64,000 bases of DNA, taken from the IMG/VR virus record IMGVR_UViG_3300029989_000005; one strand, 5' to 3'. The stretch is from a virus. The notes under the pieces are model-generated. The model was not told the DNA's origin, made no database searches, and saw nothing but the letters and a program-made list of their open reading frames with translations. Positions 1 through 64,000 of the stretch are shown one piece after another. Made by a program: the position numbers and the translations under genes. The number at the start of each line of letters is the position of its first letter. Position 1 is the first letter of the stretch.

Positions 1-341
1 TCCCCAATGCTTATGCAATCAACAATTTCATCTTTAGTCATTGGAGTATAATTATGTATTGTAATAGCCATACAATCATCTATTTCCTCTTCATCCACAT
101 CATCATCGTTATAAAGTGGTGTTCCTACCCCCATATATGCTGTAAATGTATTGTATTCTAAAAACATTATAGCCTCAAGTTCAGGGTCATATTCAGGGTC
201 ATCTTTGTTATCAGGGTCTTCCGAATACTGCTTGGCTAACATGTTAATCATTTTCTTTTTGGAATATACAACACGGTTTGTTTCAGCATTCAAACCAAGT
301 ATAGCATTATCAAAACCATCCACAAATAATGTTTCACTCAT
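1..341 (-). CDS. conserved phage hypothetical protein (runs off window start)
   Basis: Hand-translated from ATG at 341: MSETLFVDGFDNAILGLNAETNRVVYSKKK...EYNTFTAYMGVGTP; frame open to position 1. Confidence 0.65.
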   Translation of the reverse strand, partial: MSETLFVDGFDNAILGLNAETNRVVYSKKKMINMLAKQYSEDPDNKDDPEYDPELEAIMFLEYNTFTAYMGVGTPLYNDDDVDEEEIDDCMAITIHNYTPMTKDEIVDCISIG

Positions 342-520
342 GATATTATTTTATAATTTATATTATTTCTACTAAGTGCTTTGTTGAATATTTTTATATT
401 ATTTTTAGTTGGTACAACAAATTCTTTATCAGCAGTACCAACCATTATAGCATTATCCTCTATCATTGAAATCATTGAATCAAATTCCCTTTGAGTTAAT
501 TCAAGTATTATCTTTTTCAT
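338..520 (-). CDS. hypothetical protein
   Basis: 60-aa ORF tightly packed between neighbours. Confidence 0.6.
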   Translation of the reverse strand: MKKIILELTQREFDSMISMIEDNAIMVGTADKEFVVPTKNNIKIFNKALSRNNINYKIIS

Positions 521-877
521 TTATTGAAAATATCTAAAGCCTCTAAACCCTTTCATAGGAATAGGTGCTATCTTATGAAATTCACCACTTCTTTGAATAA
601 ATTTACCAACCCAAGCAGTACCCGTAGTTTCACAATTAAATGGTTTATCACTTAGTGCTGTAATAAACATATATCCTATTATGTTTCCCTTATAACACAG
701 ATAACATTTCTTACCAACCTCTGTTTGCTTTGGATATGAGGTAACTTTGAAATTCATTACATACTTACCATCTTTCACCAAATCAAGTTCCTTTTGGTAT
801 TCTTCCCATTTTGTGATTGATGGTATTGTTATAATTATGTCCTTTGTTTGAGAGTGATCAATGGCTAATTGTTTCAT
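521..877 (-). CDS. hypothetical protein, possibly ASCH/PUA-like
   Basis: IIGYMFI strand and C-terminal PIPMKGFRGF resemble the ASCH P.P.KG..G motif. Confidence 0.45.
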   Translation of the reverse strand: MKQLAIDHSQTKDIIITIPSITKWEEYQKELDLVKDGKYVMNFKVTSYPKQTEVGKKCYLCYKGNIIGYMFITALSDKPFNCETTGTAWVGKFIQRSGEFHKIAPIPMKGFRGFRYFQ

Positions 878-1470
878 AATGTTATAGTAAATTCAGTAAA
901 TGCAATTATATTTTTATCGTCATACATTGGCTCTAAATATATTGAATGTCTACCACCTACAAAAGTATCTTGTATTATAGGTCTACCACAAAATGTACAA
1001 ATACCATCACTATACCAAGTATCTCTATTACCACAGCTTGTTAGGTCTACTTGCCCATCAAAAAAATTATTTTTAGAATTATGAATACAATATTCTTTAA
1101 ATTCTATAAATACGGTATCAAATAAACGTGTTTTAATGTTTAAAATATAATCAGTGGACTCCTTTTTGAGCAAAAACACTTGATCGTTGTAAATATATGG
1201 AGGTCTTAATTTTGTACATATTTTAGTATCCGATGAAATCCTTACTCTAAGACAATCATCTAGTTGAAATACTTTATAAATAATTTGACAGTTTTTCTCT
1301 ATATCTTTAGTGAAAGACATAACAGATGATTCATTAATTATATGTTGACATTTATGGATGCACCACTCATTATTCTCCATTACAATGAAGTATTCATTTT
1401 CACTTATATAACCTTTTACAGCAAAATGAATATTTTCCGAGATTTTAACTATTTTACCTTTTATTTTCAT
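874..1470 (-). CDS. hypothetical protein
   Basis: 198-aa ORF, 4-nt overlap with next gene. Confidence 0.65.
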   Translation of the reverse strand: MKIKGKIVKISENIHFAVKGYISENEYFIVMENNEWCIHKCQHIINESSVMSFTKDIEKNCQIIYKVFQLDDCLRVRISSDTKICTKLRPPYIYNDQVFLLKKESTDYILNIKTRLFDTVFIEFKEYCIHNSKNNFFDGQVDLTSCGNRDTWYSDGICTFCGRPIIQDTFVGGRHSIYLEPMYDDKNIIAFTEFTITL

Positions 1471-1482
1471 AATGTTAGCAAC

Positions 1483-2184
1483 TTATAGGTTTTCATAAAT
1501 CCAATTTACAGTTAATATTTTGTTAGTTCCGCCCGCAGAAAGGTTATCATCTCTGTGCTTATTTATTAGTATTTCAACTTCCTCAAAAGTATAGTTGTTT
1601 TTAATCTTCCTTATTGTTATAGTTCTATCTTTTGGATTAATTTTTAACCGTTCAAAATCTTTTGCTGATTTATTAAATGCATTTATCCAAGATTGAGTAT
1701 CCTGTTCATATTCAACCAAAACATCGGTAATTTGTCTACCATTGTTGTATTCTTTAATATAAATATCAATAAACGATTTCGATGATTGTGGAAACAAATT
1801 TTTGTTCTTTATTTCAACCCAACCTGAAGAGCCACTCATACAATCAGAATCATTAGCTATTTTAATTGCTTCTTCCAATCCCAAACTTAAATCAGTTGAT
1901 GCAATAATCTTTCTATCGGCTCTTAAAGGAAATTCACCCTCTTTCAGCTTATATACAATTTGATCAAGACCTATTGCATAATCACCAACTTTAATTTCTC
2001 CACCTACCTCAGTATTTTTTTTACCTGATAATACGTAAATATGTTGAACTATTGTTGTTTTAGCTATAAATACCTCGTTTTCGGTGAGTATATGTAGCTC
2101 ATTACACTTTGACTTTACTAAATTTCCAATTTGTGCTTTTTGATTAGTAGGAAGCATAACCACTTTTGCTCTTTTAAACGGCAT
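1483..2184 (-). CDS. phage hypothetical protein
   Basis: 233-aa ORF with A-rich leader. Confidence 0.7.
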   Translation of the reverse strand: MPFKRAKVVMLPTNQKAQIGNLVKSKCNELHILTENEVFIAKTTIVQHIYVLSGKKNTEVGGEIKVGDYAIGLDQIVYKLKEGEFPLRADRKIIASTDLSLGLEEAIKIANDSDCMSGSSGWVEIKNKNLFPQSSKSFIDIYIKEYNNGRQITDVLVEYEQDTQSWINAFNKSAKDFERLKINPKDRTITIRKIKNNYTFEEVEILINKHRDDNLSAGGTNKILTVNWIYENL

Positions 2185-2270
2185 AATGTTTTGTTTTTAA
2201 GAATGTTAATTATTACAAGTATTGTATAATTTTCTCCCTTATATAAGCAAATACATTAATATTTTCATAT

Positions 2271-2525
2271 TTATCTTTTATTCCAACTCATTGGTATTAT
2301 ATTTTGATTTTCTGATCTTTTTAAACACACAATAAGTTCAGACTTAAAAACCTTAACTGTAAATCTAAATTTGCTTCTTACAAATCTTTTATTTGATTCA
2401 ATTACATGATAAACTGAATTACTTTGCTTCTGACCTATACATATGATAAAATCGTCAGACTTTATATTTATATCTGATGGACAATCAACAAAGAATTTTC
2501 TAATTTTATCGGTATGTTCATTCAT
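2271..2525 (-). CDS. hypothetical protein
   Basis: 84-aa ORF coupled to upstream stop. Confidence 0.6.
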   Translation of the reverse strand: MNEHTDKIRKFFVDCPSDINIKSDDFIICIGQKQSNSVYHVIESNKRFVRSKFRFTVKVFKSELIVCLKRSENQNIIPMSWNKR

Positions 2526-3247
2526 TAGAACAGGTGTTTATAAGATTTAATATCTTTTATAGTGCGTTCAGCTATTTTTAAATCTTTTGGTGCTTTTTTT
2601 ACACCCGTAAGATTATCGTAATATGACATATATACACTCCTTATACCGAGAAGGTTGGCTGTCTTTATAAAAGGAATTGTAAAAGTACATAATCTATGCC
2701 AATCTTCATAGCTAATAATTTGAGGTGGTGATGTAAATGCCGAATATTTATATGAACGTATACAATATTCAAATCCACTATTTTCAAGCATTTTTTGCAT
2801 CATTTCCCAATTAACGGGTAAAGTTCTAGTTGGTTGATTCCCAGCTTTCATTTGATTAATTGATGGATTTATTATCTCTGAGCCAAACACACGTATGATT
2901 TGGTCTAGTATTTGTATCCTTATCCTTGGTGGTACGAATGTAAGATTAATTCCGTAAGGGTTGAAATCACCTGATTTTGTAAATTTTTGACCTATTATGA
3001 AATTTATGGGTCTGAATGAAAAAGCGGGGCATTGAGCAAGTAATTTTTCCTCAGGGGTTATTGGATTATATCCGAATGTATAAATTTTACCAGGAATTAA
3101 AAATATTTTATCTTTCTTTTCGGGTAAATTTTTACTAGACTGATCAGTCAAGTAATTATCGTAAAACCATTTTTGATTTCTAGATACCATAGTTGAATAT
3201 GGTGTTATCATCATTTCATCGGTCAACGTTTCGGCTATTAATTTCAT
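2525..3247 (-). CDS. DNA end protector protein (T4 gp2-like)
   Basis: PGKIYTFGYNP, GINLTFVPPRIRIQILD and CIRSY motifs match the gp2 pattern. Confidence 0.65.
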   Translation of the reverse strand: MKLIAETLTDEMMITPYSTMVSRNQKWFYDNYLTDQSSKNLPEKKDKIFLIPGKIYTFGYNPITPEEKLLAQCPAFSFRPINFIIGQKFTKSGDFNPYGINLTFVPPRIRIQILDQIIRVFGSEIINPSINQMKAGNQPTRTLPVNWEMMQKMLENSGFEYCIRSYKYSAFTSPPQIISYEDWHRLCTFTIPFIKTANLLGIRSVYMSYYDNLTGVKKAPKDLKIAERTIKDIKSYKHLF

Positions 3248-3786
3248 TATAACTTTATAAATGTTTCATTTAAATTACCGCCTGAATAATTATATTTATC
3301 AAATACAACAACCTCATTACTTAAATCTATATTTCCAAATTTAAGTAAATATTTTGCCGCAGTTCCTTTTTTAAGATATGCTAGCGTTATATGAGGTTCA
3401 AAATTTGGGTATGTTAATGTAACATGTAATTTATTGACTATATCTGATCTTAATTTCAACAATTCATTAGATGGTATAATTGACACTTTTAATACATCAT
3501 ATTTTTCATTTTCGAAAACACTTATCTTTCCTAATTTTAAAGTGCCAATATTTTTAGGTATCATAGTCAACATCCTAGAAAGTCCAACATAAGTATCAAT
3601 TCCGTATACTACTGTTATGTGTTGATTTGTTTCTATACCTTTATCATCCAAATCATCCAAATCTATTTTATTTTGTAATTTTGTAATTAAAAGTATAGGA
3701 TAAACATCCACCATAAGACAGGCAAAATCATAGTCTGTCAAATTTATTCTGCATTTATAATCTTGTATCATTTGTAATGGTTGCAT
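3247..3786 (-). CDS. 2H phosphoesterase, Acb1/T4 gp57B-like (candidate anti-CBASS nuclease)
   Basis: Two HxT motifs (HITVVYG, FEPHITLAY) about 75 aa apart. Confidence 0.7.
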   Translation of the reverse strand: MQPLQMIQDYKCRINLTDYDFACLMVDVYPILLITKLQNKIDLDDLDDKGIETNQHITVVYGIDTYVGLSRMLTMIPKNIGTLKLGKISVFENEKYDVLKVSIIPSNELLKLRSDIVNKLHVTLTYPNFEPHITLAYLKKGTAAKYLLKFGNIDLSNEVVVFDKYNYSGGNLNETFIKL

Positions 3787-3813
3787 ATGATTTGTTTAAT
3801 TATTTAAAACGAA

Positions 3814-3848
3814 GATTCCGTGAAGATGGCTTATATCTTCACGGAATC
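3814..3848 (-). terminator. intrinsic terminator-like hairpin
   Basis: 14-bp perfect inverted repeat gattccgtgaagat/atcttcacggaatc followed by a T-rich tail on the minus strand. Confidence 0.7.
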
Positions 3849-3851
3849 AGT

Positions 3852-4071
3852 GTTCCCAATAGTTGCATGCTCTGAGTTGTAGGTCAGATTGCTTGTGATG
3901 TCCAAAGTCAGGTATTGATGGCATTTCTACCAAATGCCTGTATGGACTCCGAATATCGGGAACGGATTTGGTGATTTCGGGTTGGAAACGGAATTAGGGG
4001 ACAGCCCTAATTTAATAGTCAAGTCTGTGGATTTACCACAACGACAACACCAAGCCGAATAATAATCACCA
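3852..4071 (-). ncRNA. unassigned structured RNA candidate (about 220 nt)
   Basis: GC-enriched intergenic block with nested helices: 3852-3861/3954-3963, 3969-3985/4050-4071, ggcattt/aaatgcc, aattaggg/ccctaatt, tgtgg/ccaca; a G-U pair favours the minus strand; terminator follows. Confidence 0.55.
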
Positions 4072-4239
4072 TCATTTATCTATAATCGTAACATTATTTT
4101 ATATTAGTTAATATTAAACGGTTTCAAATCATTACCTGAACTCTTTCAGGAAATATGAGGTATATAATCATATAACAATTTGTATATTCAAAAAACCAAA
4201 TTACAGGCAAAACCTTATATCCCATAAAGTCATAATACA

Positions 4240-4770
4240 TTATAAGCCTTTTTTTGTTGTATTGAGGTATTCAATTTCCTTTTCATCAGATGCTGTCATT
4301 TGTTGGAATTTCAATAGTTTTTCAGAAATCGTTTTCAGATATTCAAGCTCTTCACATGATATACAATCATTGGTTTCCACATCTGATAGAAAACCATGTA
4401 ATCTTGTTGCAAATGTGGTATCACTAACAATTCTTGCATCAACAATAACACCGTTCCAATAGTTATCGCTGTGATTAGTTCTTTTTTCTAAACCCGATGA
4501 AGCACATTTTTTACATTTCTTGACATCTTTACTGAAATAATCACATGTATTACAGTATTGTGGATATTCAAAAAATCCAAGATAATGGGGTGGTAATTTA
4601 TCCATAAGTTCCAATATCTCAGGTAGAACTTTAATACAATTGTCAGCTTCTTTATCAAGCAGCAAAGTACTAATTACCTGATTATTTTTATCGGCTTTCA
4701 ACATTGAGAAATAGTTTTTTATTGGGGTTAAAATATTTCTTAAATGTGCTACTTTAGTTTCTGTTTGCAT
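4240..4770 (-). CDS. hypothetical protein with CxxC/CxxC cluster
   Basis: 176-aa ORF; CNTC...CKKC. Confidence 0.65.
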   Translation of the reverse strand: MQTETKVAHLRNILTPIKNYFSMLKADKNNQVISTLLLDKEADNCIKVLPEILELMDKLPPHYLGFFEYPQYCNTCDYFSKDVKKCKKCASSGLEKRTNHSDNYWNGVIVDARIVSDTTFATRLHGFLSDVETNDCISCEELEYLKTISEKLLKFQQMTASDEKEIEYLNTTKKGL

Positions 4771-5134
4771 ATTGCTTTCTTTGTTTTGCTAAGAATTCTA
4801 ATTTTTCCGAGAACATTTTTCTATTAACTCTTATCTTTGAATTACATAATACATGTTTTGTTTGCCTTGAAAGTATTTTAATACTTTCAAGCATAGTTAT
4901 ATCAATTTTGGACATTTTTTCATCTGTGGTAACCCATTCTATTGGAACAGTATTAGCTGCAACATCTGTAGAAAATCTGACATGTATACCACCTGTGATA
5001 TGTACTATTATTGCCTCAATTTTACCGCTTAAGCCCATACCTTGCCTTATAATACCATTTTCAGTTTCTATAACTCTATAACGTTCGTAAGCTATCCTGC
5101 CGACAATAACAGGACTTTCATTCTTTTTACCCAT
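4754..5134 (-). CDS. hypothetical protein
   Basis: 126-aa ORF in operon. Confidence 0.6.
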   Translation of the reverse strand: MGKKNESPVIVGRIAYERYRVIETENGIIRQGMGLSGKIEAIIVHITGGIHVRFSTDVAANTVPIEWVTTDEKMSKIDITMLESIKILSRQTKHVLCNSKIRVNRKMFSEKLEFLAKQRKQYANRN

Positions 5135-5898
5135 TAAAATAAAGAATTAACTTGTTTATTATCCAATTTATACAAAATTTTATATACATCAAAATTTGGA
5201 TGTTTCAATATTTTATATGAATGTGTCAGTTCAAGTACATTGCTATAAAATCTAAGTATATTTTTATTTACCGTTTGGTTTTCATATAATGATTCTATCC
5301 ATTCATCTTTATATAGCTCACCTATGCTCAATATATGGTTATCAATAGTTGATCTATAAGTTTGATCAAACCCTATAGTTGAAACTGTTATATATTCCAT
5401 AAGTGAAAGATCAAGTTTGGAACAATCACCCATGATAGGTTCGATTTCTAACCAAAGATGAATTGATTTATTTAAAAATTTAAGTTTGGATAAATCTTTT
5501 ATTCTGCAGTTATAATTATTATTTTCAACAGAAGTTCCAAAATAAATGTTCTTGGGTATTTCCTTTATCCAACATTCTTTCAAAAACTTAAAATACCTTA
5601 TTGGGTTCTTTGATTGCAAGAAAAATACATCGTGTGGTCTTCTTTCTATATGTTCAAGTATGTCTATAAGATTTAGGTCAGTTATAGTACTACTTAACAT
5701 ATCACCCATAATTGAACATATATAAATATCGGGTCTTTTTGGTAATTTATCCCAATATTCGGGATAATATTTAGGCTTTAGAAAGTCGTTTTTTAGGAAA
5801 TTTTTATTGGAGAATTTGGTTTTTACATAGCAGAACCCTGTTTTGTATAGATCACAGGAATCTATATCACAGCCGTGAACCAAATTTAATGTTACCAT
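5134..5898 (-). CDS. DUF5131 / phage Gp37-Gp68-like radical-SAM-related protein
   Basis: N-terminal GC...C...CY, CSIMGD, FFLQSKNP.R, NIYFGTSVEN, LEIEPIMG. Confidence 0.7.
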   Translation of the reverse strand: MVTLNLVHGCDIDSCDLYKTGFCYVKTKFSNKNFLKNDFLKPKYYPEYWDKLPKRPDIYICSIMGDMLSSTITDLNLIDILEHIERRPHDVFFLQSKNPIRYFKFLKECWIKEIPKNIYFGTSVENNNYNCRIKDLSKLKFLNKSIHLWLEIEPIMGDCSKLDLSLMEYITVSTIGFDQTYRSTIDNHILSIGELYKDEWIESLYENQTVNKNILRFYSNVLELTHSYKILKHPNFDVYKILYKLDNKQVNSLF

Positions 5899-5935
5899 AC
5901 ATCTTTATATAGAAGCACAACAACGTTAATCTTAT

Positions 5936-6499
5936 TTATATTGGTTTTGGGGTATCGAGATATTTATGAAATGGTATAAGTTGCCTTCCGCCATCATACA
6001 ACCATTCTTTGAATTTATCTATATGTACGGGTGTTATATTTTGAAAACCTTTCCAATCTTTATCATAATTATTCAAATATGATTCTTTAGCATCTTGATG
6101 GCTGTTATATCCAAGCATTACTTTACTTTCATCAAATTTACCTGTTAAAGGGTCTATCTGATCTACAACATATACCATAGTACTATTGGTGTTATCACCT
6201 ATAAATACATCAATATCTTCTCCTATTCTGTCATGTGTATTATCAAAGTACCCATAATGATTTTTCATTTCCGTTGACCATTTTTTACCATTATCATCAA
6301 CACCCGAACGTGTAGAACCTTTTGGATTTTCAATGGTTATATTCATCCCCTGAATAATAATTGCAGCTTTGTCATATTCTCCCGATTCTATTTGAGATTT
6401 AGATGGATTGAGTTCCACATGGTTGAGTAGGAATCCTTCTAAATCAGGTTTGAATATCTGCAGTTTTTTCATACTTTTCAATACATTATCGGCATCCAT
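5936..6499 (-). CDS. InPase-type (inorganic pyrophosphatase-like) domain protein
   Basis: ITIENPKGSTRSG..W...M.NHYGY, DIDVFIG, VVDQ.DP.TG.FDESKVMLGY. Confidence 0.75.
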   Translation of the reverse strand: MDADNVLKSMKKLQIFKPDLEGFLLNHVELNPSKSQIESGEYDKAAIIIQGMNITIENPKGSTRSGVDDNGKKWSTEMKNHYGYFDNTHDRIGEDIDVFIGDNTNSTMVYVVDQIDPLTGKFDESKVMLGYNSHQDAKESYLNNYDKDWKGFQNITPVHIDKFKEWLYDGGRQLIPFHKYLDTPKPI

Positions 6500-6529
6500 T
6501 AGGTTAGATGTCGATATAAATTTTATTGA

Positions 6530-6901
6530 TTATTGTATTAATCCCAATGTTTTAAGTGCTAATATCAAAGATGTTAATTTCTCTGTATCCGTAGTACCTG
6601 AAACAGTTTGTATATTTGCAGGTGTGAAATCACCATCTTTGTCAATAGATGATTTGATGGTTACACCATCAGGTGAAACCACCAATACATTACCACTAGT
6701 TCCTGTGAGTATTATATTGTCAGCTATTATTGATTTATTAGGTAAAGTACCTTGTAGACCTGATAAATTTATTGTTTTGGTGGTAGTATTTATAATTTGA
6801 AGAATAGGATTTAACGTATCCTCTAAGATTTGAAATGCAGCATTCAACATATCAGGTATGTCAGAAACTTGGTTGGTCGGTTGAAATCTTGTTAGTTCCA
6901 T
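6530..6901 (-). CDS. hypothetical protein, possibly virion-associated
   Basis: 123-aa ORF preceded by TAAATAA motif; ends LILALKTLGLI. Confidence 0.6.
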   Translation of the reverse strand: MELTRFQPTNQVSDIPDMLNAAFQILEDTLNPILQIINTTTKTINLSGLQGTLPNKSIIADNIILTGTSGNVLVVSPDGVTIKSSIDKDGDFTPANIQTVSGTTDTEKLTSLILALKTLGLIQ

Positions 6902-6930
6902 AATGGTAATTAATTTTATTTATTTATTTT

Positions 6931-6972
6931 GGTGCTTGTGTTATAAACCAAGCAAAAAATAGCACAAGCACC
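6931..6972. terminator. hairpin / probable terminator
   Basis: ggtgcttgtg ... cacaagcacc inverted repeat between genes. Confidence 0.5.
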
Positions 6973-6986
6973 TATATAAATCATTA

Positions 6987-7694
6987 TTAAATTACTACAG
7001 ACTGCGACACTTCATCCATCATTTTATCATCCATCATTTCGGGTTGACTTCCATTTGACTCATTATCAACTATGATAGGCTGTGACACTTCATCTATAAT
7101 TTTATCATCCATCATTTCGGGTTGACTTCCATCAAGTTCATTATCAATTGCATCAAGCTGTTTAAGCATATACATCTTTTTACCGTCTATCTCTGAAATA
7201 TCAATAACCCCATTTTCAGATAAATGCTTTGTGAATACATCTATTTCCAAATCGGTAAATTGGTAAAGCTTGAGTTCTTCAACAGTTATTTCAAGGTTAT
7301 TGTTATTGTAGTGTTGCTCACAAATCTTAATAAATGTTTCAAGCCTGAATTTCCTTACTTGCTCCATGTAAGATTTCCTTACATTATCAGCATAAATTTT
7401 TACCTTTTCGATTGATTCCTCGAATGACCCACCCGACATGTATTCCTTAAAGGCATATTCAGCGTGAACAACAATAATCCCCAAACCATTTTTAAAAATA
7501 GGCAATCCTTTTGTAACTAGTTTACACCATTCTTTTGGTATTAATGAATGTTGTATTTCCTTCTCCGCTTTAGTTCCTACATTTAGCTTTTCAGTCCAAC
7601 TGATCTTGCAATGTTTCTTCTCTCTAGATGTCCATTTAGCGGGGTTGCTAACAATTTCACCTTTCTTTGGAATGTTTTCAGTAACTTTATCCAT
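6987..7694 (-). CDS. hypothetical protein with duplicated acidic C-terminal motif
   Basis: 235-aa ORF; GSQPEMMDDK..DEVSQ occurs twice. Confidence 0.7.
   Translation of the reverse strand: MDKVTENIPKKGEIVSNPAKWTSREKKHCKISWTEKLNVGTKAEKEIQHSLIPKEWCKLVTKGLPIFKNGLGIIVVHAEYAFKEYMSGGSFEESIEKVKIYADNVRKSYMEQVRKFRLETFIKICEQHYNNNNLEITVEELKLYQFTDLEIDVFTKHLSENGVIDISEIDGKKMYMLKQLDAIDNELDGSQPEMMDDKIIDEVSQPIIVDNESNGSQPEMMDDKMMDEVSQSVVI
7006..7132. repeat. in-frame direct repeat, 78-bp period
   Basis: 49-bp near-identical copies at 7006-7054 and 7084-7132. Confidence 0.85.
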
Positions 7695-7703
7695 GATTTT
7701 ATT

Positions 7704-7922
7704 TTAAATGATTTTATTTTTAATTAATAAGCAACAATATTTGTATTTTTTCCCCGAACCACAATTACATTGATCATTACGGCTCTGTTCTTTCTTTTTT
7801 ATAATTGGTTTATTATTTCTGTTTCTAGCTTTCTCAATGCATAGCTCACAATACCATTTTTTATTTCTTTTTAAAATAATACTAGCGGGTCTTCCACACA
7901 TACAACATTGGTGAGTATCCAT
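7704..7922 (-). CDS. small zinc-finger + SEC-C motif protein
   Basis: CCMCG...YCELC and C-terminal RNDQCNCGSGKKYKYCC. Confidence 0.8.
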   Translation of the reverse strand: MDTHQCCMCGRPASIILKRNKKWYCELCIEKARNRNNKPIIKKKEQSRNDQCNCGSGKKYKYCCLLIKNKII

Positions 7923-7927
7923 ATAGG

Positions 7928-8653
7928 TTAATTTACTAATGTATGCTTCAAAAATTGATGCTTATCGCCCAAAAATGATGTATAATTTATTCTAGCTAGC
8001 CAATAATCTATCTTGTTTATATTGCCTAATATTTGATCTACATTAAGGAAAGCATTATAAGTATTAGGATTAAATGACATTTTATATGTTTTATTTTCAT
8101 ATGGATTGTATACATCAAACGATGTAGTTATTCCAAGCTGCTTAACAAGCTTTATCTTCTCGTCTATTAATTTTTTCCATATTATAAATATTTCTGAATG
8201 ATTTATGTTGCTGAGTTTTACACAATCAAGGCAAATATCTTTTATGTTCACAAAATATTCTACATCGGCAAGGTTTTGATTTTGTTTTGATTTAAAGAAT
8301 GTATTATTTATAAGTTTTCTAACATTCTCTTTAGAAAGCAGATTGATATTTGATACAATATGTTTTCCACTTTCAATTATAGTCAATATATCATTAACAG
8401 GTTCTATTATCACACCACCATCCTCAAGTATTATCAAAACATTATATTTAAGTAATAACGACACTGTGATTTCATTAGCTTTATACTTCATATCCTCGAT
8501 TCTTACAAAATCTGAAAAAACAAAGGTTTCTGACTTGGTGTATTTATTTGAAAGTCTATCTATTATGGTATTTTCATTAGGGAACGTATAATTAGCTATG
8601 AAGACCTCATTTTCAGTCAACAGTTTATACAATTGGAATATATTTTTAAACAT
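7928..8653 (-). CDS. hypothetical protein
   Basis: 241-aa ORF. Confidence 0.65.
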   Translation of the reverse strand: MFKNIFQLYKLLTENEVFIANYTFPNENTIIDRLSNKYTKSETFVFSDFVRIEDMKYKANEITVSLLLKYNVLIILEDGGVIIEPVNDILTIIESGKHIVSNINLLSKENVRKLINNTFFKSKQNQNLADVEYFVNIKDICLDCVKLSNINHSEIFIIWKKLIDEKIKLVKQLGITTSFDVYNPYENKTYKMSFNPNTYNAFLNVDQILGNINKIDYWLARINYTSFLGDKHQFLKHTLVN

Positions 8654-8728
8654 AAGCTAGATAGATTTTAATTATTTATATTCGATATCTTATAATTGTG
8701 TCAATCCAAAATATAGTTGCAAAATACA

Positions 8729-8763
8729 AAATTGGCTGTAATCTCAAAGATTACAGCCAATTT
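8729..8763 (-). terminator. terminator hairpin after tmRNA
   Basis: 16-bp perfect inverted repeat aaattggctgtaatct/agattacagccaattt. Confidence 0.75.
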
Positions 8764-8771
8764 ACTTAAAG

Positions 8772-9125
8772 TGGAGGTGGAGTGAGTCGAACACTCGTCT
8801 TACGATTGGTTAATACAAGTCTTTTTACAACTTAGTGCATGAGGTTAATCTTACCACCTTTCAGCATCTTATAAGAATTTGGGTACTGTTTGGAAACAGT
8901 GCAGTCCACCATCCGATTTATGACATCGGCAAACTTTAAAAAACTAAATTAGGCTTCCTTAAGCAGCAAATGCTACTACTCTTGGAGATATCATTGCAAT
9001 AACCTTGTTACCCAATGATTTGATTGTATTTTTGCCTGTTATTTGGTTTACCTTTTTAAAAGGAGAACTGATAATCTCCATTGAACTTATACCACCCTAA
9101 ACCGCAATCAAAACCAAGCACCCCC
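8772..9125 (-). ncRNA. ssrA: tmRNA; tag reading frame 9036-8959 encodes (A)GKNTIKSLGNKVIAMISPRVVAFAA*
   Basis: 5' GGGGGTGCTTGGTTTTGA pairs with 3' CACCTCC-A, including the G3-U70 alanine determinant; T-arm GAGTG-TTCGACT-CACTC; 354 nt; ATAACA-GGC resume context; tag ends AA-stop. Confidence 0.93.
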
Positions 9126-9253
9126 GATTTTTCACTTTTTATATCAGAATAACTCTTTATCCTGTATCTCTCAGGATGGGACTAACCATCCTTTCGTTCA
9201 TAGATTAGAGAGATGCAATATTCTCTCTATAGTCGTATCTAATAAACAGTCTG

Positions 9254-9327
9254 TGCTCCCTACAGGACTTGAACCTATGACCTCAACATTATGAGTGTTT
9301 TGCTCTGACCAACTGAGCTAAGGGAGC
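9254..9327 (-). tRNA. tRNA with CAU anticodon (Ile2 or Met)
   Basis: GCTCCCT/AGGGAGC acceptor stem, TAGCTCAGTTGGTCAGAGC D-arm, CTCATAA loop, GGTTCAAGTCC T-loop; CCA not encoded. Confidence 0.9.
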
Positions 9328-9534
9328 AAAAATGGCAAGTTACATGTATTGCCTACCACCTTAAAGAACCTCTGAGTTACTTTTTATTGTTCACAAAGAG
9401 GTAGTGTATTTTAAATCCGGATATCTTATCTTGATTCTGCTAACCACTCACAGCTTCTGTGGCTGTTATACTACCATAATCCCATATGCTCAAAAAAGAG
9501 CAGCCGCTTAATGTTTCAGAGTGTTTGGCGGGTC

Positions 9535-9894
9535 TTAGGTAATTATGGCAGACATAAAAGGTAGTATAGGCGGTAAACTAATTTTATCGTACTTTTCAAT
9601 TATCCAATTTATATTTCCACTTCCATAATCTTTATTTGTACAAGTGTAGACATAACCATGGTTTATTGCGTTCTGTGTATCAATGTTTTTAATTAATTGC
9701 TTTTCAACACAATAATTTAGGACAACATTTACCTGTGTGGTGATTGTAAAATTTACAACTTGGTCAACTACCACAGTAGATTGGACCGTTACAATTTGCT
9801 TTTCAGTTGGCGGAGAACCTTTCGGTGCAGCAATGGCGGCTGAAAGAGCAAAACTAAAAACAAGCATCAGTAGAATACCAAAGAGCTTTTTCAT
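9535..9894 (-). CDS. secreted/periplasmic hypothetical protein
   Basis: Signal peptide MKKLFGILLMLVFSFALSA. Confidence 0.65.
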   Translation of the reverse strand: MKKLFGILLMLVFSFALSAAIAAPKGSPPTEKQIVTVQSTVVVDQVVNFTITTQVNVVLNYCVEKQLIKNIDTQNAINHGYVYTCTNKDYGSGNINWIIEKYDKISLPPILPFMSAIIT

Positions 9895-9958
9895 GTTTTT
9901 TTTTCTTTTTAATTAAACAATAGTTTGATTTTCACACGTTAAACTTAACGGTGTTTAC

Positions 9959-10342
9959 TTATTTACTTGTGGGTTTAACACTTTTTATAAAGTAATTGGT
10001 TTCTCCCCTATTCTTAAACAGATTTAAATATTTAACCTGTTGATATTGTATAATAATTGGTGTACCTTTGGAAATATAAGATTCAATGGAATCAATAGGT
10101 GTTTCACATTTAATTGTATTACTGTTATCAATTGATGCATGAAATGTTTCATAATTTCCAATTACCTGATTACTTTGGGCAATATTGGGTGAAATTTTAA
10201 TTTCAATTTCAAACGATTTGTAAACAGCACCCTTTTCTGATAATTTAGTAATTACCCCTACACGTTCGCCACTTGAATAGTTTTGGCATGATGTCAGAGC
10301 CATGGAAAAAGCTAAAACTAGTAAAATTAAGAAATTTCTCAT
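9959..10342 (-). CDS. putative lipoprotein
   Basis: Lipobox LTSC after hydrophobic leader; YSSGERVGVITKLSEKG motif. Confidence 0.7.
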   Translation of the reverse strand: MRNFLILLVLAFSMALTSCQNYSSGERVGVITKLSEKGAVYKSFEIEIKISPNIAQSNQVIGNYETFHASIDNSNTIKCETPIDSIESYISKGTPIIIQYQQVKYLNLFKNRGETNYFIKSVKPTSK

Positions 10343-10398
10343 AATGATTGTTTTTAATTGTTTGTTTTCTATTTTATGTTTAATAAGTTATAATAGTG

Positions 10399-10851
10399 TC
10401 AATTCAACTTTCTGTATAGTTCCATTATTTTATTTTCATATGATTTACTTGCTGTTGGATTGTGTAATTTTATAGCCATATGAAAGTCACGATTTGGATT
10501 TTTATGATTTTGGAATATTTCAAACATCTCAATTGATTTTTCTCTATCATATCTATCTGAAACTGTATAAACTTGATTTGAGTGCTTTGATTTTAGAATT
10601 TTATTTACCTCTTTAACATATATTGGGGTAATTTGAAGGCATCCAATACAATTTCCTACATTTTTAGCATCATCATCATTGTTGGACTCAATAAAAATTA
10701 TAGACCAAATCAATTTTTCCCAATTTATTAGCTTTAATGATTTGGTTATAACAGGCTTTGTGATTATTTTTTTAGGGGTATTATTGAATAAAATTAATTG
10801 TAATATTAGTAATACAAAAATTATGGAAATTACCTTGTAAGTTAACTTCAT
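10399..10851 (-). CDS. lysozyme-like / lytic transglycosylase with N-terminal membrane anchor
   Basis: IIFIES (catalytic Glu) followed by GCLQITP. Confidence 0.7.
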   Translation of the reverse strand: MKLTYKVISIIFVLLILQLILFNNTPKKIITKPVITKSLKLINWEKLIWSIIFIESNNDDDAKNVGNCIGCLQITPIYVKEVNKILKSKHSNQVYTVSDRYDREKSIEMFEIFQNHKNPNRDFHMAIKLHNPTASKSYENKIMELYRKLN

Positions 10852-10931
10852 TTTAATAGATTTAGTTAATACTAGTACCGAACTTTATCGGATTTTATAT
10901 TTTATATCTTTGTTAACATAATATTATCAAA

Positions 10932-11399
10932 TTATTTTTCTAAAGTTAAATCAAAATGTACTATATCATCCTCTAAAATAAATCGTGGGTTTGGATGATT
11001 TCCTTCTTGTACAAATTCAATCATGGATGAATTAGCTATATCTACAAGATAGGCTTTGTTGCCTGTTTCCAAATACAATTTAGCACGTTTAATAATCTCA
11101 CCTATGTAATCATAATATTTTTTTTCGGCTTGTTGTTCTTTAGTATGTGCTAATTTTCCATATCTATAAGCACCCATAATCAAGTGTGAACGCATTAAAG
11201 ATTCAAATTCGGGTGACCATTCAGAAACTTTAAATTCTTCTTCCTGTTTCAGCCATGATTCATATTTCAGTCTATCAGATTCAGCTTTTTTCCATTCATG
11301 AACTTCCTTTGCAATTTCTGAAAAATCAATTTCATTTTCAGGCAATTCACATTTCCACAACCATAAATTATTTGCAAAAGGTTTAATAGGTAAATCCAT
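10932..11399 (-). CDS. putative all-alpha nucleotide pyrophosphohydrolase (dATP/dGTP diphosphohydrolase / MazG-like)
   Basis: GAYRYG and YLVDIANSSMIEF helix motifs; directly downstream of dut; start moved to ATG 11399 to avoid overlap. Confidence 0.45.
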   Translation of the reverse strand: MDLPIKPFANNLWLWKCELPENEIDFSEIAKEVHEWKKAESDRLKYESWLKQEEEFKVSEWSPEFESLMRSHLIMGAYRYGKLAHTKEQQAEKKYYDYIGEIIKRAKLYLETGNKAYLVDIANSSMIEFVQEGNHPNPRFILEDDIVHFDLTLEK

Positions 11400-11400
11400 A

Positions 11401-11835
11401 TTATTTTTTGCCTGTATGACCAAATCCACCATCACCACGGACAGTTTCACTTAATATTTCTACCTCTTCCCATTCGGCTTGTTTATATATGGTTACAACC
11501 ATTTGACATATACGTTCTCCATGTTCAACTACAAAGTCTTGATTTGATAAATTAACCAAAATTACACAAACCTCACCACGATAATCGGCATCAATAGTTC
11601 CAGGACTGTTAAGTACCGTAATTCCATGTTTGATTGCCAAGCCGCTTCTTGGTCGTATTTGAGCCTCATATCCCTCAGGTAATTCAATAAATAAACCTGT
11701 TGGTATAAGTTTTCTGTCAAGAGGCTTGAGTAATATAGGGCTTTCTAAATTTGCACGTAAGTCCATGCCCGCAGATAAAATAGTGGCGTATCTAGGTAAT
11801 GAGTTTGTAGATTTGTTGACAATTTTAATATTCAT
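11401..11835 (-). CDS. dut: dUTP diphosphatase (trimeric)
   Basis: All five motifs: [37 protein letters not shown]. Confidence 0.97.
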
Positions 11836-11869
11836 AATAATTTTATAATTAATTTAACATTTTTAACTT

Positions 11870-11993
11870 AAATTAATAAGTATTGTCGTGATCAAAACGT
11901 CTTTTAATCAATGCTTTTTGGAATCGAACCAAACCCGCTGAATCTAAGTGCTACCGAATGTACAGCATCTTTTACAACAATACCTATTAATTT
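11870..11993 (-). ncRNA. tRNA-like structured RNA candidate
   Basis: 20-bp closing stem (11870-11889/11974-11993, two G-U on minus strand) enclosing a T-arm TTTGG-TTCGATT-CCAAA and an 8-bp GACG hairpin. Confidence 0.5.
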
Positions 11994-12001
11994 GTTTTAT
12001 T

Positions 12002-12898
12002 TTATATTTCGGGTTGTAAATATTCATCCATCAAGAATTGACCACAAGAAGCACCAACGTCAAGTCCTGGCGGTTTATAATATTCAGAACTTATACCAAT
12101 TTGGTTAAGGTATTCTTGGAACATTTCAAATTTTGCTATCTCTGATGGATGCATTCCCAAAGATGTTTTTTCGTTATAGAACAAAAATTTAACATTAAAG
12201 TCCTTACCTTTAAGCAGATTACACAATATTACAGCATCTTCTACTGAGTCATTTATGCCATCAATTAAAGCATAATGTATTTCAACTTTGTTAGAGGTAT
12301 ATACTCTATAAAATTCACCTGCAGCCAATGTAGATTCTATATTCATTGATTTCGGCATCCATTCTTTCCTAAGTTCGTTATTTGTATAATGCAAAGATAA
12401 GTGTAATTTTACATCAAGTTCATAAGATTTTATAAGCTTTGATAGTCTAAAAAATTCCATTGATGCATAATTTGGTAAAGATGTAGCAATAGCAAAACGA
12501 ACATATAATTTAGGATAATTATCCCTTATTCGTGACATGGACTGAATAACATTCTTAACGTTTAATATAGGCTCACCACACCCCATAAAGCTAACTAAAA
12601 GCGTCTTTGGGTTTTTATCCAACTTCAAATCATTATAAATATATTCAATACCCTCAACCAATTCATCTGCCGAAATTGGTGTAACATTGATTATTCCTAT
12701 ATATTCTTTGGTATGACAAAATTTACATCCAATGTTACACATTGTCTGACACGGAACACAAATAATATTTTTGCCATCTTTTTTGTTTATATAAGAAAAT
12801 TCTAATGTGGCAGAGGTGCTATTTCTTAAAAAAACATATTTTATAGTATCATCATCCTTTGAGAATACCATCTTCCTTAATTTCAGTTTTGTATTCAT
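12002..12898 (-). CDS. RlmN/Cfr-family radical SAM RNA methyltransferase
   Basis: ICVPCQTMCNIGCKFC, FMGCGEP, LSLH, C-terminal ASCGQ; both catalytic Cys equivalents present. Confidence 0.85.
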   Translation of the reverse strand: MNTKLKLRKMVFSKDDDTIKYVFLRNSTSATLEFSYINKKDGKNIICVPCQTMCNIGCKFCHTKEYIGIINVTPISADELVEGIEYIYNDLKLDKNPKTLLVSFMGCGEPILNVKNVIQSMSRIRDNYPKLYVRFAIATSLPNYASMEFFRLSKLIKSYELDVKLHLSLHYTNNELRKEWMPKSMNIESTLAAGEFYRVYTSNKVEIHYALIDGINDSVEDAVILCNLLKGKDFNVKFLFYNEKTSLGMHPSEIAKFEMFQEYLNQIGISSEYYKPPGLDVGASCGQFLMDEYLQPEI

Positions 12899-12901
12899 GT
12901 T

Positions 12902-13081
12902 TTAGTATTTTTTATATGGAATTGATTTCAACACATCTGATGAAAATTTTTTAAGTTTTGTTTTCCTTGGATTTTCCTTGGAAAATTTCTCTATGGCATC
13001 AATCATCATTGCTGCCTCTATAGCCTCAAGCATGATAAACACTTTATCTGTCTTGTTATTTGTTTCTTCAAAAACTTGCAT
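12902..13081 (-). CDS. small hypothetical protein (59 aa, not in ORF track)
   Basis: MQVFEETNNKTDKVFIMLEAIEAAMMIDAIEKFSKENPRK...; fills the gap between two genes. Confidence 0.6.
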   Translation of the reverse strand: MQVFEETNNKTDKVFIMLEAIEAAMMIDAIEKFSKENPRKTKLKKFSSDVLKSIPYKKY

Positions 13082-13094
13082 ATAATTTTACATT

Positions 13095-13490
13095 TTAAGT
13101 TATGGCATTAATCTGCTTAATAATGTTAACGCATGATTTATAAATTGCCTCCATTTTAGAATTTTCTTTGTATTCACAGCATATGTAACCACAAGTAGTT
13201 ATTTTACAATAGCATCCAATTATGTGAAACACATATCCCATTGATTCAATTTTTTCTACAACAGGCATTAACCAACTAAAATCATAATTCCATCTACCAA
13301 AATTAGCATAAGAATACTCATGATCAAACGGATATATAGTATTTATCGGACATCTAAACATATTAAAATGCATAGTTCCAATAGGATATCCACCTACAGT
13401 ATTGCTATCAATAGAGCCATCAGGGTTCTTATTACATGCAAATACGCATATCAATTTATTACCTTCTAAAATTTCTTCATTATTATCCAT
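13095..13490 (-). CDS. phage hypothetical protein
   Basis: 131-aa ORF; WLMPVVEKIE motif common in phage proteins. Confidence 0.65.
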   Translation of the reverse strand: MDNNEEILEGNKLICVFACNKNPDGSIDSNTVGGYPIGTMHFNMFRCPINTIYPFDHEYSYANFGRWNYDFSWLMPVVEKIESMGYVFHIIGCYCKITTCGYICCEYKENSKMEAIYKSCVNIIKQINAIT

Positions 13491-13496
13491 ACAATA

Positions 13497-14195
13497 TTAG
13501 TTTAATTCAATTGTTCCTCTTGGAAAGAAATGCATTAATGGTAATATCTGCTCCTTTGTGTATGTTGTAGCAAATTCACCGTTGAATAATTCAAAAGCTA
13601 TTTCTCTCATTCTCTCATAGGATTCTGCTTTTATTACACCAACACAATCCTTATCCAATATTATTGAGCCATGAGTATGGCTATGATGTTGACCGAAAGT
13701 TATATAAAATGGTTCTATTTTTGGGACACCATGTATTATTCCATCAATTATATCGTATTGCCTTACATCTTTCATCATTTCCTCGAAATTTTTATATTTT
13801 TTGCTCCATTTAACAGAGCCAAAAATAAGTTTTTCCAATTCACAACTTTCATCATCTATATTAAACCAAAAAGCAAATTCTCTGCTATCGTTATTATCTA
13901 AACATATATTAACAAGTGCTAAATCATACCCGTACATTTGTTTTATTATACCTATATTTTCAACAGGAATATCCTTATCAAGAGTACAGCCATTAACTTT
14001 AATGTTGGTATGATTTTTGTATGAATCACAAATTGTTGTACCACCACGAAAATAGATACCATACATTGCCAAATAGTCTGCTAGCAGTGTATATAAAGAA
14101 TAGTTTTTACCATCAGACTTATTAAGATTTGTAAGATGAAAATCTCTATTACTTAATAAAGATTCATCGAATACTTTAAATTCCCTTTTTGCCAT
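13497..14195 (-). CDS. hypothetical protein
   Basis: 232-aa ORF. Confidence 0.65.
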   Translation of the reverse strand: MAKREFKVFDESLLSNRDFHLTNLNKSDGKNYSLYTLLADYLAMYGIYFRGGTTICDSYKNHTNIKVNGCTLDKDIPVENIGIIKQMYGYDLALVNICLDNNDSREFAFWFNIDDESCELEKLIFGSVKWSKKYKNFEEMMKDVRQYDIIDGIIHGVPKIEPFYITFGQHHSHTHGSIILDKDCVGVIKAESYERMREIAFELFNGEFATTYTKEQILPLMHFFPRGTIELN

Positions 14196-14199
14196 AATA

Positions 14200-16074
14200 T
14201 TATATTTTTAATCTTTGTTGAATCATTATTACTGCTTTTTTATCATCTTGTGTTATTGGTCGTTTCCAAATGTTCTTATATTTCCACCAATCTATTGCCT
14301 CGTTTACTGATTGCTCCATCACTGATTCAGGCATTGTAGGGTGCTTCCTCAAAATCATACCCTTAAGCATTAATTTAAAATCGTTTTCTTTAATTTGTTC
14401 TGCAATTAAATGCTTCTTTATATTTCTGAGTATTGGAAGCATGCTTATGTAATTTTTTCTTTCAAGCCTTGAATTCAGATAATATTCTATATCATCAACG
14501 CATATCCTATCATAATTCAAATATACGCTTCTCTCTAGGCTTATTGCCCATGTTACCCTTATTTTTCTTTCCGATTCCTTATAATACCAAAATGATTGCC
14601 TATCAGGCATATACCTTATAACAGGCACTTTTATATCTTTTCTTTTTTTTAATTCGCTATCATAAACATCTGTTTTCATTTCTTCAATTGTGTATAACCC
14701 ATCTTGTGGAAATGCAGGGCAGCTCCATTTGTTAGCATAATATGGAACAAATCCTTCTTGTATTCTATTATAATTCTTATAATTATGATTTTCATTATCG
14801 TTATAAGAATTTCCGCCGTATGTTGGTGAAAGAATAATTCTACTTCCACGACCAACATTAAAATTTATTTCTTTTACCCAATTAGCATATGACAATCTAC
14901 CATCTGTAAGTGCACCTTCGGCATCGTATATAAGCCTCAACCCCCCGTTTTCTATATCTGTAACTTTAATACCCGATTGTATTGGTAAAAATATTTCGGT
15001 TCTATCAAGCAGCCCCTGAACAAACAAAAACATTTTCATATATTTGTCATTAAACATTTCCTGTTCGTGCTCAGAGGAATCATTCATTAATTTTTCTAGT
15101 TCCGCTTTCTTTGGAAACATTGTTTCTCCTATACCAATATTAGGAGAGCAAATTCGGTATATATTATCACCGTTCCTTATTAGGAAATATGTTTGATGAT
15201 TCCAAACATTAATCATTGCATTTTCCATTGCATTTGTGGTGTATTCTTTATCTTTTCGCCTTGGCTTTAATGCTACAATACCCCTTACCTCAGGAAGTAT
15301 GTCCTTGTATCTATTATTTTCAATGAGCCATTCATCAAATTTATCAAGTTGATTATAATCTATACCACCATCATCACAATTGCCAACTTCTTCATCCGCA
15401 AATATAACAAGTTGTCTAAGTGCCAATGGTTCATCCTTACCCGCAGGTTCACCACTAGTCAATTGATAAAGTTCTTCCTCAATTCCCATATAAAGTTCAA
15501 TCATTCCTATAACCTTCATGATCTTTTGCATTTCTTTTGCAAATATGGCTATTTGTGTCTCCATCTTTCGTTTTATTTTGTCTAAAGATGATTTTTGATG
15601 ATTTATTAGAAGCAATGACATATTTCTTAAAATTTCAAGTTGGCGTTGTTGAATTTCAATACCGTTATACATGGTTTCAAGAACTACTTTACTTGTTTTG
15701 TGTACAAGTCCGTATTCATTTTCCGTTTGCTCTTTCTTGATTTCAAAAGGTTTTCCGTTATATAAGTATTCTTGAGCTTTTCTCTTGTATTCCTCGAAAT
15801 CAGGAATATATCTGTGCGAGTATTCTTTTATAAACGTTGCTATATTTTTTGTTGTCCAATGATGTATTGGTTCAAGAGTATCAATATCAACCGTATATAT
15901 TTCGACATTTGTAGAACCATCTTTTTCAAATATATTGCTTATAGTTACTAATGTATCTCCTCCACTATCTATAAATAAGTCACCTATTTTGATATTATCT
16001 TTGGTTAATATCAGTTTGCTGTATTCCTCACTCTTTAAGATTTCCTTTGAATCATTTTTCTGTACAGAGTCCAT
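14200..16074 (-). CDS. large conserved phage hypothetical protein
   Basis: 624-aa ORF with coiled coil; IELYMG.EE and LRQLVIFADEE motifs. Confidence 0.75.
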   Translation of the reverse strand: MDSVQKNDSKEILKSEEYSKLILTKDNIKIGDLFIDSGGDTLVTISNIFEKDGSTNVEIYTVDIDTLEPIHHWTTKNIATFIKEYSHRYIPDFEEYKRKAQEYLYNGKPFEIKKEQTENEYGLVHKTSKVVLETMYNGIEIQQRQLEILRNMSLLLINHQKSSLDKIKRKMETQIAIFAKEMQKIMKVIGMIELYMGIEEELYQLTSGEPAGKDEPLALRQLVIFADEEVGNCDDGGIDYNQLDKFDEWLIENNRYKDILPEVRGIVALKPRRKDKEYTTNAMENAMINVWNHQTYFLIRNGDNIYRICSPNIGIGETMFPKKAELEKLMNDSSEHEQEMFNDKYMKMFLFVQGLLDRTEIFLPIQSGIKVTDIENGGLRLIYDAEGALTDGRLSYANWVKEINFNVGRGSRIILSPTYGGNSYNDNENHNYKNYNRIQEGFVPYYANKWSCPAFPQDGLYTIEEMKTDVYDSELKKRKDIKVPVIRYMPDRQSFWYYKESERKIRVTWAISLERSVYLNYDRICVDDIEYYLNSRLERKNYISMLPILRNIKKHLIAEQIKENDFKLMLKGMILRKHPTMPESVMEQSVNEAIDWWKYKNIWKRPITQDDKKAVIMIQQRLKI

Positions 16075-16085
16075 AATACTTATTT

Positions 16086-16421
16086 TTAAATTGCAACATT
16101 AAATTTTTTACGAAGATTCATTTTGGTTATCAAATCCTTTGCAATTATATTAAATTGATTAATATTATCTGTTAAAACAAAATCTGTTAAAACATTCATA
16201 CTGTACTTATCCTTATTGATTTTTAGTACTAATATTCCGTTTGCATCAAATTTTACCTCTTGAATGAAAGCCTGATAATGCCCTAATTTGTTTTGTAATT
16301 GTAAGTTACAAATTATTAGTTCCAATGCCTTTAAAGAGTTTTCAAAAGTATTGGAAACACTATGAAATTTTTCATTTATAGAACTATAAACTTCGATAGT
16401 GTAAATTGATGATTTTTTCAT
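16086..16421 (-). CDS. hypothetical protein
   Basis: 111-aa ORF with AAAATAGAAATT leader. Confidence 0.6.
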   Translation of the reverse strand: MKKSSIYTIEVYSSINEKFHSVSNTFENSLKALELIICNLQLQNKLGHYQAFIQEVKFDANGILVLKINKDKYSMNVLTDFVLTDNINQFNIIAKDLITKMNLRKKFNVAI

Positions 16422-16464
16422 AATTTCTATTTTTAGATCATTTTTAAATTATTATCAGCACTTT

Positions 16465-16929
16465 TTAATATTGAGGTTTATAATGTTCACAACGATTACA
16501 TTGTTTAGTATAGTGTCCATCTATATTAATGTATGGACAATTTAAATTGTTATAATGACAGGTGAAATGTTCTATTTGTTCTTTATCTGTGGGCATGAAA
16601 GATTTAAAATCTTGTAAAGTAATAGTTTTCTTTACTATACCCATAAGTTCACACGGCTTGTATTGATTTCCATTTTCCTCAACCATAATCAGCCATTCAT
16701 AACCATGAATAGTGCCATTATCATATTTGATATCCTTGATTGTCTGAATCCCAAATGGTGTTAGTATCCTTTGACCAACTTTATAAAGATAACGTTTCTT
16801 CATATCACAGAGATCATCCCAACTTATTAAATGAGTTTCAGGATTTTTACAAATAATTACAAGATTTTTACTTTCATTAACTGAAATATAAAAATCTCTA
16901 CCGAAAGTATTATCACTCATTTCTTTCAT
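16465..16929 (-). CDS. hypothetical protein
   Basis: 154-aa ORF with Cys-rich tail. Confidence 0.6.
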   Translation of the reverse strand: MKEMSDNTFGRDFYISVNESKNLVIICKNPETHLISWDDLCDMKKRYLYKVGQRILTPFGIQTIKDIKYDNGTIHGYEWLIMVEENGNQYKPCELMGIVKKTITLQDFKSFMPTDKEQIEHFTCHYNNLNCPYINIDGHYTKQCNRCEHYKPQY

Positions 16930-16952
16930 AGTTTATTTTGCATTAATATTAA

Positions 16953-17204
16953 TTATTCATCATATTCAGATTGTATTTTATCAGTAATTCTGTCATATTC
17001 TTCCTTTAAAATCAAATCATTATTAAGCAACCATTTATAAAAATTGATTCCATTAGGGTGCTGATTTAGTCCATCAATAATTTGAAATTCACTGAAATAC
17101 AACCTTTGTAAGATGAATTCCACAGCAATATTATTGTCAACTAATTTTATTTTTACTTCTGACATAATTTTATATCTTAATTTATGATCAAGCTCTGTAA
17201 TCAC
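16953..17204 (-). CDS. hypothetical protein
   Basis: 83-aa ORF. Confidence 0.55.
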   Translation of the reverse strand: MITELDHKLRYKIMSEVKIKLVDNNIAVEFILQRLYFSEFQIIDGLNQHPNGINFYKWLLNNDLILKEEYDRITDKIQSEYDE

Positions 17205-17901
17205 GATTTTCTTTTTGCATCCATTTTTGCATCCAAGAATTCATCCAACATTTAGGATTGCTTTTATTTTTATTATATTTCCACCTGTTATGAAGCATAC
17301 TTATCTGAGGTAAATTTACCTCAAAATCAGCTATTGCCCAAATATCGAAATAAATTGTGTCGAAAATTTCGTCTTTTAATGGCTTATATTCCAAAATATC
17401 GGCACAAATATAGGTTATTGGCATATCAGCATAAATTGGTGAAACAAGGTCTATTACATCTTGATATTTTTCTATAATAACAATCTCTGTTACTACACCG
17501 CTTTTAACCTTGTCTTTAATGTTTTGTAATATCAAACCAATACCAAGACCAGCTACCATAACTCTACCATTAGCATTATTACAAAAATCGGTATTTGTAA
17601 CCATTTCCATTTTTGTATCTGTCATCATAAGCTCACCGTCAACATTAAGTCTAATGTACTTACCATCATTCATATAGTTCAACCCACCATCTCTTATTGC
17701 TCTCAAGTTAAATAATGGGTTTTTCTTGTTTGAAAATTCAAAAGTTGATAACCTAGCCAAACCAAGCTTCTTTACCTCACCGACTTTCATATTAAAGTTA
17801 TCAAAAACTCCTTCCATATTTATTATTTGTTTTTCCATTATTCTCTTTGTTTTTCTATTTTTATAAAAACTGTTAATTCCATTAAATATAGTGAAAGGCA
17901 A
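17188..17901 (-). CDS. class I SAM-dependent methyltransferase (spermidine-synthase-like fold); true start may be 17838
   Basis: VMVAGLGIG, IIEKYQDVIDLV, ICADI, FDTIYFDIW. Confidence 0.75.
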   Translation of the reverse strand: MPFTIFNGINSFYKNRKTKRIMEKQIINMEGVFDNFNMKVGEVKKLGLARLSTFEFSNKKNPLFNLRAIRDGGLNYMNDGKYIRLNVDGELMMTDTKMEMVTNTDFCNNANGRVMVAGLGIGLILQNIKDKVKSGVVTEIVIIEKYQDVIDLVSPIYADMPITYICADILEYKPLKDEIFDTIYFDIWAIADFEVNLPQISMLHNRWKYNKNKSNPKCWMNSWMQKWMQKENRDYRA

Positions 17902-17902
17902 G

Positions 17903-17937
17903 AAAAATGCCTCTCCTGTATCAGGAGAGGCATTTTT
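17903..17937. terminator. bidirectional terminator hairpin
   Basis: aaaaatgcctctcctg/caggagaggcattttt. Confidence 0.75.
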
Positions 17938-17942
17938 AAAAT

Positions 17943-18971
17943 TTACATGTTTTCTCTTAATGCCTGTAATTTGGAAAGATTGCTTTCATCAAGACCGAAA
18001 ATTGTTCTATCGGGTGATGTAAGCTTGTTTTTCCTTTGTCTTTCATTATATTCGCTTGGGGTTTCCTTATCAATGCCAAGTATTTCTTCAACAGATGGTG
18101 GTTTTACCTCAAATTTTAATAGTCTTGTGGTATCTTCCAACAAATAATATTTTAATGCTATAAATCCTGCGGTTGAAATCTTTTTATCGGATTTGAGTGA
18201 GAAATAGCCTATTCTTTGAGCTTTATATTCCTCAGGCATTTCCTCAAAATTTTTATTTCTTTTATCAATTTCCTTTTGTGAAAGTTTACCAAGTGCTTTT
18301 TTAGCCACAAACACAACACTTGTAGCCTCAACCAATTTTTGTGATAGTGGTATTAAACCTACGATTTTTTTGTTAGTAATACAACAAACAGAGCCATCAT
18401 CAACAACTTTACACATATGGTTGAAGCTATAAGGATTGAATACCCTTGCTAAATGGTTAAGGAAATTAAGACCTTTTTCAGTCTTTTCAATTTCCTTAAT
18501 AAGATTAAAAGCCCTGTTGACATCATCTGGTTCAGGGTCACCAAATTCAGTTTTAAGTTTTGAGTAAATAACAGCCAATTTGGGTAAGTCCAAGTTTTTC
18601 TTCTTAATTTCAAGTTTTGGTCTTGATAACATTAATGCTGAACGCCTTGGTCTATATAGTTCTAATTTCATGGCATTATCCAAAGTTTTTATTGCTTCCT
18701 CTTTTTGTTCTTTGGAAAGTCCTGTTAAATTCAAAACCCTAACTGATTTTGAGGGTTTTTCAAACTTGGAAAGATCAATTGAACCTACAACCTTAATCTG
18801 TTTGTTGTTTGGATGTGATTCAATTTCTTCCTGTGTCATAGGAACAATTTTATACATGAAATTGTTAGGTTGTAATACAACAAAATCATTACATTCCTGA
18901 TTTGTACCATCGAAACAGTCTTGACCTTCTTCAACTGTATAAACTAAATCTAATACTTTATGAGTTTTCAT
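17943..18971 (-). CDS. hypothetical protein
   Basis: 342-aa ORF. Confidence 0.7.
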   Translation of the reverse strand: MKTHKVLDLVYTVEEGQDCFDGTNQECNDFVVLQPNNFMYKIVPMTQEEIESHPNNKQIKVVGSIDLSKFEKPSKSVRVLNLTGLSKEQKEEAIKTLDNAMKLELYRPRRSALMLSRPKLEIKKKNLDLPKLAVIYSKLKTEFGDPEPDDVNRAFNLIKEIEKTEKGLNFLNHLARVFNPYSFNHMCKVVDDGSVCCITNKKIVGLIPLSQKLVEATSVVFVAKKALGKLSQKEIDKRNKNFEEMPEEYKAQRIGYFSLKSDKKISTAGFIALKYYLLEDTTRLLKFEVKPPSVEEILGIDKETPSEYNERQRKNKLTSPDRTIFGLDESNLSKLQALRENM

Positions 18972-18983
18972 TTTTATATATTT

Positions 18984-19670
18984 TTAAAAGCTAAAACAAA
19001 CATTTCTAATTTCTTCGATTCTTTCATCAACCCACTCTTGAAGCTTTTCTTGCTTTTTATCATTTACATTTTCTTCGGGTAGTTCTTTTTCCCAACCATC
19101 TACACCTGTATTGATATCCAAATCATTAGCAACATCTGTATTAATATCATCAATGTCTTCATCATATTCTACATCAATATCGTCAAATTGTGATATTATT
19201 TCATCCATTTCATCAATACGTTCTTGCATAAGTTCACCTGTTGGTGAGGACTGTAAAGAATCAGGTATACCATCCAATTTGTCTTGGGTTTCATCACGGA
19301 GAGTTTCGGCATTGGATTTGATATTTTCAATAAATTCAGATAATTCCTCAGCATTAGTTATAGTTATAACCGAAATGTCCTCAATTTGCTCTTGCATGGA
19401 ATAATAACATGACATGAATTCACTTTGTGTAAGTTGTGATTGTCTTGGTTGTGTTTTACTTATATTTTTACCACCATGTAAAAACTGCCACCAATAATAA
19501 GATTCACCCTTTTTGATTAAAACTGTGTCAGTTTCGTCATATGGTTGTGTGCGGTCAATTTTAGAAAGTATTTGCCCCTCTCTTTTACCTTTTAATGATG
19601 TATATTCAACCCTTTTTCCCCTTGAGTAAATATTACTCTGTGCTGTTTTTACTAAATTTGCTTTTGCCAT
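18984..19670 (-). CDS. hypothetical protein, acidic coiled-coil C-half
   Basis: 228-aa ORF; IKKGESYYWW motif. Confidence 0.7.
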   Translation of the reverse strand: MAKANLVKTAQSNIYSRGKRVEYTSLKGKREGQILSKIDRTQPYDETDTVLIKKGESYYWWQFLHGGKNISKTQPRQSQLTQSEFMSCYYSMQEQIEDISVITITNAEELSEFIENIKSNAETLRDETQDKLDGIPDSLQSSPTGELMQERIDEMDEIISQFDDIDVEYDEDIDDINTDVANDLDINTGVDGWEKELPEENVNDKKQEKLQEWVDERIEEIRNVCFSF

Positions 19671-19686
19671 GATTATAATTGTTAAA

Positions 19687-20115
19687 TTAAATTTTTGATA
19701 TTAAGTAATCAATTTGTGTTTCAGATAATTTTAGTTCCAATATGCGTTTACGTTTTAAAACCATATCCAACCCTATTTCCTCTATTACCATGATTTCAAG
19801 ACCATCATCCTTTAATTCTTCCGCTTTAACTAGCAGAAAATCCATCCAACCCATTTTTTCTGCCAATATTTGCTTTTCTTTTTCTGCAATTTCATCTTTA
19901 TGGATTAATTCCAATGATAAAATTGAAGATTCCAAGGTTTTTATTTCGTGTTTCAAAAATGTTTCCTTAGCTTCAAACGGAAGCCCATTTTCTATAGCCA
20001 CATCGTTATTGATATTGTTAATCATCAAATCAAGACTTTTACCGAAATACTGTGAAAAATAACTATCAGAGTTGCATAGTTTGGTTAGTAATTTTATTTC
20101 TTCGTCTTTTGTCAT
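19687..20115 (-). CDS. hypothetical protein
   Basis: 142-aa ORF. Confidence 0.65.
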   Translation of the reverse strand: MTKDEEIKLLTKLCNSDSYFSQYFGKSLDLMINNINNDVAIENGLPFEAKETFLKHEIKTLESSILSLELIHKDEIAEKEKQILAEKMGWMDFLLVKAEELKDDGLEIMVIEEIGLDMVLKRKRILELKLSETQIDYLISKI

Positions 20116-20171
20116 AATAATGAATTGTTATTGTTAAATTAGTTTGTATTTTATAATTGGATATTTTATAA

Positions 20172-20591
20172 TTAATCTATGTGGCTGATTTTAACGTCGA
20201 ATTTTTTCTTTCCAAAAACGTTAAACCAAAAATTAAGTAAGTTTAATCCATTTGAACCACCACCAAAAGATTCATAAGATAAATTAGTAGTGACCCATAC
20301 CATAACATAATCCTTGTCAAGCAGGTTTGGAGTTGCATTTGTGGCTAGATCACTTAATTTACCAATACTTACAGAGGTATTAAAATTTGTGATACGTAGT
20401 TTTTTGAATATTACGGGTGTGGTTTGGAAATAAGCTGTGGAAAGCTCAATGTGATGAGAACCCATTATGTCAACAGTTTCTTCAATTTTTAGTATAGGTG
20501 CTGTAAAACCCCTTTTTAATAATTCTTCTTGAATGATTTCCCTAATTTCAAGCAAATTTGATAACGATAAGTAATTTTCTGCTGAGTTCAT
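20172..20591 (-). CDS. hypothetical protein
   Basis: 139-aa ORF with shared A-rich leader. Confidence 0.65.
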   Translation of the reverse strand: MNSAENYLSLSNLLEIREIIQEELLKRGFTAPILKIEETVDIMGSHHIELSTAYFQTTPVIFKKLRITNFNTSVSIGKLSDLATNATPNLLDKDYVMVWVTTNLSYESFGGGSNGLNLLNFWFNVFGKKKFDVKISHID

Positions 20592-20603
20592 AATTTGTAT
20601 TTT

Positions 20604-20906
20604 TTAAATTATTTTTATATTTAACGATTTTTCTATCAATTTTACTATTTCATGCTTCTGTGCTGCTTTACATTTAGAATACCAACAAACACAATAGAGG
20701 TTTCCACAGTCTGTATAACCTTTCATAGGCTTGAAAATGTAAAGACCCAAGCTACTATCACCATTTTTAGTATTTTCACCAAAAATGATTCTGTCTGCGT
20801 TGTAATTATTATCATTTTCAATTTTAATTCCTTGATTGGGTTTGAATCCAAAGCTAATTAGTTTAGCATTCAATTCAGAGGCTGTTAATGCTCTAGCTGT
20901 TGCCAT
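20604..20906 (-). CDS. hypothetical protein
   Basis: 100-aa ORF with shared A-rich leader. Confidence 0.65.
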   Translation of the reverse strand: MATARALTASELNAKLISFGFKPNQGIKIENDNNYNADRIIFGENTKNGDSSLGLYIFKPMKGYTDCGNLYCVCWYSKCKAAQKHEIVKLIEKSLNIKII

Positions 20907-20918
20907 AATTTCTATTTA

Positions 20919-21029
20919 TTAAATTATTTCCTGAATTACACGCAACCAATAAAACGATAAGCATCCAATTACAAATAAAACGCCAATAATTTTATAAAGA
21001 TTTTCTGCTGAGAGGATTTCTGTTTTCAT
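20919..21029 (-). CDS. small single-pass membrane peptide (36 aa, not in ORF track)
   Basis: MKTEILSAENLYKIIGVLFVIGCLSFYWLRVIQEII; same AAAAATAGAAATT-ATG leader as neighbours. Confidence 0.65.
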   Translation of the reverse strand: MKTEILSAENLYKIIGVLFVIGCLSFYWLRVIQEII

Positions 21030-21223
21030 AATTTCTATTTTTTAAATTATTTCCAAAATTATTACAAAAATCATGCCAAATTTGTTATTATATATGTCAA
21101 TTCATAAAACCTTAACAAACCTTAACACAAAAAGCATAATTTTAACATTTTTTAACTGACAGGTGACATGTTTGTCATGTCACCTGTCAGTTAATATGTA
21201 TGTCAGTTCGCCATGTATGTCAG
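21030..21223 (-). promoter_or_regulatory. conserved promoter module, copy 1: sigma54-like -24/-12 plus upstream TGTCA cluster
   Basis: TTGGCATGATTTTTGTA at 21079-21063; 19-bp-arm palindrome 21152-21194; homologous to 23834-24030. Confidence 0.6.
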
Positions 21224-21520
21224 TCAAATTTTTAACTTTTCCATTATTACTGAAATCGATTTTCCATTATAAAGTTCCAATACATTATTTTCAATTGCAT
21301 AGTACATTGGTGATTTATTAGTAAACCAAAATTGCCCGTATTTTTCCTTTAATTGTTTCTTTAAATAATTTGTTTCTTTAAATTTTTTCTTTGATTCCAA
21401 AGCATCTATCTGTACATCAGTAGGTTTTATATCATTTAAAAAATCTTCATGCTCTATGAGATTTTTTATTTGTGACATACCGTTTTGGTATGTCACTTTA
21501 TATGTCGATATTATTTTCAT
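21224..21520 (-). CDS. hypothetical protein
   Basis: 98-aa ORF coupled to upstream stop. Confidence 0.6.
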   Translation of the reverse strand: MKIISTYKVTYQNGMSQIKNLIEHEDFLNDIKPTDVQIDALESKKKFKETNYLKKQLKEKYGQFWFTNKSPMYYAIENNVLELYNGKSISVIMEKLKI

Positions 21521-23013
21521 TAATAAATTGATTTTGAGAAATCTATTATTTGATTACCAAATCCGTTGATATGTCCTTTTTCCTCTACTTGCCCGAATTC
21601 ATCATAAATGATATATGAGTAACAGTTATCATCGCCATAAATTTTGATTTCCTCGATTTTACCCGATTCATCATAATTAAACCATTTGCCTATTTTCTCA
21701 CCATTATCAAATTGTCCTTTTTGCTTTACTTTTTTGTTTTCGTAATATGTAATAAAATCACCTACCAATTTCCCGTTTTCCCAATGTTTTTTCTTTTTGA
21801 TATTGCCATTTTCAAAGTATAGAATATTTTCACCATGTCTTTGCTTGTTATTAATTTCACAGCTTTCTTTAAGACATCCGTATGTATTTGGATAATAAAA
21901 TCTGACAGTACCATTATCTGCTTCCCTGTTGGTTATCTTTTCTGTTTCTATCTCGTTGGCTATTACGGAAACGACAAACCTATTAGCCCTTGACACTATT
22001 GACTTAACAGCACCCGATGTATTAAAACCATATTTCTTGAATAATTGGTTGTGTGTTAGATCATTGAAAAAGAAGTCAATCAATATATCAGGGTTTTTGG
22101 ATAACTCGTATAATTCCTTTGCCCTTTTGAGTTTCTTTTTTGGTATTAGGTCTATTTCTTCATGTTTGAAATCTTCCTCTGATTTCATACTGAATTCAGT
22201 TAAATTGGTATTATAGATTTCATAGATTTCATCAACCTCGCTTTTAACCTCAGCTATTATGTCTGTAAAATCACCTTCAGATATTGTCTTGTTTGACGAA
22301 TTGGAAATGATTTTAGAAATATTGATAACTTTACCACAATTAACTTTGTTATATTCCATCATTGCTGTATGTCTTATAGCCATAAGAACATAACCCGCTA
22401 TTGGCTCTTTAGGTTTAAACCAACCGTTTGGATTTATTTCATTATTTTGGAGGGTTGTATCACAAGATGTTAATTTTTGGAGTTCTAATGCGTAAATTTC
22501 ATCTTGTGATTTATTGGCGTATTCTAATTCTTCAAAATGAAAATTAATTAATTTATCCTCTAAAATTGATATTTTGGTTTTCAATAATAATATAGATGAC
22601 TTTAAAATTGCGGCATCAACATCATCATATGTTTTTGATAGTTTTTCTATTTTGGTTTTCAGACTCTTTTTTAAATCATAAAGATCAGCATTGCCGTATT
22701 TTTTCCTATTTCTGAAAGCGTCAAATTGGTTACATACAATTATGTCAGCCATATCTCTGTCTTTGACTACTTGAAAGGCGATGGAATAACACTGCTCATA
22801 AAATTCTTGCCAAAATTTAGACCAAACGAAATTATGTTTAGTTCCTGTTAAAAACAATCTACCAAAAACCTGCGTATCAATCCATTGTTGAAGTGTGAAT
22901 TTCTTTTTGTACGTATCAGACAAGTTATAGTAATTTTTAGTTTCGAAATCAATAGCTACTTTTAATCTAATATCTAAGATTTTATTACCTGTTTTATATT
23001 CCATAATCCCCAT
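21520..23013 (-). CDS. ECF-type sigma-factor-like protein fused to MORN-variant (YwqK-like) repeats
   Basis: Region 2-like CYSIAFQVVKDRDMADIIV and YVLMAIRHTAM; region 4 HTH-like FFFNDLTHNQLFKKYGFNTSGAVKSIVSRA; C-terminal YFENGNIK / YYENKKVKQKGQF / WFNYDESGKI repeats. Confidence 0.6.
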   Translation of the reverse strand: MGIMEYKTGNKILDIRLKVAIDFETKNYYNLSDTYKKKFTLQQWIDTQVFGRLFLTGTKHNFVWSKFWQEFYEQCYSIAFQVVKDRDMADIIVCNQFDAFRNRKKYGNADLYDLKKSLKTKIEKLSKTYDDVDAAILKSSILLLKTKISILEDKLINFHFEELEYANKSQDEIYALELQKLTSCDTTLQNNEINPNGWFKPKEPIAGYVLMAIRHTAMMEYNKVNCGKVINISKIISNSSNKTISEGDFTDIIAEVKSEVDEIYEIYNTNLTEFSMKSEEDFKHEEIDLIPKKKLKRAKELYELSKNPDILIDFFFNDLTHNQLFKKYGFNTSGAVKSIVSRANRFVVSVIANEIETEKITNREADNGTVRFYYPNTYGCLKESCEINNKQRHGENILYFENGNIKKKKHWENGKLVGDFITYYENKKVKQKGQFDNGEKIGKWFNYDESGKIEEIKIYGDDNCYSYIIYDEFGQVEEKGHINGFGNQIIDFSKSIY

Positions 23014-23045
23014 TTTTCAAATTATACTTATGTTAAATTAAATTT

Positions 23046-23342
23046 TTATTTAGAACACCTTGGTAAGAAATTATTTTCTAGCATACCATTTTCTCTGTTA
23101 ATATTGTTTCTAATACCAAAGAAATCATGATAAAAATCAGAATCATTTGATTCCAAAAGTTGTTTGAAATCAATAGGGTTTCCGTGAGTATGACATTTGT
23201 CAAAATCCATTAGTGATGAACCACGGTTTATAGGTTCATTTAAATGTACAAACCTAACAAGTTCTATTGCTCTGCTAATAATTTTAGTTATTAGTTCATA
23301 ATCATTTTTAGTTGTCTTTACGCAATCAGTGATTTCTACCAT
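23046..23342 (-). CDS. conserved phage hypothetical protein
   Basis: MD...CH..G.PIDF.QLL...D.DF.HDFFGI..NINR..G.L...FLPR pattern. Confidence 0.7.
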   Translation of the reverse strand: MVEITDCVKTTKNDYELITKIISRAIELVRFVHLNEPINRGSSLMDFDKCHTHGNPIDFKQLLESNDSDFYHDFFGIRNNINRENGMLENNFLPRCSK

Positions 23343-23371
23343 AGTTCCTATATTTTTAAATTAGTTTATAA

Positions 23372-23596
23372 TTAGTGTTTACTACAATTTTGTATTGCAA
23401 GTTTATAAATTTCTTTTATTGTGAGTATTTTTTGAGCAACAGGAAATTTATCCATTCCTATTCTTCTTATAAGATTCCAATAACCATTTTCTTTGTTAGC
23501 GTTGAATGAGAACCATTCATTATACAATCCCAAAGCTCTGAATTCTATTTTGTTATCGTTTGAAACAGCTTTATTAATTATAATGTTTTTAGCCAT
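23372..23596 (-). CDS. hypothetical protein
   Basis: 74-aa ORF. Confidence 0.6.
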   Translation of the reverse strand: MAKNIIINKAVSNDNKIEFRALGLYNEWFSFNANKENGYWNLIRRIGMDKFPVAQKILTIKEIYKLAIQNCSKH

Positions 23597-23605
23597 AATT
23601 TTATA

Positions 23606-23833
23606 TTATTTTATTGATAAATAATAAAAATTGTTATGATAACGTATTACAATCCCTATTTTTTTAAAGATTGACGTTGATACCCTTAATTCCTGAGGAA
23701 TTGAAATGTATTTGACACCCTTAATAGTTGATGAATCAACCTTTGACACACCAATTTCTTCACTATTTTCGCCTATAAAATTCTTTAAAGATTGAACTTT
23801 TAAAGATTTGGCTTTTGATTCTGCTGCAGTCAT
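23606..23833 (-). CDS. hypothetical protein
   Basis: 75-aa ORF, first gene after promoter copy 2. Confidence 0.6.
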   Translation of the reverse strand: MTAAESKAKSLKVQSLKNFIGENSEEIGVSKVDSSTIKGVKYISIPQELRVSTSIFKKIGIVIRYHNNFYYLSIK

Positions 23834-24030
23834 AATTTCTATTTTTTAAATTATTGATTATTTCCTCTTTTACTACAAAAGTCGTGCCAAATTTGTTATC
23901 ATATATGTCAATTCATACACCTTTAACAATCTTTAACAAATAAAGCGTTGCTATTAACATCTTTTTACAAACTTATATGACAAAATGTCGTGTAACTTGT
24001 CAGTTACCATATATGTCAGTTTGTCATGTC
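23834..24030 (-). promoter_or_regulatory. conserved promoter module, copy 2: sigma54-like -24/-12 plus upstream TGTCA cluster
   Basis: TTGGCACGACTTTTGTA at 23890-23874 (GG-N10-GT); flanking tgccaaatttgttat.atatatgtcaattcata shared with copy 1. Confidence 0.6.
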
Positions 24031-24526
24031 ATTTCTTAATAAAATAGTCTTCCGTAATGTATTCATACCGCATACCTTTATTTTTACAGAATTCAACGGC
24101 TGCTTTTCTCTTTGCCTCAGTTACAGCTGATATAGCCAACTGATATAAATATTTTTCTTTACTTTTATATTTCTCCCTGTCAGGTTTTTCAGTATCTTTA
24201 CGTGATTTTACCTCAATTATGTATTTCGTAAGTTTATTAGAGTTTCCAACCATTTCAACATAAAAATCAGGGTAGTAGCTACATATTTTTTGTTTTACAG
24301 GGTTAAGATAGCTAATAATTAGATCATCACTTTCGTATGACCATCTTTTACATTTTGATGATGAATCTAAAACTTGAATGAATTTTAACTCCAATCCACT
24401 CCTATAAATTATTCCTAATTTCATATTATAATATCCTATTAATTTATCAGGATTTTCCAAGTGATGATATCCTTGATGAAATCTACTATTAGCATGAATA
24501 GGATTTAATATTTCTAATTTCCCCAT
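24029..24526 (-). CDS. head completion nuclease (T4 gp4-like, TnsA-type)
   Basis: YRSGLELKF, WSYES, YYPDFYV, IIEVK, ITED. Confidence 0.85.
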   Translation of the reverse strand: MGKLEILNPIHANSRFHQGYHHLENPDKLIGYYNMKLGIIYRSGLELKFIQVLDSSSKCKRWSYESDDLIISYLNPVKQKICSYYPDFYVEMVGNSNKLTKYIIEVKSRKDTEKPDREKYKSKEKYLYQLAISAVTEAKRKAAVEFCKNKGMRYEYITEDYFIKK

Positions 24527-24590
24527 GTCCTTTTACTTTATTTAGTAAATTGGTATTACGTATAGATTAAAATAAATAAAATTAAAAAAC

Positions 24591-25580
24591 ATGTACAATG
24601 ATTTAATAAATTGGTATAATAACAACACATACAAATCAAGTATTAAAATATGTGAATTTAGGAAAATATGTGAATTAACTTCATTTCTAGATGATAGTTG
24701 CAAACACATAACTCCAAAACAAAGAATGTGGCATATAATTAATAGTAATTTTAATATACAATATTGTGAAATTTGTGGAAAGCAATCGAATTTTGACAGA
24801 CACAAATACTGTTATCAGGTTTGCTGCTCAAAAATATGTGCTAAAAAATTTCAATCATCTGAAAAATGGTCAGACAATTGTAAGAAAAATTATATAAAAG
24901 CAGAATTGACTTGTTTAGAAAAATATGGTGTCGAAAATTATTCCAAAACTGATGAATATAAAGAAAAATATAAAGAAACATGCTTGAAAAAATATGGTGT
25001 CGAAAATCATATGCTTATAGAAGATTTTGTAGAAAAATCAAAGCAAACAAATCTTAAAATTTACGGTGTAGAATGGTATCAACAAACTGACGAATTCAAA
25101 GGAAAATATGAGAAAACATGTTTGGAAAGATATGGTGTAGGAAATATGTCATATCTATCAAGTACTATATCAAAAATACACGAAACCAAAAAGAAAAATG
25201 GTTCTTATGAAAAATCTAAAGAGGAGAATGAAATATATTATAATCTAATAGAATTGTTTGGATATTCAGATATTGTTCGTCAATATAGAGATAAAAGATA
25301 TTATAGTAAAGAAACTAAATATTTATTTGCTTGTGATTTTTATATCAAGTCTTTGGATTTGTTTATAGAATATGATGGAATATGGACACATAAACCACAA
25401 TATTTATCTGAGAAAGAAAGAAATGAAATGATTAAAAAATGGAAAGAAAAATCAGAATTTAGTAATTATTACAAAGGTGCTATTTCTGCATACAATCGTG
25501 ATTGTTTGAAGAGAGAAATATCAAGGGAAATTAATTTAAATATACAATTTATTAGAAAATTTTCTGATTTTTCTATATAG
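24591..25580 (+). CDS. putative free-standing homing endonuclease (CLEKYGVEN repeats + PD-(D/E)XK/Vsr-like domain)
   Basis: Four TCL.KYGV.N-type repeats, CEICG zinc motif, DFYI...FIEYDGIWTH; opposite strand to flanking genes. Confidence 0.7.
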   Translation: MYNDLINWYNNNTYKSSIKICEFRKICELTSFLDDSCKHITPKQRMWHIINSNFNIQYCEICGKQSNFDRHKYCYQVCCSKICAKKFQSSEKWSDNCKKNYIKAELTCLEKYGVENYSKTDEYKEKYKETCLKKYGVENHMLIEDFVEKSKQTNLKIYGVEWYQQTDEFKGKYEKTCLERYGVGNMSYLSSTISKIHETKKKNGSYEKSKEENEIYYNLIELFGYSDIVRQYRDKRYYSKETKYLFACDFYIKSLDLFIEYDGIWTHKPQYLSEKERNEMIKKWKEKSEFSNYYKGAISAYNRDCLKREISREINLNIQFIRKFSDFSI

Positions 25581-25588
25581 TTGTTTTA

Positions 25589-28500
25589 TTAATTATTACT
25601 TAGTCCTACTTTCATTCTTCCATCGTGACCAACTAAACCCTCAATTTTTGAGTTCAATTTTTGAATTTCTCTGAATAATAAATTCGTTTGTTGTTGTTGT
25701 TGACTTGTAGCCTCAGTGAACAACAACATCATTTGTGCGTATTTATCCTCTTTTGTTAATGGCTTATGTGGGGCTTGTACAACAAGCTTTGCAGCTTGCT
25801 GCTGTGAGGTTTGGCTGTAATTATAAACACTGTTATAACTAGCCGATGATTTTATGTTGGCTGCTGAATATTTATCATAAAAATTAGCTGATGAATCTAT
25901 AATTTTTGATAAGTCACCTATACCTGCAGATTCATTTTTTAAATCTTTAAGGAATTTAATATAAATATCAGCAAATCTCTTAAATGGGTCTATAAATTTG
26001 TTAAATATATCAACTTTATCAGTGGTAAGAAGCGACATACCAATGGCACTTCCAACCAATAATTGTTTTACACCCTCACCAATTTGCTTTCCTCTATCCT
26101 TTATATCTGTAGTACCTGAAAAACTAGAAACCACATCCGATAAACTCTTTAAAGGTGACATCATGTTATTTACAACACGTATACCTTTTTCAGCATCCGA
26201 TTTAAACATCCCCCAAAATCCCTTGTCATTATTTTTAGCCCTACCAACTGCTGCAAAAGCCGATGGTATAGTTGTTATAAGTTCAGTAATATTTTTCTCA
26301 ATAAGTTTTATATCAGCGGGTGTTAGTTTAGCCTGTTTCCAATTTAATACGGCGATTGATAAATCTTTTAAAGGAGCACCAAGACCATTAACATATTTAA
26401 TACCACGTTCAGTATCCGTTGTTTTCCACATACCAAATAGTCCTGGCTTTGATGTCTTTGTATCATCACCTATCTTGGCTATTGTTGAAGGTATAATCGA
26501 AAGTACCGCATTTATGTTATCAGAAATTAGCTTTGTTTCTGTTGGTGTTAATTTCATGCTTTTCCATGTTTTTACACCCTCACCCAAATCATAAAGTGAC
26601 CTACCTATGCCTTTAACATAATCAATACCTCTTTCTGTATCTGTTGTTTTCCAAATCCCAAAAAGACCGCTAGATTTTATAGTATTATCATTTCCTATTT
26701 TTGAAATTGTTGATGGTATAATAGAAAGTACAGTATTTACATTGTCCGAAATAAGTTTAGCATCATTTGGTGTTAATTTCATTTCTTTCCACATTTTAAC
26801 ACCATCAGCAAGTTTTGTCATTGCTTTACCAATACCTTTAACGTAATCAATACCTCTTTCTGTATTTGTTGTTGTCCAAGCACCACCTGTTATAAATCCT
26901 AGAAGCCCTGTTGCGGGTTTAGTAATATCATCGTTCCCTATCCTTGCTATAGTTGCGGGTATAACAGACAAAATTGTATTGATATTATCTGAGATATTTC
27001 TTGCATCATCAGGACTTAACTTCATATTTTTCCAAACAAGAACGCCATCCGCTAATTTTTTAAGATTACTACCCAAACTCATTGTAAATGCTATACCCTT
27101 AAGTATTTGCCATTGTGAAACATCTATTCCATGCATTTTCTTTATATATTCAGGAGATGTACCCAACGCCACAGCCGTTGTTACACCCAATATGGTATCA
27201 GCTAATGTCTTGGCATCCTCAGGCTTCCAATCAGTTGTTGTAGCTTTCCAATATGATAAAGACCTTGCAAATACACCAACAACTTCTCCCACTTTGTTAC
27301 CCATCATTGTTATTTTCAAGAATGAGCCAATACTCAAATTAGAAAATGCATCAGAAACACCTTTAACTACTATTCCTAAACTATCGGCAAATATGCTCAT
27401 TTGCTCCCTTTCCAAGTTAAGTTCAGATATTGGTTTCAATGCTTTAGCTAATACATAAAGAGAACCCGCTAATAATCCAACTGCTAAAGCACCTAGAGAT
27501 ATCGGTGCTATTAACAATCCCGCACCCGCATAAACTAACCCTAAAGCTGTAATAAATGTTGGTATCTTCCAAATCAAACCACCATTTTTAGCTATCATAT
27601 TTCCTATCTCTGTAAGTGGCTTTTTCATTATCCACAAAGATATTCCAATTAGTGCAAAGGCTAAAGCACCCATAGCTATTTTAGGAAGTAAAAATCCTGC
27701 AGCTACAAATGGTGCTGTTACAGCGAATAACATCAAAGGTATTTGCCAAATAGCATTAGTCTGACCCGCCAACATTTTAGCGGTTATACAGACTGAAAAT
27801 CCAAACAGCAACAATGACAATGATACAAATCCTATAGCTAAAGCACCTTCTTTAACCTTATCAGATACGGTTTTCATTCCTATCAATGCAAATAAAGCTG
27901 CTGTACCCGCAAGCAAAAGAACTGTTAGACCAACCTGCTTATAGTCTATTGGCAACTTGGATATAACCCAAAAAGTACCTGTCATCATTAATAATGATAA
28001 TGACATAAGTACCATATTTTTAATACCATTCTTGAGGTCTGATTTATCACTCAGACCCATGTATTTATAAAATTTGGCTACAATATAAGTAACACCTATA
28101 ACAGTTACCATACCAACTACCATATCTGTAATTGAGAATTTTGAAATAGCATATGCTGATGCAGCTATAGCAAGTGACATAGCAAGTATCCCCGCACCAA
28201 TATACATTACGGATTGTGCACCATCTTTAAGTTTTTTATTATCTTTTGCTAAAGATTTAAATTCGGGTTGTAAAACTCTAAGTGCTAATTTAAAGAACAA
28301 TAATCCTGGAGTTGCTATTATCGATAGTGCACCACCAATAGCCAATGCACCAACAAATCCTGTTATTGATCTAGCAACTTTTAAAAGAGAATGACCAAAT
28401 CCATCAAGCCCTTCAAAATTTATACCTTTCATTACATTACTAACCTCATTTATAGTAGACCTAACATATCCAATTGATTTTTTAGCTCTGCTTGATATTT

Positions 28501-29002
28501 CTTTTTTAATTTTAAATTTATTAAGATGTTTAACAAATGATTCTAAAACATTAAAGAAATTCTTTACCATAGATTCAGCATCTTTCATTTTCATTTTACC
28601 CAAAGCGGATATAAATCCAACATCAACTGCTTTTATGGATTCAGAAAGTTTCTTGGTGTCTTTTGGTAAAGTTCCAACTGATTTATTAATTGATTTTGCA
28701 TATATGGTTATTATCTTTGATAGTTTAGCAATATCAGCCTCAGTATAAGAACCTATATTCATGCTTTGTTGTGAATTAACTGTATTGGCTGTTTCGGCTT
28801 GTATATTCTGCTGTATAGTCTTTGCATCGACATTTTGAGTCTTTGCATCAACACCCGCTATAGCATCTTTAATGAATTTAGCTGATTTGGAGATATCAGT
28901 TGATGCCGATAATATATCAAATGAATACTCAGAAATATCCTCTAAAAAAGAATTTGATTGTTTAAGGTAATCATAAAGGACTTCAATTTCTATATCATTC
29001 AT
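25589..29002 (-). CDS. tape-measure-like virion protein
   Basis: 1137 aa, Ala/Gly/Ile-rich helical body with long hydrophobic stretch and roughly 75-80-aa repeats (WK.MKLTP...ISDNIN..LSIIPSTI.KIG...TERGI.YV). Confidence 0.6.
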   Translation of the reverse strand: MNDIEIEVLYDYLKQSNSFLEDISEYSFDILSASTDISKSAKFIKDAIAGVDAKTQNVDAKTIQQNIQAETANTVNSQQSMNIGSYTEADIAKLSKIITIYAKSINKSVGTLPKDTKKLSESIKAVDVGFISALGKMKMKDAESMVKNFFNVLESFVKHLNKFKIKKEISSRAKKSIGYVRSTINEVSNVMKGINFEGLDGFGHSLLKVARSITGFVGALAIGGALSIIATPGLLFFKLALRVLQPEFKSLAKDNKKLKDGAQSVMYIGAGILAMSLAIAASAYAISKFSITDMVVGMVTVIGVTYIVAKFYKYMGLSDKSDLKNGIKNMVLMSLSLLMMTGTFWVISKLPIDYKQVGLTVLLLAGTAALFALIGMKTVSDKVKEGALAIGFVSLSLLLFGFSVCITAKMLAGQTNAIWQIPLMLFAVTAPFVAAGFLLPKIAMGALAFALIGISLWIMKKPLTEIGNMIAKNGGLIWKIPTFITALGLVYAGAGLLIAPISLGALAVGLLAGSLYVLAKALKPISELNLEREQMSIFADSLGIVVKGVSDAFSNLSIGSFLKITMMGNKVGEVVGVFARSLSYWKATTTDWKPEDAKTLADTILGVTTAVALGTSPEYIKKMHGIDVSQWQILKGIAFTMSLGSNLKKLADGVLVWKNMKLSPDDARNISDNINTILSVIPATIARIGNDDITKPATGLLGFITGGAWTTTNTERGIDYVKGIGKAMTKLADGVKMWKEMKLTPNDAKLISDNVNTVLSIIPSTISKIGNDNTIKSSGLFGIWKTTDTERGIDYVKGIGRSLYDLGEGVKTWKSMKLTPTETKLISDNINAVLSIIPSTIAKIGDDTKTSKPGLFGMWKTTDTERGIKYVNGLGAPLKDLSIAVLNWKQAKLTPADIKLIEKNITELITTIPSAFAAVGRAKNNDKGFWGMFKSDAEKGIRVVNNMMSPLKSLSDVVSSFSGTTDIKDRGKQIGEGVKQLLVGSAIGMSLLTTDKVDIFNKFIDPFKRFADIYIKFLKDLKNESAGIGDLSKIIDSSANFYDKYSAANIKSSASYNSVYNYSQTSQQQAAKLVVQAPHKPLTKEDKYAQMMLLFTEATSQQQQQTNLLFREIQKLNSKIEGLVGHDGRMKVGLSNN

Positions 29003-29029
29003 GGCAAAGCGTTTTAATTATTTAAAACA

Positions 29030-29061
29030 GAGAAGCCTGACAGGTTGCTATCAGGCTTCTC
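29030..29061 (-). terminator. terminator hairpin
   Basis: gagaagcctga/tcaggcttctc with T-run on minus strand. Confidence 0.65.
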
Positions 29062-29079
29062 AATTAGTATTTTAAATAA

Positions 29080-29397
29080 TTAAGGATTTAAAACCAAGTC
29101 TTTAGATGAATCAGCTTTCCAAGTACCATCGCCATTATTTCCATCGCTGTTTATTTCAAACCTTGCCCATAATTTTTCATCCGTCTTCCTGTAATTCATC
29201 CGTTCCTGTAGTTTTTTTGTAGCCTCTTCTTTGGCTTTCTCCAAAGTGGTATTTTTAAGAGCAACAGGTTCTATATAAGGATAAGAGCCTTCAAAGCAGC
29301 TAAATCTTATATCACCCTCGAAATTATCAGGAATTGTTGTAAAGTATTTGTCATTTCTACTATTATTATTGCTTTCGAATATTTTTAATTTTTTCAT
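29080..29397 (-). CDS. putative internal head protein (MKKLKIFE leader)
   Basis: N-terminal octapeptide shared with three tandem neighbours. Confidence 0.65.
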   Translation of the reverse strand: MKKLKIFESNNNSRNDKYFTTIPDNFEGDIRFSCFEGSYPYIEPVALKNTTLEKAKEEATKKLQERMNYRKTDEKLWARFEINSDGNNGDGTWKADSSKDLVLNP

Positions 29398-29409
29398 AAT
29401 AATTTACAT

Positions 29410-29649
29410 TTAATCATTTGACACTGTTATATCAAAAACCTCACCAACAATGTCTTTTTCTTGTGGATGGCTTACAGCCCACCCTAATCCCAATATATAA
29501 TCAACATCTTTCATTGTTGCATTATTAAACTCTATTTTATCATCAGTTTCATGTAATTTTTGCAAAAAAGATTTTAATGTATCATTATTAAAATCCTTTA
29601 TATTTTTGGATTCTGAATTATTGTTTTCGAATATTTTTAATTTTTTCAT
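29410..29649 (-). CDS. putative internal head protein (MKKLKIFE leader)
   Basis: Shared N-terminal octapeptide. Confidence 0.65.
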   Translation of the reverse strand: MKKLKIFENNNSESKNIKDFNNDTLKSFLQKLHETDDKIEFNNATMKDVDYILGLGWAVSHPQEKDIVGEVFDITVSND

Positions 29650-29664
29650 AATAATTTATATTTT

Positions 29665-29916
29665 TTAATTGTAATAGTTTCCATCATTTTTCGCTTTAGT
29701 AGCTATTTCCTTGTTGTATATAGCATAAGCTTTATACGCAACCTCTTTAACGGTCAAATTATCAAAGCAATCCATTACATAGTCATAATGGTACATTACA
29801 ACATCTTCAGCAGTCTTTTTATCAGTTCCTGATGAAATCAATTTTGCAATAACCTTTTCTTTTGTAATATCTGTATCAGGGTTAGCATCACCTTCAAAAA
29901 TTTTAAGTTTTTTCAT
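29665..29916 (-). CDS. putative internal head protein (MKKLKIFE leader)
   Basis: Shared N-terminal octapeptide. Confidence 0.65.
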   Translation of the reverse strand: MKKLKIFEGDANPDTDITKEKVIAKLISSGTDKKTAEDVVMYHYDYVMDCFDNLTVKEVAYKAYAIYNKEIATKAKNDGNYYN

Positions 29917-29921
29917 AGTAC

Positions 29922-30335
29922 TTACTTATGAAACCCTAAAGCCTCGTTTTTAGTTTTAAAGAAATTAATAAGATTATAATTAGGTGCTTTTGTAAATGAC
30001 ATCCAAAGATAATAATCAGGATTGACATTACCACCCCAAATTGACAAATCCCTTTGAGGTTTATATCCCCAATAACAAGGTATTTTAAATAATGTAGTAC
30101 CATCTTTAACTTTTATACCTTCCTGTTTATCAGCCCATTTAGCTATATTAGCCACATTGGAATCAAAATGATCATCACCTTGCTTATCGGTAAGATACCC
30201 TCTAAATTTATAGGGATCACCCGCAATTTGGGTTGTCATTCCTGAGCCAGGAGAGTATGATGTCCATAATGAATTTTGTTGAATATAGACAACATCTGTT
30301 GGATTCCAATCCTCGTTTATTTTTAACTTTTTCAT
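29922..30335 (-). CDS. putative internal head protein (MKKLKINE leader)
   Basis: Variant of the shared N-terminal octapeptide. Confidence 0.65.
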   Translation of the reverse strand: MKKLKINEDWNPTDVVYIQQNSLWTSYSPGSGMTTQIAGDPYKFRGYLTDKQGDDHFDSNVANIAKWADKQEGIKVKDGTTLFKIPCYWGYKPQRDLSIWGGNVNPDYYLWMSFTKAPNYNLINFFKTKNEALGFHK

Positions 30336-30838
30336 ATGGTTGATGTACTAATTAATTTTTGATTATTTACTTTTCTTTGAAGAAATCTCTTAATTCTTAA
30401 TAAAAATGCTAAAGGCTTATTTATTTTGTAGTAATAAATATTCTCGAAAAAATCCTTAATTGTTATATTCTCGTTATTAACAGTTATAATTGAATCACCC
30501 GACAAGCATTTACCTGATTGTCTACTTGATAAAAATATATTAAATCTATAGCTTTCAAATTGTCTAAGCACTCTTGATTGATATGGTCTTAATTTTATCT
30601 GTTGAATACCATCATCTGTCATACAATATGCATAATTATTAGCAAAGTATAGACATGATGCTTGTAATTTAGCAAGCTCTGTTATTTCTTTATCGGTATA
30701 TTGGAAATGTAAATAACCTTTCCTTTTCCTTATATCTTTAAGATAAAATGGGTTGTTCCTTGGTAAGTATCCCGTTTTATTATATTCTTTTAATATTTCT
30801 TCTACCCTTTCGGTACTGTATATATTTTCGTTAGCCAT
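30332..30838 (-). CDS. terL: terminase large subunit N-terminal fragment (gp17-like, 110 aa) fused to a 58-aa split-intein N-fragment
   Basis: YFANNY, LRPYQ, NIFLSSRQSGK (Walker A) followed directly by intein block A CLSGDSII (30508), then a stop. Confidence 0.88.
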   Translation of the reverse strand: MANENIYSTERVEEILKEYNKTGYLPRNNPFYLKDIRKRKGYLHFQYTDKEITELAKLQASCLYFANNYAYCMTDDGIQQIKLRPYQSRVLRQFESYRFNIFLSSRQSGKCLSGDSIITVNNENITIKDFFENIYYYKINKPLAFLLRIKRFLQRKVNNQKLISTSTI

Positions 30839-30936
30839 AATATCAATATTTTCGTTGTATTTACCGCTACAGGAGAGGCATTTTCCTTGAACTCAGACAG
30901 TTTTCATGGTATAAGCACAACATGAAAATGTAAAAC

Positions 30937-32154
30937 TTACCAAAGCGAATTAAAAGTCACTAAAGATGAAGGTATTTCTTGTAATCCTATTGCTGATAAT
31001 ATTCTATTTAAATATGCTAAATAATTAGTCATAAATTGTACATCGTATGATACAGGAAACTTCTGCAAAAATTGAGGTGGTATTACACCTATCGGAAAGG
31101 CAAACACATCTGTTGATGCATTTGATGTCCAATACCATTGAACTTTATCACCCGATTTTATTATAGAATATTTTTGCTTTATCTCATTAGATGACATGGA
31201 AATCTCATTATTATATTGTGCTATTGCTCTCATATATGCCTGAGAACCCGCAATTGTCTTTATTTCATTGTTTGAACTTTCAAGAATGTATTTACCCAAA
31301 TTGTTTACCCTTTGTGCGGGTAGGACATTTATTATGTCAGTATGTATAAATTCTTCCTTTACTTGCTTTACTTTTTCTATTATTACCGCATAATCTATAT
31401 TATCTACTTTTATAATATAGTCAATAACAATCTCTTTCAATTTATTACGTATAAATTTTGGTACAGATGCCTGATTTATTTCGAGACCAACGGCTTTTAC
31501 ATTTTCATATCTTCCAAAAGTATTACCATCAGCCCATAATGATTCCTTAATATACCTTTTTTTAGCGGTAATAAGGAATTTACCAACTATTTGCTCAAAT
31601 GTTAAGTTAAGACATGGCTTACCCGATATTCTTGTCTGTAAACCATTATGTAAGCCGATAAAATACGAAAGCATATGACCAAGTGCGGGATATATGTCAA
31701 GTTCGTTTAATTTTAATATGAAATCTTGAACGCTACCTTTATAATCAGTATTCTTAATAATTTTGCCATAATTAACAAATATGGAATCAGTATCACCATA
31801 TATAACAATATCACCTGTCACAGGTATTACCTTTGTTATTCCAAGTTGTTTATGAACATCGTATATGTATGGAAATCTTTCCTTAAAGTACTTATTGAAC
31901 CAAAATTTGGTATATTTAATTACATAAGCTGATTGTGTTGATATTGATGAGGCAACATATTTGTCATATAGTACAAAATTACTAAAGCCAAATACACCAT
32001 ATATTGAATTGAGGATTTTTTTCAAAGATAAATCCTCACTCTTTTTGGTAAATCTCAAGTTTTCAAGACGTATAATTTCATCTTTAATTTCTTGTACTGT
32101 CACCTCTTGTCCTTGCTTAAACCTGCAGTACTGTAAACCTAAATTATATACCAT
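30937..32154 (-). CDS. family B DNA polymerase, C-terminal half (gp43B-like)
   Basis: Motif B KKILNSIYG, motif C YGDTDS, KKRY; no exonuclease domain and no motif A. Confidence 0.88.
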   Translation of the reverse strand: MVYNLGLQYCRFKQGQEVTVQEIKDEIIRLENLRFTKKSEDLSLKKILNSIYGVFGFSNFVLYDKYVASSISTQSAYVIKYTKFWFNKYFKERFPYIYDVHKQLGITKVIPVTGDIVIYGDTDSIFVNYGKIIKNTDYKGSVQDFILKLNELDIYPALGHMLSYFIGLHNGLQTRISGKPCLNLTFEQIVGKFLITAKKRYIKESLWADGNTFGRYENVKAVGLEINQASVPKFIRNKLKEIVIDYIIKVDNIDYAVIIEKVKQVKEEFIHTDIINVLPAQRVNNLGKYILESSNNEIKTIAGSQAYMRAIAQYNNEISMSSNEIKQKYSIIKSGDKVQWYWTSNASTDVFAFPIGVIPPQFLQKFPVSYDVQFMTNYLAYLNRILSAIGLQEIPSSLVTFNSLW

Positions 32155-32156
32155 GA

Positions 32157-33593
32157 TTAAAATTGACCATTTATATTATTGAATATACCACCAAAACCAT
32201 CCGATTCCTTCTTATATTCTTTAACATCATTTTTATTTACATTACTCATAAATTCCATAACCGCATTATCAACCATTACTTCAGAAATTCCTAATGGTCT
32301 TTTTAATTTTATACCTGATAATTTAGTACATCTAGATAAGGCAACATATGTCTGACCCGTGTCGAATATTCCTCTTTCACCTGTATCTATGACATATTCT
32401 TCAATAGTACAAGACTGAGATTTATGTATAGACATGGCATAACCTATGGATATTGGATATTGGATAAATTTTCCTGTACCCATAGACCTAACCTCATTAG
32501 ATGATTTATCAAATTCATATTTTTCAGAATGGAACTCAACCTTGCCTATACTTACAATACAGCCGCTGTCTAATTCAACATCCATAAGCTCACCATCAAA
32601 ATTAATAAGTTTTCCAACAGTTCCATTGATATATTGCCCGCTTTCTCTATCATTTGAGCGAATCATAACCCTAGCACCTATTTTTATTTTTATTACCTCG
32701 TCAACAGCACATTGCTTAACATTGAAATTTCCTTCTACTTTACCAACCAAAGTTATTGGTTTTGAACTTATTTCGTCAAGTTTTTTATTATTATAATATT
32801 CTACATCCTTATTATAAGTACATAATACAATGGCATCATCTTTAATTTCGTTATGAACCATAATTTGGTTATGTTCATTAAGCTGAGAACGTGTTATTGT
32901 GCCATATTTTATAGAATTTAAAAATGAAATAAATTTTTCATCTTTCTGTCTAAAAATTCTTGTAAAATTTATGGTTGTAATTGGTACAAATTCAAATGGT
33001 TTTGCTGAATAAAAGTATTTTGAGCCAAATGTATGCCTGATATAATCCATTTCAGATTTATCTGAAATTACAGGTGGTAATTGGTATAAATCACCAACTA
33101 ATATTAGCCTCTTTCCACCAAAAAATTCGTCTATATTAAGTGCTTTTCTATAAAATTCGTCTATTGCCGAAAGCATTAAAGATGAAACCATTGATATTTC
33201 ATCTATAACTAATGTTTCGGGTATGGCATACTTTTCTAAGCTATTTTCATTTGGCTTATGTATATTACACGGAAATAAAGGCTTAGGTGGGAATCCAAAA
33301 TAAGAATGTATGGTTTCACATTCTATACCATCTGTTCTTAGGTTGTTGGCGGCAACCCCTGTAGGAGAAAGCACAACATACGAACCAAGTTTCATGTTTG
33401 ATAATAAAAGTTTTAGGAACGTAGATTTTCCTGAACCCGCAGAACCTGTTATAAAAAACACACCGTTTTCTGTTGTTACAGTATCATATGCCTTTTCAAA
33501 TTCGTCTGTTATTTCTAACCAATCAGGTTTAATAAGTTTTGATAAATCAGCCATTTTTATTATATTTTGTAATTTTATATAAAAACAGACCAA
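32157..33593 (-). CDS. PIF1/RecD-family SF1B helicase
   Basis: GSAGSGKST, DEISMV, GDLYQLPPV, IFRQKD, YAMSIHKSQ, YVALSR. Confidence 0.92.
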   Translation of the reverse strand: MVCFYIKLQNIIKMADLSKLIKPDWLEITDEFEKAYDTVTTENGVFFITGSAGSGKSTFLKLLLSNMKLGSYVVLSPTGVAANNLRTDGIECETIHSYFGFPPKPLFPCNIHKPNENSLEKYAIPETLVIDEISMVSSLMLSAIDEFYRKALNIDEFFGGKRLILVGDLYQLPPVISDKSEMDYIRHTFGSKYFYSAKPFEFVPITTINFTRIFRQKDEKFISFLNSIKYGTITRSQLNEHNQIMVHNEIKDDAIVLCTYNKDVEYYNNKKLDEISSKPITLVGKVEGNFNVKQCAVDEVIKIKIGARVMIRSNDRESGQYINGTVGKLINFDGELMDVELDSGCIVSIGKVEFHSEKYEFDKSSNEVRSMGTGKFIQYPISIGYAMSIHKSQSCTIEEYVIDTGERGIFDTGQTYVALSRCTKLSGIKLKRPLGISEVMVDNAVMEFMSNVNKNDVKEYKKESDGFGGIFNNINGQF

Positions 33594-33599
33594 TATTAA

Positions 33600-34373
33600 T
33601 CAAGCCTCATATGAACCCTCAGCATTTACAAGCCTACTCAAAGGTACTCTATTGCCATCACGAAGCTCTTTAGGGTTTGAAAGATTTAAGGAATTTATCA
33701 TTGAATTTGTTATCAACGATGTAAGGAATGAAAAAGCATTAGATGATTCAAGCATTGTGTATTTTATACAATGGCAGTCAACGATTTCTGTCTTTTGAAA
33801 TTTATCTTCAAATATAGTTTCCTGTAACCTTGATTCATCACCTATTAATTTAAAACACACATCTGAGAATACAGACATATCTTCTTTGTTAAAAATGTCA
33901 ATTATGGAAAGCTTTTTTTGAACTGTGTAATTTGTACATCTAATCACACCTTGTGATTGATACTTTTCTTTTACTAGATTAACTATATTTTTAAGAGTTA
34001 TATTTTCATTTCTTCCTAAAGATACTATATCATTTTCATAATTAGCGTCTTCGCCTATTGTTATAGATATTATACCATAGTTTTTAATATTGATCTCAAT
34101 TTTATCTCCAACAATAAAATTTTGACATAATTTAATTGCCGCACAATTATAAATATTAAATGTTCTCCAATATTTACATAGATCATGAGTTGCTGTTGAG
34201 ATTGCATCCTCTCGTATATCATCGGTAGCTAAATAGAACCTTTTACCAACATGTAAGCAATGCTTTCTGAACATATTCAGAAAATCTGTACTGAGTTGAT
34301 TGTTGATTATACATTTTCTAAGTTCAACATCATATCTTTCCCTGTCTATGTAATAATTGTTCTGTTTTGCCAT
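33600..34373 (-). CDS. late-transcription sigma factor (T4 gp55-like) with large insertion
   Basis: NYYID..., DIREDAIS.A..DLCKYWRTFN ... NAFSFLTSLITNS; next to portal; start moved to ATG 34373. Confidence 0.6.
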   Translation of the reverse strand: MAKQNNYYIDRERYDVELRKCIINNQLSTDFLNMFRKHCLHVGKRFYLATDDIREDAISTATHDLCKYWRTFNIYNCAAIKLCQNFIVGDKIEINIKNYGIISITIGEDANYENDIVSLGRNENITLKNIVNLVKEKYQSQGVIRCTNYTVQKKLSIIDIFNKEDMSVFSDVCFKLIGDESRLQETIFEDKFQKTEIVDCHCIKYTMLESSNAFSFLTSLITNSMINSLNLSNPKELRDGNRVPLSRLVNAEGSYEA

Positions 34374-34380
34374 AATAGTA

Positions 34381-36081
34381 TTAATTTGTATGTGGTGATT
34401 CTTCTTCAATCATTGTTTTGTTTTTCTCAAATTCTTCCAATGTCATAATTGCGAATTTGTCAATATATAGATATTTTTGAGAGTACATTGGTTGACCTTT
34501 ATCATTTTTTATAGCCTCATACAATTTAATCATATCGAGTTTTTTCTTAACTGTCATTGTTTGTTTGGCATCCTCAATCAAGAAATTGGCATTGTGTTTT
34601 ATTCCAAACGATGTTCTAAAAGATTTGTCTGCTTTTAATTCTTTATGTTTAAGCATACAATTTATATAAATTGGTGCTGAAAGTACTTGGTTAAAAGTAG
34701 TCATCATACGATTTATAAAATTGAAGTAAGATAAATCCTCATAGGATAAGTTATCATCAGCGTAAAATATAACCTTTCCACCACCATTATTATCAGCTCT
34801 ATCAAATCGTTTTGTTGGAAGTCTAGATATTTCGTTTAGTCTACCATTAAAATAATCAACAACTTTCATGTTTGTCAAATCTGGACCTTCCTGTTTAAGT
34901 GTGTCTATCTGTGATTGAGAACCATTAACCGATGGTACTACAATATTCCTTGAGTACGATATAGATGGTTGACCGTTTACAGTAACCTCACCACTGTCAA
35001 AATTTATAAGTAATGTTTCTTTAAAATGATTAACAAATTTCCTTAATGCTTCAAGTGCTTTATCTGTTGTTTTATTACCAACAGGTACTACCATCTTTAT
35101 ACGTGATTGGCAATTCATGATAAACCAACCAACTGTAGCATCCTCTAATTTTCTTTTTAAGTTGAAATCCCTGAGTAATCTTTCAACATAAGACAGATTT
35201 CCTGTAGTATCTATATCCAAATATGGTATATAAAGTATTTGATTTTCAGATAATGTTACCCTACTACCATCTGTTTTTACATATTCCCAACCTTTAATTT
35301 TTTTCTGATTCTCACTAAGATCACGTATATCAACATATTTAAGCCTATTTGGGTCAATTTCAACAAATCCTATAATTTTTACAGGATATATATCCTCTTT
35401 CTCAGTGCCATCTGTATAAAATTTACTGTTTTCATACATTTCAAATAGGCTTTGTATTTTATCAAGACCACTTTGGACTTTGGCTACTTGACCTTTGTAT
35501 ACTTTAACTCTTTCTTTATCATCTTTTTCTAATTTCAGATTTTCATTTATGGAAACTAATGATTTTTTAAGTTTAATTATTTGATCATTAAGTTCTGCTT
35601 TTGTTTTATATTCATACAGGATTTCGTATGATAGACACCCATCTATTAGCCATTGTCTGTATTTTTTCCAAGCTACATTTTCTCCATCAAAATCCAATAG
35701 TGAATATACATCCTCAAAAAATGACATTATTGATTCCTTTACATCCTTTTGGTATTTTTCATTTGTAAATTTTATTTCACAGTACCTGTTGAATTCGTTC
35801 GTTATAACTGAATCATCACATACACAATCTAATATATATTCTATTTCAGGATACGTGGAAAATTTTCTTAAGTATTTTCGTTTTTCGTTATAACTAGATT
35901 TTGAATATGAATTGTCCTCGTATGTATCTTCATGCCCTCTAGACCAACTACTATAGGCTTTATATAAATCATCCTCATATGTTATAGAATTGGTTTCTTT
36001 AATTATAGAATAATCAATTCCTATATTACCAAGCCGTTCAGCTAGTTTTGTTATAGGTTTAAACAATATTGGTATAGCCAT
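34381..36081 (-). CDS. portal protein (T4 gp20-like)
   Basis: YPEIEYILD, RQWLIDG, LSYVERL, LEDA, IDTL..GP, VDYF..RL..SRLP..RF. Confidence 0.85.
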   Translation of the reverse strand: MAIPILFKPITKLAERLGNIGIDYSIIKETNSITYEDDLYKAYSSWSRGHEDTYEDNSYSKSSYNEKRKYLRKFSTYPEIEYILDCVCDDSVITNEFNRYCEIKFTNEKYQKDVKESIMSFFEDVYSLLDFDGENVAWKKYRQWLIDGCLSYEILYEYKTKAELNDQIIKLKKSLVSINENLKLEKDDKERVKVYKGQVAKVQSGLDKIQSLFEMYENSKFYTDGTEKEDIYPVKIIGFVEIDPNRLKYVDIRDLSENQKKIKGWEYVKTDGSRVTLSENQILYIPYLDIDTTGNLSYVERLLRDFNLKRKLEDATVGWFIMNCQSRIKMVVPVGNKTTDKALEALRKFVNHFKETLLINFDSGEVTVNGQPSISYSRNIVVPSVNGSQSQIDTLKQEGPDLTNMKVVDYFNGRLNEISRLPTKRFDRADNNGGGKVIFYADDNLSYEDLSYFNFINRMMTTFNQVLSAPIYINCMLKHKELKADKSFRTSFGIKHNANFLIEDAKQTMTVKKKLDMIKLYEAIKNDKGQPMYSQKYLYIDKFAIMTLEEFEKNKTMIEEESPHTN

Positions 36082-36141
36082 AAATTTATTTTATATTATT
36101 TAAACAAATATTGTTTAAAAGTTTCATTATCTTATATTTAA

Positions 36142-36170
36142 AAAGCCTGTAATTGTTCATCACAGGCTTT
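36142..36170 (-). terminator. terminator hairpin
   Basis: aaagcctgt/acaggcttt. Confidence 0.6.
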
Positions 36171-36190
36171 ATTTGTACTATATTTGTAAC

Positions 36191-36904
36191 TTATTTGCTT
36201 GTTTTTGCTTTTTTGTTTTCAAAAACAGCTTTACGATACCTTTTCTTTACTGATTCATTGATTGATTTTTTAATACCATCTTTACAGGCTTCATCAATAT
36301 TTTCTTCATTGTTCACAATTGCATCAACTGTAGCATCAACTATGTCACCAACAACATCAGATGGAATACCCGCATCTACCATTGCACCAACCAAATCATT
36401 AACAGATATTGTTTCAGTACCTGTAGCACTTGTGGCAGCGATTATTTGATCTTTTACATCATCAGTAACAGATTCAGTACCTGTTAATATACCATCAATA
36501 TCTCCACTTTCAATAATTTTATCATCAATTATTTCATCCGCCTCTGATTCTGTGATTTCTGTGATTTTTGCTTTACCACCTTCATTTGCCTCAGCTTTTT
36601 TTATAATTTCATTTGATAACAAAATCTCAGGGTCAAACTGTTGACCATCCTCAGATTGGAAATATCCATTGTCAGAAACAAAAGAACCGCTACCATTTGA
36701 AAAAGTACCTTGGTCATCTACATATGTTAATGTTGAATCAACAGGTAAAACAACCTTATCATCAACACTTAAATCATCTGTTGTTTTGTAAGTGTCACCA
36801 TCTGTTAGCTCAACACCAAATTTTTCAGAAGCGAAATTTTCAAAAACAGGAAGTTTTTTACCAATTTTAGACTTAAAAGTTTCGTTGATTTTATAAGCTT
36901 TCAT
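36191..36904 (-). CDS. acidic prohead core/scaffold-like or internal head protein
   Basis: MKAYKINE leader, repeated INE/FE motifs, very acidic, upstream of portal. Confidence 0.5.
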   Translation of the reverse strand: MKAYKINETFKSKIGKKLPVFENFASEKFGVELTDGDTYKTTDDLSVDDKVVLPVDSTLTYVDDQGTFSNGSGSFVSDNGYFQSEDGQQFDPEILLSNEIIKKAEANEGGKAKITEITESEADEIIDDKIIESGDIDGILTGTESVTDDVKDQIIAATSATGTETISVNDLVGAMVDAGIPSDVVGDIVDATVDAIVNNEENIDEACKDGIKKSINESVKKRYRKAVFENKKAKTSK

Positions 36905-36969
36905 AATTAGAATTTTTAATTTTTATTATTTAGTAATATTACTATCATTCATTGATTTATAATTTTCAT

Positions 36970-37695
36970 TTAATAGTTTGCCGATAAGTTTTCAAATATA
37001 TCATTTATTCGTTTCTTCATCATTATATAAATGTTTCTGTGTATCCTATCCAATTCTTCAATAAATACTTGTACCTTTTGTTTATTTCTTGATTTTACGT
37101 ATCTTACGCAAATTTCTAATGTTTTGTCCATATCTATTGATGGAACTAAAGTTCCTAGTTGCCTTCCGTTGATATAAAATTCATTCATATAATCAACGCT
37201 TTTATTCCTGTGTATAAGTATAATACTTCTTACTAGTTCTGTTATTTTTCCATCATCATTTCCACAAATTTCATCGGATTCCAAGGTATTATACAACGAT
37301 TTAATCATATCAATTTTCTCTGAATCGAAAATTGATTTTATTATTACTACAGATTGCTGTAAGTTTATTTCTTTCTTTGCATCATTATCTATTTTTTCTG
37401 AAACTTTTTCCAAATATGCACTAACACGTTCCAATGTTGGTGCTATCGCTGCTATATCCCCTACAATCTTTGATGTTTCAGAATTACTTGATTTAATGAA
37501 TTGTTTAAACATCATAAGGAAAACAATCATAAAAACAGTAAACAAAGAAATTGACATCCAAATAGCAAATGATGTATTAGTTGTTGTTAAGCCGTATTTT
37601 TCAATATCCGATGATAATTTACCTATATTTTCTGCATTATTTTTGACAGACTGATTTACGACCTGTTGTATAACATCCAATAGTATAACTCCCAT
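36970..37695 (-). CDS. membrane protein (single TM), holin-like position possible
   Basis: TM segment FAIWMSISLFTVFMIVFLMMF followed by soluble domain. Confidence 0.55.
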   Translation of the reverse strand: MGVILLDVIQQVVNQSVKNNAENIGKLSSDIEKYGLTTTNTSFAIWMSISLFTVFMIVFLMMFKQFIKSSNSETSKIVGDIAAIAPTLERVSAYLEKVSEKIDNDAKKEINLQQSVVIIKSIFDSEKIDMIKSLYNTLESDEICGNDDGKITELVRSIILIHRNKSVDYMNEFYINGRQLGTLVPSIDMDKTLEICVRYVKSRNKQKVQVFIEELDRIHRNIYIMMKKRINDIFENLSANY

Positions 37696-37747
37696 AGCTC
37701 AAAAATTTTATTTTAATTATTTAATAAAATTTGATACGTATATTATA

Positions 37748-39148
37748 TTATTGGGGTAGTATTTTGTAACTTTCAGGCGGTATAACACCCGATGCTTCGG
37801 TCATACGCATATGTTGGTACTCTACATTCATTTTTAGGTAATAATCCTTATAACGTGAATCTCTAATTTTTAAAAATTTAAAATAAAATTCTTTATTCAT
37901 ACGCATAGTTTCGGGTGTTATCATACCAATCACATTATCAGCTCTATGGAAAAGTCCACTTGATTCAGATAAGAAGCTTCCCATCTCTATATCTGATGTA
38001 TTGGCATTTTTAATTGTAGCTTGATGTGCTGTTACCATTGCCCAATCATTGTCAACACCTGCTTGAAATAGTACCTCAGCATTGGATTTATGATAAGAGT
38101 ACATACTTTCGGGAGAAATACCAAAATCATTACCAAGTTCTGTAAGATAATCCAAAATTATAGCATCAAAATGTATACCTCTTTCCTCTTCAAGTCTTTT
38201 TATATCAGAAACAATTGTAAGTGGGGTTGCCTTTGAATATCTCATACCCAAGAATACTCCAACACCTTTTGCATCATGTATTATGTTTCTTAAGGCATCT
38301 TGTACAACATCCTGAGATTCAGAAAAACGTGCGTATTCATACATTGGTATATTTAGTATATTACTACCTATCCTCTTGTATATTTTATCTATACCCATTT
38401 CAAGAGATACAAGTACAACATTTTTCTTTGCAATAGACATTCCCGCAGCTAAATTACCCAAAACTAATGATTTACCACTGTTTGGTGCACCCGCAAATAT
38501 AGTTAAAGTTCCAGGAGCAAAACCGCCATTTTCCTCAAAATCGGACAAAGCTTGGTTAATAGCGGGAAATCCACTATTAACATAATTTTCGGCTTTCATC
38601 TGAACATGTTCTTTAGCATCCCAAAAATCGTGTATCTCAGCCTCATGCATGTCGATACAAGAACGTCTAACAACCATGTCTTTTGCTCTGTTGATGATTG
38701 TCTTAACATTGTCGGGTGTTATAGTCTGTGTCTGCATGTATTTTACAGCCGATTTGTAACCCTCTTGAGCATTTTGCCAACTAATCCAAGAACCAACGGT
38801 TTCTTTAAGCCATATGTCAGAATAATTATTGATGTTTGTTGATATTATATGCCTTGAAATATTTAAGAATCTACTTATATTTTCATCAACATTGCTGTTG
38901 GCATCAATGATATAGTTTTCTTTGTCTTCCTTTACTAAGACCTCTATTTGCCCGATATCAGGGCTAACAGTGTCAAAGAGAGCCTCCCTGAACCTAGTAT
39001 TGAATTCTTTAGCTAACCTAAATAAAAGCCTACAATATGAATCCTTAAAAAAAGATTCATCAATTTTAGCCATCAAATTTAGGTTATTTCTTCTTTGGGT
39101 GTAACAAAATACTATTTGCTCAAAATCCGTTGTACTGTTATCTATCAT
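37748..39148 (-). CDS. replicative DnaB-like helicase (T4 gp41-like)
   Basis: FAGAPNSGKS, VSLEM, IILDY, VTAHQ, LSES, LKIR. Confidence 0.9.
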   Translation of the reverse strand: MIDNSTTDFEQIVFCYTQRRNNLNLMAKIDESFFKDSYCRLLFRLAKEFNTRFREALFDTVSPDIGQIEVLVKEDKENYIIDANSNVDENISRFLNISRHIISTNINNYSDIWLKETVGSWISWQNAQEGYKSAVKYMQTQTITPDNVKTIINRAKDMVVRRSCIDMHEAEIHDFWDAKEHVQMKAENYVNSGFPAINQALSDFEENGGFAPGTLTIFAGAPNSGKSLVLGNLAAGMSIAKKNVVLVSLEMGIDKIYKRIGSNILNIPMYEYARFSESQDVVQDALRNIIHDAKGVGVFLGMRYSKATPLTIVSDIKRLEEERGIHFDAIILDYLTELGNDFGISPESMYSYHKSNAEVLFQAGVDNDWAMVTAHQATIKNANTSDIEMGSFLSESSGLFHRADNVIGMITPETMRMNKEFYFKFLKIRDSRYKDYYLKMNVEYQHMRMTEASGVIPPESYKILPQ

Positions 39149-39154
39149 TAAAAT

Positions 39155-39403
39155 CTATGAAATAATTTTTATATTACCATCTTCAACTCTTATATTGTTA
39201 GATTCAATAAGTCTTGCTATACATGAATCAAATTCATTTTCCTTTTGCTCAGAATTTGCGACTGACTTTCTAACTTCCTCTAATTTCATAGATTTCTTAT
39301 TTTTATTAATAAGAAAAAACAAAATATCATCAGGTTCTATTGTATCAAGGTTTAGATACTGTCCTGTTATATATTTTAATTTTAAATTATTGACATCTAC
39401 CAT
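39155..39403 (-). CDS. hypothetical protein (possible winged helix)
   Basis: 82-aa ORF between uvsX and helicase. Confidence 0.6.
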   Translation of the reverse strand: MVDVNNLKLKYITGQYLNLDTIEPDDILFFLINKNKKSMKLEEVRKSVANSEQKENEFDSCIARLIESNNIRVEDGNIKIIS

Positions 39404-39404
39404 A

Positions 39405-41201
39405 CTACTGTTTTAAGATATTATTCATTTGATTTTCGAAATCATTTGTTGCCTCTACACTTTTATCATTATCTTCCAAATTATTTTCACTTTCAATAAA
39501 TTCTGTTCTATATTGGAATAATGGTTTAATTATTTTTTCATCAATTTGTTTAAGAGTATCGGTATCAAAAACAGTCTTGTTAAATAATTGGTTAAATTCA
39601 ACACACCTGTTAAGATGCTTAACACAGTATTGGTTAGACGTTGATTGTGGCTTGCATATTTTGCGTTCTTCTTTTACCACATTGCCATCTTTAATTTTCT
39701 CTGCTACAAATTTTTCAGTAAATTTAAAAGATTGATCAAGTTTAAGATTAAACTTTATATCGCTTGATGAACCCTCATTCATGAAAACGAATTCACTGTA
39801 TTCATATTTCTTATTATTTATAGAATCCAAAATTGGCTTTTTAAACTTGAATTTTTGGTTCTTGTCAATATTGATCTTGGCATTACCCATAACAAACAAA
39901 TCATCATTGCTTATTGAACCCTGAATCCATTTAGTAAATGCCTGATCTGAATAAATATCATTCAATTGCATTTTTTCCTTTAAGAATACTGTATCAAATT
40001 CAAGGTTAACGTTATGACCGCTATCTTCCAAAAATCCTATAAGATTTGGTAAACATATTTGTTGGTCTGTATTAGAGTCAAATTCTATACAACCATTATC
40101 CAAATCGTCTTCAAACGATGGTTGGAATGATTCTTCTTTGCTTTTAGCAAGTTGTGCCGAAAGCAATTTTGTAGAAAATTTTGTAGAAAGTATGGTTTCA
40201 ACAGTCACCAATTTCTTTGAAATAAGTTCCTGAGCAGTACTCATGTAGTCAACCATTTTACCTTTAGTTATACCACACACATCCCATGAAATGAATTCCT
40301 CAAGCCCCAAAAATCTGTTGATACCTTTTGTAAAAGAAATATAAAAAGTAACAGGTCTGTGCATTGAAAAACGGGACTCCATAATTTCAGCCGTAACGAT
40401 TATACCTTGTTTCTGCTTATTTTCATCTTTATCAAAGGTTTTACGAAGATTAATAACAATAGATGGCATATACATTGAGCCTTTACCACCCGATATTGTT
40501 TTAACTTTCTGATGAAATTCCTCTTTTTCATAAGTATGTGCCGTACAAACCATTGGTATACCTAATTTTCCGAACCTTGGTATCAAAAGATTGTACATTA
40601 CCTTAAGTTCTTTGGCAACTGTACCCATATCAGTTTTCATTTCACCTTCCAAAGCATCGGCTAATTGTTTTGATGAATTAAGAGATGTAACTGAATCAAT
40701 AAAAACAGCTACTTTTGGAATTGACTTTTTCTGATCTAAAGGTAATTTTTTATTTTCTGCAGTGATTTTTACTGCTGTATCCATCAATGATTGAGTTAAT
40801 TGAACCATCGGTGATGTAATTTCGTTTATGGTTTCAGGAACAATAATACGACAATTTTCAGGGTCTATACCCTGACCAATATATCTTTCCTTGCTGTGTG
40901 CGTGCTCAGAATCAAATATAATTGGATAATATCCTAACATTTGACAAAATCTTATAATATCCAACACTATATAGCTTTTTCCTGTCTTTGGGTCACCCGA
41001 AATCATAACACAATGCCCACTTGGAACACCACCAAAAAGTGAGCCACTCATACAAGCCGAAAGCACAAATGAACCACTTGGAATAAATTCAATATCAGGT
41101 TGATCAATCATAGATATTGAATCATCAGGTAAGAATTGTCCAATAAAATTACTGACATCTGAAAGTTTGGCTGAATCGCCTACGAAAAATTGCTTTGCCA
41201 T
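39405..41201 (-). CDS. uvsX: UvsX/RecA-like recombinase with long C-terminal region
   Basis: GDPKTGKS, FDSE, FIDS, TAHTY, SGG.G..Y, SRF. Confidence 0.88.
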   Translation of the reverse strand: MAKQFFVGDSAKLSDVSNFIGQFLPDDSISMIDQPDIEFIPSGSFVLSACMSGSLFGGVPSGHCVMISGDPKTGKSYIVLDIIRFCQMLGYYPIIFDSEHAHSKERYIGQGIDPENCRIIVPETINEITSPMVQLTQSLMDTAVKITAENKKLPLDQKKSIPKVAVFIDSVTSLNSSKQLADALEGEMKTDMGTVAKELKVMYNLLIPRFGKLGIPMVCTAHTYEKEEFHQKVKTISGGKGSMYMPSIVINLRKTFDKDENKQKQGIIVTAEIMESRFSMHRPVTFYISFTKGINRFLGLEEFISWDVCGITKGKMVDYMSTAQELISKKLVTVETILSTKFSTKLLSAQLAKSKEESFQPSFEDDLDNGCIEFDSNTDQQICLPNLIGFLEDSGHNVNLEFDTVFLKEKMQLNDIYSDQAFTKWIQGSISNDDLFVMGNAKINIDKNQKFKFKKPILDSINNKKYEYSEFVFMNEGSSSDIKFNLKLDQSFKFTEKFVAEKIKDGNVVKEERKICKPQSTSNQYCVKHLNRCVEFNQLFNKTVFDTDTLKQIDEKIIKPLFQYRTEFIESENNLEDNDKSVEATNDFENQMNNILKQ

Positions 41202-41271
41202 AATATTTTTATTATATCGTTATTTTAATATCTTATATTTCTTGGATATTAAAATATTCATTATTAGACAA

Positions 41272-41309
41272 TTAAACGCCTGTAAATTTTTATATTTACA
41301 GGCGTTTAA
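41272..41309. terminator. hairpin / terminator
   Basis: ttaaacgcctgtaaat/atttacaggcgtttaa. Confidence 0.7.
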
Positions 41310-41329
41310 GTATATAGTCTAAATGTAAT

Positions 41330-43036
41330 TTATATAATACTAAAATAATTTATATCTTCAGTTAATAATTTTATAGTATCAGAATTATTAATATCATACG
41401 TTACATTTCTGAAAGGTTTTGTATTGTTAATTAATTGATTAACATCATTATTAACATTTTCCAATTCTTTAAAGCTGTATTTCCAACATTTGAATGTTAT
41501 AAGGTTATTATTTTTTCTTAATTCTATAATTTTATACGCACGAAATCTGTTTATTATAACAGTTTCCTCTGTTTCCATAAGTTTATTGATAATATCTTCT
41601 GTAGATTCATCATCGTCTGCAATATAGCTTTCAAGTATTTTCCTTATATCAGCCGATTCATTAATCTTATGCATTTTCTTATCAATAATTAGAGATTTTT
41701 CAAAAACACCAAACTTGTTAATAATAACAGGCTTTATAAGCTTACCTTTAAAATTAAATTCTCTACCCTCGTTTATATCAATATGGTTTTCAAGGTCGTT
41801 ACTATCATCATCTTTCTTTATATTAGTAAGACCTTCAATGTTGCCGAGTTCAGTTGATATTTCCGATACAACTTTGTCAATAATTTTATCGGATTTTTCT
41901 GTGTCGGAAAGTTTTTGTATTTGTTCTTTTTTACCCAAAAGCAACAAATAAACCTCTTCTATATCAGCATTATATCTTATTTCATCAGGAAGTGATTCAA
42001 TTTTTTTAATGTTTCTTTGTATTATTTCAAGTTCCTGTATATATTCTTCATCATTTTCAGAAACTATGCTATCAAAGTTAAATGAATTATCTTGCTCTCC
42101 ATCCATGTTTTCACCATCCACATTTTCAGTGTTGATATTATTGGCATCCACATTTTCAGTATCAGTATTTTTGGTATCAAGATTATCATCATTATTATTT
42201 TCAGCATCATCTACTTTTGAAATATCAAAATCCTCGTTTATTGGCTCAGTATTAAAGTATGAATTCAAATCAATTCCATAAGAATTGAGGATGTATTCTT
42301 GAACATTATCATCATACTTGAACATTTCATCAATACTGTTTATTTCATCTACAACGATAATATAAATACAATCACCTAAAAATACAACGCTTATAGTTGA
42401 ATATACATCCTCAAGCTTAATCGAAAATCCTTTTAACGGGGTTTCCTCAGATGATATATAATTCTCAGCACCTTCAAAAATTTTCTCACCTTGAGTTACA
42501 ACAAGTGAATTTTTATTACTTTTTGCTATAAAATCAATAGCTTCTTCTATAATTACGTTTCTGCCATTATTTGTGTTTGTTACCGATGCAACAGATTGAG
42601 TTGATGGGTCTATTGATATTATATCATTATACAAATCAAGTACCCTCATACTACCACCATCATCATTCATAGTTTTTACCAAATCCTCAGGATTTATGTA
42701 TTTTAACACATATTGAGGTATAACAGTAGGTGGTAAGAATCTTGCATTAACAAGCTTTTTATAAACTCCTGAATCATCAGAACCTTCTGTTTTAATTAAA
42801 TTAATAAGCCCCGCCAATAACACAGCTGATGCATTTTTAACGGTAAGTGTATATTGTTTCATTATTTCCTCAGCATTTGATTTAATTACGTTTTCTGAAT
42901 CACCCTGAACACCAACCAAATATTTTTGATTTTCTTTGTTGTTGAATAAATAGTAATTACCATCAGTATCAACAGATATGAGTAAAGTGTTATCATATTC
43001 AAGAAAATAGCTATTATCTTTATTAATCCAATTCAT
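41330..43036 (-). CDS. acidic hypothetical protein, likely virion/prohead component
   Basis: 568 aa, repeated INE motifs, TAAATAA upstream. Confidence 0.6.
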   Translation of the reverse strand: MNWINKDNSYFLEYDNTLLISVDTDGNYYLFNNKENQKYLVGVQGDSENVIKSNAEEIMKQYTLTVKNASAVLLAGLINLIKTEGSDDSGVYKKLVNARFLPPTVIPQYVLKYINPEDLVKTMNDDGGSMRVLDLYNDIISIDPSTQSVASVTNTNNGRNVIIEEAIDFIAKSNKNSLVVTQGEKIFEGAENYISSEETPLKGFSIKLEDVYSTISVVFLGDCIYIIVVDEINSIDEMFKYDDNVQEYILNSYGIDLNSYFNTEPINEDFDISKVDDAENNNDDNLDTKNTDTENVDANNINTENVDGENMDGEQDNSFNFDSIVSENDEEYIQELEIIQRNIKKIESLPDEIRYNADIEEVYLLLLGKKEQIQKLSDTEKSDKIIDKVVSEISTELGNIEGLTNIKKDDDSNDLENHIDINEGREFNFKGKLIKPVIINKFGVFEKSLIIDKKMHKINESADIRKILESYIADDDESTEDIINKLMETEETVIINRFRAYKIIELRKNNNLITFKCWKYSFKELENVNNDVNQLINNTKPFRNVTYDINNSDTIKLLTEDINYFSII

Positions 43037-43130
43037 AATAAAATATTTTGTTTATATTATTTATTTTCGAAAGATTATTATATTAATTAAATTCAATATT
43101 AATACAAAGACATTTTATTATAAAATACAT

Positions 43131-43165
43131 TTTGACCACCAATAATACTATATTTGGTGGTCAAA
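43131..43165. terminator. hairpin / terminator
   Basis: tttgaccaccaa/ttggtggtcaaa. Confidence 0.6.
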
Positions 43166-43189
43166 TTATTAATAATATAATGTGCGTTA

Positions 43190-43756
43190 TTATCCTGCAA
43201 GTAAGTCCTTTTGATTTTCACATTGAAACTTAAACCCTGTGATTTTGTAAATACCTTCGGTAGTTTGGTTCAAATTCCAAGCGGGTAATTGTGTTATAGG
43301 GAAGAAAATAGGAATATCATAATATTTAATAAGTTGACCTATTTTGTTTGTAATTTCAACAGTTGCAGACCCTGTATGATCTCTCTTAAGTGTCTGTAAT
43401 CCTGTTGCGGGGTCATATGAAAGCTTTGACCAATCCCTAAGTAAATCGTATGGGTAGGGTATAAGTGTATCAGGGTTAACATTTACCTCAAAATCAAATG
43501 TTAGTGCCATTTTTGTATCAACAATAGTTCCCAAAAATGTTCTATCATGGTGTTTATATTTTTGAGAAACAGTTCCTGGAATTTTATCATTATCAAGTCC
43601 ATCAATTTTAAGATGTTGTTCCAACAATAATGAGGCATTTCCATATTTTTGTTGTAAAGAAGCGGGTAATATGATATTAGCTTTATATCTAGTCAGGAAT
43701 ACAGGTTCATCTAGATTAACCGCTGCTCTTGAGCCTGAAAATTTATAGTTTTCCAT
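43190..43756 (-). CDS. tail tube protein (gp19-like)
   Basis: 188 aa; EPVFLTRY, LRDWSKLSYDPATGLQTLKRD pattern of T4-type tube proteins. Confidence 0.7.
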   Translation of the reverse strand: MENYKFSGSRAAVNLDEPVFLTRYKANIILPASLQQKYGNASLLLEQHLKIDGLDNDKIPGTVSQKYKHHDRTFLGTIVDTKMALTFDFEVNVNPDTLIPYPYDLLRDWSKLSYDPATGLQTLKRDHTGSATVEITNKIGQLIKYYDIPIFFPITQLPAWNLNQTTEGIYKITGFKFQCENQKDLLAG

Positions 43757-43828
43757 AATATAATAAATTTTTGATATTATTGTTTTAATTATTTAGTAAA
43801 ATTTTGTATACTATAACACAACCTTTTT

Positions 43829-44572
43829 TTAATCTGTATACATGATTCCAAGCGATGCAGAATTTAATTGGTAGTCCATAAGATATTTATCCACTTCTTT
43901 TATCATATCTTTACCATCACTTTTAATTTCCGTAAAATTTATTTTATAACCACCAATCAATTTTTGATCTGTGAATGCTACGATATTGGCGAATGACACT
44001 TTACATTTACCAAGGCAATATTTCTTAAACATCACATCATTATATAACATTTCTTCGGGTATTTTCATACTACATTCAGCAAGTACACTTGATTTCATAT
44101 CTTGACCATCAACCGTTATCATATGGGTATTCTGATTAAAATCATATATCAAATCTTTAACCATAAAATTTGTTAAAAATGATGTATAAAAATTATATGT
44201 TATGGCTGTAAGCATAGCACCTGAATCACCCGCTATACCCATTGCAAAATTCCAATTGGTTTGCTTAAAATCTGTGTCTTTACCTGTATACAAGCCATCA
44301 TTAAAATTACCTGACAATGTGCGTATTCTAGTTATAGCATGAGTAGCATCAGGCATAGCTATTTGTCGCTTTGCCTTGAACAATGGTGTATTAAATGCTG
44401 TTTGTCTTATTACTATATAGCAAAATTCATGAGATAAATCAGATAACTCATAATAATAATCCCTTGTGTTATTAATTATGGTTTCAATTCTATGGACTTT
44501 AGGTGAGGCGGGAATAGTACCACCCTCAGTTAATTCATCGATTAACCAATTTACAAATTCTTTCTTTGTCAT
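43829..44572 (-). CDS. neck protein (T4 gp13-like)
   Basis: C-terminal FKKYCLGKCK...LIGGYKIN...I..DG matches the gp13 KDY..A..K...LPGG..ID pattern. Confidence 0.65.
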   Translation of the reverse strand: MTKKEFVNWLIDELTEGGTIPASPKVHRIETIINNTRDYYYELSDLSHEFCYIVIRQTAFNTPLFKAKRQIAMPDATHAITRIRTLSGNFNDGLYTGKDTDFKQTNWNFAMGIAGDSGAMLTAITYNFYTSFLTNFMVKDLIYDFNQNTHMITVDGQDMKSSVLAECSMKIPEEMLYNDVMFKKYCLGKCKVSFANIVAFTDQKLIGGYKINFTEIKSDGKDMIKEVDKYLMDYQLNSASLGIMYTD

Positions 44573-45102
44573 ACAAATAATTTATTAATATCAATATTGT
44601 TGGCTTCACATTCAAAAAGAAGAATTTGTAAAATCTTGGTTAACAGTTCTTCATCATTTTCGCTTTCATTATTTGTGTACCATTCCTCTATTAGTTCATA
44701 AAAGCTATATTCATCACATGGTATAGGAAGAATATCACTTTTATAAGTTTTAGATGAACATATGTTGTGTATGGCTTTAGCATACATATCTTTGGAGTAA
44801 ATATTTATGCTATTATTGAGAAGTACGGTTGAAAGTAAAGTGTATAATTCATCCTTTTCATTACTTTCAGTTACAAAATTTTTGATTACATCTATATTAT
44901 TGCGTTTATATTCTTTATCTGTATATTCAAAATCATTATTTTCAATTTTATATGAAAACGTTATTCCATCATGAGATATACAGAATATTTTTATAAAGCT
45001 ATTATCTATAACAAATCCACGGTGTCCACGTTTAATAATTTTCACACGGTAATTTGGAGAGTACACTGTTAATTGGTCACATGTTAATATAGCTTCTTTC
45101 AT
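44569..45102 (-). CDS. hypothetical protein
   Basis: 177-aa ORF. Confidence 0.6.
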   Translation of the reverse strand: MKEAILTCDQLTVYSPNYRVKIIKRGHRGFVIDNSFIKIFCISHDGITFSYKIENNDFEYTDKEYKRNNIDVIKNFVTESNEKDELYTLLSTVLLNNSINIYSKDMYAKAIHNICSSKTYKSDILPIPCDEYSFYELIEEWYTNNESENDEELLTKILQILLFECEANNIDINKLFV

Positions 45103-45112
45103 AAACGTAAAA

Positions 45113-45694
45113 TTACACTTTGTTTTTATTATTTATTTTATAAATTGTTTTTGTTAACCAATATTCAAATTTGGTTAACCAATTTTTAGATTTTATGTTT
45201 GAATAATACAGTTCAAATATTGGAATGTGATTGAATTCTGAGGTTTCTTTGTTGAGTATTTCTATACCAGTATCGGCAGTTACACAGTTATGCACTTTGA
45301 TACCATTAGCAACGAATACATGCATTTTGTTACTTATAGTTAAGTCAAATACTCTATGAAATCCCAATATTTTTTCTATCGATTTTACCTCCTCACAGAA
45401 TCCACCTGAATTTATAACACTATATTTGCTGCCTGTATGCATATCAATTTTGTGTTTGAGATCAGCAATAGAAAAAAATTTATCATTTCCTTTTAACACC
45501 TCTGTAACCTGATATATAGGAAGTATATGGTCTTGGGTGGCATATAAGGTTTTACCACCATATGTTTCAAGTTTGTATAATCTTTTTATACCTGTGTAAT
45601 GAACATGGGTTATTTTTGACTCTTGATCTTCATCTATGTTTACAAAATACCCAAATTTACTTATGTTATAAGACCTATATTCCTTATAAATCAT
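45113..45694 (-). CDS. extein-less split-intein adapter: IntC (136 aa) directly fused to a second IntN (57 aa)
   Basis: Block B LYATQDH, block F VFDLTI, block G FVANGIKVHN, then block A CVTADTGI at 45286; start set at ATG 45694, downstream of a hairpin. Confidence 0.85.
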   Translation of the reverse strand: MIYKEYRSYNISKFGYFVNIDEDQESKITHVHYTGIKRLYKLETYGGKTLYATQDHILPIYQVTEVLKGNDKFFSIADLKHKIDMHTGSKYSVINSGGFCEEVKSIEKILGFHRVFDLTISNKMHVFVANGIKVHNCVTADTGIEILNKETSEFNHIPIFELYYSNIKSKNWLTKFEYWLTKTIYKINNKNKV

Positions 45695-45703
45695 AAAATA
45701 TTC

Positions 45704-45734
45704 TAAGACCTCTATTAATTTAATAGAGGTCTTA
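45704..45734. promoter_or_regulatory. perfect hairpin immediately upstream of the intein adapter start
   Basis: taagacctctattaa/ttaatagaggtctta. Confidence 0.55.
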
Positions 45735-45752
45735 TATACACATATTTTTAAA

Positions 45753-46232
45753 TTATTTAACAATATTATCATACGCCAATTTATAATCCTCGTTAGTCAT
45801 TTCGAAGATTGTTTTAATTCTATCCTTTTTAACTATTGATATTATCTCACTATCAGACATATATCCTACCTTGCTAATATATTCAGATATTTTTTTATAT
45901 GCATCACAGCTATCATTTGAAACATAAAAATTGTTGGTTGCTGTTTTATTACCTTCACCCGTACTAAATTTAACGGCTACTTTGTAATAAAAATCGCTAT
46001 CATCACCAACAACACCCTCAATTTCTTCCTTCAATATCTTTTTGAATTCAAGTTGCTTTCTGTTTTCAATAGATATACATTCTTTACATATCATATCAAG
46101 ATTTATAAGTTCCTTGAATATATTTTCAGCATCTGTATAATTTAGTGCGGGAATATAATATTCTTGTGTCTTTGGTACTATTCCGAAGTCCGTTTTGGTT
46201 TCTTCTTTAATCAGTGCTTTGAAGTACATCAT
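45753..46232 (-). CDS. DUF4494-like protein
   Basis: YFKALIK...TQEYYIPALNYTDAE and YYKVAVKF pattern typical of this Bacteroidota family. Confidence 0.55.
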   Translation of the reverse strand: MMYFKALIKEETKTDFGIVPKTQEYYIPALNYTDAENIFKELINLDMICKECISIENRKQLEFKKILKEEIEGVVGDDSDFYYKVAVKFSTGEGNKTATNNFYVSNDSCDAYKKISEYISKVGYMSDSEIISIVKKDRIKTIFEMTNEDYKLAYDNIVK

Positions 46233-46253
46233 AGTTTTTAAATTTTAATTTTG

Positions 46254-47840
46254 TTAATAGTCTTTAGATATATTTATTTTTATTTGTTCAACCTCGAATT
46301 CCTCAGATACATAATAGGAGTAACGTTCCTTTCCCCATTTATGCATATAAGATACAATTGACTCCAATTTACCTGTTGTCAAATTTTGTTTCTTTGTGTT
46401 AGTAGATTCAACTACATCATAAATATATGTCATATCTTTACCCTCATAAAGACGTGCCAATCTACCCATAGTTTGATTATTAGTTGTACTAGATTTAAAT
46501 GCCTCACCATACAAAATATTAACTAAGTTTTTGATTGATTGACCCGTTGAGAAAGTTAAATAGTTTGCAACCAATATACAGTTACCCTCAGTATGATTTT
46601 TAATTTCGCTTTTTATTATTTCTCTTGTTGATACCTCTACATCACCATCGATAAAATATATCTTTTTACCAAGGTTTTGGTATATATTAAGTTCAATAAG
46701 CCTTTCATATATTTGTTTGCCATATCCACCTTTCTTGTCTGTAAAATAAACTAATGTGTTTCCTTTCATTTTACTAACCAATTGACATTTCCATTCAAAA
46801 AGTCTTCTGTGTGATCTTACAAATTGCTGTTCATACCTTAATTTTTTCTCAGGGTCATCTATATATTCCTTATCAATAGCTAATTGCAATTTTTCCTTAT
46901 CACTAGCAAAATCAATTATTATTTGTTTTATTTTACAATCTGTTGTAGCACCTGCAGAAACCAAATCCCTCTTTGAAATTATGTATGATATAAGACCAAA
47001 ATTATCCTCGTTTGTGAAATGTTCAGAATTATCACCAACCTTTGGGTGTGAGCCTGATAGACCAACTCTGTTCATAAGTACACCACAATTTTTAATTATA
47101 TTCATTATGGATGATGATGTAGACCTATGAGATTCATCACAAAATACTGTATCAAATTTAGATAAAAAAGTTTCATCTAAATTTGCCAAAGTTTGAAAAT
47201 TACCAATTATATGATCAAATTTACCTATATTCTTTTTATCCTTTGAATCACCATAAGCCATACCCATCTTAAGGTTGAATCTACCATTTGAATAGTCAGT
47301 AAATTCTTGATATGTTTGTATTACATATTGTGGGTCAGGCTCTATAATAAGTATGTGATGTGCCTGACCTGTATATCTAAGAAGCATCATTAGTAAATAC
47401 ATGGTAAGTGTTTTACCACCACCCGTACCAACATCAAGTCTTGAGAACCTATATTTATAAGCATTGTATATCGATTCTACTTGGTAATCATAAGGAACTA
47501 TATCATCGATATGTTCTGTCATGCTGTAGCAAAATTTTTTAACCTGATCATAAGTTATATTATCTCTTATTAGATTATCAAAATTTTGAAGTTGTATAGG
47601 AAATCCAAATCTTTCACACATAGTCATTAAATTAGACCATTGTGTTGACTTTAATTTATCAGCACCTATCATATAGTTTATAATACCATCAAGTCTTTTA
47701 CCTTTAGCTTTCAATTTCTTTTGTAGAAAATGGAAATTATCTATTTTCTTCCTGAAGTAAACAGATGTTTGTAATTGTTCAGCCTCTGTTTCAAAAAACA
47801 GAGTTATATATTGTAAATCATCAGATAGTTTAGCAATCAT
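46254..47840 (-). CDS. uvsW: UvsW-like SF2 helicase
   Basis: PYDYQ, TGGGKT, DESH, GLSGS, TFSTG.SIKNL, QTMGRLAR, IYDVV. Confidence 0.88.
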   Translation of the reverse strand: MIAKLSDDLQYITLFFETEAEQLQTSVYFRKKIDNFHFLQKKLKAKGKRLDGIINYMIGADKLKSTQWSNLMTMCERFGFPIQLQNFDNLIRDNITYDQVKKFCYSMTEHIDDIVPYDYQVESIYNAYKYRFSRLDVGTGGGKTLTMYLLMMLLRYTGQAHHILIIEPDPQYVIQTYQEFTDYSNGRFNLKMGMAYGDSKDKKNIGKFDHIIGNFQTLANLDETFLSKFDTVFCDESHRSTSSSIMNIIKNCGVLMNRVGLSGSHPKVGDNSEHFTNEDNFGLISYIISKRDLVSAGATTDCKIKQIIIDFASDKEKLQLAIDKEYIDDPEKKLRYEQQFVRSHRRLFEWKCQLVSKMKGNTLVYFTDKKGGYGKQIYERLIELNIYQNLGKKIYFIDGDVEVSTREIIKSEIKNHTEGNCILVANYLTFSTGQSIKNLVNILYGEAFKSSTTNNQTMGRLARLYEGKDMTYIYDVVESTNTKKQNLTTGKLESIVSYMHKWGKERYSYYVSEEFEVEQIKINISKDY

Positions 47841-47841
47841 A

Positions 47842-48360
47842 TTAATTTATATTATTTCTGTGTATAAACAAGTATCTTTCATCAAGTCTTTCAACATCAT
47901 AAATATATGTGAATAATGCAATTATAAATTTATTGTCTTTGTCTTTACAACCGAACCTTTTATAATTTTTAAAGTATTCACATGCTTTAGATACTATATA
48001 TTTGTTGCTACTTGTTATAAGTAGTTCAAACACCTCGTTAAACTCCCTAGTTTCTATATATTTCATATTATATTCTTTCCTGAATTCAATCAGCTCTTTA
48101 TATGTACTACATGCACGATTATGTATACGTTGCCTCCAATAGTCTATCCTTAAGTCAAGATAAATTATTATAATTTTAGTAATACTATAGACGATAACGT
48201 ATGCACATATTCCACATAAAAATGCACTCATAAATGCATCTTTAATACACGATATGCTTGCCAAAAAAATACACAAAAACACAACAGACATGCATATTTC
48301 CCACAAAGCAGCCTCTTTTTTTAATGTTTCTTTTATGTGCTTAAATATTAAATTTCCCAT
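47842..48360 (-). CDS. membrane hypothetical protein
   Basis: Two N-terminal hydrophobic segments. Confidence 0.55.
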   Translation of the reverse strand: MGNLIFKHIKETLKKEAALWEICMSVVFLCIFLASISCIKDAFMSAFLCGICAYVIVYSITKIIIIYLDLRIDYWRQRIHNRACSTYKELIEFRKEYNMKYIETREFNEVFELLITSSNKYIVSKACEYFKNYKRFGCKDKDNKFIIALFTYIYDVERLDERYLFIHRNNIN

Positions 48361-48363
48361 AAT

Positions 48364-48915
48364 TTATAATTTTTGGTATTCTTCTAATTTTAATACTAAT
48401 TCATGCCCAAACGTCATATCGGAAATATTTTTAATTGTTTCAACTAGAAAATTTATATGATTTTCAAGTAGTGATATACAATATTGATACTGTGAAAGAT
48501 TTGATTCTAAAAATATCTTTCTTTCTGTATCGTTTGATGGCTTTATACCATCAGGATTGTTTCCGAATTTATATTTTTTGATTTCTTTTTCCTTAATAAC
48601 AGCCACATCCTTTGACAACCATATTAAATCATCAATAATACACTGTTTCCGTATTATGATTGTCTGTCTATCATAATAAAACCTGTTTTTTGATTTTGAT
48701 AGAAGTACAACATTTTTCAAATTATAACTAAGGTCTTGTATGTTTTTGGATATTTTTTGAACATCATGTTCCTTCCTTTCTTCAATAAAAACTGATATTT
48801 CAGATATATGATTTGATAATATATTAGAATTTATGAGGCTTTTAATTGGTTTATTGAGGTCATATATGTTTTCAGAAGATTCCGACATTTTTGGTGTTTT
48901 TATTTTTATTATCAA
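48364..48915 (-). CDS. UvsY-like recombination mediator
   Basis: Helical; C-terminal FLVETIKNISDMTFG resembles UvsY; near uvsW. Confidence 0.5.
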   Translation of the reverse strand: MIIKIKTPKMSESSENIYDLNKPIKSLINSNILSNHISEISVFIEERKEHDVQKISKNIQDLSYNLKNVVLLSKSKNRFYYDRQTIIIRKQCIIDDLIWLSKDVAVIKEKEIKKYKFGNNPDGIKPSNDTERKIFLESNLSQYQYCISLLENHINFLVETIKNISDMTFGHELVLKLEEYQKL

Positions 48916-49025
48916 TAATGGTGGTTTTTTTCACAGGTATAATGTTGGAAATTTTAGCTTTAGGAATAGACATATTCCTAAAGCTAAAATCAATTTCCAA
49001 ATCATTATCAAATTTAAGTAGTTTT

Positions 49026-51773
49026 TTAACCTTTTTCATTACCTGATCTCATGTTTGTTATTTTAATTTCAGAAAAATTATTATCCACAGTCATTTCTAT
49101 TTTATTATCAAAAAATGTAGGATTAATTAATGAATGATTTACCAAGAACACATCCATATTTAAACCATCTACTATTTCTTTTTTGGTTATTTCAAGTATT
49201 ATTGGTAACATTGAAACATGTAATGAAGAAAATATTTCATCAAGGAAAACAACATTAAGATTTGTGCATTTGTTTTTAATAAATTTGATTATTGTGATAA
49301 TGATTGAATAATCAATCATTTTGGATTGACCTAGAGATATCGTTCTGTATGAAACATCGTTCCCAAATCTGTATATAGCGGGTTTGAATTCATCATCAAA
49401 CTTTATAGCCAAAGGCAAATCAAATTGATTAAGTATACGATTAACGGATTGATTAATGTATGGTATAATTTTACCAATTATAAAGCTTTTTATTCCTTTG
49501 TCAGAAAGTGAGTATTCAATTAATTTTAAGAATAGCAATATTGTATTGGTGGTATTATATTCCTTTAAAATATTTTCAACCTGTTTATTGTATTCTATTA
49601 ATTTAACTTTCATTAAATCCTTATTGTTGGTTATAATTAGCTTATTATTGTTTATGGTTTGAAGATTTTGATTTATTTCGTTGTTAATTTCTTTATTCTC
49701 TTTAGCAACCATTTCAGATTTAAGTTCCAATTCTTTCAGTTTGATCTGAGCAGTATCTAATGAGTCAAATTTTGTTATGCATTGTTCAAATTGTGTTTCG
49801 TCATTGGATAAGCGATTTTTCAGGTTTTCTATATCTTTTTCTATATTTACTTTGCGTTCAGATTCAGATTCAATTAATTTTGAAATAGATTTCTCTTTAA
49901 GTTCTTTAAGTCTATTCTCTGTTGCGGCAACATTATTGTCAGTAATATCAACAAGACCATATTTAAGTTGGTTGATTTCAGTTGATTTGGTTTTATCAAA
50001 TTTATCAACCTCTCCTTGATATATTCTTTGTTTTGATGTGGTTTCGTTATATTCTTTGCTTATATTATCAAGTTCTTGTTTTTTAACATCAATGTTTTCA
50101 GATACCTCAGAAATTTTTACTTTCATATTAGCAAGCATTTCATCATCTTTACCAAATTTTATCATATTTTCAGTTACCAAATATGTATTAAGCAGCTTAT
50201 ACCAATTTGTGAGTGTTTCAATTACCTCGTCTGTTGTTATGCTAGCAAGTTGCGTATTAAAGATAATTTCTGATACAGGATTAAAATTTGATTTAAGTTT
50301 TAATTTAAATTCAATCATTTTTCTTTTGGCTGTATCTATATCAGTACCAACTTTAACAATCGTTTCATTCTTAACTTTCAATGAATCTTTTAAAATAGGA
50401 AGCTCCCTACCAAATTTCTCATTAAGCTCCTCAAGTTCAATTATTTTATGCTGATGATCAACATCCTCGAATGAGGTTTCACAGGTTGGACACATACCCG
50501 ATTTATAAAGACCTATAAGCCTTTCATTATTCTTTACGTTATCTGATTTTGAATTAATATTAATTTGCTCTTCATCACGCAAATTAATAAGTTCATCATA
50601 TTGCTTTGAAAGTTCATTTTTAAGGCTTAGCTCTCTTGTATATTGATTCCTTGTTTCTTTTATATTATTGAAATCCTCAATAGATTTTTCAATAATATTA
50701 TTGAAATCATTATACAATTTATTTTGTACTAAGAGATTATATTCATCCCGTATTTTTATAGCTTTTTTTGATTGTTCAGAAGACTTATAGTTGAGTTCTG
50801 ATAACAACGACAAGTAGTCATTATATTGCTTAAGAGAATTTTTCTTGTAATATGTCTGAATGTCTGAAATAATATTATCTATTTCTTCCGAATTCTTTTT
50901 TTCTGATTTTCTGAGGCTATCTATATTGACTTTAACTTTTTCAAGTTCAAGTTCCTCAGATTTTATAGCTATTTTTGCCTGTTCATTTGTAGAGTATTCA
51001 ATATATTTAAGAGCTATATCATATTCTTTTTGACATTCCTCTATACAAACAATTTTATTGTTGGATATTTCAGTTTTTATTTTATTTCCTTCTTCAAGTA
51101 TTTTTATTTCCTGTTCAAGCTCTGATATTCTTTCATCACTATCTAAACTATTTTTCAATTTTTCAATTTCGCTTTCTATGAAATCTTTTTTTATAGTATT
51201 TTCCGTTAACTTATCTACATATTTTTTGATTCCAACTTTATTCTGTTCATTCATTTCATTTAAAATATAGAACCCGAATATTCTGTCACGGATAAGTCTA
51301 GTGTCTTTGGCGGACATTGCTATAAAGCTTTTAAAATCAGCCATTGAAAGCGATACAATATTTGAAAATATATGGTATTCAATATCTAAAATATTTTCAT
51401 ATATATATTTTTTGGTTTCAGGTAGCTTGCCTGTATCCAAAATCACATTATCTTTTGTAATGATTATGGATTTCATGGATGATTTAGTGTAATTACTCTC
51501 AATAGACCACACACTATTAAACGATTCAAGTTCCACCTTGATATAACCATTACCATTTATATCATTTGAAATTTCTGATACGTTAATTGGAACTTTATCA
51601 AAATACATTCCTAATTTAAGGCAATTGATCAATGATGATTTGCCACTACCATTTTTACCCAACAATATGTTCATTGTTGGTTGGTTATTATTGGATAAAT
51701 TTTCAAAGTCAATAAATTGTTTGTTATTTCCAAACAACATTACATTCTGCAGGGTAAGTGATTTTATTTTCAT
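49026..51773 (-). CDS. Rad50/SbcC-like recombination ATPase (T4 gp46-like)
   Basis: GKNGSGKS, long coiled coil with CPTC hook, ISLGQ signature, FLDEIF, VNH. Confidence 0.92.
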   Translation of the reverse strand: MKIKSLTLQNVMLFGNNKQFIDFENLSNNNQPTMNILLGKNGSGKSSLINCLKLGMYFDKVPINVSEISNDINGNGYIKVELESFNSVWSIESNYTKSSMKSIIITKDNVILDTGKLPETKKYIYENILDIEYHIFSNIVSLSMADFKSFIAMSAKDTRLIRDRIFGFYILNEMNEQNKVGIKKYVDKLTENTIKKDFIESEIEKLKNSLDSDERISELEQEIKILEEGNKIKTEISNNKIVCIEECQKEYDIALKYIEYSTNEQAKIAIKSEELELEKVKVNIDSLRKSEKKNSEEIDNIISDIQTYYKKNSLKQYNDYLSLLSELNYKSSEQSKKAIKIRDEYNLLVQNKLYNDFNNIIEKSIEDFNNIKETRNQYTRELSLKNELSKQYDELINLRDEEQININSKSDNVKNNERLIGLYKSGMCPTCETSFEDVDHQHKIIELEELNEKFGRELPILKDSLKVKNETIVKVGTDIDTAKRKMIEFKLKLKSNFNPVSEIIFNTQLASITTDEVIETLTNWYKLLNTYLVTENMIKFGKDDEMLANMKVKISEVSENIDVKKQELDNISKEYNETTSKQRIYQGEVDKFDKTKSTEINQLKYGLVDITDNNVAATENRLKELKEKSISKLIESESERKVNIEKDIENLKNRLSNDETQFEQCITKFDSLDTAQIKLKELELKSEMVAKENKEINNEINQNLQTINNNKLIITNNKDLMKVKLIEYNKQVENILKEYNTTNTILLFLKLIEYSLSDKGIKSFIIGKIIPYINQSVNRILNQFDLPLAIKFDDEFKPAIYRFGNDVSYRTISLGQSKMIDYSIIITIIKFIKNKCTNLNVVFLDEIFSSLHVSMLPIILEITKKEIVDGLNMDVFLVNHSLINPTFFDNKIEMTVDNNFSEIKITNMRSGNEKG

Positions 51774-51883
51774 TTGATTTTATTTTTTCGTTTAGCCTTA
51801 TTCTTTCTACAGGTGTCTCTGTGCTTAATTTCCTGTTTACCTTCTTTGCTGTCTTTATATTCAACTAATTTATAAGCTTTCAT
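51770..51883 (-). CDS. small basic peptide (37 aa, not in ORF track)
   Basis: MKAYKLVEYKDSKEGKQEIKHRDTCRKNKAKRKNKIK; ATGA overlap with gp46; TATAAATA at 51910-51903. Confidence 0.45.
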   Translation of the reverse strand: MKAYKLVEYKDSKEGKQEIKHRDTCRKNKAKRKNKIK

Positions 51884-51934
51884 ATATCAATTTTCATTTT
51901 TATATTTATATTAGTCCTTAGTTGTCTAACACAG

Positions 51935-51964
51935 ATTAGGCTGTAGAAGTTTCTACAGCCTAAT
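51935..51964. terminator. hairpin / terminator
   Basis: attaggctgtagaa/ttctacagcctaat. Confidence 0.7.
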
Positions 51965-51982
51965 AAGTTTATGTAATATTTT

Positions 51983-52378
51983 TTACTTTACTTTATATAA
52001 TAAAAAATCAACAACGACATTGGTGACATTATTGTTGGTTATTTTTATATCACCACTTGTAAATACCAAGTGCTGTGCATTAAACACTTCTTGTGTGGGT
52101 TCAATTTTTTCCAATAATATTATTTTAGAATCTTTTATGAACATACAAACATTATCACATGACATTGTAATGGATGCATCAGGTTTTAATGTTATGGTTG
52201 ATTTGTCAACATTACCATCAACGTTTATTAAAAAATTACCCAAATAAATGGAGTTTCCTGATTGATTGTTGAATACCGATTCACCTAAAAATTCTACAGT
52301 GTTTATAGTCTGTAAAATTTTTTTGTCGTATTGAATCAATTCCTCAGGTGTTTCATTACCCGTTATCTCTTTTGCCAT
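51983..52378 (-). CDS. hypothetical beta-rich protein
   Basis: 131-aa ORF. Confidence 0.6.
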   Translation of the reverse strand: MAKEITGNETPEELIQYDKKILQTINTVEFLGESVFNNQSGNSIYLGNFLINVDGNVDKSTITLKPDASITMSCDNVCMFIKDSKIILLEKIEPTQEVFNAQHLVFTSGDIKITNNNVTNVVVDFLLYKVK

Positions 52379-52390
52379 ATCTGTATAAAA

Positions 52391-54400
52391 TTAAACTGAA
52401 TGTACTTCACAACTACCACCCGCACAAGCTGCCTCACGTGTTGTTTCCTTATTTATTGAAACGTTTACCAATGATAAATCAACTTTTTCGGGCATCATGG
52501 ACATCATATATTCATAGTGTGCTTCGTCTATTTTTTCAAATGGCATTTGCCTATAAGAATTATTAGTTTTAGGTAATAACGTTAATCCTGCACATTCAAA
52601 CCTGTTTTTCCAAATCCAATCGATTACCTCCTCTACATCTTCGTTATCAACATGTATCGTTGCTGAAACATTATTATAGGATTTACCAACTCTATGACCA
52701 TTACGTATCCAATTAACATTATATCTTTTTATACGTTCAAGAAGTTCAATAGGCGATTCCATTTCCGTAATACAGCCATCGGCACTTTTTAGAGGAAGAG
52801 AAAGCACCAATTTAGAGGAGTCCATTACATCATCCTCAATAAAATCAGGCATTATTGATTTTAAATATGCTGCAATAGGTTGATCTTTTTGTATCCTTAA
52901 TCTTCTAATATATCTATCAGAAAATGCTGAATGTACACCCGCACCAAATGCCTCAGCTACCAACGTTGTAGTACCCTCAGGTTTAATACATGTAACTCTA
53001 TCGGCTTTATTTATACCAATCAAATTGGCTACTCTTTCATTTTCATTTATTGCACATTTTGCAGCCCAACTTTCATCTAAATTATCAATTTTCCTACCCG
53101 CTATACCTGTAATTGAAACACCAAGAAGTGCTTGTCTTTGTGCTTTCTCTTTCCAAGAATATCTGATATAATGAAAATCAGTAAATCCCGCTTGTAAAGT
53201 TCCAAAAAAAGCAGACATCCTAGAACGGTTGTTGAAATCCTCTTGATCATCAATATCATAGGCGTTAATAGTAGTTAAATTACAGAACGATTCTGACTCA
53301 AAGACAATCTCACCACATGGATTTGAAAGTAAATCTTCGGAATTAGTAAATAAAATTCCTGGCTCTCCCGTTCCGTTTGATATTGATTTTCTCATTATAA
53401 TCTTAAATTCATCTTCTGTAATATTATCATATGTTTCAGAAACTGAATTATTAGACATTGCTCTGTGTGGGTAAACATGATACCATTGAATCTGATTATG
53501 TCTTAACATTGCAATGTCATTAACACTATCAGATGGAAATTTTACTATATGAGTAAGATTATCTTTTGTAGTAATTTCATAAACGTTATAACCATCGTCA
53601 CCTGTAAGTATCATTTTATGTGATTTGAATTGTACAATACCCTTGGCATTAATTATATCCAAATCATCTTTATCAGCAAATATTATAATAGCTGCAGAAC
53701 GTATTCCACCCGAAACAACAGCACCCGCAATAATAGTTATAATGTCCAAGCATTCTATTGATGTTAGCTGTCTTCCTATTGCATTTTTAAGTATTTTGTC
53801 AATTTCCCTTATAGCTTGCTTTAATCTTGAACTACCAGGAGCTAAACATTGCAATTTTTTAATTTCAGTACCTTTTTTACGTATGTCTGAAAAATCAAAT
53901 GTAGGATAATTTGTGCCCCTAAAATAAGAATACACCAACATACGAATTGCATCAGCCCAACCCTCTATATTGTCAGAAATTCTGAATTTTTTTGCTTGTG
54001 CAGGTTGTATTACAGGTGGTAATTTACTTATACACCTTTTCTTTAATGAAACACCAACACCACAACCCGAAAGTGATAAAAACATTACCTCTGAAAAGAC
54101 TTTAATATCATCAAGTTCTATGCCCGAACAATTATACATTCTAGCGTGATTGTTTTCTATGGGAATACCAGCATATTGTAATGCCCGCATAGACGGAAAT
54201 ACCTTTTTATTTTTGATGTATTCTCCATTTGTAAGTATTTCATCTTCAATATGTGGGTATTTGCGTACCATCATTTTTAGGTATTCATCAACTATTTCAT
54301 CCCAATTCATTTTTCTTTTAGTTCCATCTACATTTTCGGTTGTTCTAGAATATTTTGTGAAAACAACAATATCTGATAATAATTTGTCGGGGTTAATCAT
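52391..54400 (-). CDS. nrdJ: class II (B12-dependent) ribonucleotide reductase, monomeric RTPR type
   Basis: PSMR, YNCS, GCGVG, VVSGGIRSA, GEPG, NPCGEI, FCNL, TCIKPEGT, C-terminal CAGGSCE. Confidence 0.92.
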   Translation of the reverse strand: MINPDKLLSDIVVFTKYSRTTENVDGTKRKMNWDEIVDEYLKMMVRKYPHIEDEILTNGEYIKNKKVFPSMRALQYAGIPIENNHARMYNCSGIELDDIKVFSEVMFLSLSGCGVGVSLKKRCISKLPPVIQPAQAKKFRISDNIEGWADAIRMLVYSYFRGTNYPTFDFSDIRKKGTEIKKLQCLAPGSSRLKQAIREIDKILKNAIGRQLTSIECLDIITIIAGAVVSGGIRSAAIIIFADKDDLDIINAKGIVQFKSHKMILTGDDGYNVYEITTKDNLTHIVKFPSDSVNDIAMLRHNQIQWYHVYPHRAMSNNSVSETYDNITEDEFKIIMRKSISNGTGEPGILFTNSEDLLSNPCGEIVFESESFCNLTTINAYDIDDQEDFNNRSRMSAFFGTLQAGFTDFHYIRYSWKEKAQRQALLGVSITGIAGRKIDNLDESWAAKCAINENERVANLIGINKADRVTCIKPEGTTTLVAEAFGAGVHSAFSDRYIRRLRIQKDQPIAAYLKSIMPDFIEDDVMDSSKLVLSLPLKSADGCITEMESPIELLERIKRYNVNWIRNGHRVGKSYNNVSATIHVDNEDVEEVIDWIWKNRFECAGLTLLPKTNNSYRQMPFEKIDEAHYEYMMSMMPEKVDLSLVNVSINKETTREAACAGGSCEVHSV

Positions 54401-54762
54401 TTGTTTAAAAATTTAAAATTAGCTTATTAATATTTTTTAATTTACAGAGTTCAGGTTATTTACATATTATAGAAAGTATCAGCTAATAAGTTTTTTGATA
54501 TTCCAAATGCATTGTTTCATATACCTATTAAAATTTGTTACTCATTGGTCAGTTCAATATATTATCATGTACCTAAAAGCCTTTTTCACTTTATATTTTG
54601 TAATAGTATACATTATCAAAAGTAGTTGTATTTAATATATTAGTTGTATATTTGTTATTATATGGTCAATTTAATTTGAAAATATAGGTATGATTGGAAT
54701 ATTAATAATAGTGTGGATGTTTTTACTGAAAAATATAAATAAACAGGAACACAAATAAAAAT

Positions 54763-56511
54763 ATGAGTATAATATCAATACCAAGAAGTTATATAGTAAA
54801 CAAAGATTTGGAGGATGATCTGTTTATATTCATATTAAGACTCAAAGCTGAATTCGAAAGTGGTATATTTTCAATTTACGATTTGCCGAGACTTCAATCA
54901 AAATTACAATACAATCAACCTACACTATTAAAACTAATAAACAAAGCATTTGATTATCATTTTTTATCAAAGAATCAGATGATAGATGATTATAGCATGA
55001 TAGATGATTATAGGTCTGTTATGATTGATTATGTAAAGCCTTTTTTAATTTCTTATAACTTATCAAGCGGAGATGATATATTAATTTTAAATGATTTTTT
55101 AACAAAATATAGCTCAATAGCTTTCAACATATCAAATTATAAAGAATTTTTACATAATTCTTTTTGTGTTGCTAAAGTAATATTGAAAAGACATACTAGA
55201 GCTAGCCTATATTTGAATACGTTTGATAAGTTATCACAAAAATCTTTCTCGTTAGAAACGGATTATAAATCTTTACAAACAATTTTACAATCCGTTGAGA
55301 ATTTAATGCTTTATCTTAAATCAGATATAGTATTAAAACGTAAAATGTCGTTCTTAGAGCCATACATAAAGAAACAATTTAACATATTATTATCAACATT
55401 CGATAATATGAATGTTGATAATTTCGGTGAGTACAGGAATAAAAATATCGAAAGGAAAAACATACAAAAAATAAACAGGTACAAAATTTTTAGGGTATCA
55501 AACAAAAAATTTTGTGATAAGTTATCAAAATTCAACAATCTAAAAAGCATGTTGAGCTTTGATAACAATATGACTATAAAAATAAATTCCTTTAGACCAA
55601 ATATAAGCCAATTAAAAGATAGAATACCAACACAGGAACACAATAAGCAAACTATAAATCAGTATGAATGGTTACAGTTATCAAATTATTCAATAGTAAA
55701 GGATTTATTGATAACACCCGAAATAAGCTACAAGCTTGATTTAGATTTTATAAAATCAAACCCATACCATTCAATAAAACGAAAATTAGCTGAAACTAGA
55801 ATAATGTACGCTGTACAACATGAAAATAAAAGTATATCTTATACAGAACTTTCATCGTGTTGTAAATTAAGTAGATCAAAAACTGTTGATTTAATAAATG
55901 AAATGGTTAAGTCAAAATTGATATTTAAAAATCACTTTGACAGTATATTGGTTGAAGAAAATGTTAAATCATTTATTAAACCTAGAGGAAATTATTATAT
56001 ACACAACAATAATCTTTATCTTAAGCCGAAAAATGAATATGATATATTAAATCATGTTAGTACAACTTGGCAAATAGGTAAAAAAATAAAAAAGAAATAC
56101 GGAAACAATAAATTGTTAAACATTTCTCTATTAGGTAATCCTTTCAAAGAGTTAAAGGAAAAATTACAAAAATTACAAAAATTAGGGAACAGGATAGAAC
56201 ATTTTAAAGTTAGATTTAACAATAGAACATGTTATATTTATGTAAATTTCAAAGATGTTCATTTTGAGGTGTATAAATCCACAAAGAATACATATTACAG
56301 AAATTTCATAAATGGAACACATGTAGAAGATTACATGTTATACAAATTTCTTGGCAAAAGTTCAGTTACGATAATGTACAGTACGAAAGATTGCGAGTCA
56401 GTAAGGTCTGAAAATAGTCAAGAAATTTTTATATCAAAGTTTTTTAATAAAAAGAGCGGAACTAATTTCTTACAAAATAATGTAGGATTTGATTTGCTTT
56501 TCAATAAATAG
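54763..56511 (+). CDS. large basic hypothetical protein with HTH-like segment (possible origin-binding/initiator)
   Basis: 582 aa; ISYTELSSCCKLSRSKTVDLINEMVKSKLI; flanked by long non-coding regions at the strand switch. Confidence 0.55.
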   Translation: MSIISIPRSYIVNKDLEDDLFIFILRLKAEFESGIFSIYDLPRLQSKLQYNQPTLLKLINKAFDYHFLSKNQMIDDYSMIDDYRSVMIDYVKPFLISYNLSSGDDILILNDFLTKYSSIAFNISNYKEFLHNSFCVAKVILKRHTRASLYLNTFDKLSQKSFSLETDYKSLQTILQSVENLMLYLKSDIVLKRKMSFLEPYIKKQFNILLSTFDNMNVDNFGEYRNKNIERKNIQKINRYKIFRVSNKKFCDKLSKFNNLKSMLSFDNNMTIKINSFRPNISQLKDRIPTQEHNKQTINQYEWLQLSNYSIVKDLLITPEISYKLDLDFIKSNPYHSIKRKLAETRIMYAVQHENKSISYTELSSCCKLSRSKTVDLINEMVKSKLIFKNHFDSILVEENVKSFIKPRGNYYIHNNNLYLKPKNEYDILNHVSTTWQIGKKIKKKYGNNKLLNISLLGNPFKELKEKLQKLQKLGNRIEHFKVRFNNRTCYIYVNFKDVHFEVYKSTKNTYYRNFINGTHVEDYMLYKFLGKSSVTIMYSTKDCESVRSENSQEIFISKFFNKKSGTNFLQNNVGFDLLFNK

Positions 56512-56543
56512 GCAATAATTGTTTATTTAAATTTTTATTCCAT

Positions 56544-56559
56544 TGTTTCACGTGAAACA
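56544..56559. promoter_or_regulatory. parS: parS centromere-like site
   Basis: Exact TGTTTCACGTGAAACA consensus, inside a 28-bp perfect palindrome (56538-56565), intergenic. Confidence 0.8.
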
Positions 56560-56966
56560 ATGGAAAATTCATATATTTTTTGTAATATGAGTGAACACAA
56601 ATTCTATATCTGTATTCACATGTGATAACTGTTGACATAGATGACAGCACATTGACAGCAATCATTATAAGTTATATAACATCTAAATCAAATCACCAAT
56701 TGTATATGATTGGGGTAAAAATTAATAATACCTTCTTATGAACTATGCCTGCTTTGCAGTCACCACTTTGTTTAGTTCTTTTCGAAGATATCACTTCATT
56801 ACCCCAATCAACTGATTCATTTCATGAAGCAATAAGTGATTATGAAGTTGTTTTGCAAACGAAAACGATAAGATATGCTATGGATTGTATTGAAATAAGT
56901 AAAAATATTTAGAATATTGACATAAGCATCATGCACCGATGTAAATAATAAAATGAAGCATATTTT

Positions 56967-58592
56967 ATGAAGATCAACGAAATATTATACTCCGACTCAG
57001 AACTTATTATAAAGTTTGGTGAGATAAAATACAAAATATTAGATTTTACACATTCTATAATAAGTTACTATATTTCAATACCCGATATAAATATTTCCTA
57101 TTCTATTTCTAAAGATGACAGGACTTATACTGATTGGATAATGGTTGAAGACACAGATTGGTATAAATCATTCGAAAAGTTCCCATTTTTCCTTAAATTA
57201 AAATTATTATATTCATCCTCAGTAGAAAGCCAAATTACCATTGAGGAAATGACATTTATAACTGATAAACCAAAACCATATATAATAGCTCAGGGAGAAT
57301 CCATTCTTTTATCGGGTGTTTCGGAAGATAATATGCTTGATTATGCTGAAATGGGTGAGGGATTAGTTAAATTGGAAACAGACCTTAATTACTTCCTTAA
57401 CAAACATAATGGTATACAAGCTATGTATTTCCATACTAATCCTGATATGTCTACAAAGGATGATTTCTTAAAAGAATATTCATTATACAATCTTGTTTCT
57501 AGTAAGTTAATAAAGGTTGTTGCAACAGATAATAAAACCCCTATACCAAAACATGAATTTTCTCAATGGGGAATCGAATTCGAAAAACTTGAAATATACA
57601 TTGAGAAAACATATTTTGAGGAAATGTTTGGTGTTAATGAAAATCCACGTAGTTACGATTACATTTACTTCAAGCAATTAAACAGGATGTATTATATAGA
57701 GGATAACTATCTTGAACATGGTATAAATGAGGTTGGTAATTTTAATGTTTGTGTTCTAAAGAAGTACCAAGATATTTCCGCTATTGAAAAAGATGAAGAT
57801 TCATTGGATTTCCTTAAGGAACATATAGAGGTACAAGGCTACACAGAACAGCAGAAAATGGAAATGATTGACGGTACAAATTATCAGCAGAATATAGAGA
57901 AAGATGTTGTATATGATAATGTTAGAGAATTGGTATCCAAAAAAGTAGTAATATCAGATGATGATTTCAAATATAATTCATCGCTAATAAGCAGCCATTT
58001 TTACGACATGACGGCTGTAACATCACAGGTTATATACAAACCAAAAGTATTTTTGGACTCAAATGGTGGTATATCTATCATGTTTTGGATTAAACCTGTA
58101 ATATTAAATGTTGGGAAACGTAACGAAAGTAAACTATCTTGTAAATTATTATCAATAGGAAATAATTTTGAGCTATATATTAATGATAATACAAAAGATT
58201 TTAACTTAGAAATACCTCAGGATTATAATGGCTCTGTTTGCTGCGTGATATCCATTAACAATCAATTCAAAACCATATCAAAATTCATATATGGTATTAC
58301 AGCCAACGGATTACAAAGGATTGATTATACCAACAATACCATACAAAACGAAATCTTATTCACAAATAGCATAGTTCAATTATATGAAGGTAACTATTAT
58401 ATAAGGTGTATAAGATTAAGTAATTATGTAATACAAGAGCAATTTCATCAATATATAATGCTAACAAAAAATGTCAAGAAAGCATCAGCATTTACCATTA
58501 TTGATGATTGTGAACCAATTACAAACTTAAGGAAAATTAAAAAATCTTCATTCCCTGAACTTAATAAAGAAACCTTTGGTGATGTAATATAA
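56967..58592 (+). CDS. neck/head-closure protein (T4 gp14-like core) with extra domains
   Basis: FSQWGIEFE.LEIYI....FEEMFG...PRSYDYIYFKQLNRMYYI resembles gp14 FSKFG...P.EGDLIYFP..N.LFEI. Confidence 0.55.
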   Translation: MKINEILYSDSELIIKFGEIKYKILDFTHSIISYYISIPDINISYSISKDDRTYTDWIMVEDTDWYKSFEKFPFFLKLKLLYSSSVESQITIEEMTFITDKPKPYIIAQGESILLSGVSEDNMLDYAEMGEGLVKLETDLNYFLNKHNGIQAMYFHTNPDMSTKDDFLKEYSLYNLVSSKLIKVVATDNKTPIPKHEFSQWGIEFEKLEIYIEKTYFEEMFGVNENPRSYDYIYFKQLNRMYYIEDNYLEHGINEVGNFNVCVLKKYQDISAIEKDEDSLDFLKEHIEVQGYTEQQKMEMIDGTNYQQNIEKDVVYDNVRELVSKKVVISDDDFKYNSSLISSHFYDMTAVTSQVIYKPKVFLDSNGGISIMFWIKPVILNVGKRNESKLSCKLLSIGNNFELYINDNTKDFNLEIPQDYNGSVCCVISINNQFKTISKFIYGITANGLQRIDYTNNTIQNEILFTNSIVQLYEGNYYIRCIRLSNYVIQEQFHQYIMLTKNVKKASAFTIIDDCEPITNLRKIKKSSFPELNKETFGDVI

Positions 58593-58641
58593 TAAAACGA
58601 TATATTCCTTAATTTACGGGATATATTTCCCTTATATTCTA

Positions 58642-59034
58642 ATGTATGTAAACATATTAAAACAATATAAAATGAAAAAATTATCAAGAAACGTAATTAT
58701 ATTAATTATATTAAGTACCGTGTTAAGTACCGTACTTATTATCATGTCAACAATGTATTTTAGAACCTCTTCTACTCTTAAAGATAGTAATGCTTTTATT
58801 AAGGATAAGGAATCTGAAATATCCGTTAGAAATGTTATTATCAAGAAATTTGAATCTGTTAATGACAGCATTATCAATTCAAATAAAATATTGACTCTTC
58901 GAATTGATAGCCTAAAATTGGTAAAGCACAATATATACATTACTCCAACCAAACAAATATCTGATACACCTGAACAGGCATACAAAGAAATGATTAAAGA
59001 ACTTAATAAATACAGAGATGAAAAAAGTAAGTAA
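58642..59034 (+). CDS. N-terminal TM coiled-coil protein (possible spanin-like lysis component)
   Basis: TM segment VIILIILSTVLSTVLIIMSTMYF; overlaps next gene. Confidence 0.5.
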   Translation: MYVNILKQYKMKKLSRNVIILIILSTVLSTVLIIMSTMYFRTSSTLKDSNAFIKDKESEISVRNVIIKKFESVNDSIINSNKILTLRIDSLKLVKHNIYITPTKQISDTPEQAYKEMIKELNKYRDEKSK

Positions 59035-59431
59035 ATTTATAATGCTTTCAGTGATAATAATATTATCTCAGTCAGCATTATCTCAGTCAAGGAATTGTGA
59101 CAGCATAAAAAATGTTAAGTTAACAATTTGTGATATGGATGACATTACAACAGTTTTCCGTGACAGAAGTAAGTTTATAAAATTGAACTCAGTGAATGAT
59201 TCAATATTTGTTAATGATTCAACTTTGATTTCCAATTATAAGAGAGAAATCAAAAACGATTCAGAAATAATATTGAACTTAAAGAAAAATAGTGTAGATG
59301 ATAATCTTATAATAGACAATCAGAAAACTGTGATTAAATCTGAGCAAAAGAAAACTTTGTTTTGGAAATCAACAACCTATATAAGCGGTGTTGCCGCTAC
59401 TGTTTTTTTAATTCTTACTTTATTAAAATAA
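59018..59431 (+). CDS. signal-peptide + C-terminal TM protein
   Basis: Hydrophobic segments at both termini. Confidence 0.55.
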   Translation: MKKVSKFIMLSVIIILSQSALSQSRNCDSIKNVKLTICDMDDITTVFRDRSKFIKLNSVNDSIFVNDSTLISNYKREIKNDSEIILNLKKNSVDDNLIIDNQKTVIKSEQKKTLFWKSTTYISGVAATVFLILTLLK

Positions 59432-59432
59432 A

Positions 59433-60800
59433 ATGTCAAAATTCAAATCAATATCCCCAATAGATAGTAGATACCGTAAGGATGGTGTTATGCGTGAACT
59501 ATGTTCATACGAGAATCAGATAAACACAAAAATTTATTCTGAATTTCAATGGTTTCTCTTTCTTTGTGAAATTAATGGTATACCACCAAGTAATTCACAA
59601 CTTAATGAGCTATATTCACACCTTTTTAACAACTTAGAAAAATTTAATGCTTTTGAAAAAATAACAAAGCATGATATAAAAGCTGTTGAATATTATGTAA
59701 AATCTGTTGCTCAAAGTTCTGATTTTTACACATCAAAATCAGAACTTGAGGGTATAAAAATTATATCATACATACATTTTGGTCTTACAAGTCAAGATAT
59801 AGTAAGCCTATCATCAAATTCACTTTTTTCAAATATTTCTAATGAATTGATATTTAACATTACAATGTTATTGGACTCGTTACATAAAGTATTTTGTGAA
59901 AATTCTGTATTAATGATTGGATTCACTCACGGACAACCCGCTGTACCAATAAATTCAAAATTAATATACAAAAACTATAATAGTAGAATCTCATCTTTAC
60001 TCACCAATCTGACTAATATACAACCAAGTGTTAAGTTTGGTGGTGCTGTTGGTAATAATTCATCTATGAAACTAATAGGTATTACCAACATAGATGAATT
60101 AATGGATAAATTTATTAATGGGTTTACATCATTGAACTTGAGTGTAAATATGTCATTAAAACGTTCTGAGAATACTACTCAAGTTGATAATTGGGTATAT
60201 TTGGTTGATTTACTTAAAGAATATTTACAACTTGCATCAATATGTATTGATTTATGCCGAGATTTATGGCATTATTGTTCAATAGGATATTTGTATCAAA
60301 GTAAAGATGATGGTCAAATTGGTTCATCAACGATGGTTCAAAAAACTAATCCAATAGATTTCGAAAATTGTGAGGGTATAATGGAAAAGATGGAATCTGA
60401 TTTTTCATTTTATATCAAGAAATTTTCGAAATCAAGATTACAACGTGACCTGACTGATTCTGTTGCTATTAGAATGGTATTTGAAAGTTTCGCAATGTTT
60501 GATGTTGCCATAAATTCTTTACGTAGAGGCTTGTCTAAAACATCATTAAATGAAGAATTTATAACCAAAGAATTAGATAATCATTATGAAATGTCAGCTG
60601 AATATCTGCAGCTATTCATGAAAAATGCGGGATTACCCGACGCTTATGAAACAATATTCAATCGTCTGAAAGATACAAAGTTGACAGATAAACTTAGCTA
60701 CAGAAATTTTATTATTAAGCTTTATTCTGATTGTGTAATTAATAAGATAATGTATGATAAACTTATAAACTTTGACCTTAATGATTATAAAACATTTTAA
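59433..60800 (+). CDS. purB: adenylosuccinate lyase
   Basis: SPIDSRY, HDIKAVEY, IHFGLTSQD, THGQPA, KFGGAVG, GSSTM..K.NPIDFEN, SRLQRDLTDS. Confidence 0.93.
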   Translation: MSKFKSISPIDSRYRKDGVMRELCSYENQINTKIYSEFQWFLFLCEINGIPPSNSQLNELYSHLFNNLEKFNAFEKITKHDIKAVEYYVKSVAQSSDFYTSKSELEGIKIISYIHFGLTSQDIVSLSSNSLFSNISNELIFNITMLLDSLHKVFCENSVLMIGFTHGQPAVPINSKLIYKNYNSRISSLLTNLTNIQPSVKFGGAVGNNSSMKLIGITNIDELMDKFINGFTSLNLSVNMSLKRSENTTQVDNWVYLVDLLKEYLQLASICIDLCRDLWHYCSIGYLYQSKDDGQIGSSTMVQKTNPIDFENCEGIMEKMESDFSFYIKKFSKSRLQRDLTDSVAIRMVFESFAMFDVAINSLRRGLSKTSLNEEFITKELDNHYEMSAEYLQLFMKNAGLPDAYETIFNRLKDTKLTDKLSYRNFIIKLYSDCVINKIMYDKLINFDLNDYKTF

Positions 60801-60812
60801 TATCAACTGATT

Positions 60813-61034
60813 ATGATTATTATTATATTATTGTTAGGAATTTTTATATTTATACCATTTATATCCACGTTTGTTTTGGGTTCTATAATTCTTTATAATG
60901 ATTTATTTCATAATATACCATATAAAGAATTATACAAAATAAATAAAGCTTTCAAGACCTCATATATATTTTTCTTATCATCATTAATTGTATTTATTAT
61001 TATCATTTTATTTTTAAATAAAATAAAATTGTAA
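60813..61034 (+). CDS. small two-TM membrane protein
   Basis: 73 aa, two hydrophobic helices. Confidence 0.55.
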   Translation: MIIIILLLGIFIFIPFISTFVLGSIILYNDLFHNIPYKELYKINKAFKTSYIFFLSSLIVFIIIILFLNKIKL

Positions 61035-61735
61035 TGGTTACGCAGAAAGCTATTTCACCAATAACATATTTCTCAATAGAAACTAGACAGGAGATTGAAA
61101 TTAATGCTGATAAAATTATAGACTTTACAGATCAAATTTTTTCAAGCAAAAAGGCGGTTAATTTCAATCATAATGGAACTTTTATTATATCACCCGAATT
61201 TGAAGGTAAGCCAAATTTGGTATCATATGCATTATATACAGATCAAAATGTTGCCGATATAATGATGTTTTATAGTGAAATAAGCAATCCATTTTCTATT
61301 TCATCTGATATGATTGTTATGATGCCTGATATTTCTGATGCTGTTGGTGCTGTGAATTCTCAATCATCTGAGGTAACAAAGAAGAAAAAGAATAAATCGC
61401 AAATAGAATTTGCGAAGAACATTAATGTTCAAGACAAAAAGCGTGTTATGGAACTGATAAGACAAAGTAACCCATCTAGCGTTACTTTATCAGACATATC
61501 CAATATAAATGATGCGGGAATTAATACAAAAACAGGTAAGGTATCAACATTAGATGATTATATAAAATCACCCAACATGACAACATCTGATCAACTTAAG
61601 ATAATTGATGGGAAAGTTATATTGGGTGCTAATGTAAGTAGTAAAAAATGCTCTGATTCAGCAACAAAATCTCAGGGCTTATCAACATCAATAAGGCAAT
61701 CAATACTTGCTAAAATAAAAACAGGTGAAATTTAA
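61034..61735 (+). CDS. baseplate wedge protein (T4 gp53-like)
   Basis: EGKPNLVSYALY...IMMFYSEISNPFSI. Confidence 0.6.
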   Translation: MVTQKAISPITYFSIETRQEIEINADKIIDFTDQIFSSKKAVNFNHNGTFIISPEFEGKPNLVSYALYTDQNVADIMMFYSEISNPFSISSDMIVMMPDISDAVGAVNSQSSEVTKKKKNKSQIEFAKNINVQDKKRVMELIRQSNPSSVTLSDISNINDAGINTKTGKVSTLDDYIKSPNMTTSDQLKIIDGKVILGANVSSKKCSDSATKSQGLSTSIRQSILAKIKTGEI

Positions 61736-61738
61736 ATT

Positions 61739-62176
61739 TTATTTTGATGTTCTTCCGTAATAAAACTCCAAAGTACTCTTGATGGATTTTCTAACATCCT
61801 CCATATCCAAATTGTTTATTATTATATCAATAATTTCCTCTTGCTTTAAATCCTGTTCGAACAAATCTAATAAAAATTTAAATGTTTTTTTATCGTAAAC
61901 CTGTAGATTTATTGTAGACTTTAAAGGAATCTTTGACTTCCTAGATAAAATTTCTATAATTGTGCTTTCAACCTTTGGTGTATTTTTTGTAAATTCCGAT
62001 TTAATCATATTTATTCCCTCTTGCCTCACAGGTCTGTCTTTCGGCTTCAACATTATATTATCTACCTTTGTTGAGTTATCTGTAACTGATATCTCACTAG
62101 TGGCTTTTAATATACCTTCCAATTCGGGGTCAAAAAAATTACTATCTTCTGTTTTAGTGCTTTCAGGGGTGTCCAT
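61739..62176 (-). CDS. hypothetical protein
   Basis: 145-aa ORF. Confidence 0.6.
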   Translation of the reverse strand: MDTPESTKTEDSNFFDPELEGILKATSEISVTDNSTKVDNIMLKPKDRPVRQEGINMIKSEFTKNTPKVESTIIEILSRKSKIPLKSTINLQVYDKKTFKFLLDLFEQDLKQEEIIDIIINNLDMEDVRKSIKSTLEFYYGRTSK

Positions 62177-62275
62177 AATTTTTATACGTTTATATGTTTA
62201 TATGCTTAATTAAGTTATGTTTTCATGATTTGATACTATTGTAATAACGTGAATATAAATGTATAAAACAATAAT

Positions 62276-63406
62276 ATGATTACAATACCCGATATAAATA
62301 TTGTTATAGGTGATTTACATTTTGGTAGATATAGCAATGATCTGAAAGAGTTAGAAATATCACTTAACTATTTTAGAAAATTTATTTTGCCGATTCTTGA
62401 TAAGTTGAATAAAGCATATGGTGCTGAAAATGTTGGTATAATACAAGTTGGTGATGTATATGATAACAGATCATTAATTTCAACCGAAATACAAGATTCA
62501 ATACTCGATACGTTCGAAAAAATTTCTGAGCACAATATTGTTGTTGTTGATACGGGTAATCATGATAAGTTTAATCAAACAATAACAACAAATCGTGTGC
62601 TATCATACATAAGTAACTGTATTGTTGTAAGACAGCCTACAAGATTTTTAACAAAAAGCGGTAAAAAGGTATCATTCATCCCCGCAATTGAAAATAAAGA
62701 TGGATTAGCTGAGGTTATATCAAACGATGAATACGCTGATTATATGTTTGGTCATGATGATATAGCGGGATTTTCTCATGAAGGAATTATGGTAACCGAG
62801 GAAAAATCTATTAATATGTCACATTTTTCCAAGTATAAGCATGCTATCATCGGTCACATCCACAAGCCACAAGAGAACAAAAATATAGTTTATGTTGGTG
62901 CAGCATATCACACAAGGAAAAATGAGTGGGAAAACAAACCACAGATTATGATAATAAATATTGCCGATGAATCATTTAAATATATAGAAAATAATGTATC
63001 ACCAAAATATTTAAATGTATATCTTCCCGATTTATTGGATATGACTGTTACCGATGCAAATGATTTAATTAAAAATAACAGGGTTTCCGTGTTTGTTGAT
63101 GATTTTAATAGAATAAGTACAGTAAAGATAACTGAATTTCTTACAGGTTACTATTCACTTAAATATGAACAAAAAGTTGGTAAAATATATTCACAGAATG
63201 AAATAACTAATTCTGATGAAAATGTTGATTTTGATATAAATGATGATATCAAAGATATTATGTCAGAATACGTTACATCATTAGATTCTGTGATTATAGA
63301 TAAGAAGCTAATTCAAATTTCAGCGGTAACAAAGGATAAAATTATAAATAACCTTAACAAATTATATGAAATATCTAAAGACAATGTGAAAATGTTGGAT
63401 ATATAA
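62276..63406 (+). CDS. Mre11/SbcD-like nuclease (T4 gp47-like)
   Basis: GDLHFG, GDVYDNR, GNHD, FGH, GHIHKPQ, YVG. Confidence 0.92.
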   Translation: MITIPDINIVIGDLHFGRYSNDLKELEISLNYFRKFILPILDKLNKAYGAENVGIIQVGDVYDNRSLISTEIQDSILDTFEKISEHNIVVVDTGNHDKFNQTITTNRVLSYISNCIVVRQPTRFLTKSGKKVSFIPAIENKDGLAEVISNDEYADYMFGHDDIAGFSHEGIMVTEEKSINMSHFSKYKHAIIGHIHKPQENKNIVYVGAAYHTRKNEWENKPQIMIINIADESFKYIENNVSPKYLNVYLPDLLDMTVTDANDLIKNNRVSVFVDDFNRISTVKITEFLTGYYSLKYEQKVGKIYSQNEITNSDENVDFDINDDIKDIMSEYVTSLDSVIIDKKLIQISAVTKDKIINNLNKLYEISKDNVKMLDI

Positions 63407-63449
63407 AAAGGAAAATTAACCATTATTAAACCATTTATTAATTACAGCT

Positions 63450-63815
63450 ATGCAAGAACTTATTAACAAATTAGCCAATTTAAAAAACGGTTTACAAGTC
63501 AAGAAATCTTTTAATACTCTCGATGAAATTTACAATAAAACGTATTTTACAGAGATGGTTAAGCATTTTGACACCACCATTTCTGAAATTTCTGAAGGTG
63601 TAGTAAACCGTTCTACCATTTCTCTGAAAATATTGGAGTATACATCATTAATTGATGAATTAATTGAAAAACGTAAGAAAATCGAGAATTTTAACGACAA
63701 AAATTCCACTATGGAAAGATCAAAGATCACGTCATACATTGATTTTTTAACTCAGCTCAAGGATGTTTTTAATGAAGAACTTGGTGAAGAATTAAAAGAC
63801 ACTTATAAAAATTAA
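63450..63815 (+). CDS. hypothetical protein
   Basis: 121-aa helical ORF. Confidence 0.6.
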   Translation: MQELINKLANLKNGLQVKKSFNTLDEIYNKTYFTEMVKHFDTTISEISEGVVNRSTISLKILEYTSLIDELIEKRKKIENFNDKNSTMERSKITSYIDFLTQLKDVFNEELGEELKDTYKN

Positions 63816-63818
63816 TAT

Positions 63819-64000
63819 ATGTCACATTCAAAAACGCTTTTTAACCCCTTTTTTAAAGAAGGGAAAATTTCATTCATTATGGATGGGTTCGCTGGGAGTA
63901 GTGGAAAGGGTCTTTTAGCATCAAATTTGGTAAAATACAGCAATAATTGTAATTTTGCTGTTTCAACCAATGGTCAAAATGCATCTCATTATTATGAGGA
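63819..64000 (+). CDS. PurA/PurZ-family synthetase N-terminus, PurZ-type P-loop (truncated by window end)
   Basis: Hand-translated MSHSKTLFNPFFKEGKISFIMDGFAGSSGKGLLASNL...STNGQNASHYYE; GSxGKG rather than PurA GDEGKG. Confidence 0.7.
   Translation, partial: MSHSKTLFNPFFKEGKISFIMDGFAGSSGKGLLASNLVKYSNNCNFAVSTNGQNASHYYE

Follow-up and report, generated by a model that had tools for sequence, protein, structure and literature searches.

Analysis of a peat phage genome indicates that its terminase TerL is probably broken twice after the Walker A lysine by two abutting, allelic split inteins, which would be removed in two trans-splicing steps through an adapter protein that leaves no trace in the product. 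The first piece would be residues 1-110 of TerL followed by an N-terminal intein half (TerL-N-IntN1), the second an adapter made of the C-terminal half of the first intein and the N-terminal half of the second (IntC1-IntN2), and the third the remaining half of the second intein fused to the TerL ATPase domain (IntC2-TerL). The genome is a linear IMG/VR phage record of 125 kb (IMGVR_UViG_3300029989_000005, here G000) with 29% G+C, rated 83% complete, and the window considered here, a stretch of 64,000 nucleotides, represents the reverse strand of that record. The gap in the record is covered by two IMG/VR relatives of 167 kb (G001) and 150 kb (G002), both rated 100% complete.

The adapter gene and its parts are located in the window as follows:

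45113..45772, minus strand: adapter gene (P0003), 219 aa plus stop, containing a helix, IntC1 and IntN2; taken from the ORF list
45695..45772, minus strand: N-terminal amphipathic helix, residues 1-26; from conservation and AF2
45287..45694, minus strand: IntC1, residues 27-162, a Hint domain without block A; from Pfam, PDB profile matches and Foldseek
45284..45286, minus strand: Cys163 (TGT), which doubles as the +1 nucleophile of intein 1 and residue 1 of IntN2; read from the sequence
45116..45286, minus strand: IntN2, residues 163-219, comprising block A (CVTADTGIEI), then the IPIFELYY strand and an amphipathic helix at the C-terminus

An earlier note on this DNA had described the ORF at 45113-45694 as an intein C-fragment ending in His-Asn and fused directly to a Cys-led block A. 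Translation and codons bear out the fusion, and the layout proposed for the gene stands, but its start does not, since the real start is the ATG at 45772, upstream of the ATG at 45694 first assumed, which adds 26 residues to give 219 aa. Reading from ATG 45694 on the minus strand yields a 136-aa IntC with block B ATQDH, block F VFDLTIS and block G ANGIKVHN; directly after its Asn, with no spacer, follow CVTADTGIEI...IPIFELYY and a lysine-rich amphipathic end, with the stop 57 aa on. The junction codons on the minus strand are His at 45290-92, Asn at 45287-89 and Cys at 45284-86, and the catalytic residues are T79..H82 in block B, D143 in block F and H161-N162 at the end of block G. The number of host-protein (TerL) residues in the adapter is zero, Asn162 being followed only by the 57-aa IntN and the stop. 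IntC1 lacks the host C-extein that is fused to the C-terminus of a TerL IntC, and IntN2 is preceded by IntC1 and not by the host N-extein that characterizes an IntN.

The 26 additional N-terminal residues form an amphipathic helix that is kept in every homologue; AF2 predicts it from residue 2 to 27, and 15 of its positions are invariant among 4 homologues. IntC2-type proteins start with a helix resembling that of the adapter, which is the counterpart of the helices starting IntC2 and other IntCs of the same family, and we infer that it may act as a zipper at the split site. The adapter gene is surrounded by replication and neck genes and is distant from the genes for the other TerL pieces. 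Its close homologues (218-225 aa, 69-74% identity, full-length coverage) share its neighbours, being preceded by a DUF4494 gene and followed by a 177-aa gene and gp13. In the window, the DUF4494 gene (45753-46232, minus strand) lies directly upstream of the adapter, and its 3' end overlaps the adapter by 20 nt. The adapter is also found right behind a DUF4494 gene in two distant lineages (L056 and L057), so that this linkage holds even for adapters only 25-31% identical, and the two genes may be linked in some way, for instance by co-transcription.

Profile and structure comparisons identify IntC1 as a Hint domain. Residues 24-136 matched positions 34-155 of the 155 in the Pfam profile Intein_splicing (PF14890) with an E value of 3e-6, at a score below the gathering score, and a profile of the adapter family searched against the PDB matched residues 26-128 of the gp41-1 intein (E 2.4e-11, the best match) and residues 3-113 of the engineered atypical CatC fragment 6dsl_B (E 4e-5). 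The solved inteins were matched from about residue 26 to their end, indicating that block A is missing from IntC1. Moreover, the AF2 monomer model of the adapter (pLDDT 84, pTM 0.74) was matched by Foldseek to many intein structures with a probability of 1.0. Blocks B, F and G are present in IntC1 and block A is absent, and the catalytic set is in place, with the block B His, the block F Asp, the terminal His-Asn and the +1 Cys.

The junction between the two intein halves is real, as the earlier note had supposed. At least 23 contigs encode the identical adapter protein, the His-Asn-Cys codons (45284-45292) are spanned without any difference by contigs of four additional peat metagenome runs, and homologues with identities as low as 20% also have the HN|C join. 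An assembly chimera as the source of the join is rejected by the contigs and the four additional runs. An exhaustive HMMER search covering 1.84 billion representatives returned about ten clusters, at 50% identity, of stand-alone adapters of 198-232 aa from peat and other metagenomes. Scanning IMG/VR gave no match with the adapter sequence alone and only the two relatives already known with the adapter alignment, and a single metagenome scan gave generic matches to intein block G and no new adapters.

Conservation within the adapter family follows the residues expected of two inteins. In an alignment of 15 adapters (20-74% identity), H82, D143, H161, N162 and C163 are invariant, and the motif PIFELYY...LDK.EY.L.K of the tail is well kept. 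Between this phage and L007, separated by a dS of about 1, dN/dS is 0.21 for IntC1 and 0.08 for the IntN2 tail, which makes IntN2 the most conserved part of the gene. These values indicate that the adapter is under purifying selection.

The other pieces of TerL expected for such an arrangement are encoded elsewhere in the same record, the first gene below, with its two parts, in the window and the last gene 3.2 kb past its end:

30332..30838, minus strand: TerL-N-IntN1 gene (P0002), 168 aa; homologues with 57-82% identity have the same IntN1 type
30509-30838, minus strand: TerL N-extein, residues 1-110, ending in the Walker A sequence SSRQSGK
30335-30508, minus strand: IntN1, residues 111-168 (58 aa), CLSGDSII... 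and a basic amphipathic helix
G000:C1:39500-40588 (= L004:3501-4589), minus strand: IntC2-TerL ATPase gene (P0007), 362 aa; found by intein profile

This last gene is the one that the earlier note had predicted, an IntC2-TerL-C protein whose IntC ends in HN followed by Ser or Thr, here HN|S. It encodes an N-terminal helix and a block-A-less IntC2 ending in DILSHN146, followed by S147 and ITSGIFIMWY..., which resume the T4-type Walker A region and lead on into the ATPase domain, after which the gene stops. TerL-N-IntN1, the adapter and IntC2-ATPase are all present in the 125-kb record, once each, and lie about 15 kb and 22 kb apart; each IntN also occurs once there, and a single copy of TerL-N-IntN1 is found. 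In each of the complete genomes G001 and G002, likewise, TerL-N-IntN1, the adapter, IntC2-ATPase and the nuclease are all encoded exactly once, and their adapters, with 49% and 29% identity respectively, both have HN|C[VI]T.DT. Genes for IntC1-TerL-C or TerL-N-IntN2 were found in neither G001 nor G002, which leaves no cognate two-piece route in these two genomes.

Profile searches of the phage record with Pfam Terminase_6C and Terminase_6N gave no match, these profiles being too insensitive; the ATPase piece surfaced through an intein profile and the nuclease piece through the protein of a relative. The TerL nuclease domain is a separate intein-free gene of 278 aa outside the window, at about G000:C1:18012-18848 (minus strand; L025:1450-2286, minus strand) with about 21 kb between it and the ATPase piece. 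G001 and G002 show this split as well, and the ATPase and nuclease domains are still fused in more distant relatives (P0021-P0029). The family B DNA polymerase is also encoded by two genes, with no intein (window 30937-32154 and L004:1165-2643, both on the minus strand). Its C-part, with the motif B/C region, is directly upstream of TerL-N, an order kept in G001 and G002, and its N-part is about 40 kb away, beside the IntC2-ATPase region. Directly downstream of TerL-N, at 29080-30335 of the window (minus strand), four tandem genes of 105, 79, 83 and 137 aa all start with MKKLKI(F/N)E and constitute a paralogous family, and G001 has a similar gene (MKKLKVFE) at the position downstream of TerL-N. 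The T4 late-promoter core TATAAATA was absent within 150 nt upstream of all four TerL-related genes, and the promoters of this clade may differ from those of T4.

The partner of IntN2 is indicated by a two-piece relative (L021), in which the TerL-N gene ends in SRQTGK followed by CVTFDTKVKIF..VPIFEIHY..LDKVEYMLFK and abuts a downstream TerL-C gene of the IntC2 type. The adapter tail is 41% identical to this IntN (P0127) over 51 aa, aligned from Cys1 (E 4e-11), and the reading of the tail as a true TerL-type IntN, already put forward from the DNA letters, is confirmed. IntN2 combines Cys1 and block A with homology to an IntN that follows the Walker A lysine of TerL, and it is the predicted cognate of IntC2. 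In a tree of IntC sequences, 20 of the 21 TerL-attached IntCs form one clade (SH-aLRT 98) that leaves the adapter IntCs outside; the exception, P0029, from the two-piece intein of L022 with a Vsr-like gene between the halves, pairs with the adapter P0143 (95). This topology indicates that two allelic intein types occupy the TerL site and that three-piece phages carry both in tandem.

Rates of evolution divide the four halves in the same manner. Pairwise identities among G000, G001 and G002 are 56/34/40% for IntN1 and 43/25/27% for IntC1, compared with 65/42/46% for IntN2 and 74/51/49% for IntC2, so that evolution is faster in IntN1 and IntC1 than in either half of intein 2. In addition, a TerL-N with an IntN1-type fragment has been seen only in genomes also carrying an adapter. 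A single intein in three pieces is rejected, as two complete sets of intein blocks are present, and a circularly permuted or cyclising (SICLOPPS-like) intein is unlikely, as IntN2 is orthologous to the partner of the IntC2 clade and IntC1 is outside that clade.

Complex prediction was weakly in favour of the pairing of IntN1 with the adapter. The IntN1 piece modelled against the adapter plus the IntC2 piece scored 0.43, with 0.00 for the best of 3 controls, a result graded as weak support; the runs agreed in at least 49% of contacts, with a partner pLDDT of at least 67. The mark applied to this score is reached by 58 of 80 solved complexes and by 2 of 110 mismatched pairs, and passing scores of 0.60 or less include only 7 of the 80 solved complexes and both mismatches that passed. 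Solved split-intein complexes exist, so that the score may partly reflect likeness to them.

The resemblance among the halves raises the question of whether the adapter is needed at all. IntN1 might splice directly with IntC2 and make TerL in one step, leaving the adapter as a dispensable competitor, buffer or regulator, a role that would include that of a timer. The AceL-TerL IntN can take the place of the GOS-TerL IntN (PMC11766414), so TerL-type IntNs can be promiscuous, and this promiscuity is what suggests a direct reaction, related TerL IntNs being interchangeable in vitro. Besides, IntN1 and IntN2 have the same length and layout, and all four halves are members of a single family, that of atypically split TerL inteins. 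We nonetheless regard direct cross-splicing as rather unlikely, because a dispensable gene would hardly hold its His, its Asp and its HN|C invariant down to 20% identity with dN/dS of 0.08-0.21, and because the confinement of IntN1-type TerL-N to genomes with an adapter and the limited similarity of IntC1 and IntC2, which have little in common beyond blocks F and G, also speak against it. When the adapter was replaced in the complex prediction and IntC2 kept, IntN1 scored 0.00, although this is a weak test.

The tail of the adapter could also act on its own IntC. In the AF2 monomer its strands are confidently structured (pLDDT 84-91), which suggests that IntN2 may dock in cis on IntC1, where it would compete with IntN1, and perhaps that an autoinhibited or self-cleaving form of the adapter is possible. 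The order of IntC before IntN is that of permuted inteins, and the earlier note had offered as its alternative a self-paired permuted intein acting as a decoy or regulator. IntN2 would then fold back on IntC1 of its own or of a second adapter chain, and the protein would be a decoy or cleave itself at Asn162, with no role in TerL maturation. This reading turns out to be very improbable: the orthologue of IntN2 is the partner of IntC2-type fragments and not of IntC1, one Cys cannot serve a given active site as both its first and its +1 residue, so that pairing in cis could at most lead to cleavage, and TerL-N-IntN1 and IntC2-TerL would be left without cognate partners in the complete genomes.

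The arrangement that we favour is a relay of two trans-splicing steps. In the proposed mechanism, IntN1 would dock on IntC1, aided by the amphipathic helices at the split site; the helices at the C-ends of the IntNs and the N-ends of the IntCs probably form a zipper there, because they are conserved and amphipathic. Class 1 splicing would then transfer TerL-N to Cys163 as the +1 nucleophile, giving TerL-N-IntN2, after which IntN2, with Cys163 now serving as Cys1, would dock on IntC2 and TerL-N would move to Ser147 of the third piece. The final product would restore ...SRQSGK-SITSG... with zero adapter residues. The reverse order would be equally good, with IntC1-IntN2 and IntC2-TerL first giving IntC1-TerL, to which TerL-N-IntN1 would then be joined, and Cys163 would serve as +1 nucleophile or as Cys1 nucleophile depending on the route. 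The fixed order of splicing steps suggested earlier finds no support, since either order yields the same product. Similarly, no support was found for an AND-gate or timer role on packaging, and it seems unlikely that the adapter is made at a different time or level, such that completion of the ATPase would be a three-input AND gate or timer instead of a frozen accident.

A relay presupposes that both inteins are active. The halves and their helices might merely act as a non-covalent scaffold that keeps TerL-N, the adapter and the ATPase piece in one complex, with one or both inteins dead for splicing, and this clade does tolerate multi-subunit enzymes, its TerL nuclease domain and DNA polymerase already being separate intein-free genes; in the L028/L029 lineage, moreover, a Gln occupies intein position 1. 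In the G000, G001 and G002 clade, on the other hand, all the nucleophiles and catalytic residues are conserved (Cys1 of IntN1, the block B His, the block F Asp, HN, Cys163 and the HN|S of IntC2), and a Hint pair of about 200 residues sitting in the Walker A loop would probably keep ATP from binding, so that a scaffold appears decidedly improbable.

The relay may have arisen through homing, as relatives retain endonuclease genes beside the adapter. L029 has the order TerL-N-IntN, Vsr-like endonuclease gene and adapter, and L028 is 99.9-100% identical to it save for a 1090-bp deletion inside the endonuclease gene, located as follows:

L028:9800-10000 compared with L029:1506-2595: deletion site, with most of the Vsr-like gene between TerL-N-IntN and the adapter removed

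The two contigs thus appear to capture homing-endonuclease decay in a snapshot. A Vsr/DUF559-like gene is also directly upstream of the adapter in L049 and L026, and L026 has in addition a GIY-YIG Seg-like gene directly downstream. The layout of a fractured gene is therefore found in relatives (L022, L029, L026 and L049) and not in the window, where 15 kb separate IntN1 (30.3-30.8 kb) from IntC1 (45.1-45.8 kb) and no endonuclease gene is adjacent. From these comparisons, IntN1 and IntC1 look like one mobile cassette. The TerL-N IntN of the L028/L029 lineage (L029:770-1333; L028:9237-9800) starts with GK|QITTTSQ, having Gln for Cys at intein position 1, and the adapter of the same lineage (P0137) keeps HN|C. 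The canonical first step of class 1 splicing cannot run with this residue, and the lineage would need a class 2-like route or does not splice.

We infer as the most economical origin the homing of the intein 1 cassette into a TerL that was already split. TerL would first have been split by intein 2, and a cassette of IntN1, a Vsr-like homing endonuclease and IntC1 would then have homed into the GK|C junction of the TerL-N-IntN2 gene, where the upstream half of the target of the cassette was intact. The endonuclease would subsequently have decayed and been lost, as is under way in L028 compared with L029, and rearrangements would have scattered the TerL pieces. The idea of one intein invading the junction of another, first raised from the sequence of the window, fits both the IntC tree and the endonuclease genes immediately beside the adapter in relatives. 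The adapter would be kept because TerL cannot be completed without it, which describes a ratchet and not necessarily a regulatory device.

The components of this system belong to known themes. AceL-TerL, GOS-TerL and the consensus Cat-TerL are atypically split terminase inteins (Thiel, 2014; Bachmann and Mootz, 2015, as reviewed in PMC11766414; PDB 6DSL), and the peat phage inteins resemble them in having a phage TerL as host, a short IntN with only block A, a long IntC with blocks B, F and G, and a +1 Cys. The sizes of these known inteins are 25-37 aa for IntN and 104-115 aa for IntC. They differ in being two-piece systems, in which the N-extein carries IntN and the C-extein carries IntC, whereas IntC1 of the adapter has only the IntN of another intein as its "C-extein", and the halves of the peat phage also bear amphipathic helices of about 25 aa at the split site. 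Fractured genes, in which split-intein halves flank a free-standing homing endonuclease gene (Dassa et al., 2009, PMC2677866), include a gp17-like terminase locus with a 122-aa IntC missing only motif N1 (PMC2677866). They are matched by the order TerL-N-IntN, Vsr-like endonuclease and IntC in L022 and L029, and by the Vsr/DUF559-like gene directly before the adapter in L026 and L049. In contrast to fractured genes, there are here two breaks at one residue position, a window without endonucleases, scattered pieces and an adapter whose C-extein is another IntN.

The closest parallels in layout are engineered. Multi-fragment ligation has employed a middle piece IntC(a)-X-IntN(b) with two split-intein pairs that do not cross-react (PMC7090010), and in such ligation, as proposed for the adapter, two trans-splicing reactions connect the middle fragment to the pieces on either side; the engineered system is man-made and X is a real cargo, whereas the adapter is natural, its X has zero length and it would be traceless. 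Synthetic three-piece inteins (Sun et al., 2004, as cited in PMC11766414) differ in that the adapter system comprises two complete Hint domains, each split in two, and according to a 2023 preprint the inteins found to date are encoded by either one gene or two (10.1101/2023.01.30.526203). Our search of the literature for natural IntC-IntN proteins and for tandem, extein-less or three-piece natural inteins returned only engineered systems, within a coverage in which subscription journals were sparsely represented. The adapter combines two known themes, atypically split TerL inteins and fractured genes, in a layout absent from the literature searched.

If the relay works, the adapter would be, as far as the literature searched shows, the first natural protein made only of intein halves and the first natural case in which the +1 nucleophile of one intein is Cys1 of the next. 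It would also provide a pair of split inteins with short IntNs that have probably been selected not to cross-react, a property wanted for one-pot multi-fragment protein ligation and labelling, and two naturally orthogonal atypical split inteins together with a traceless adaptor would then be usable by protein engineers, the roughly ten adapter clusters representing many natural variants. For the phages themselves, a working relay would mean that the Walker A site of TerL is a hot spot where selfish elements can accumulate, and that an essential enzyme has come to depend on an extra gene that is absent from the final product, as in a constructive neutral ratchet.
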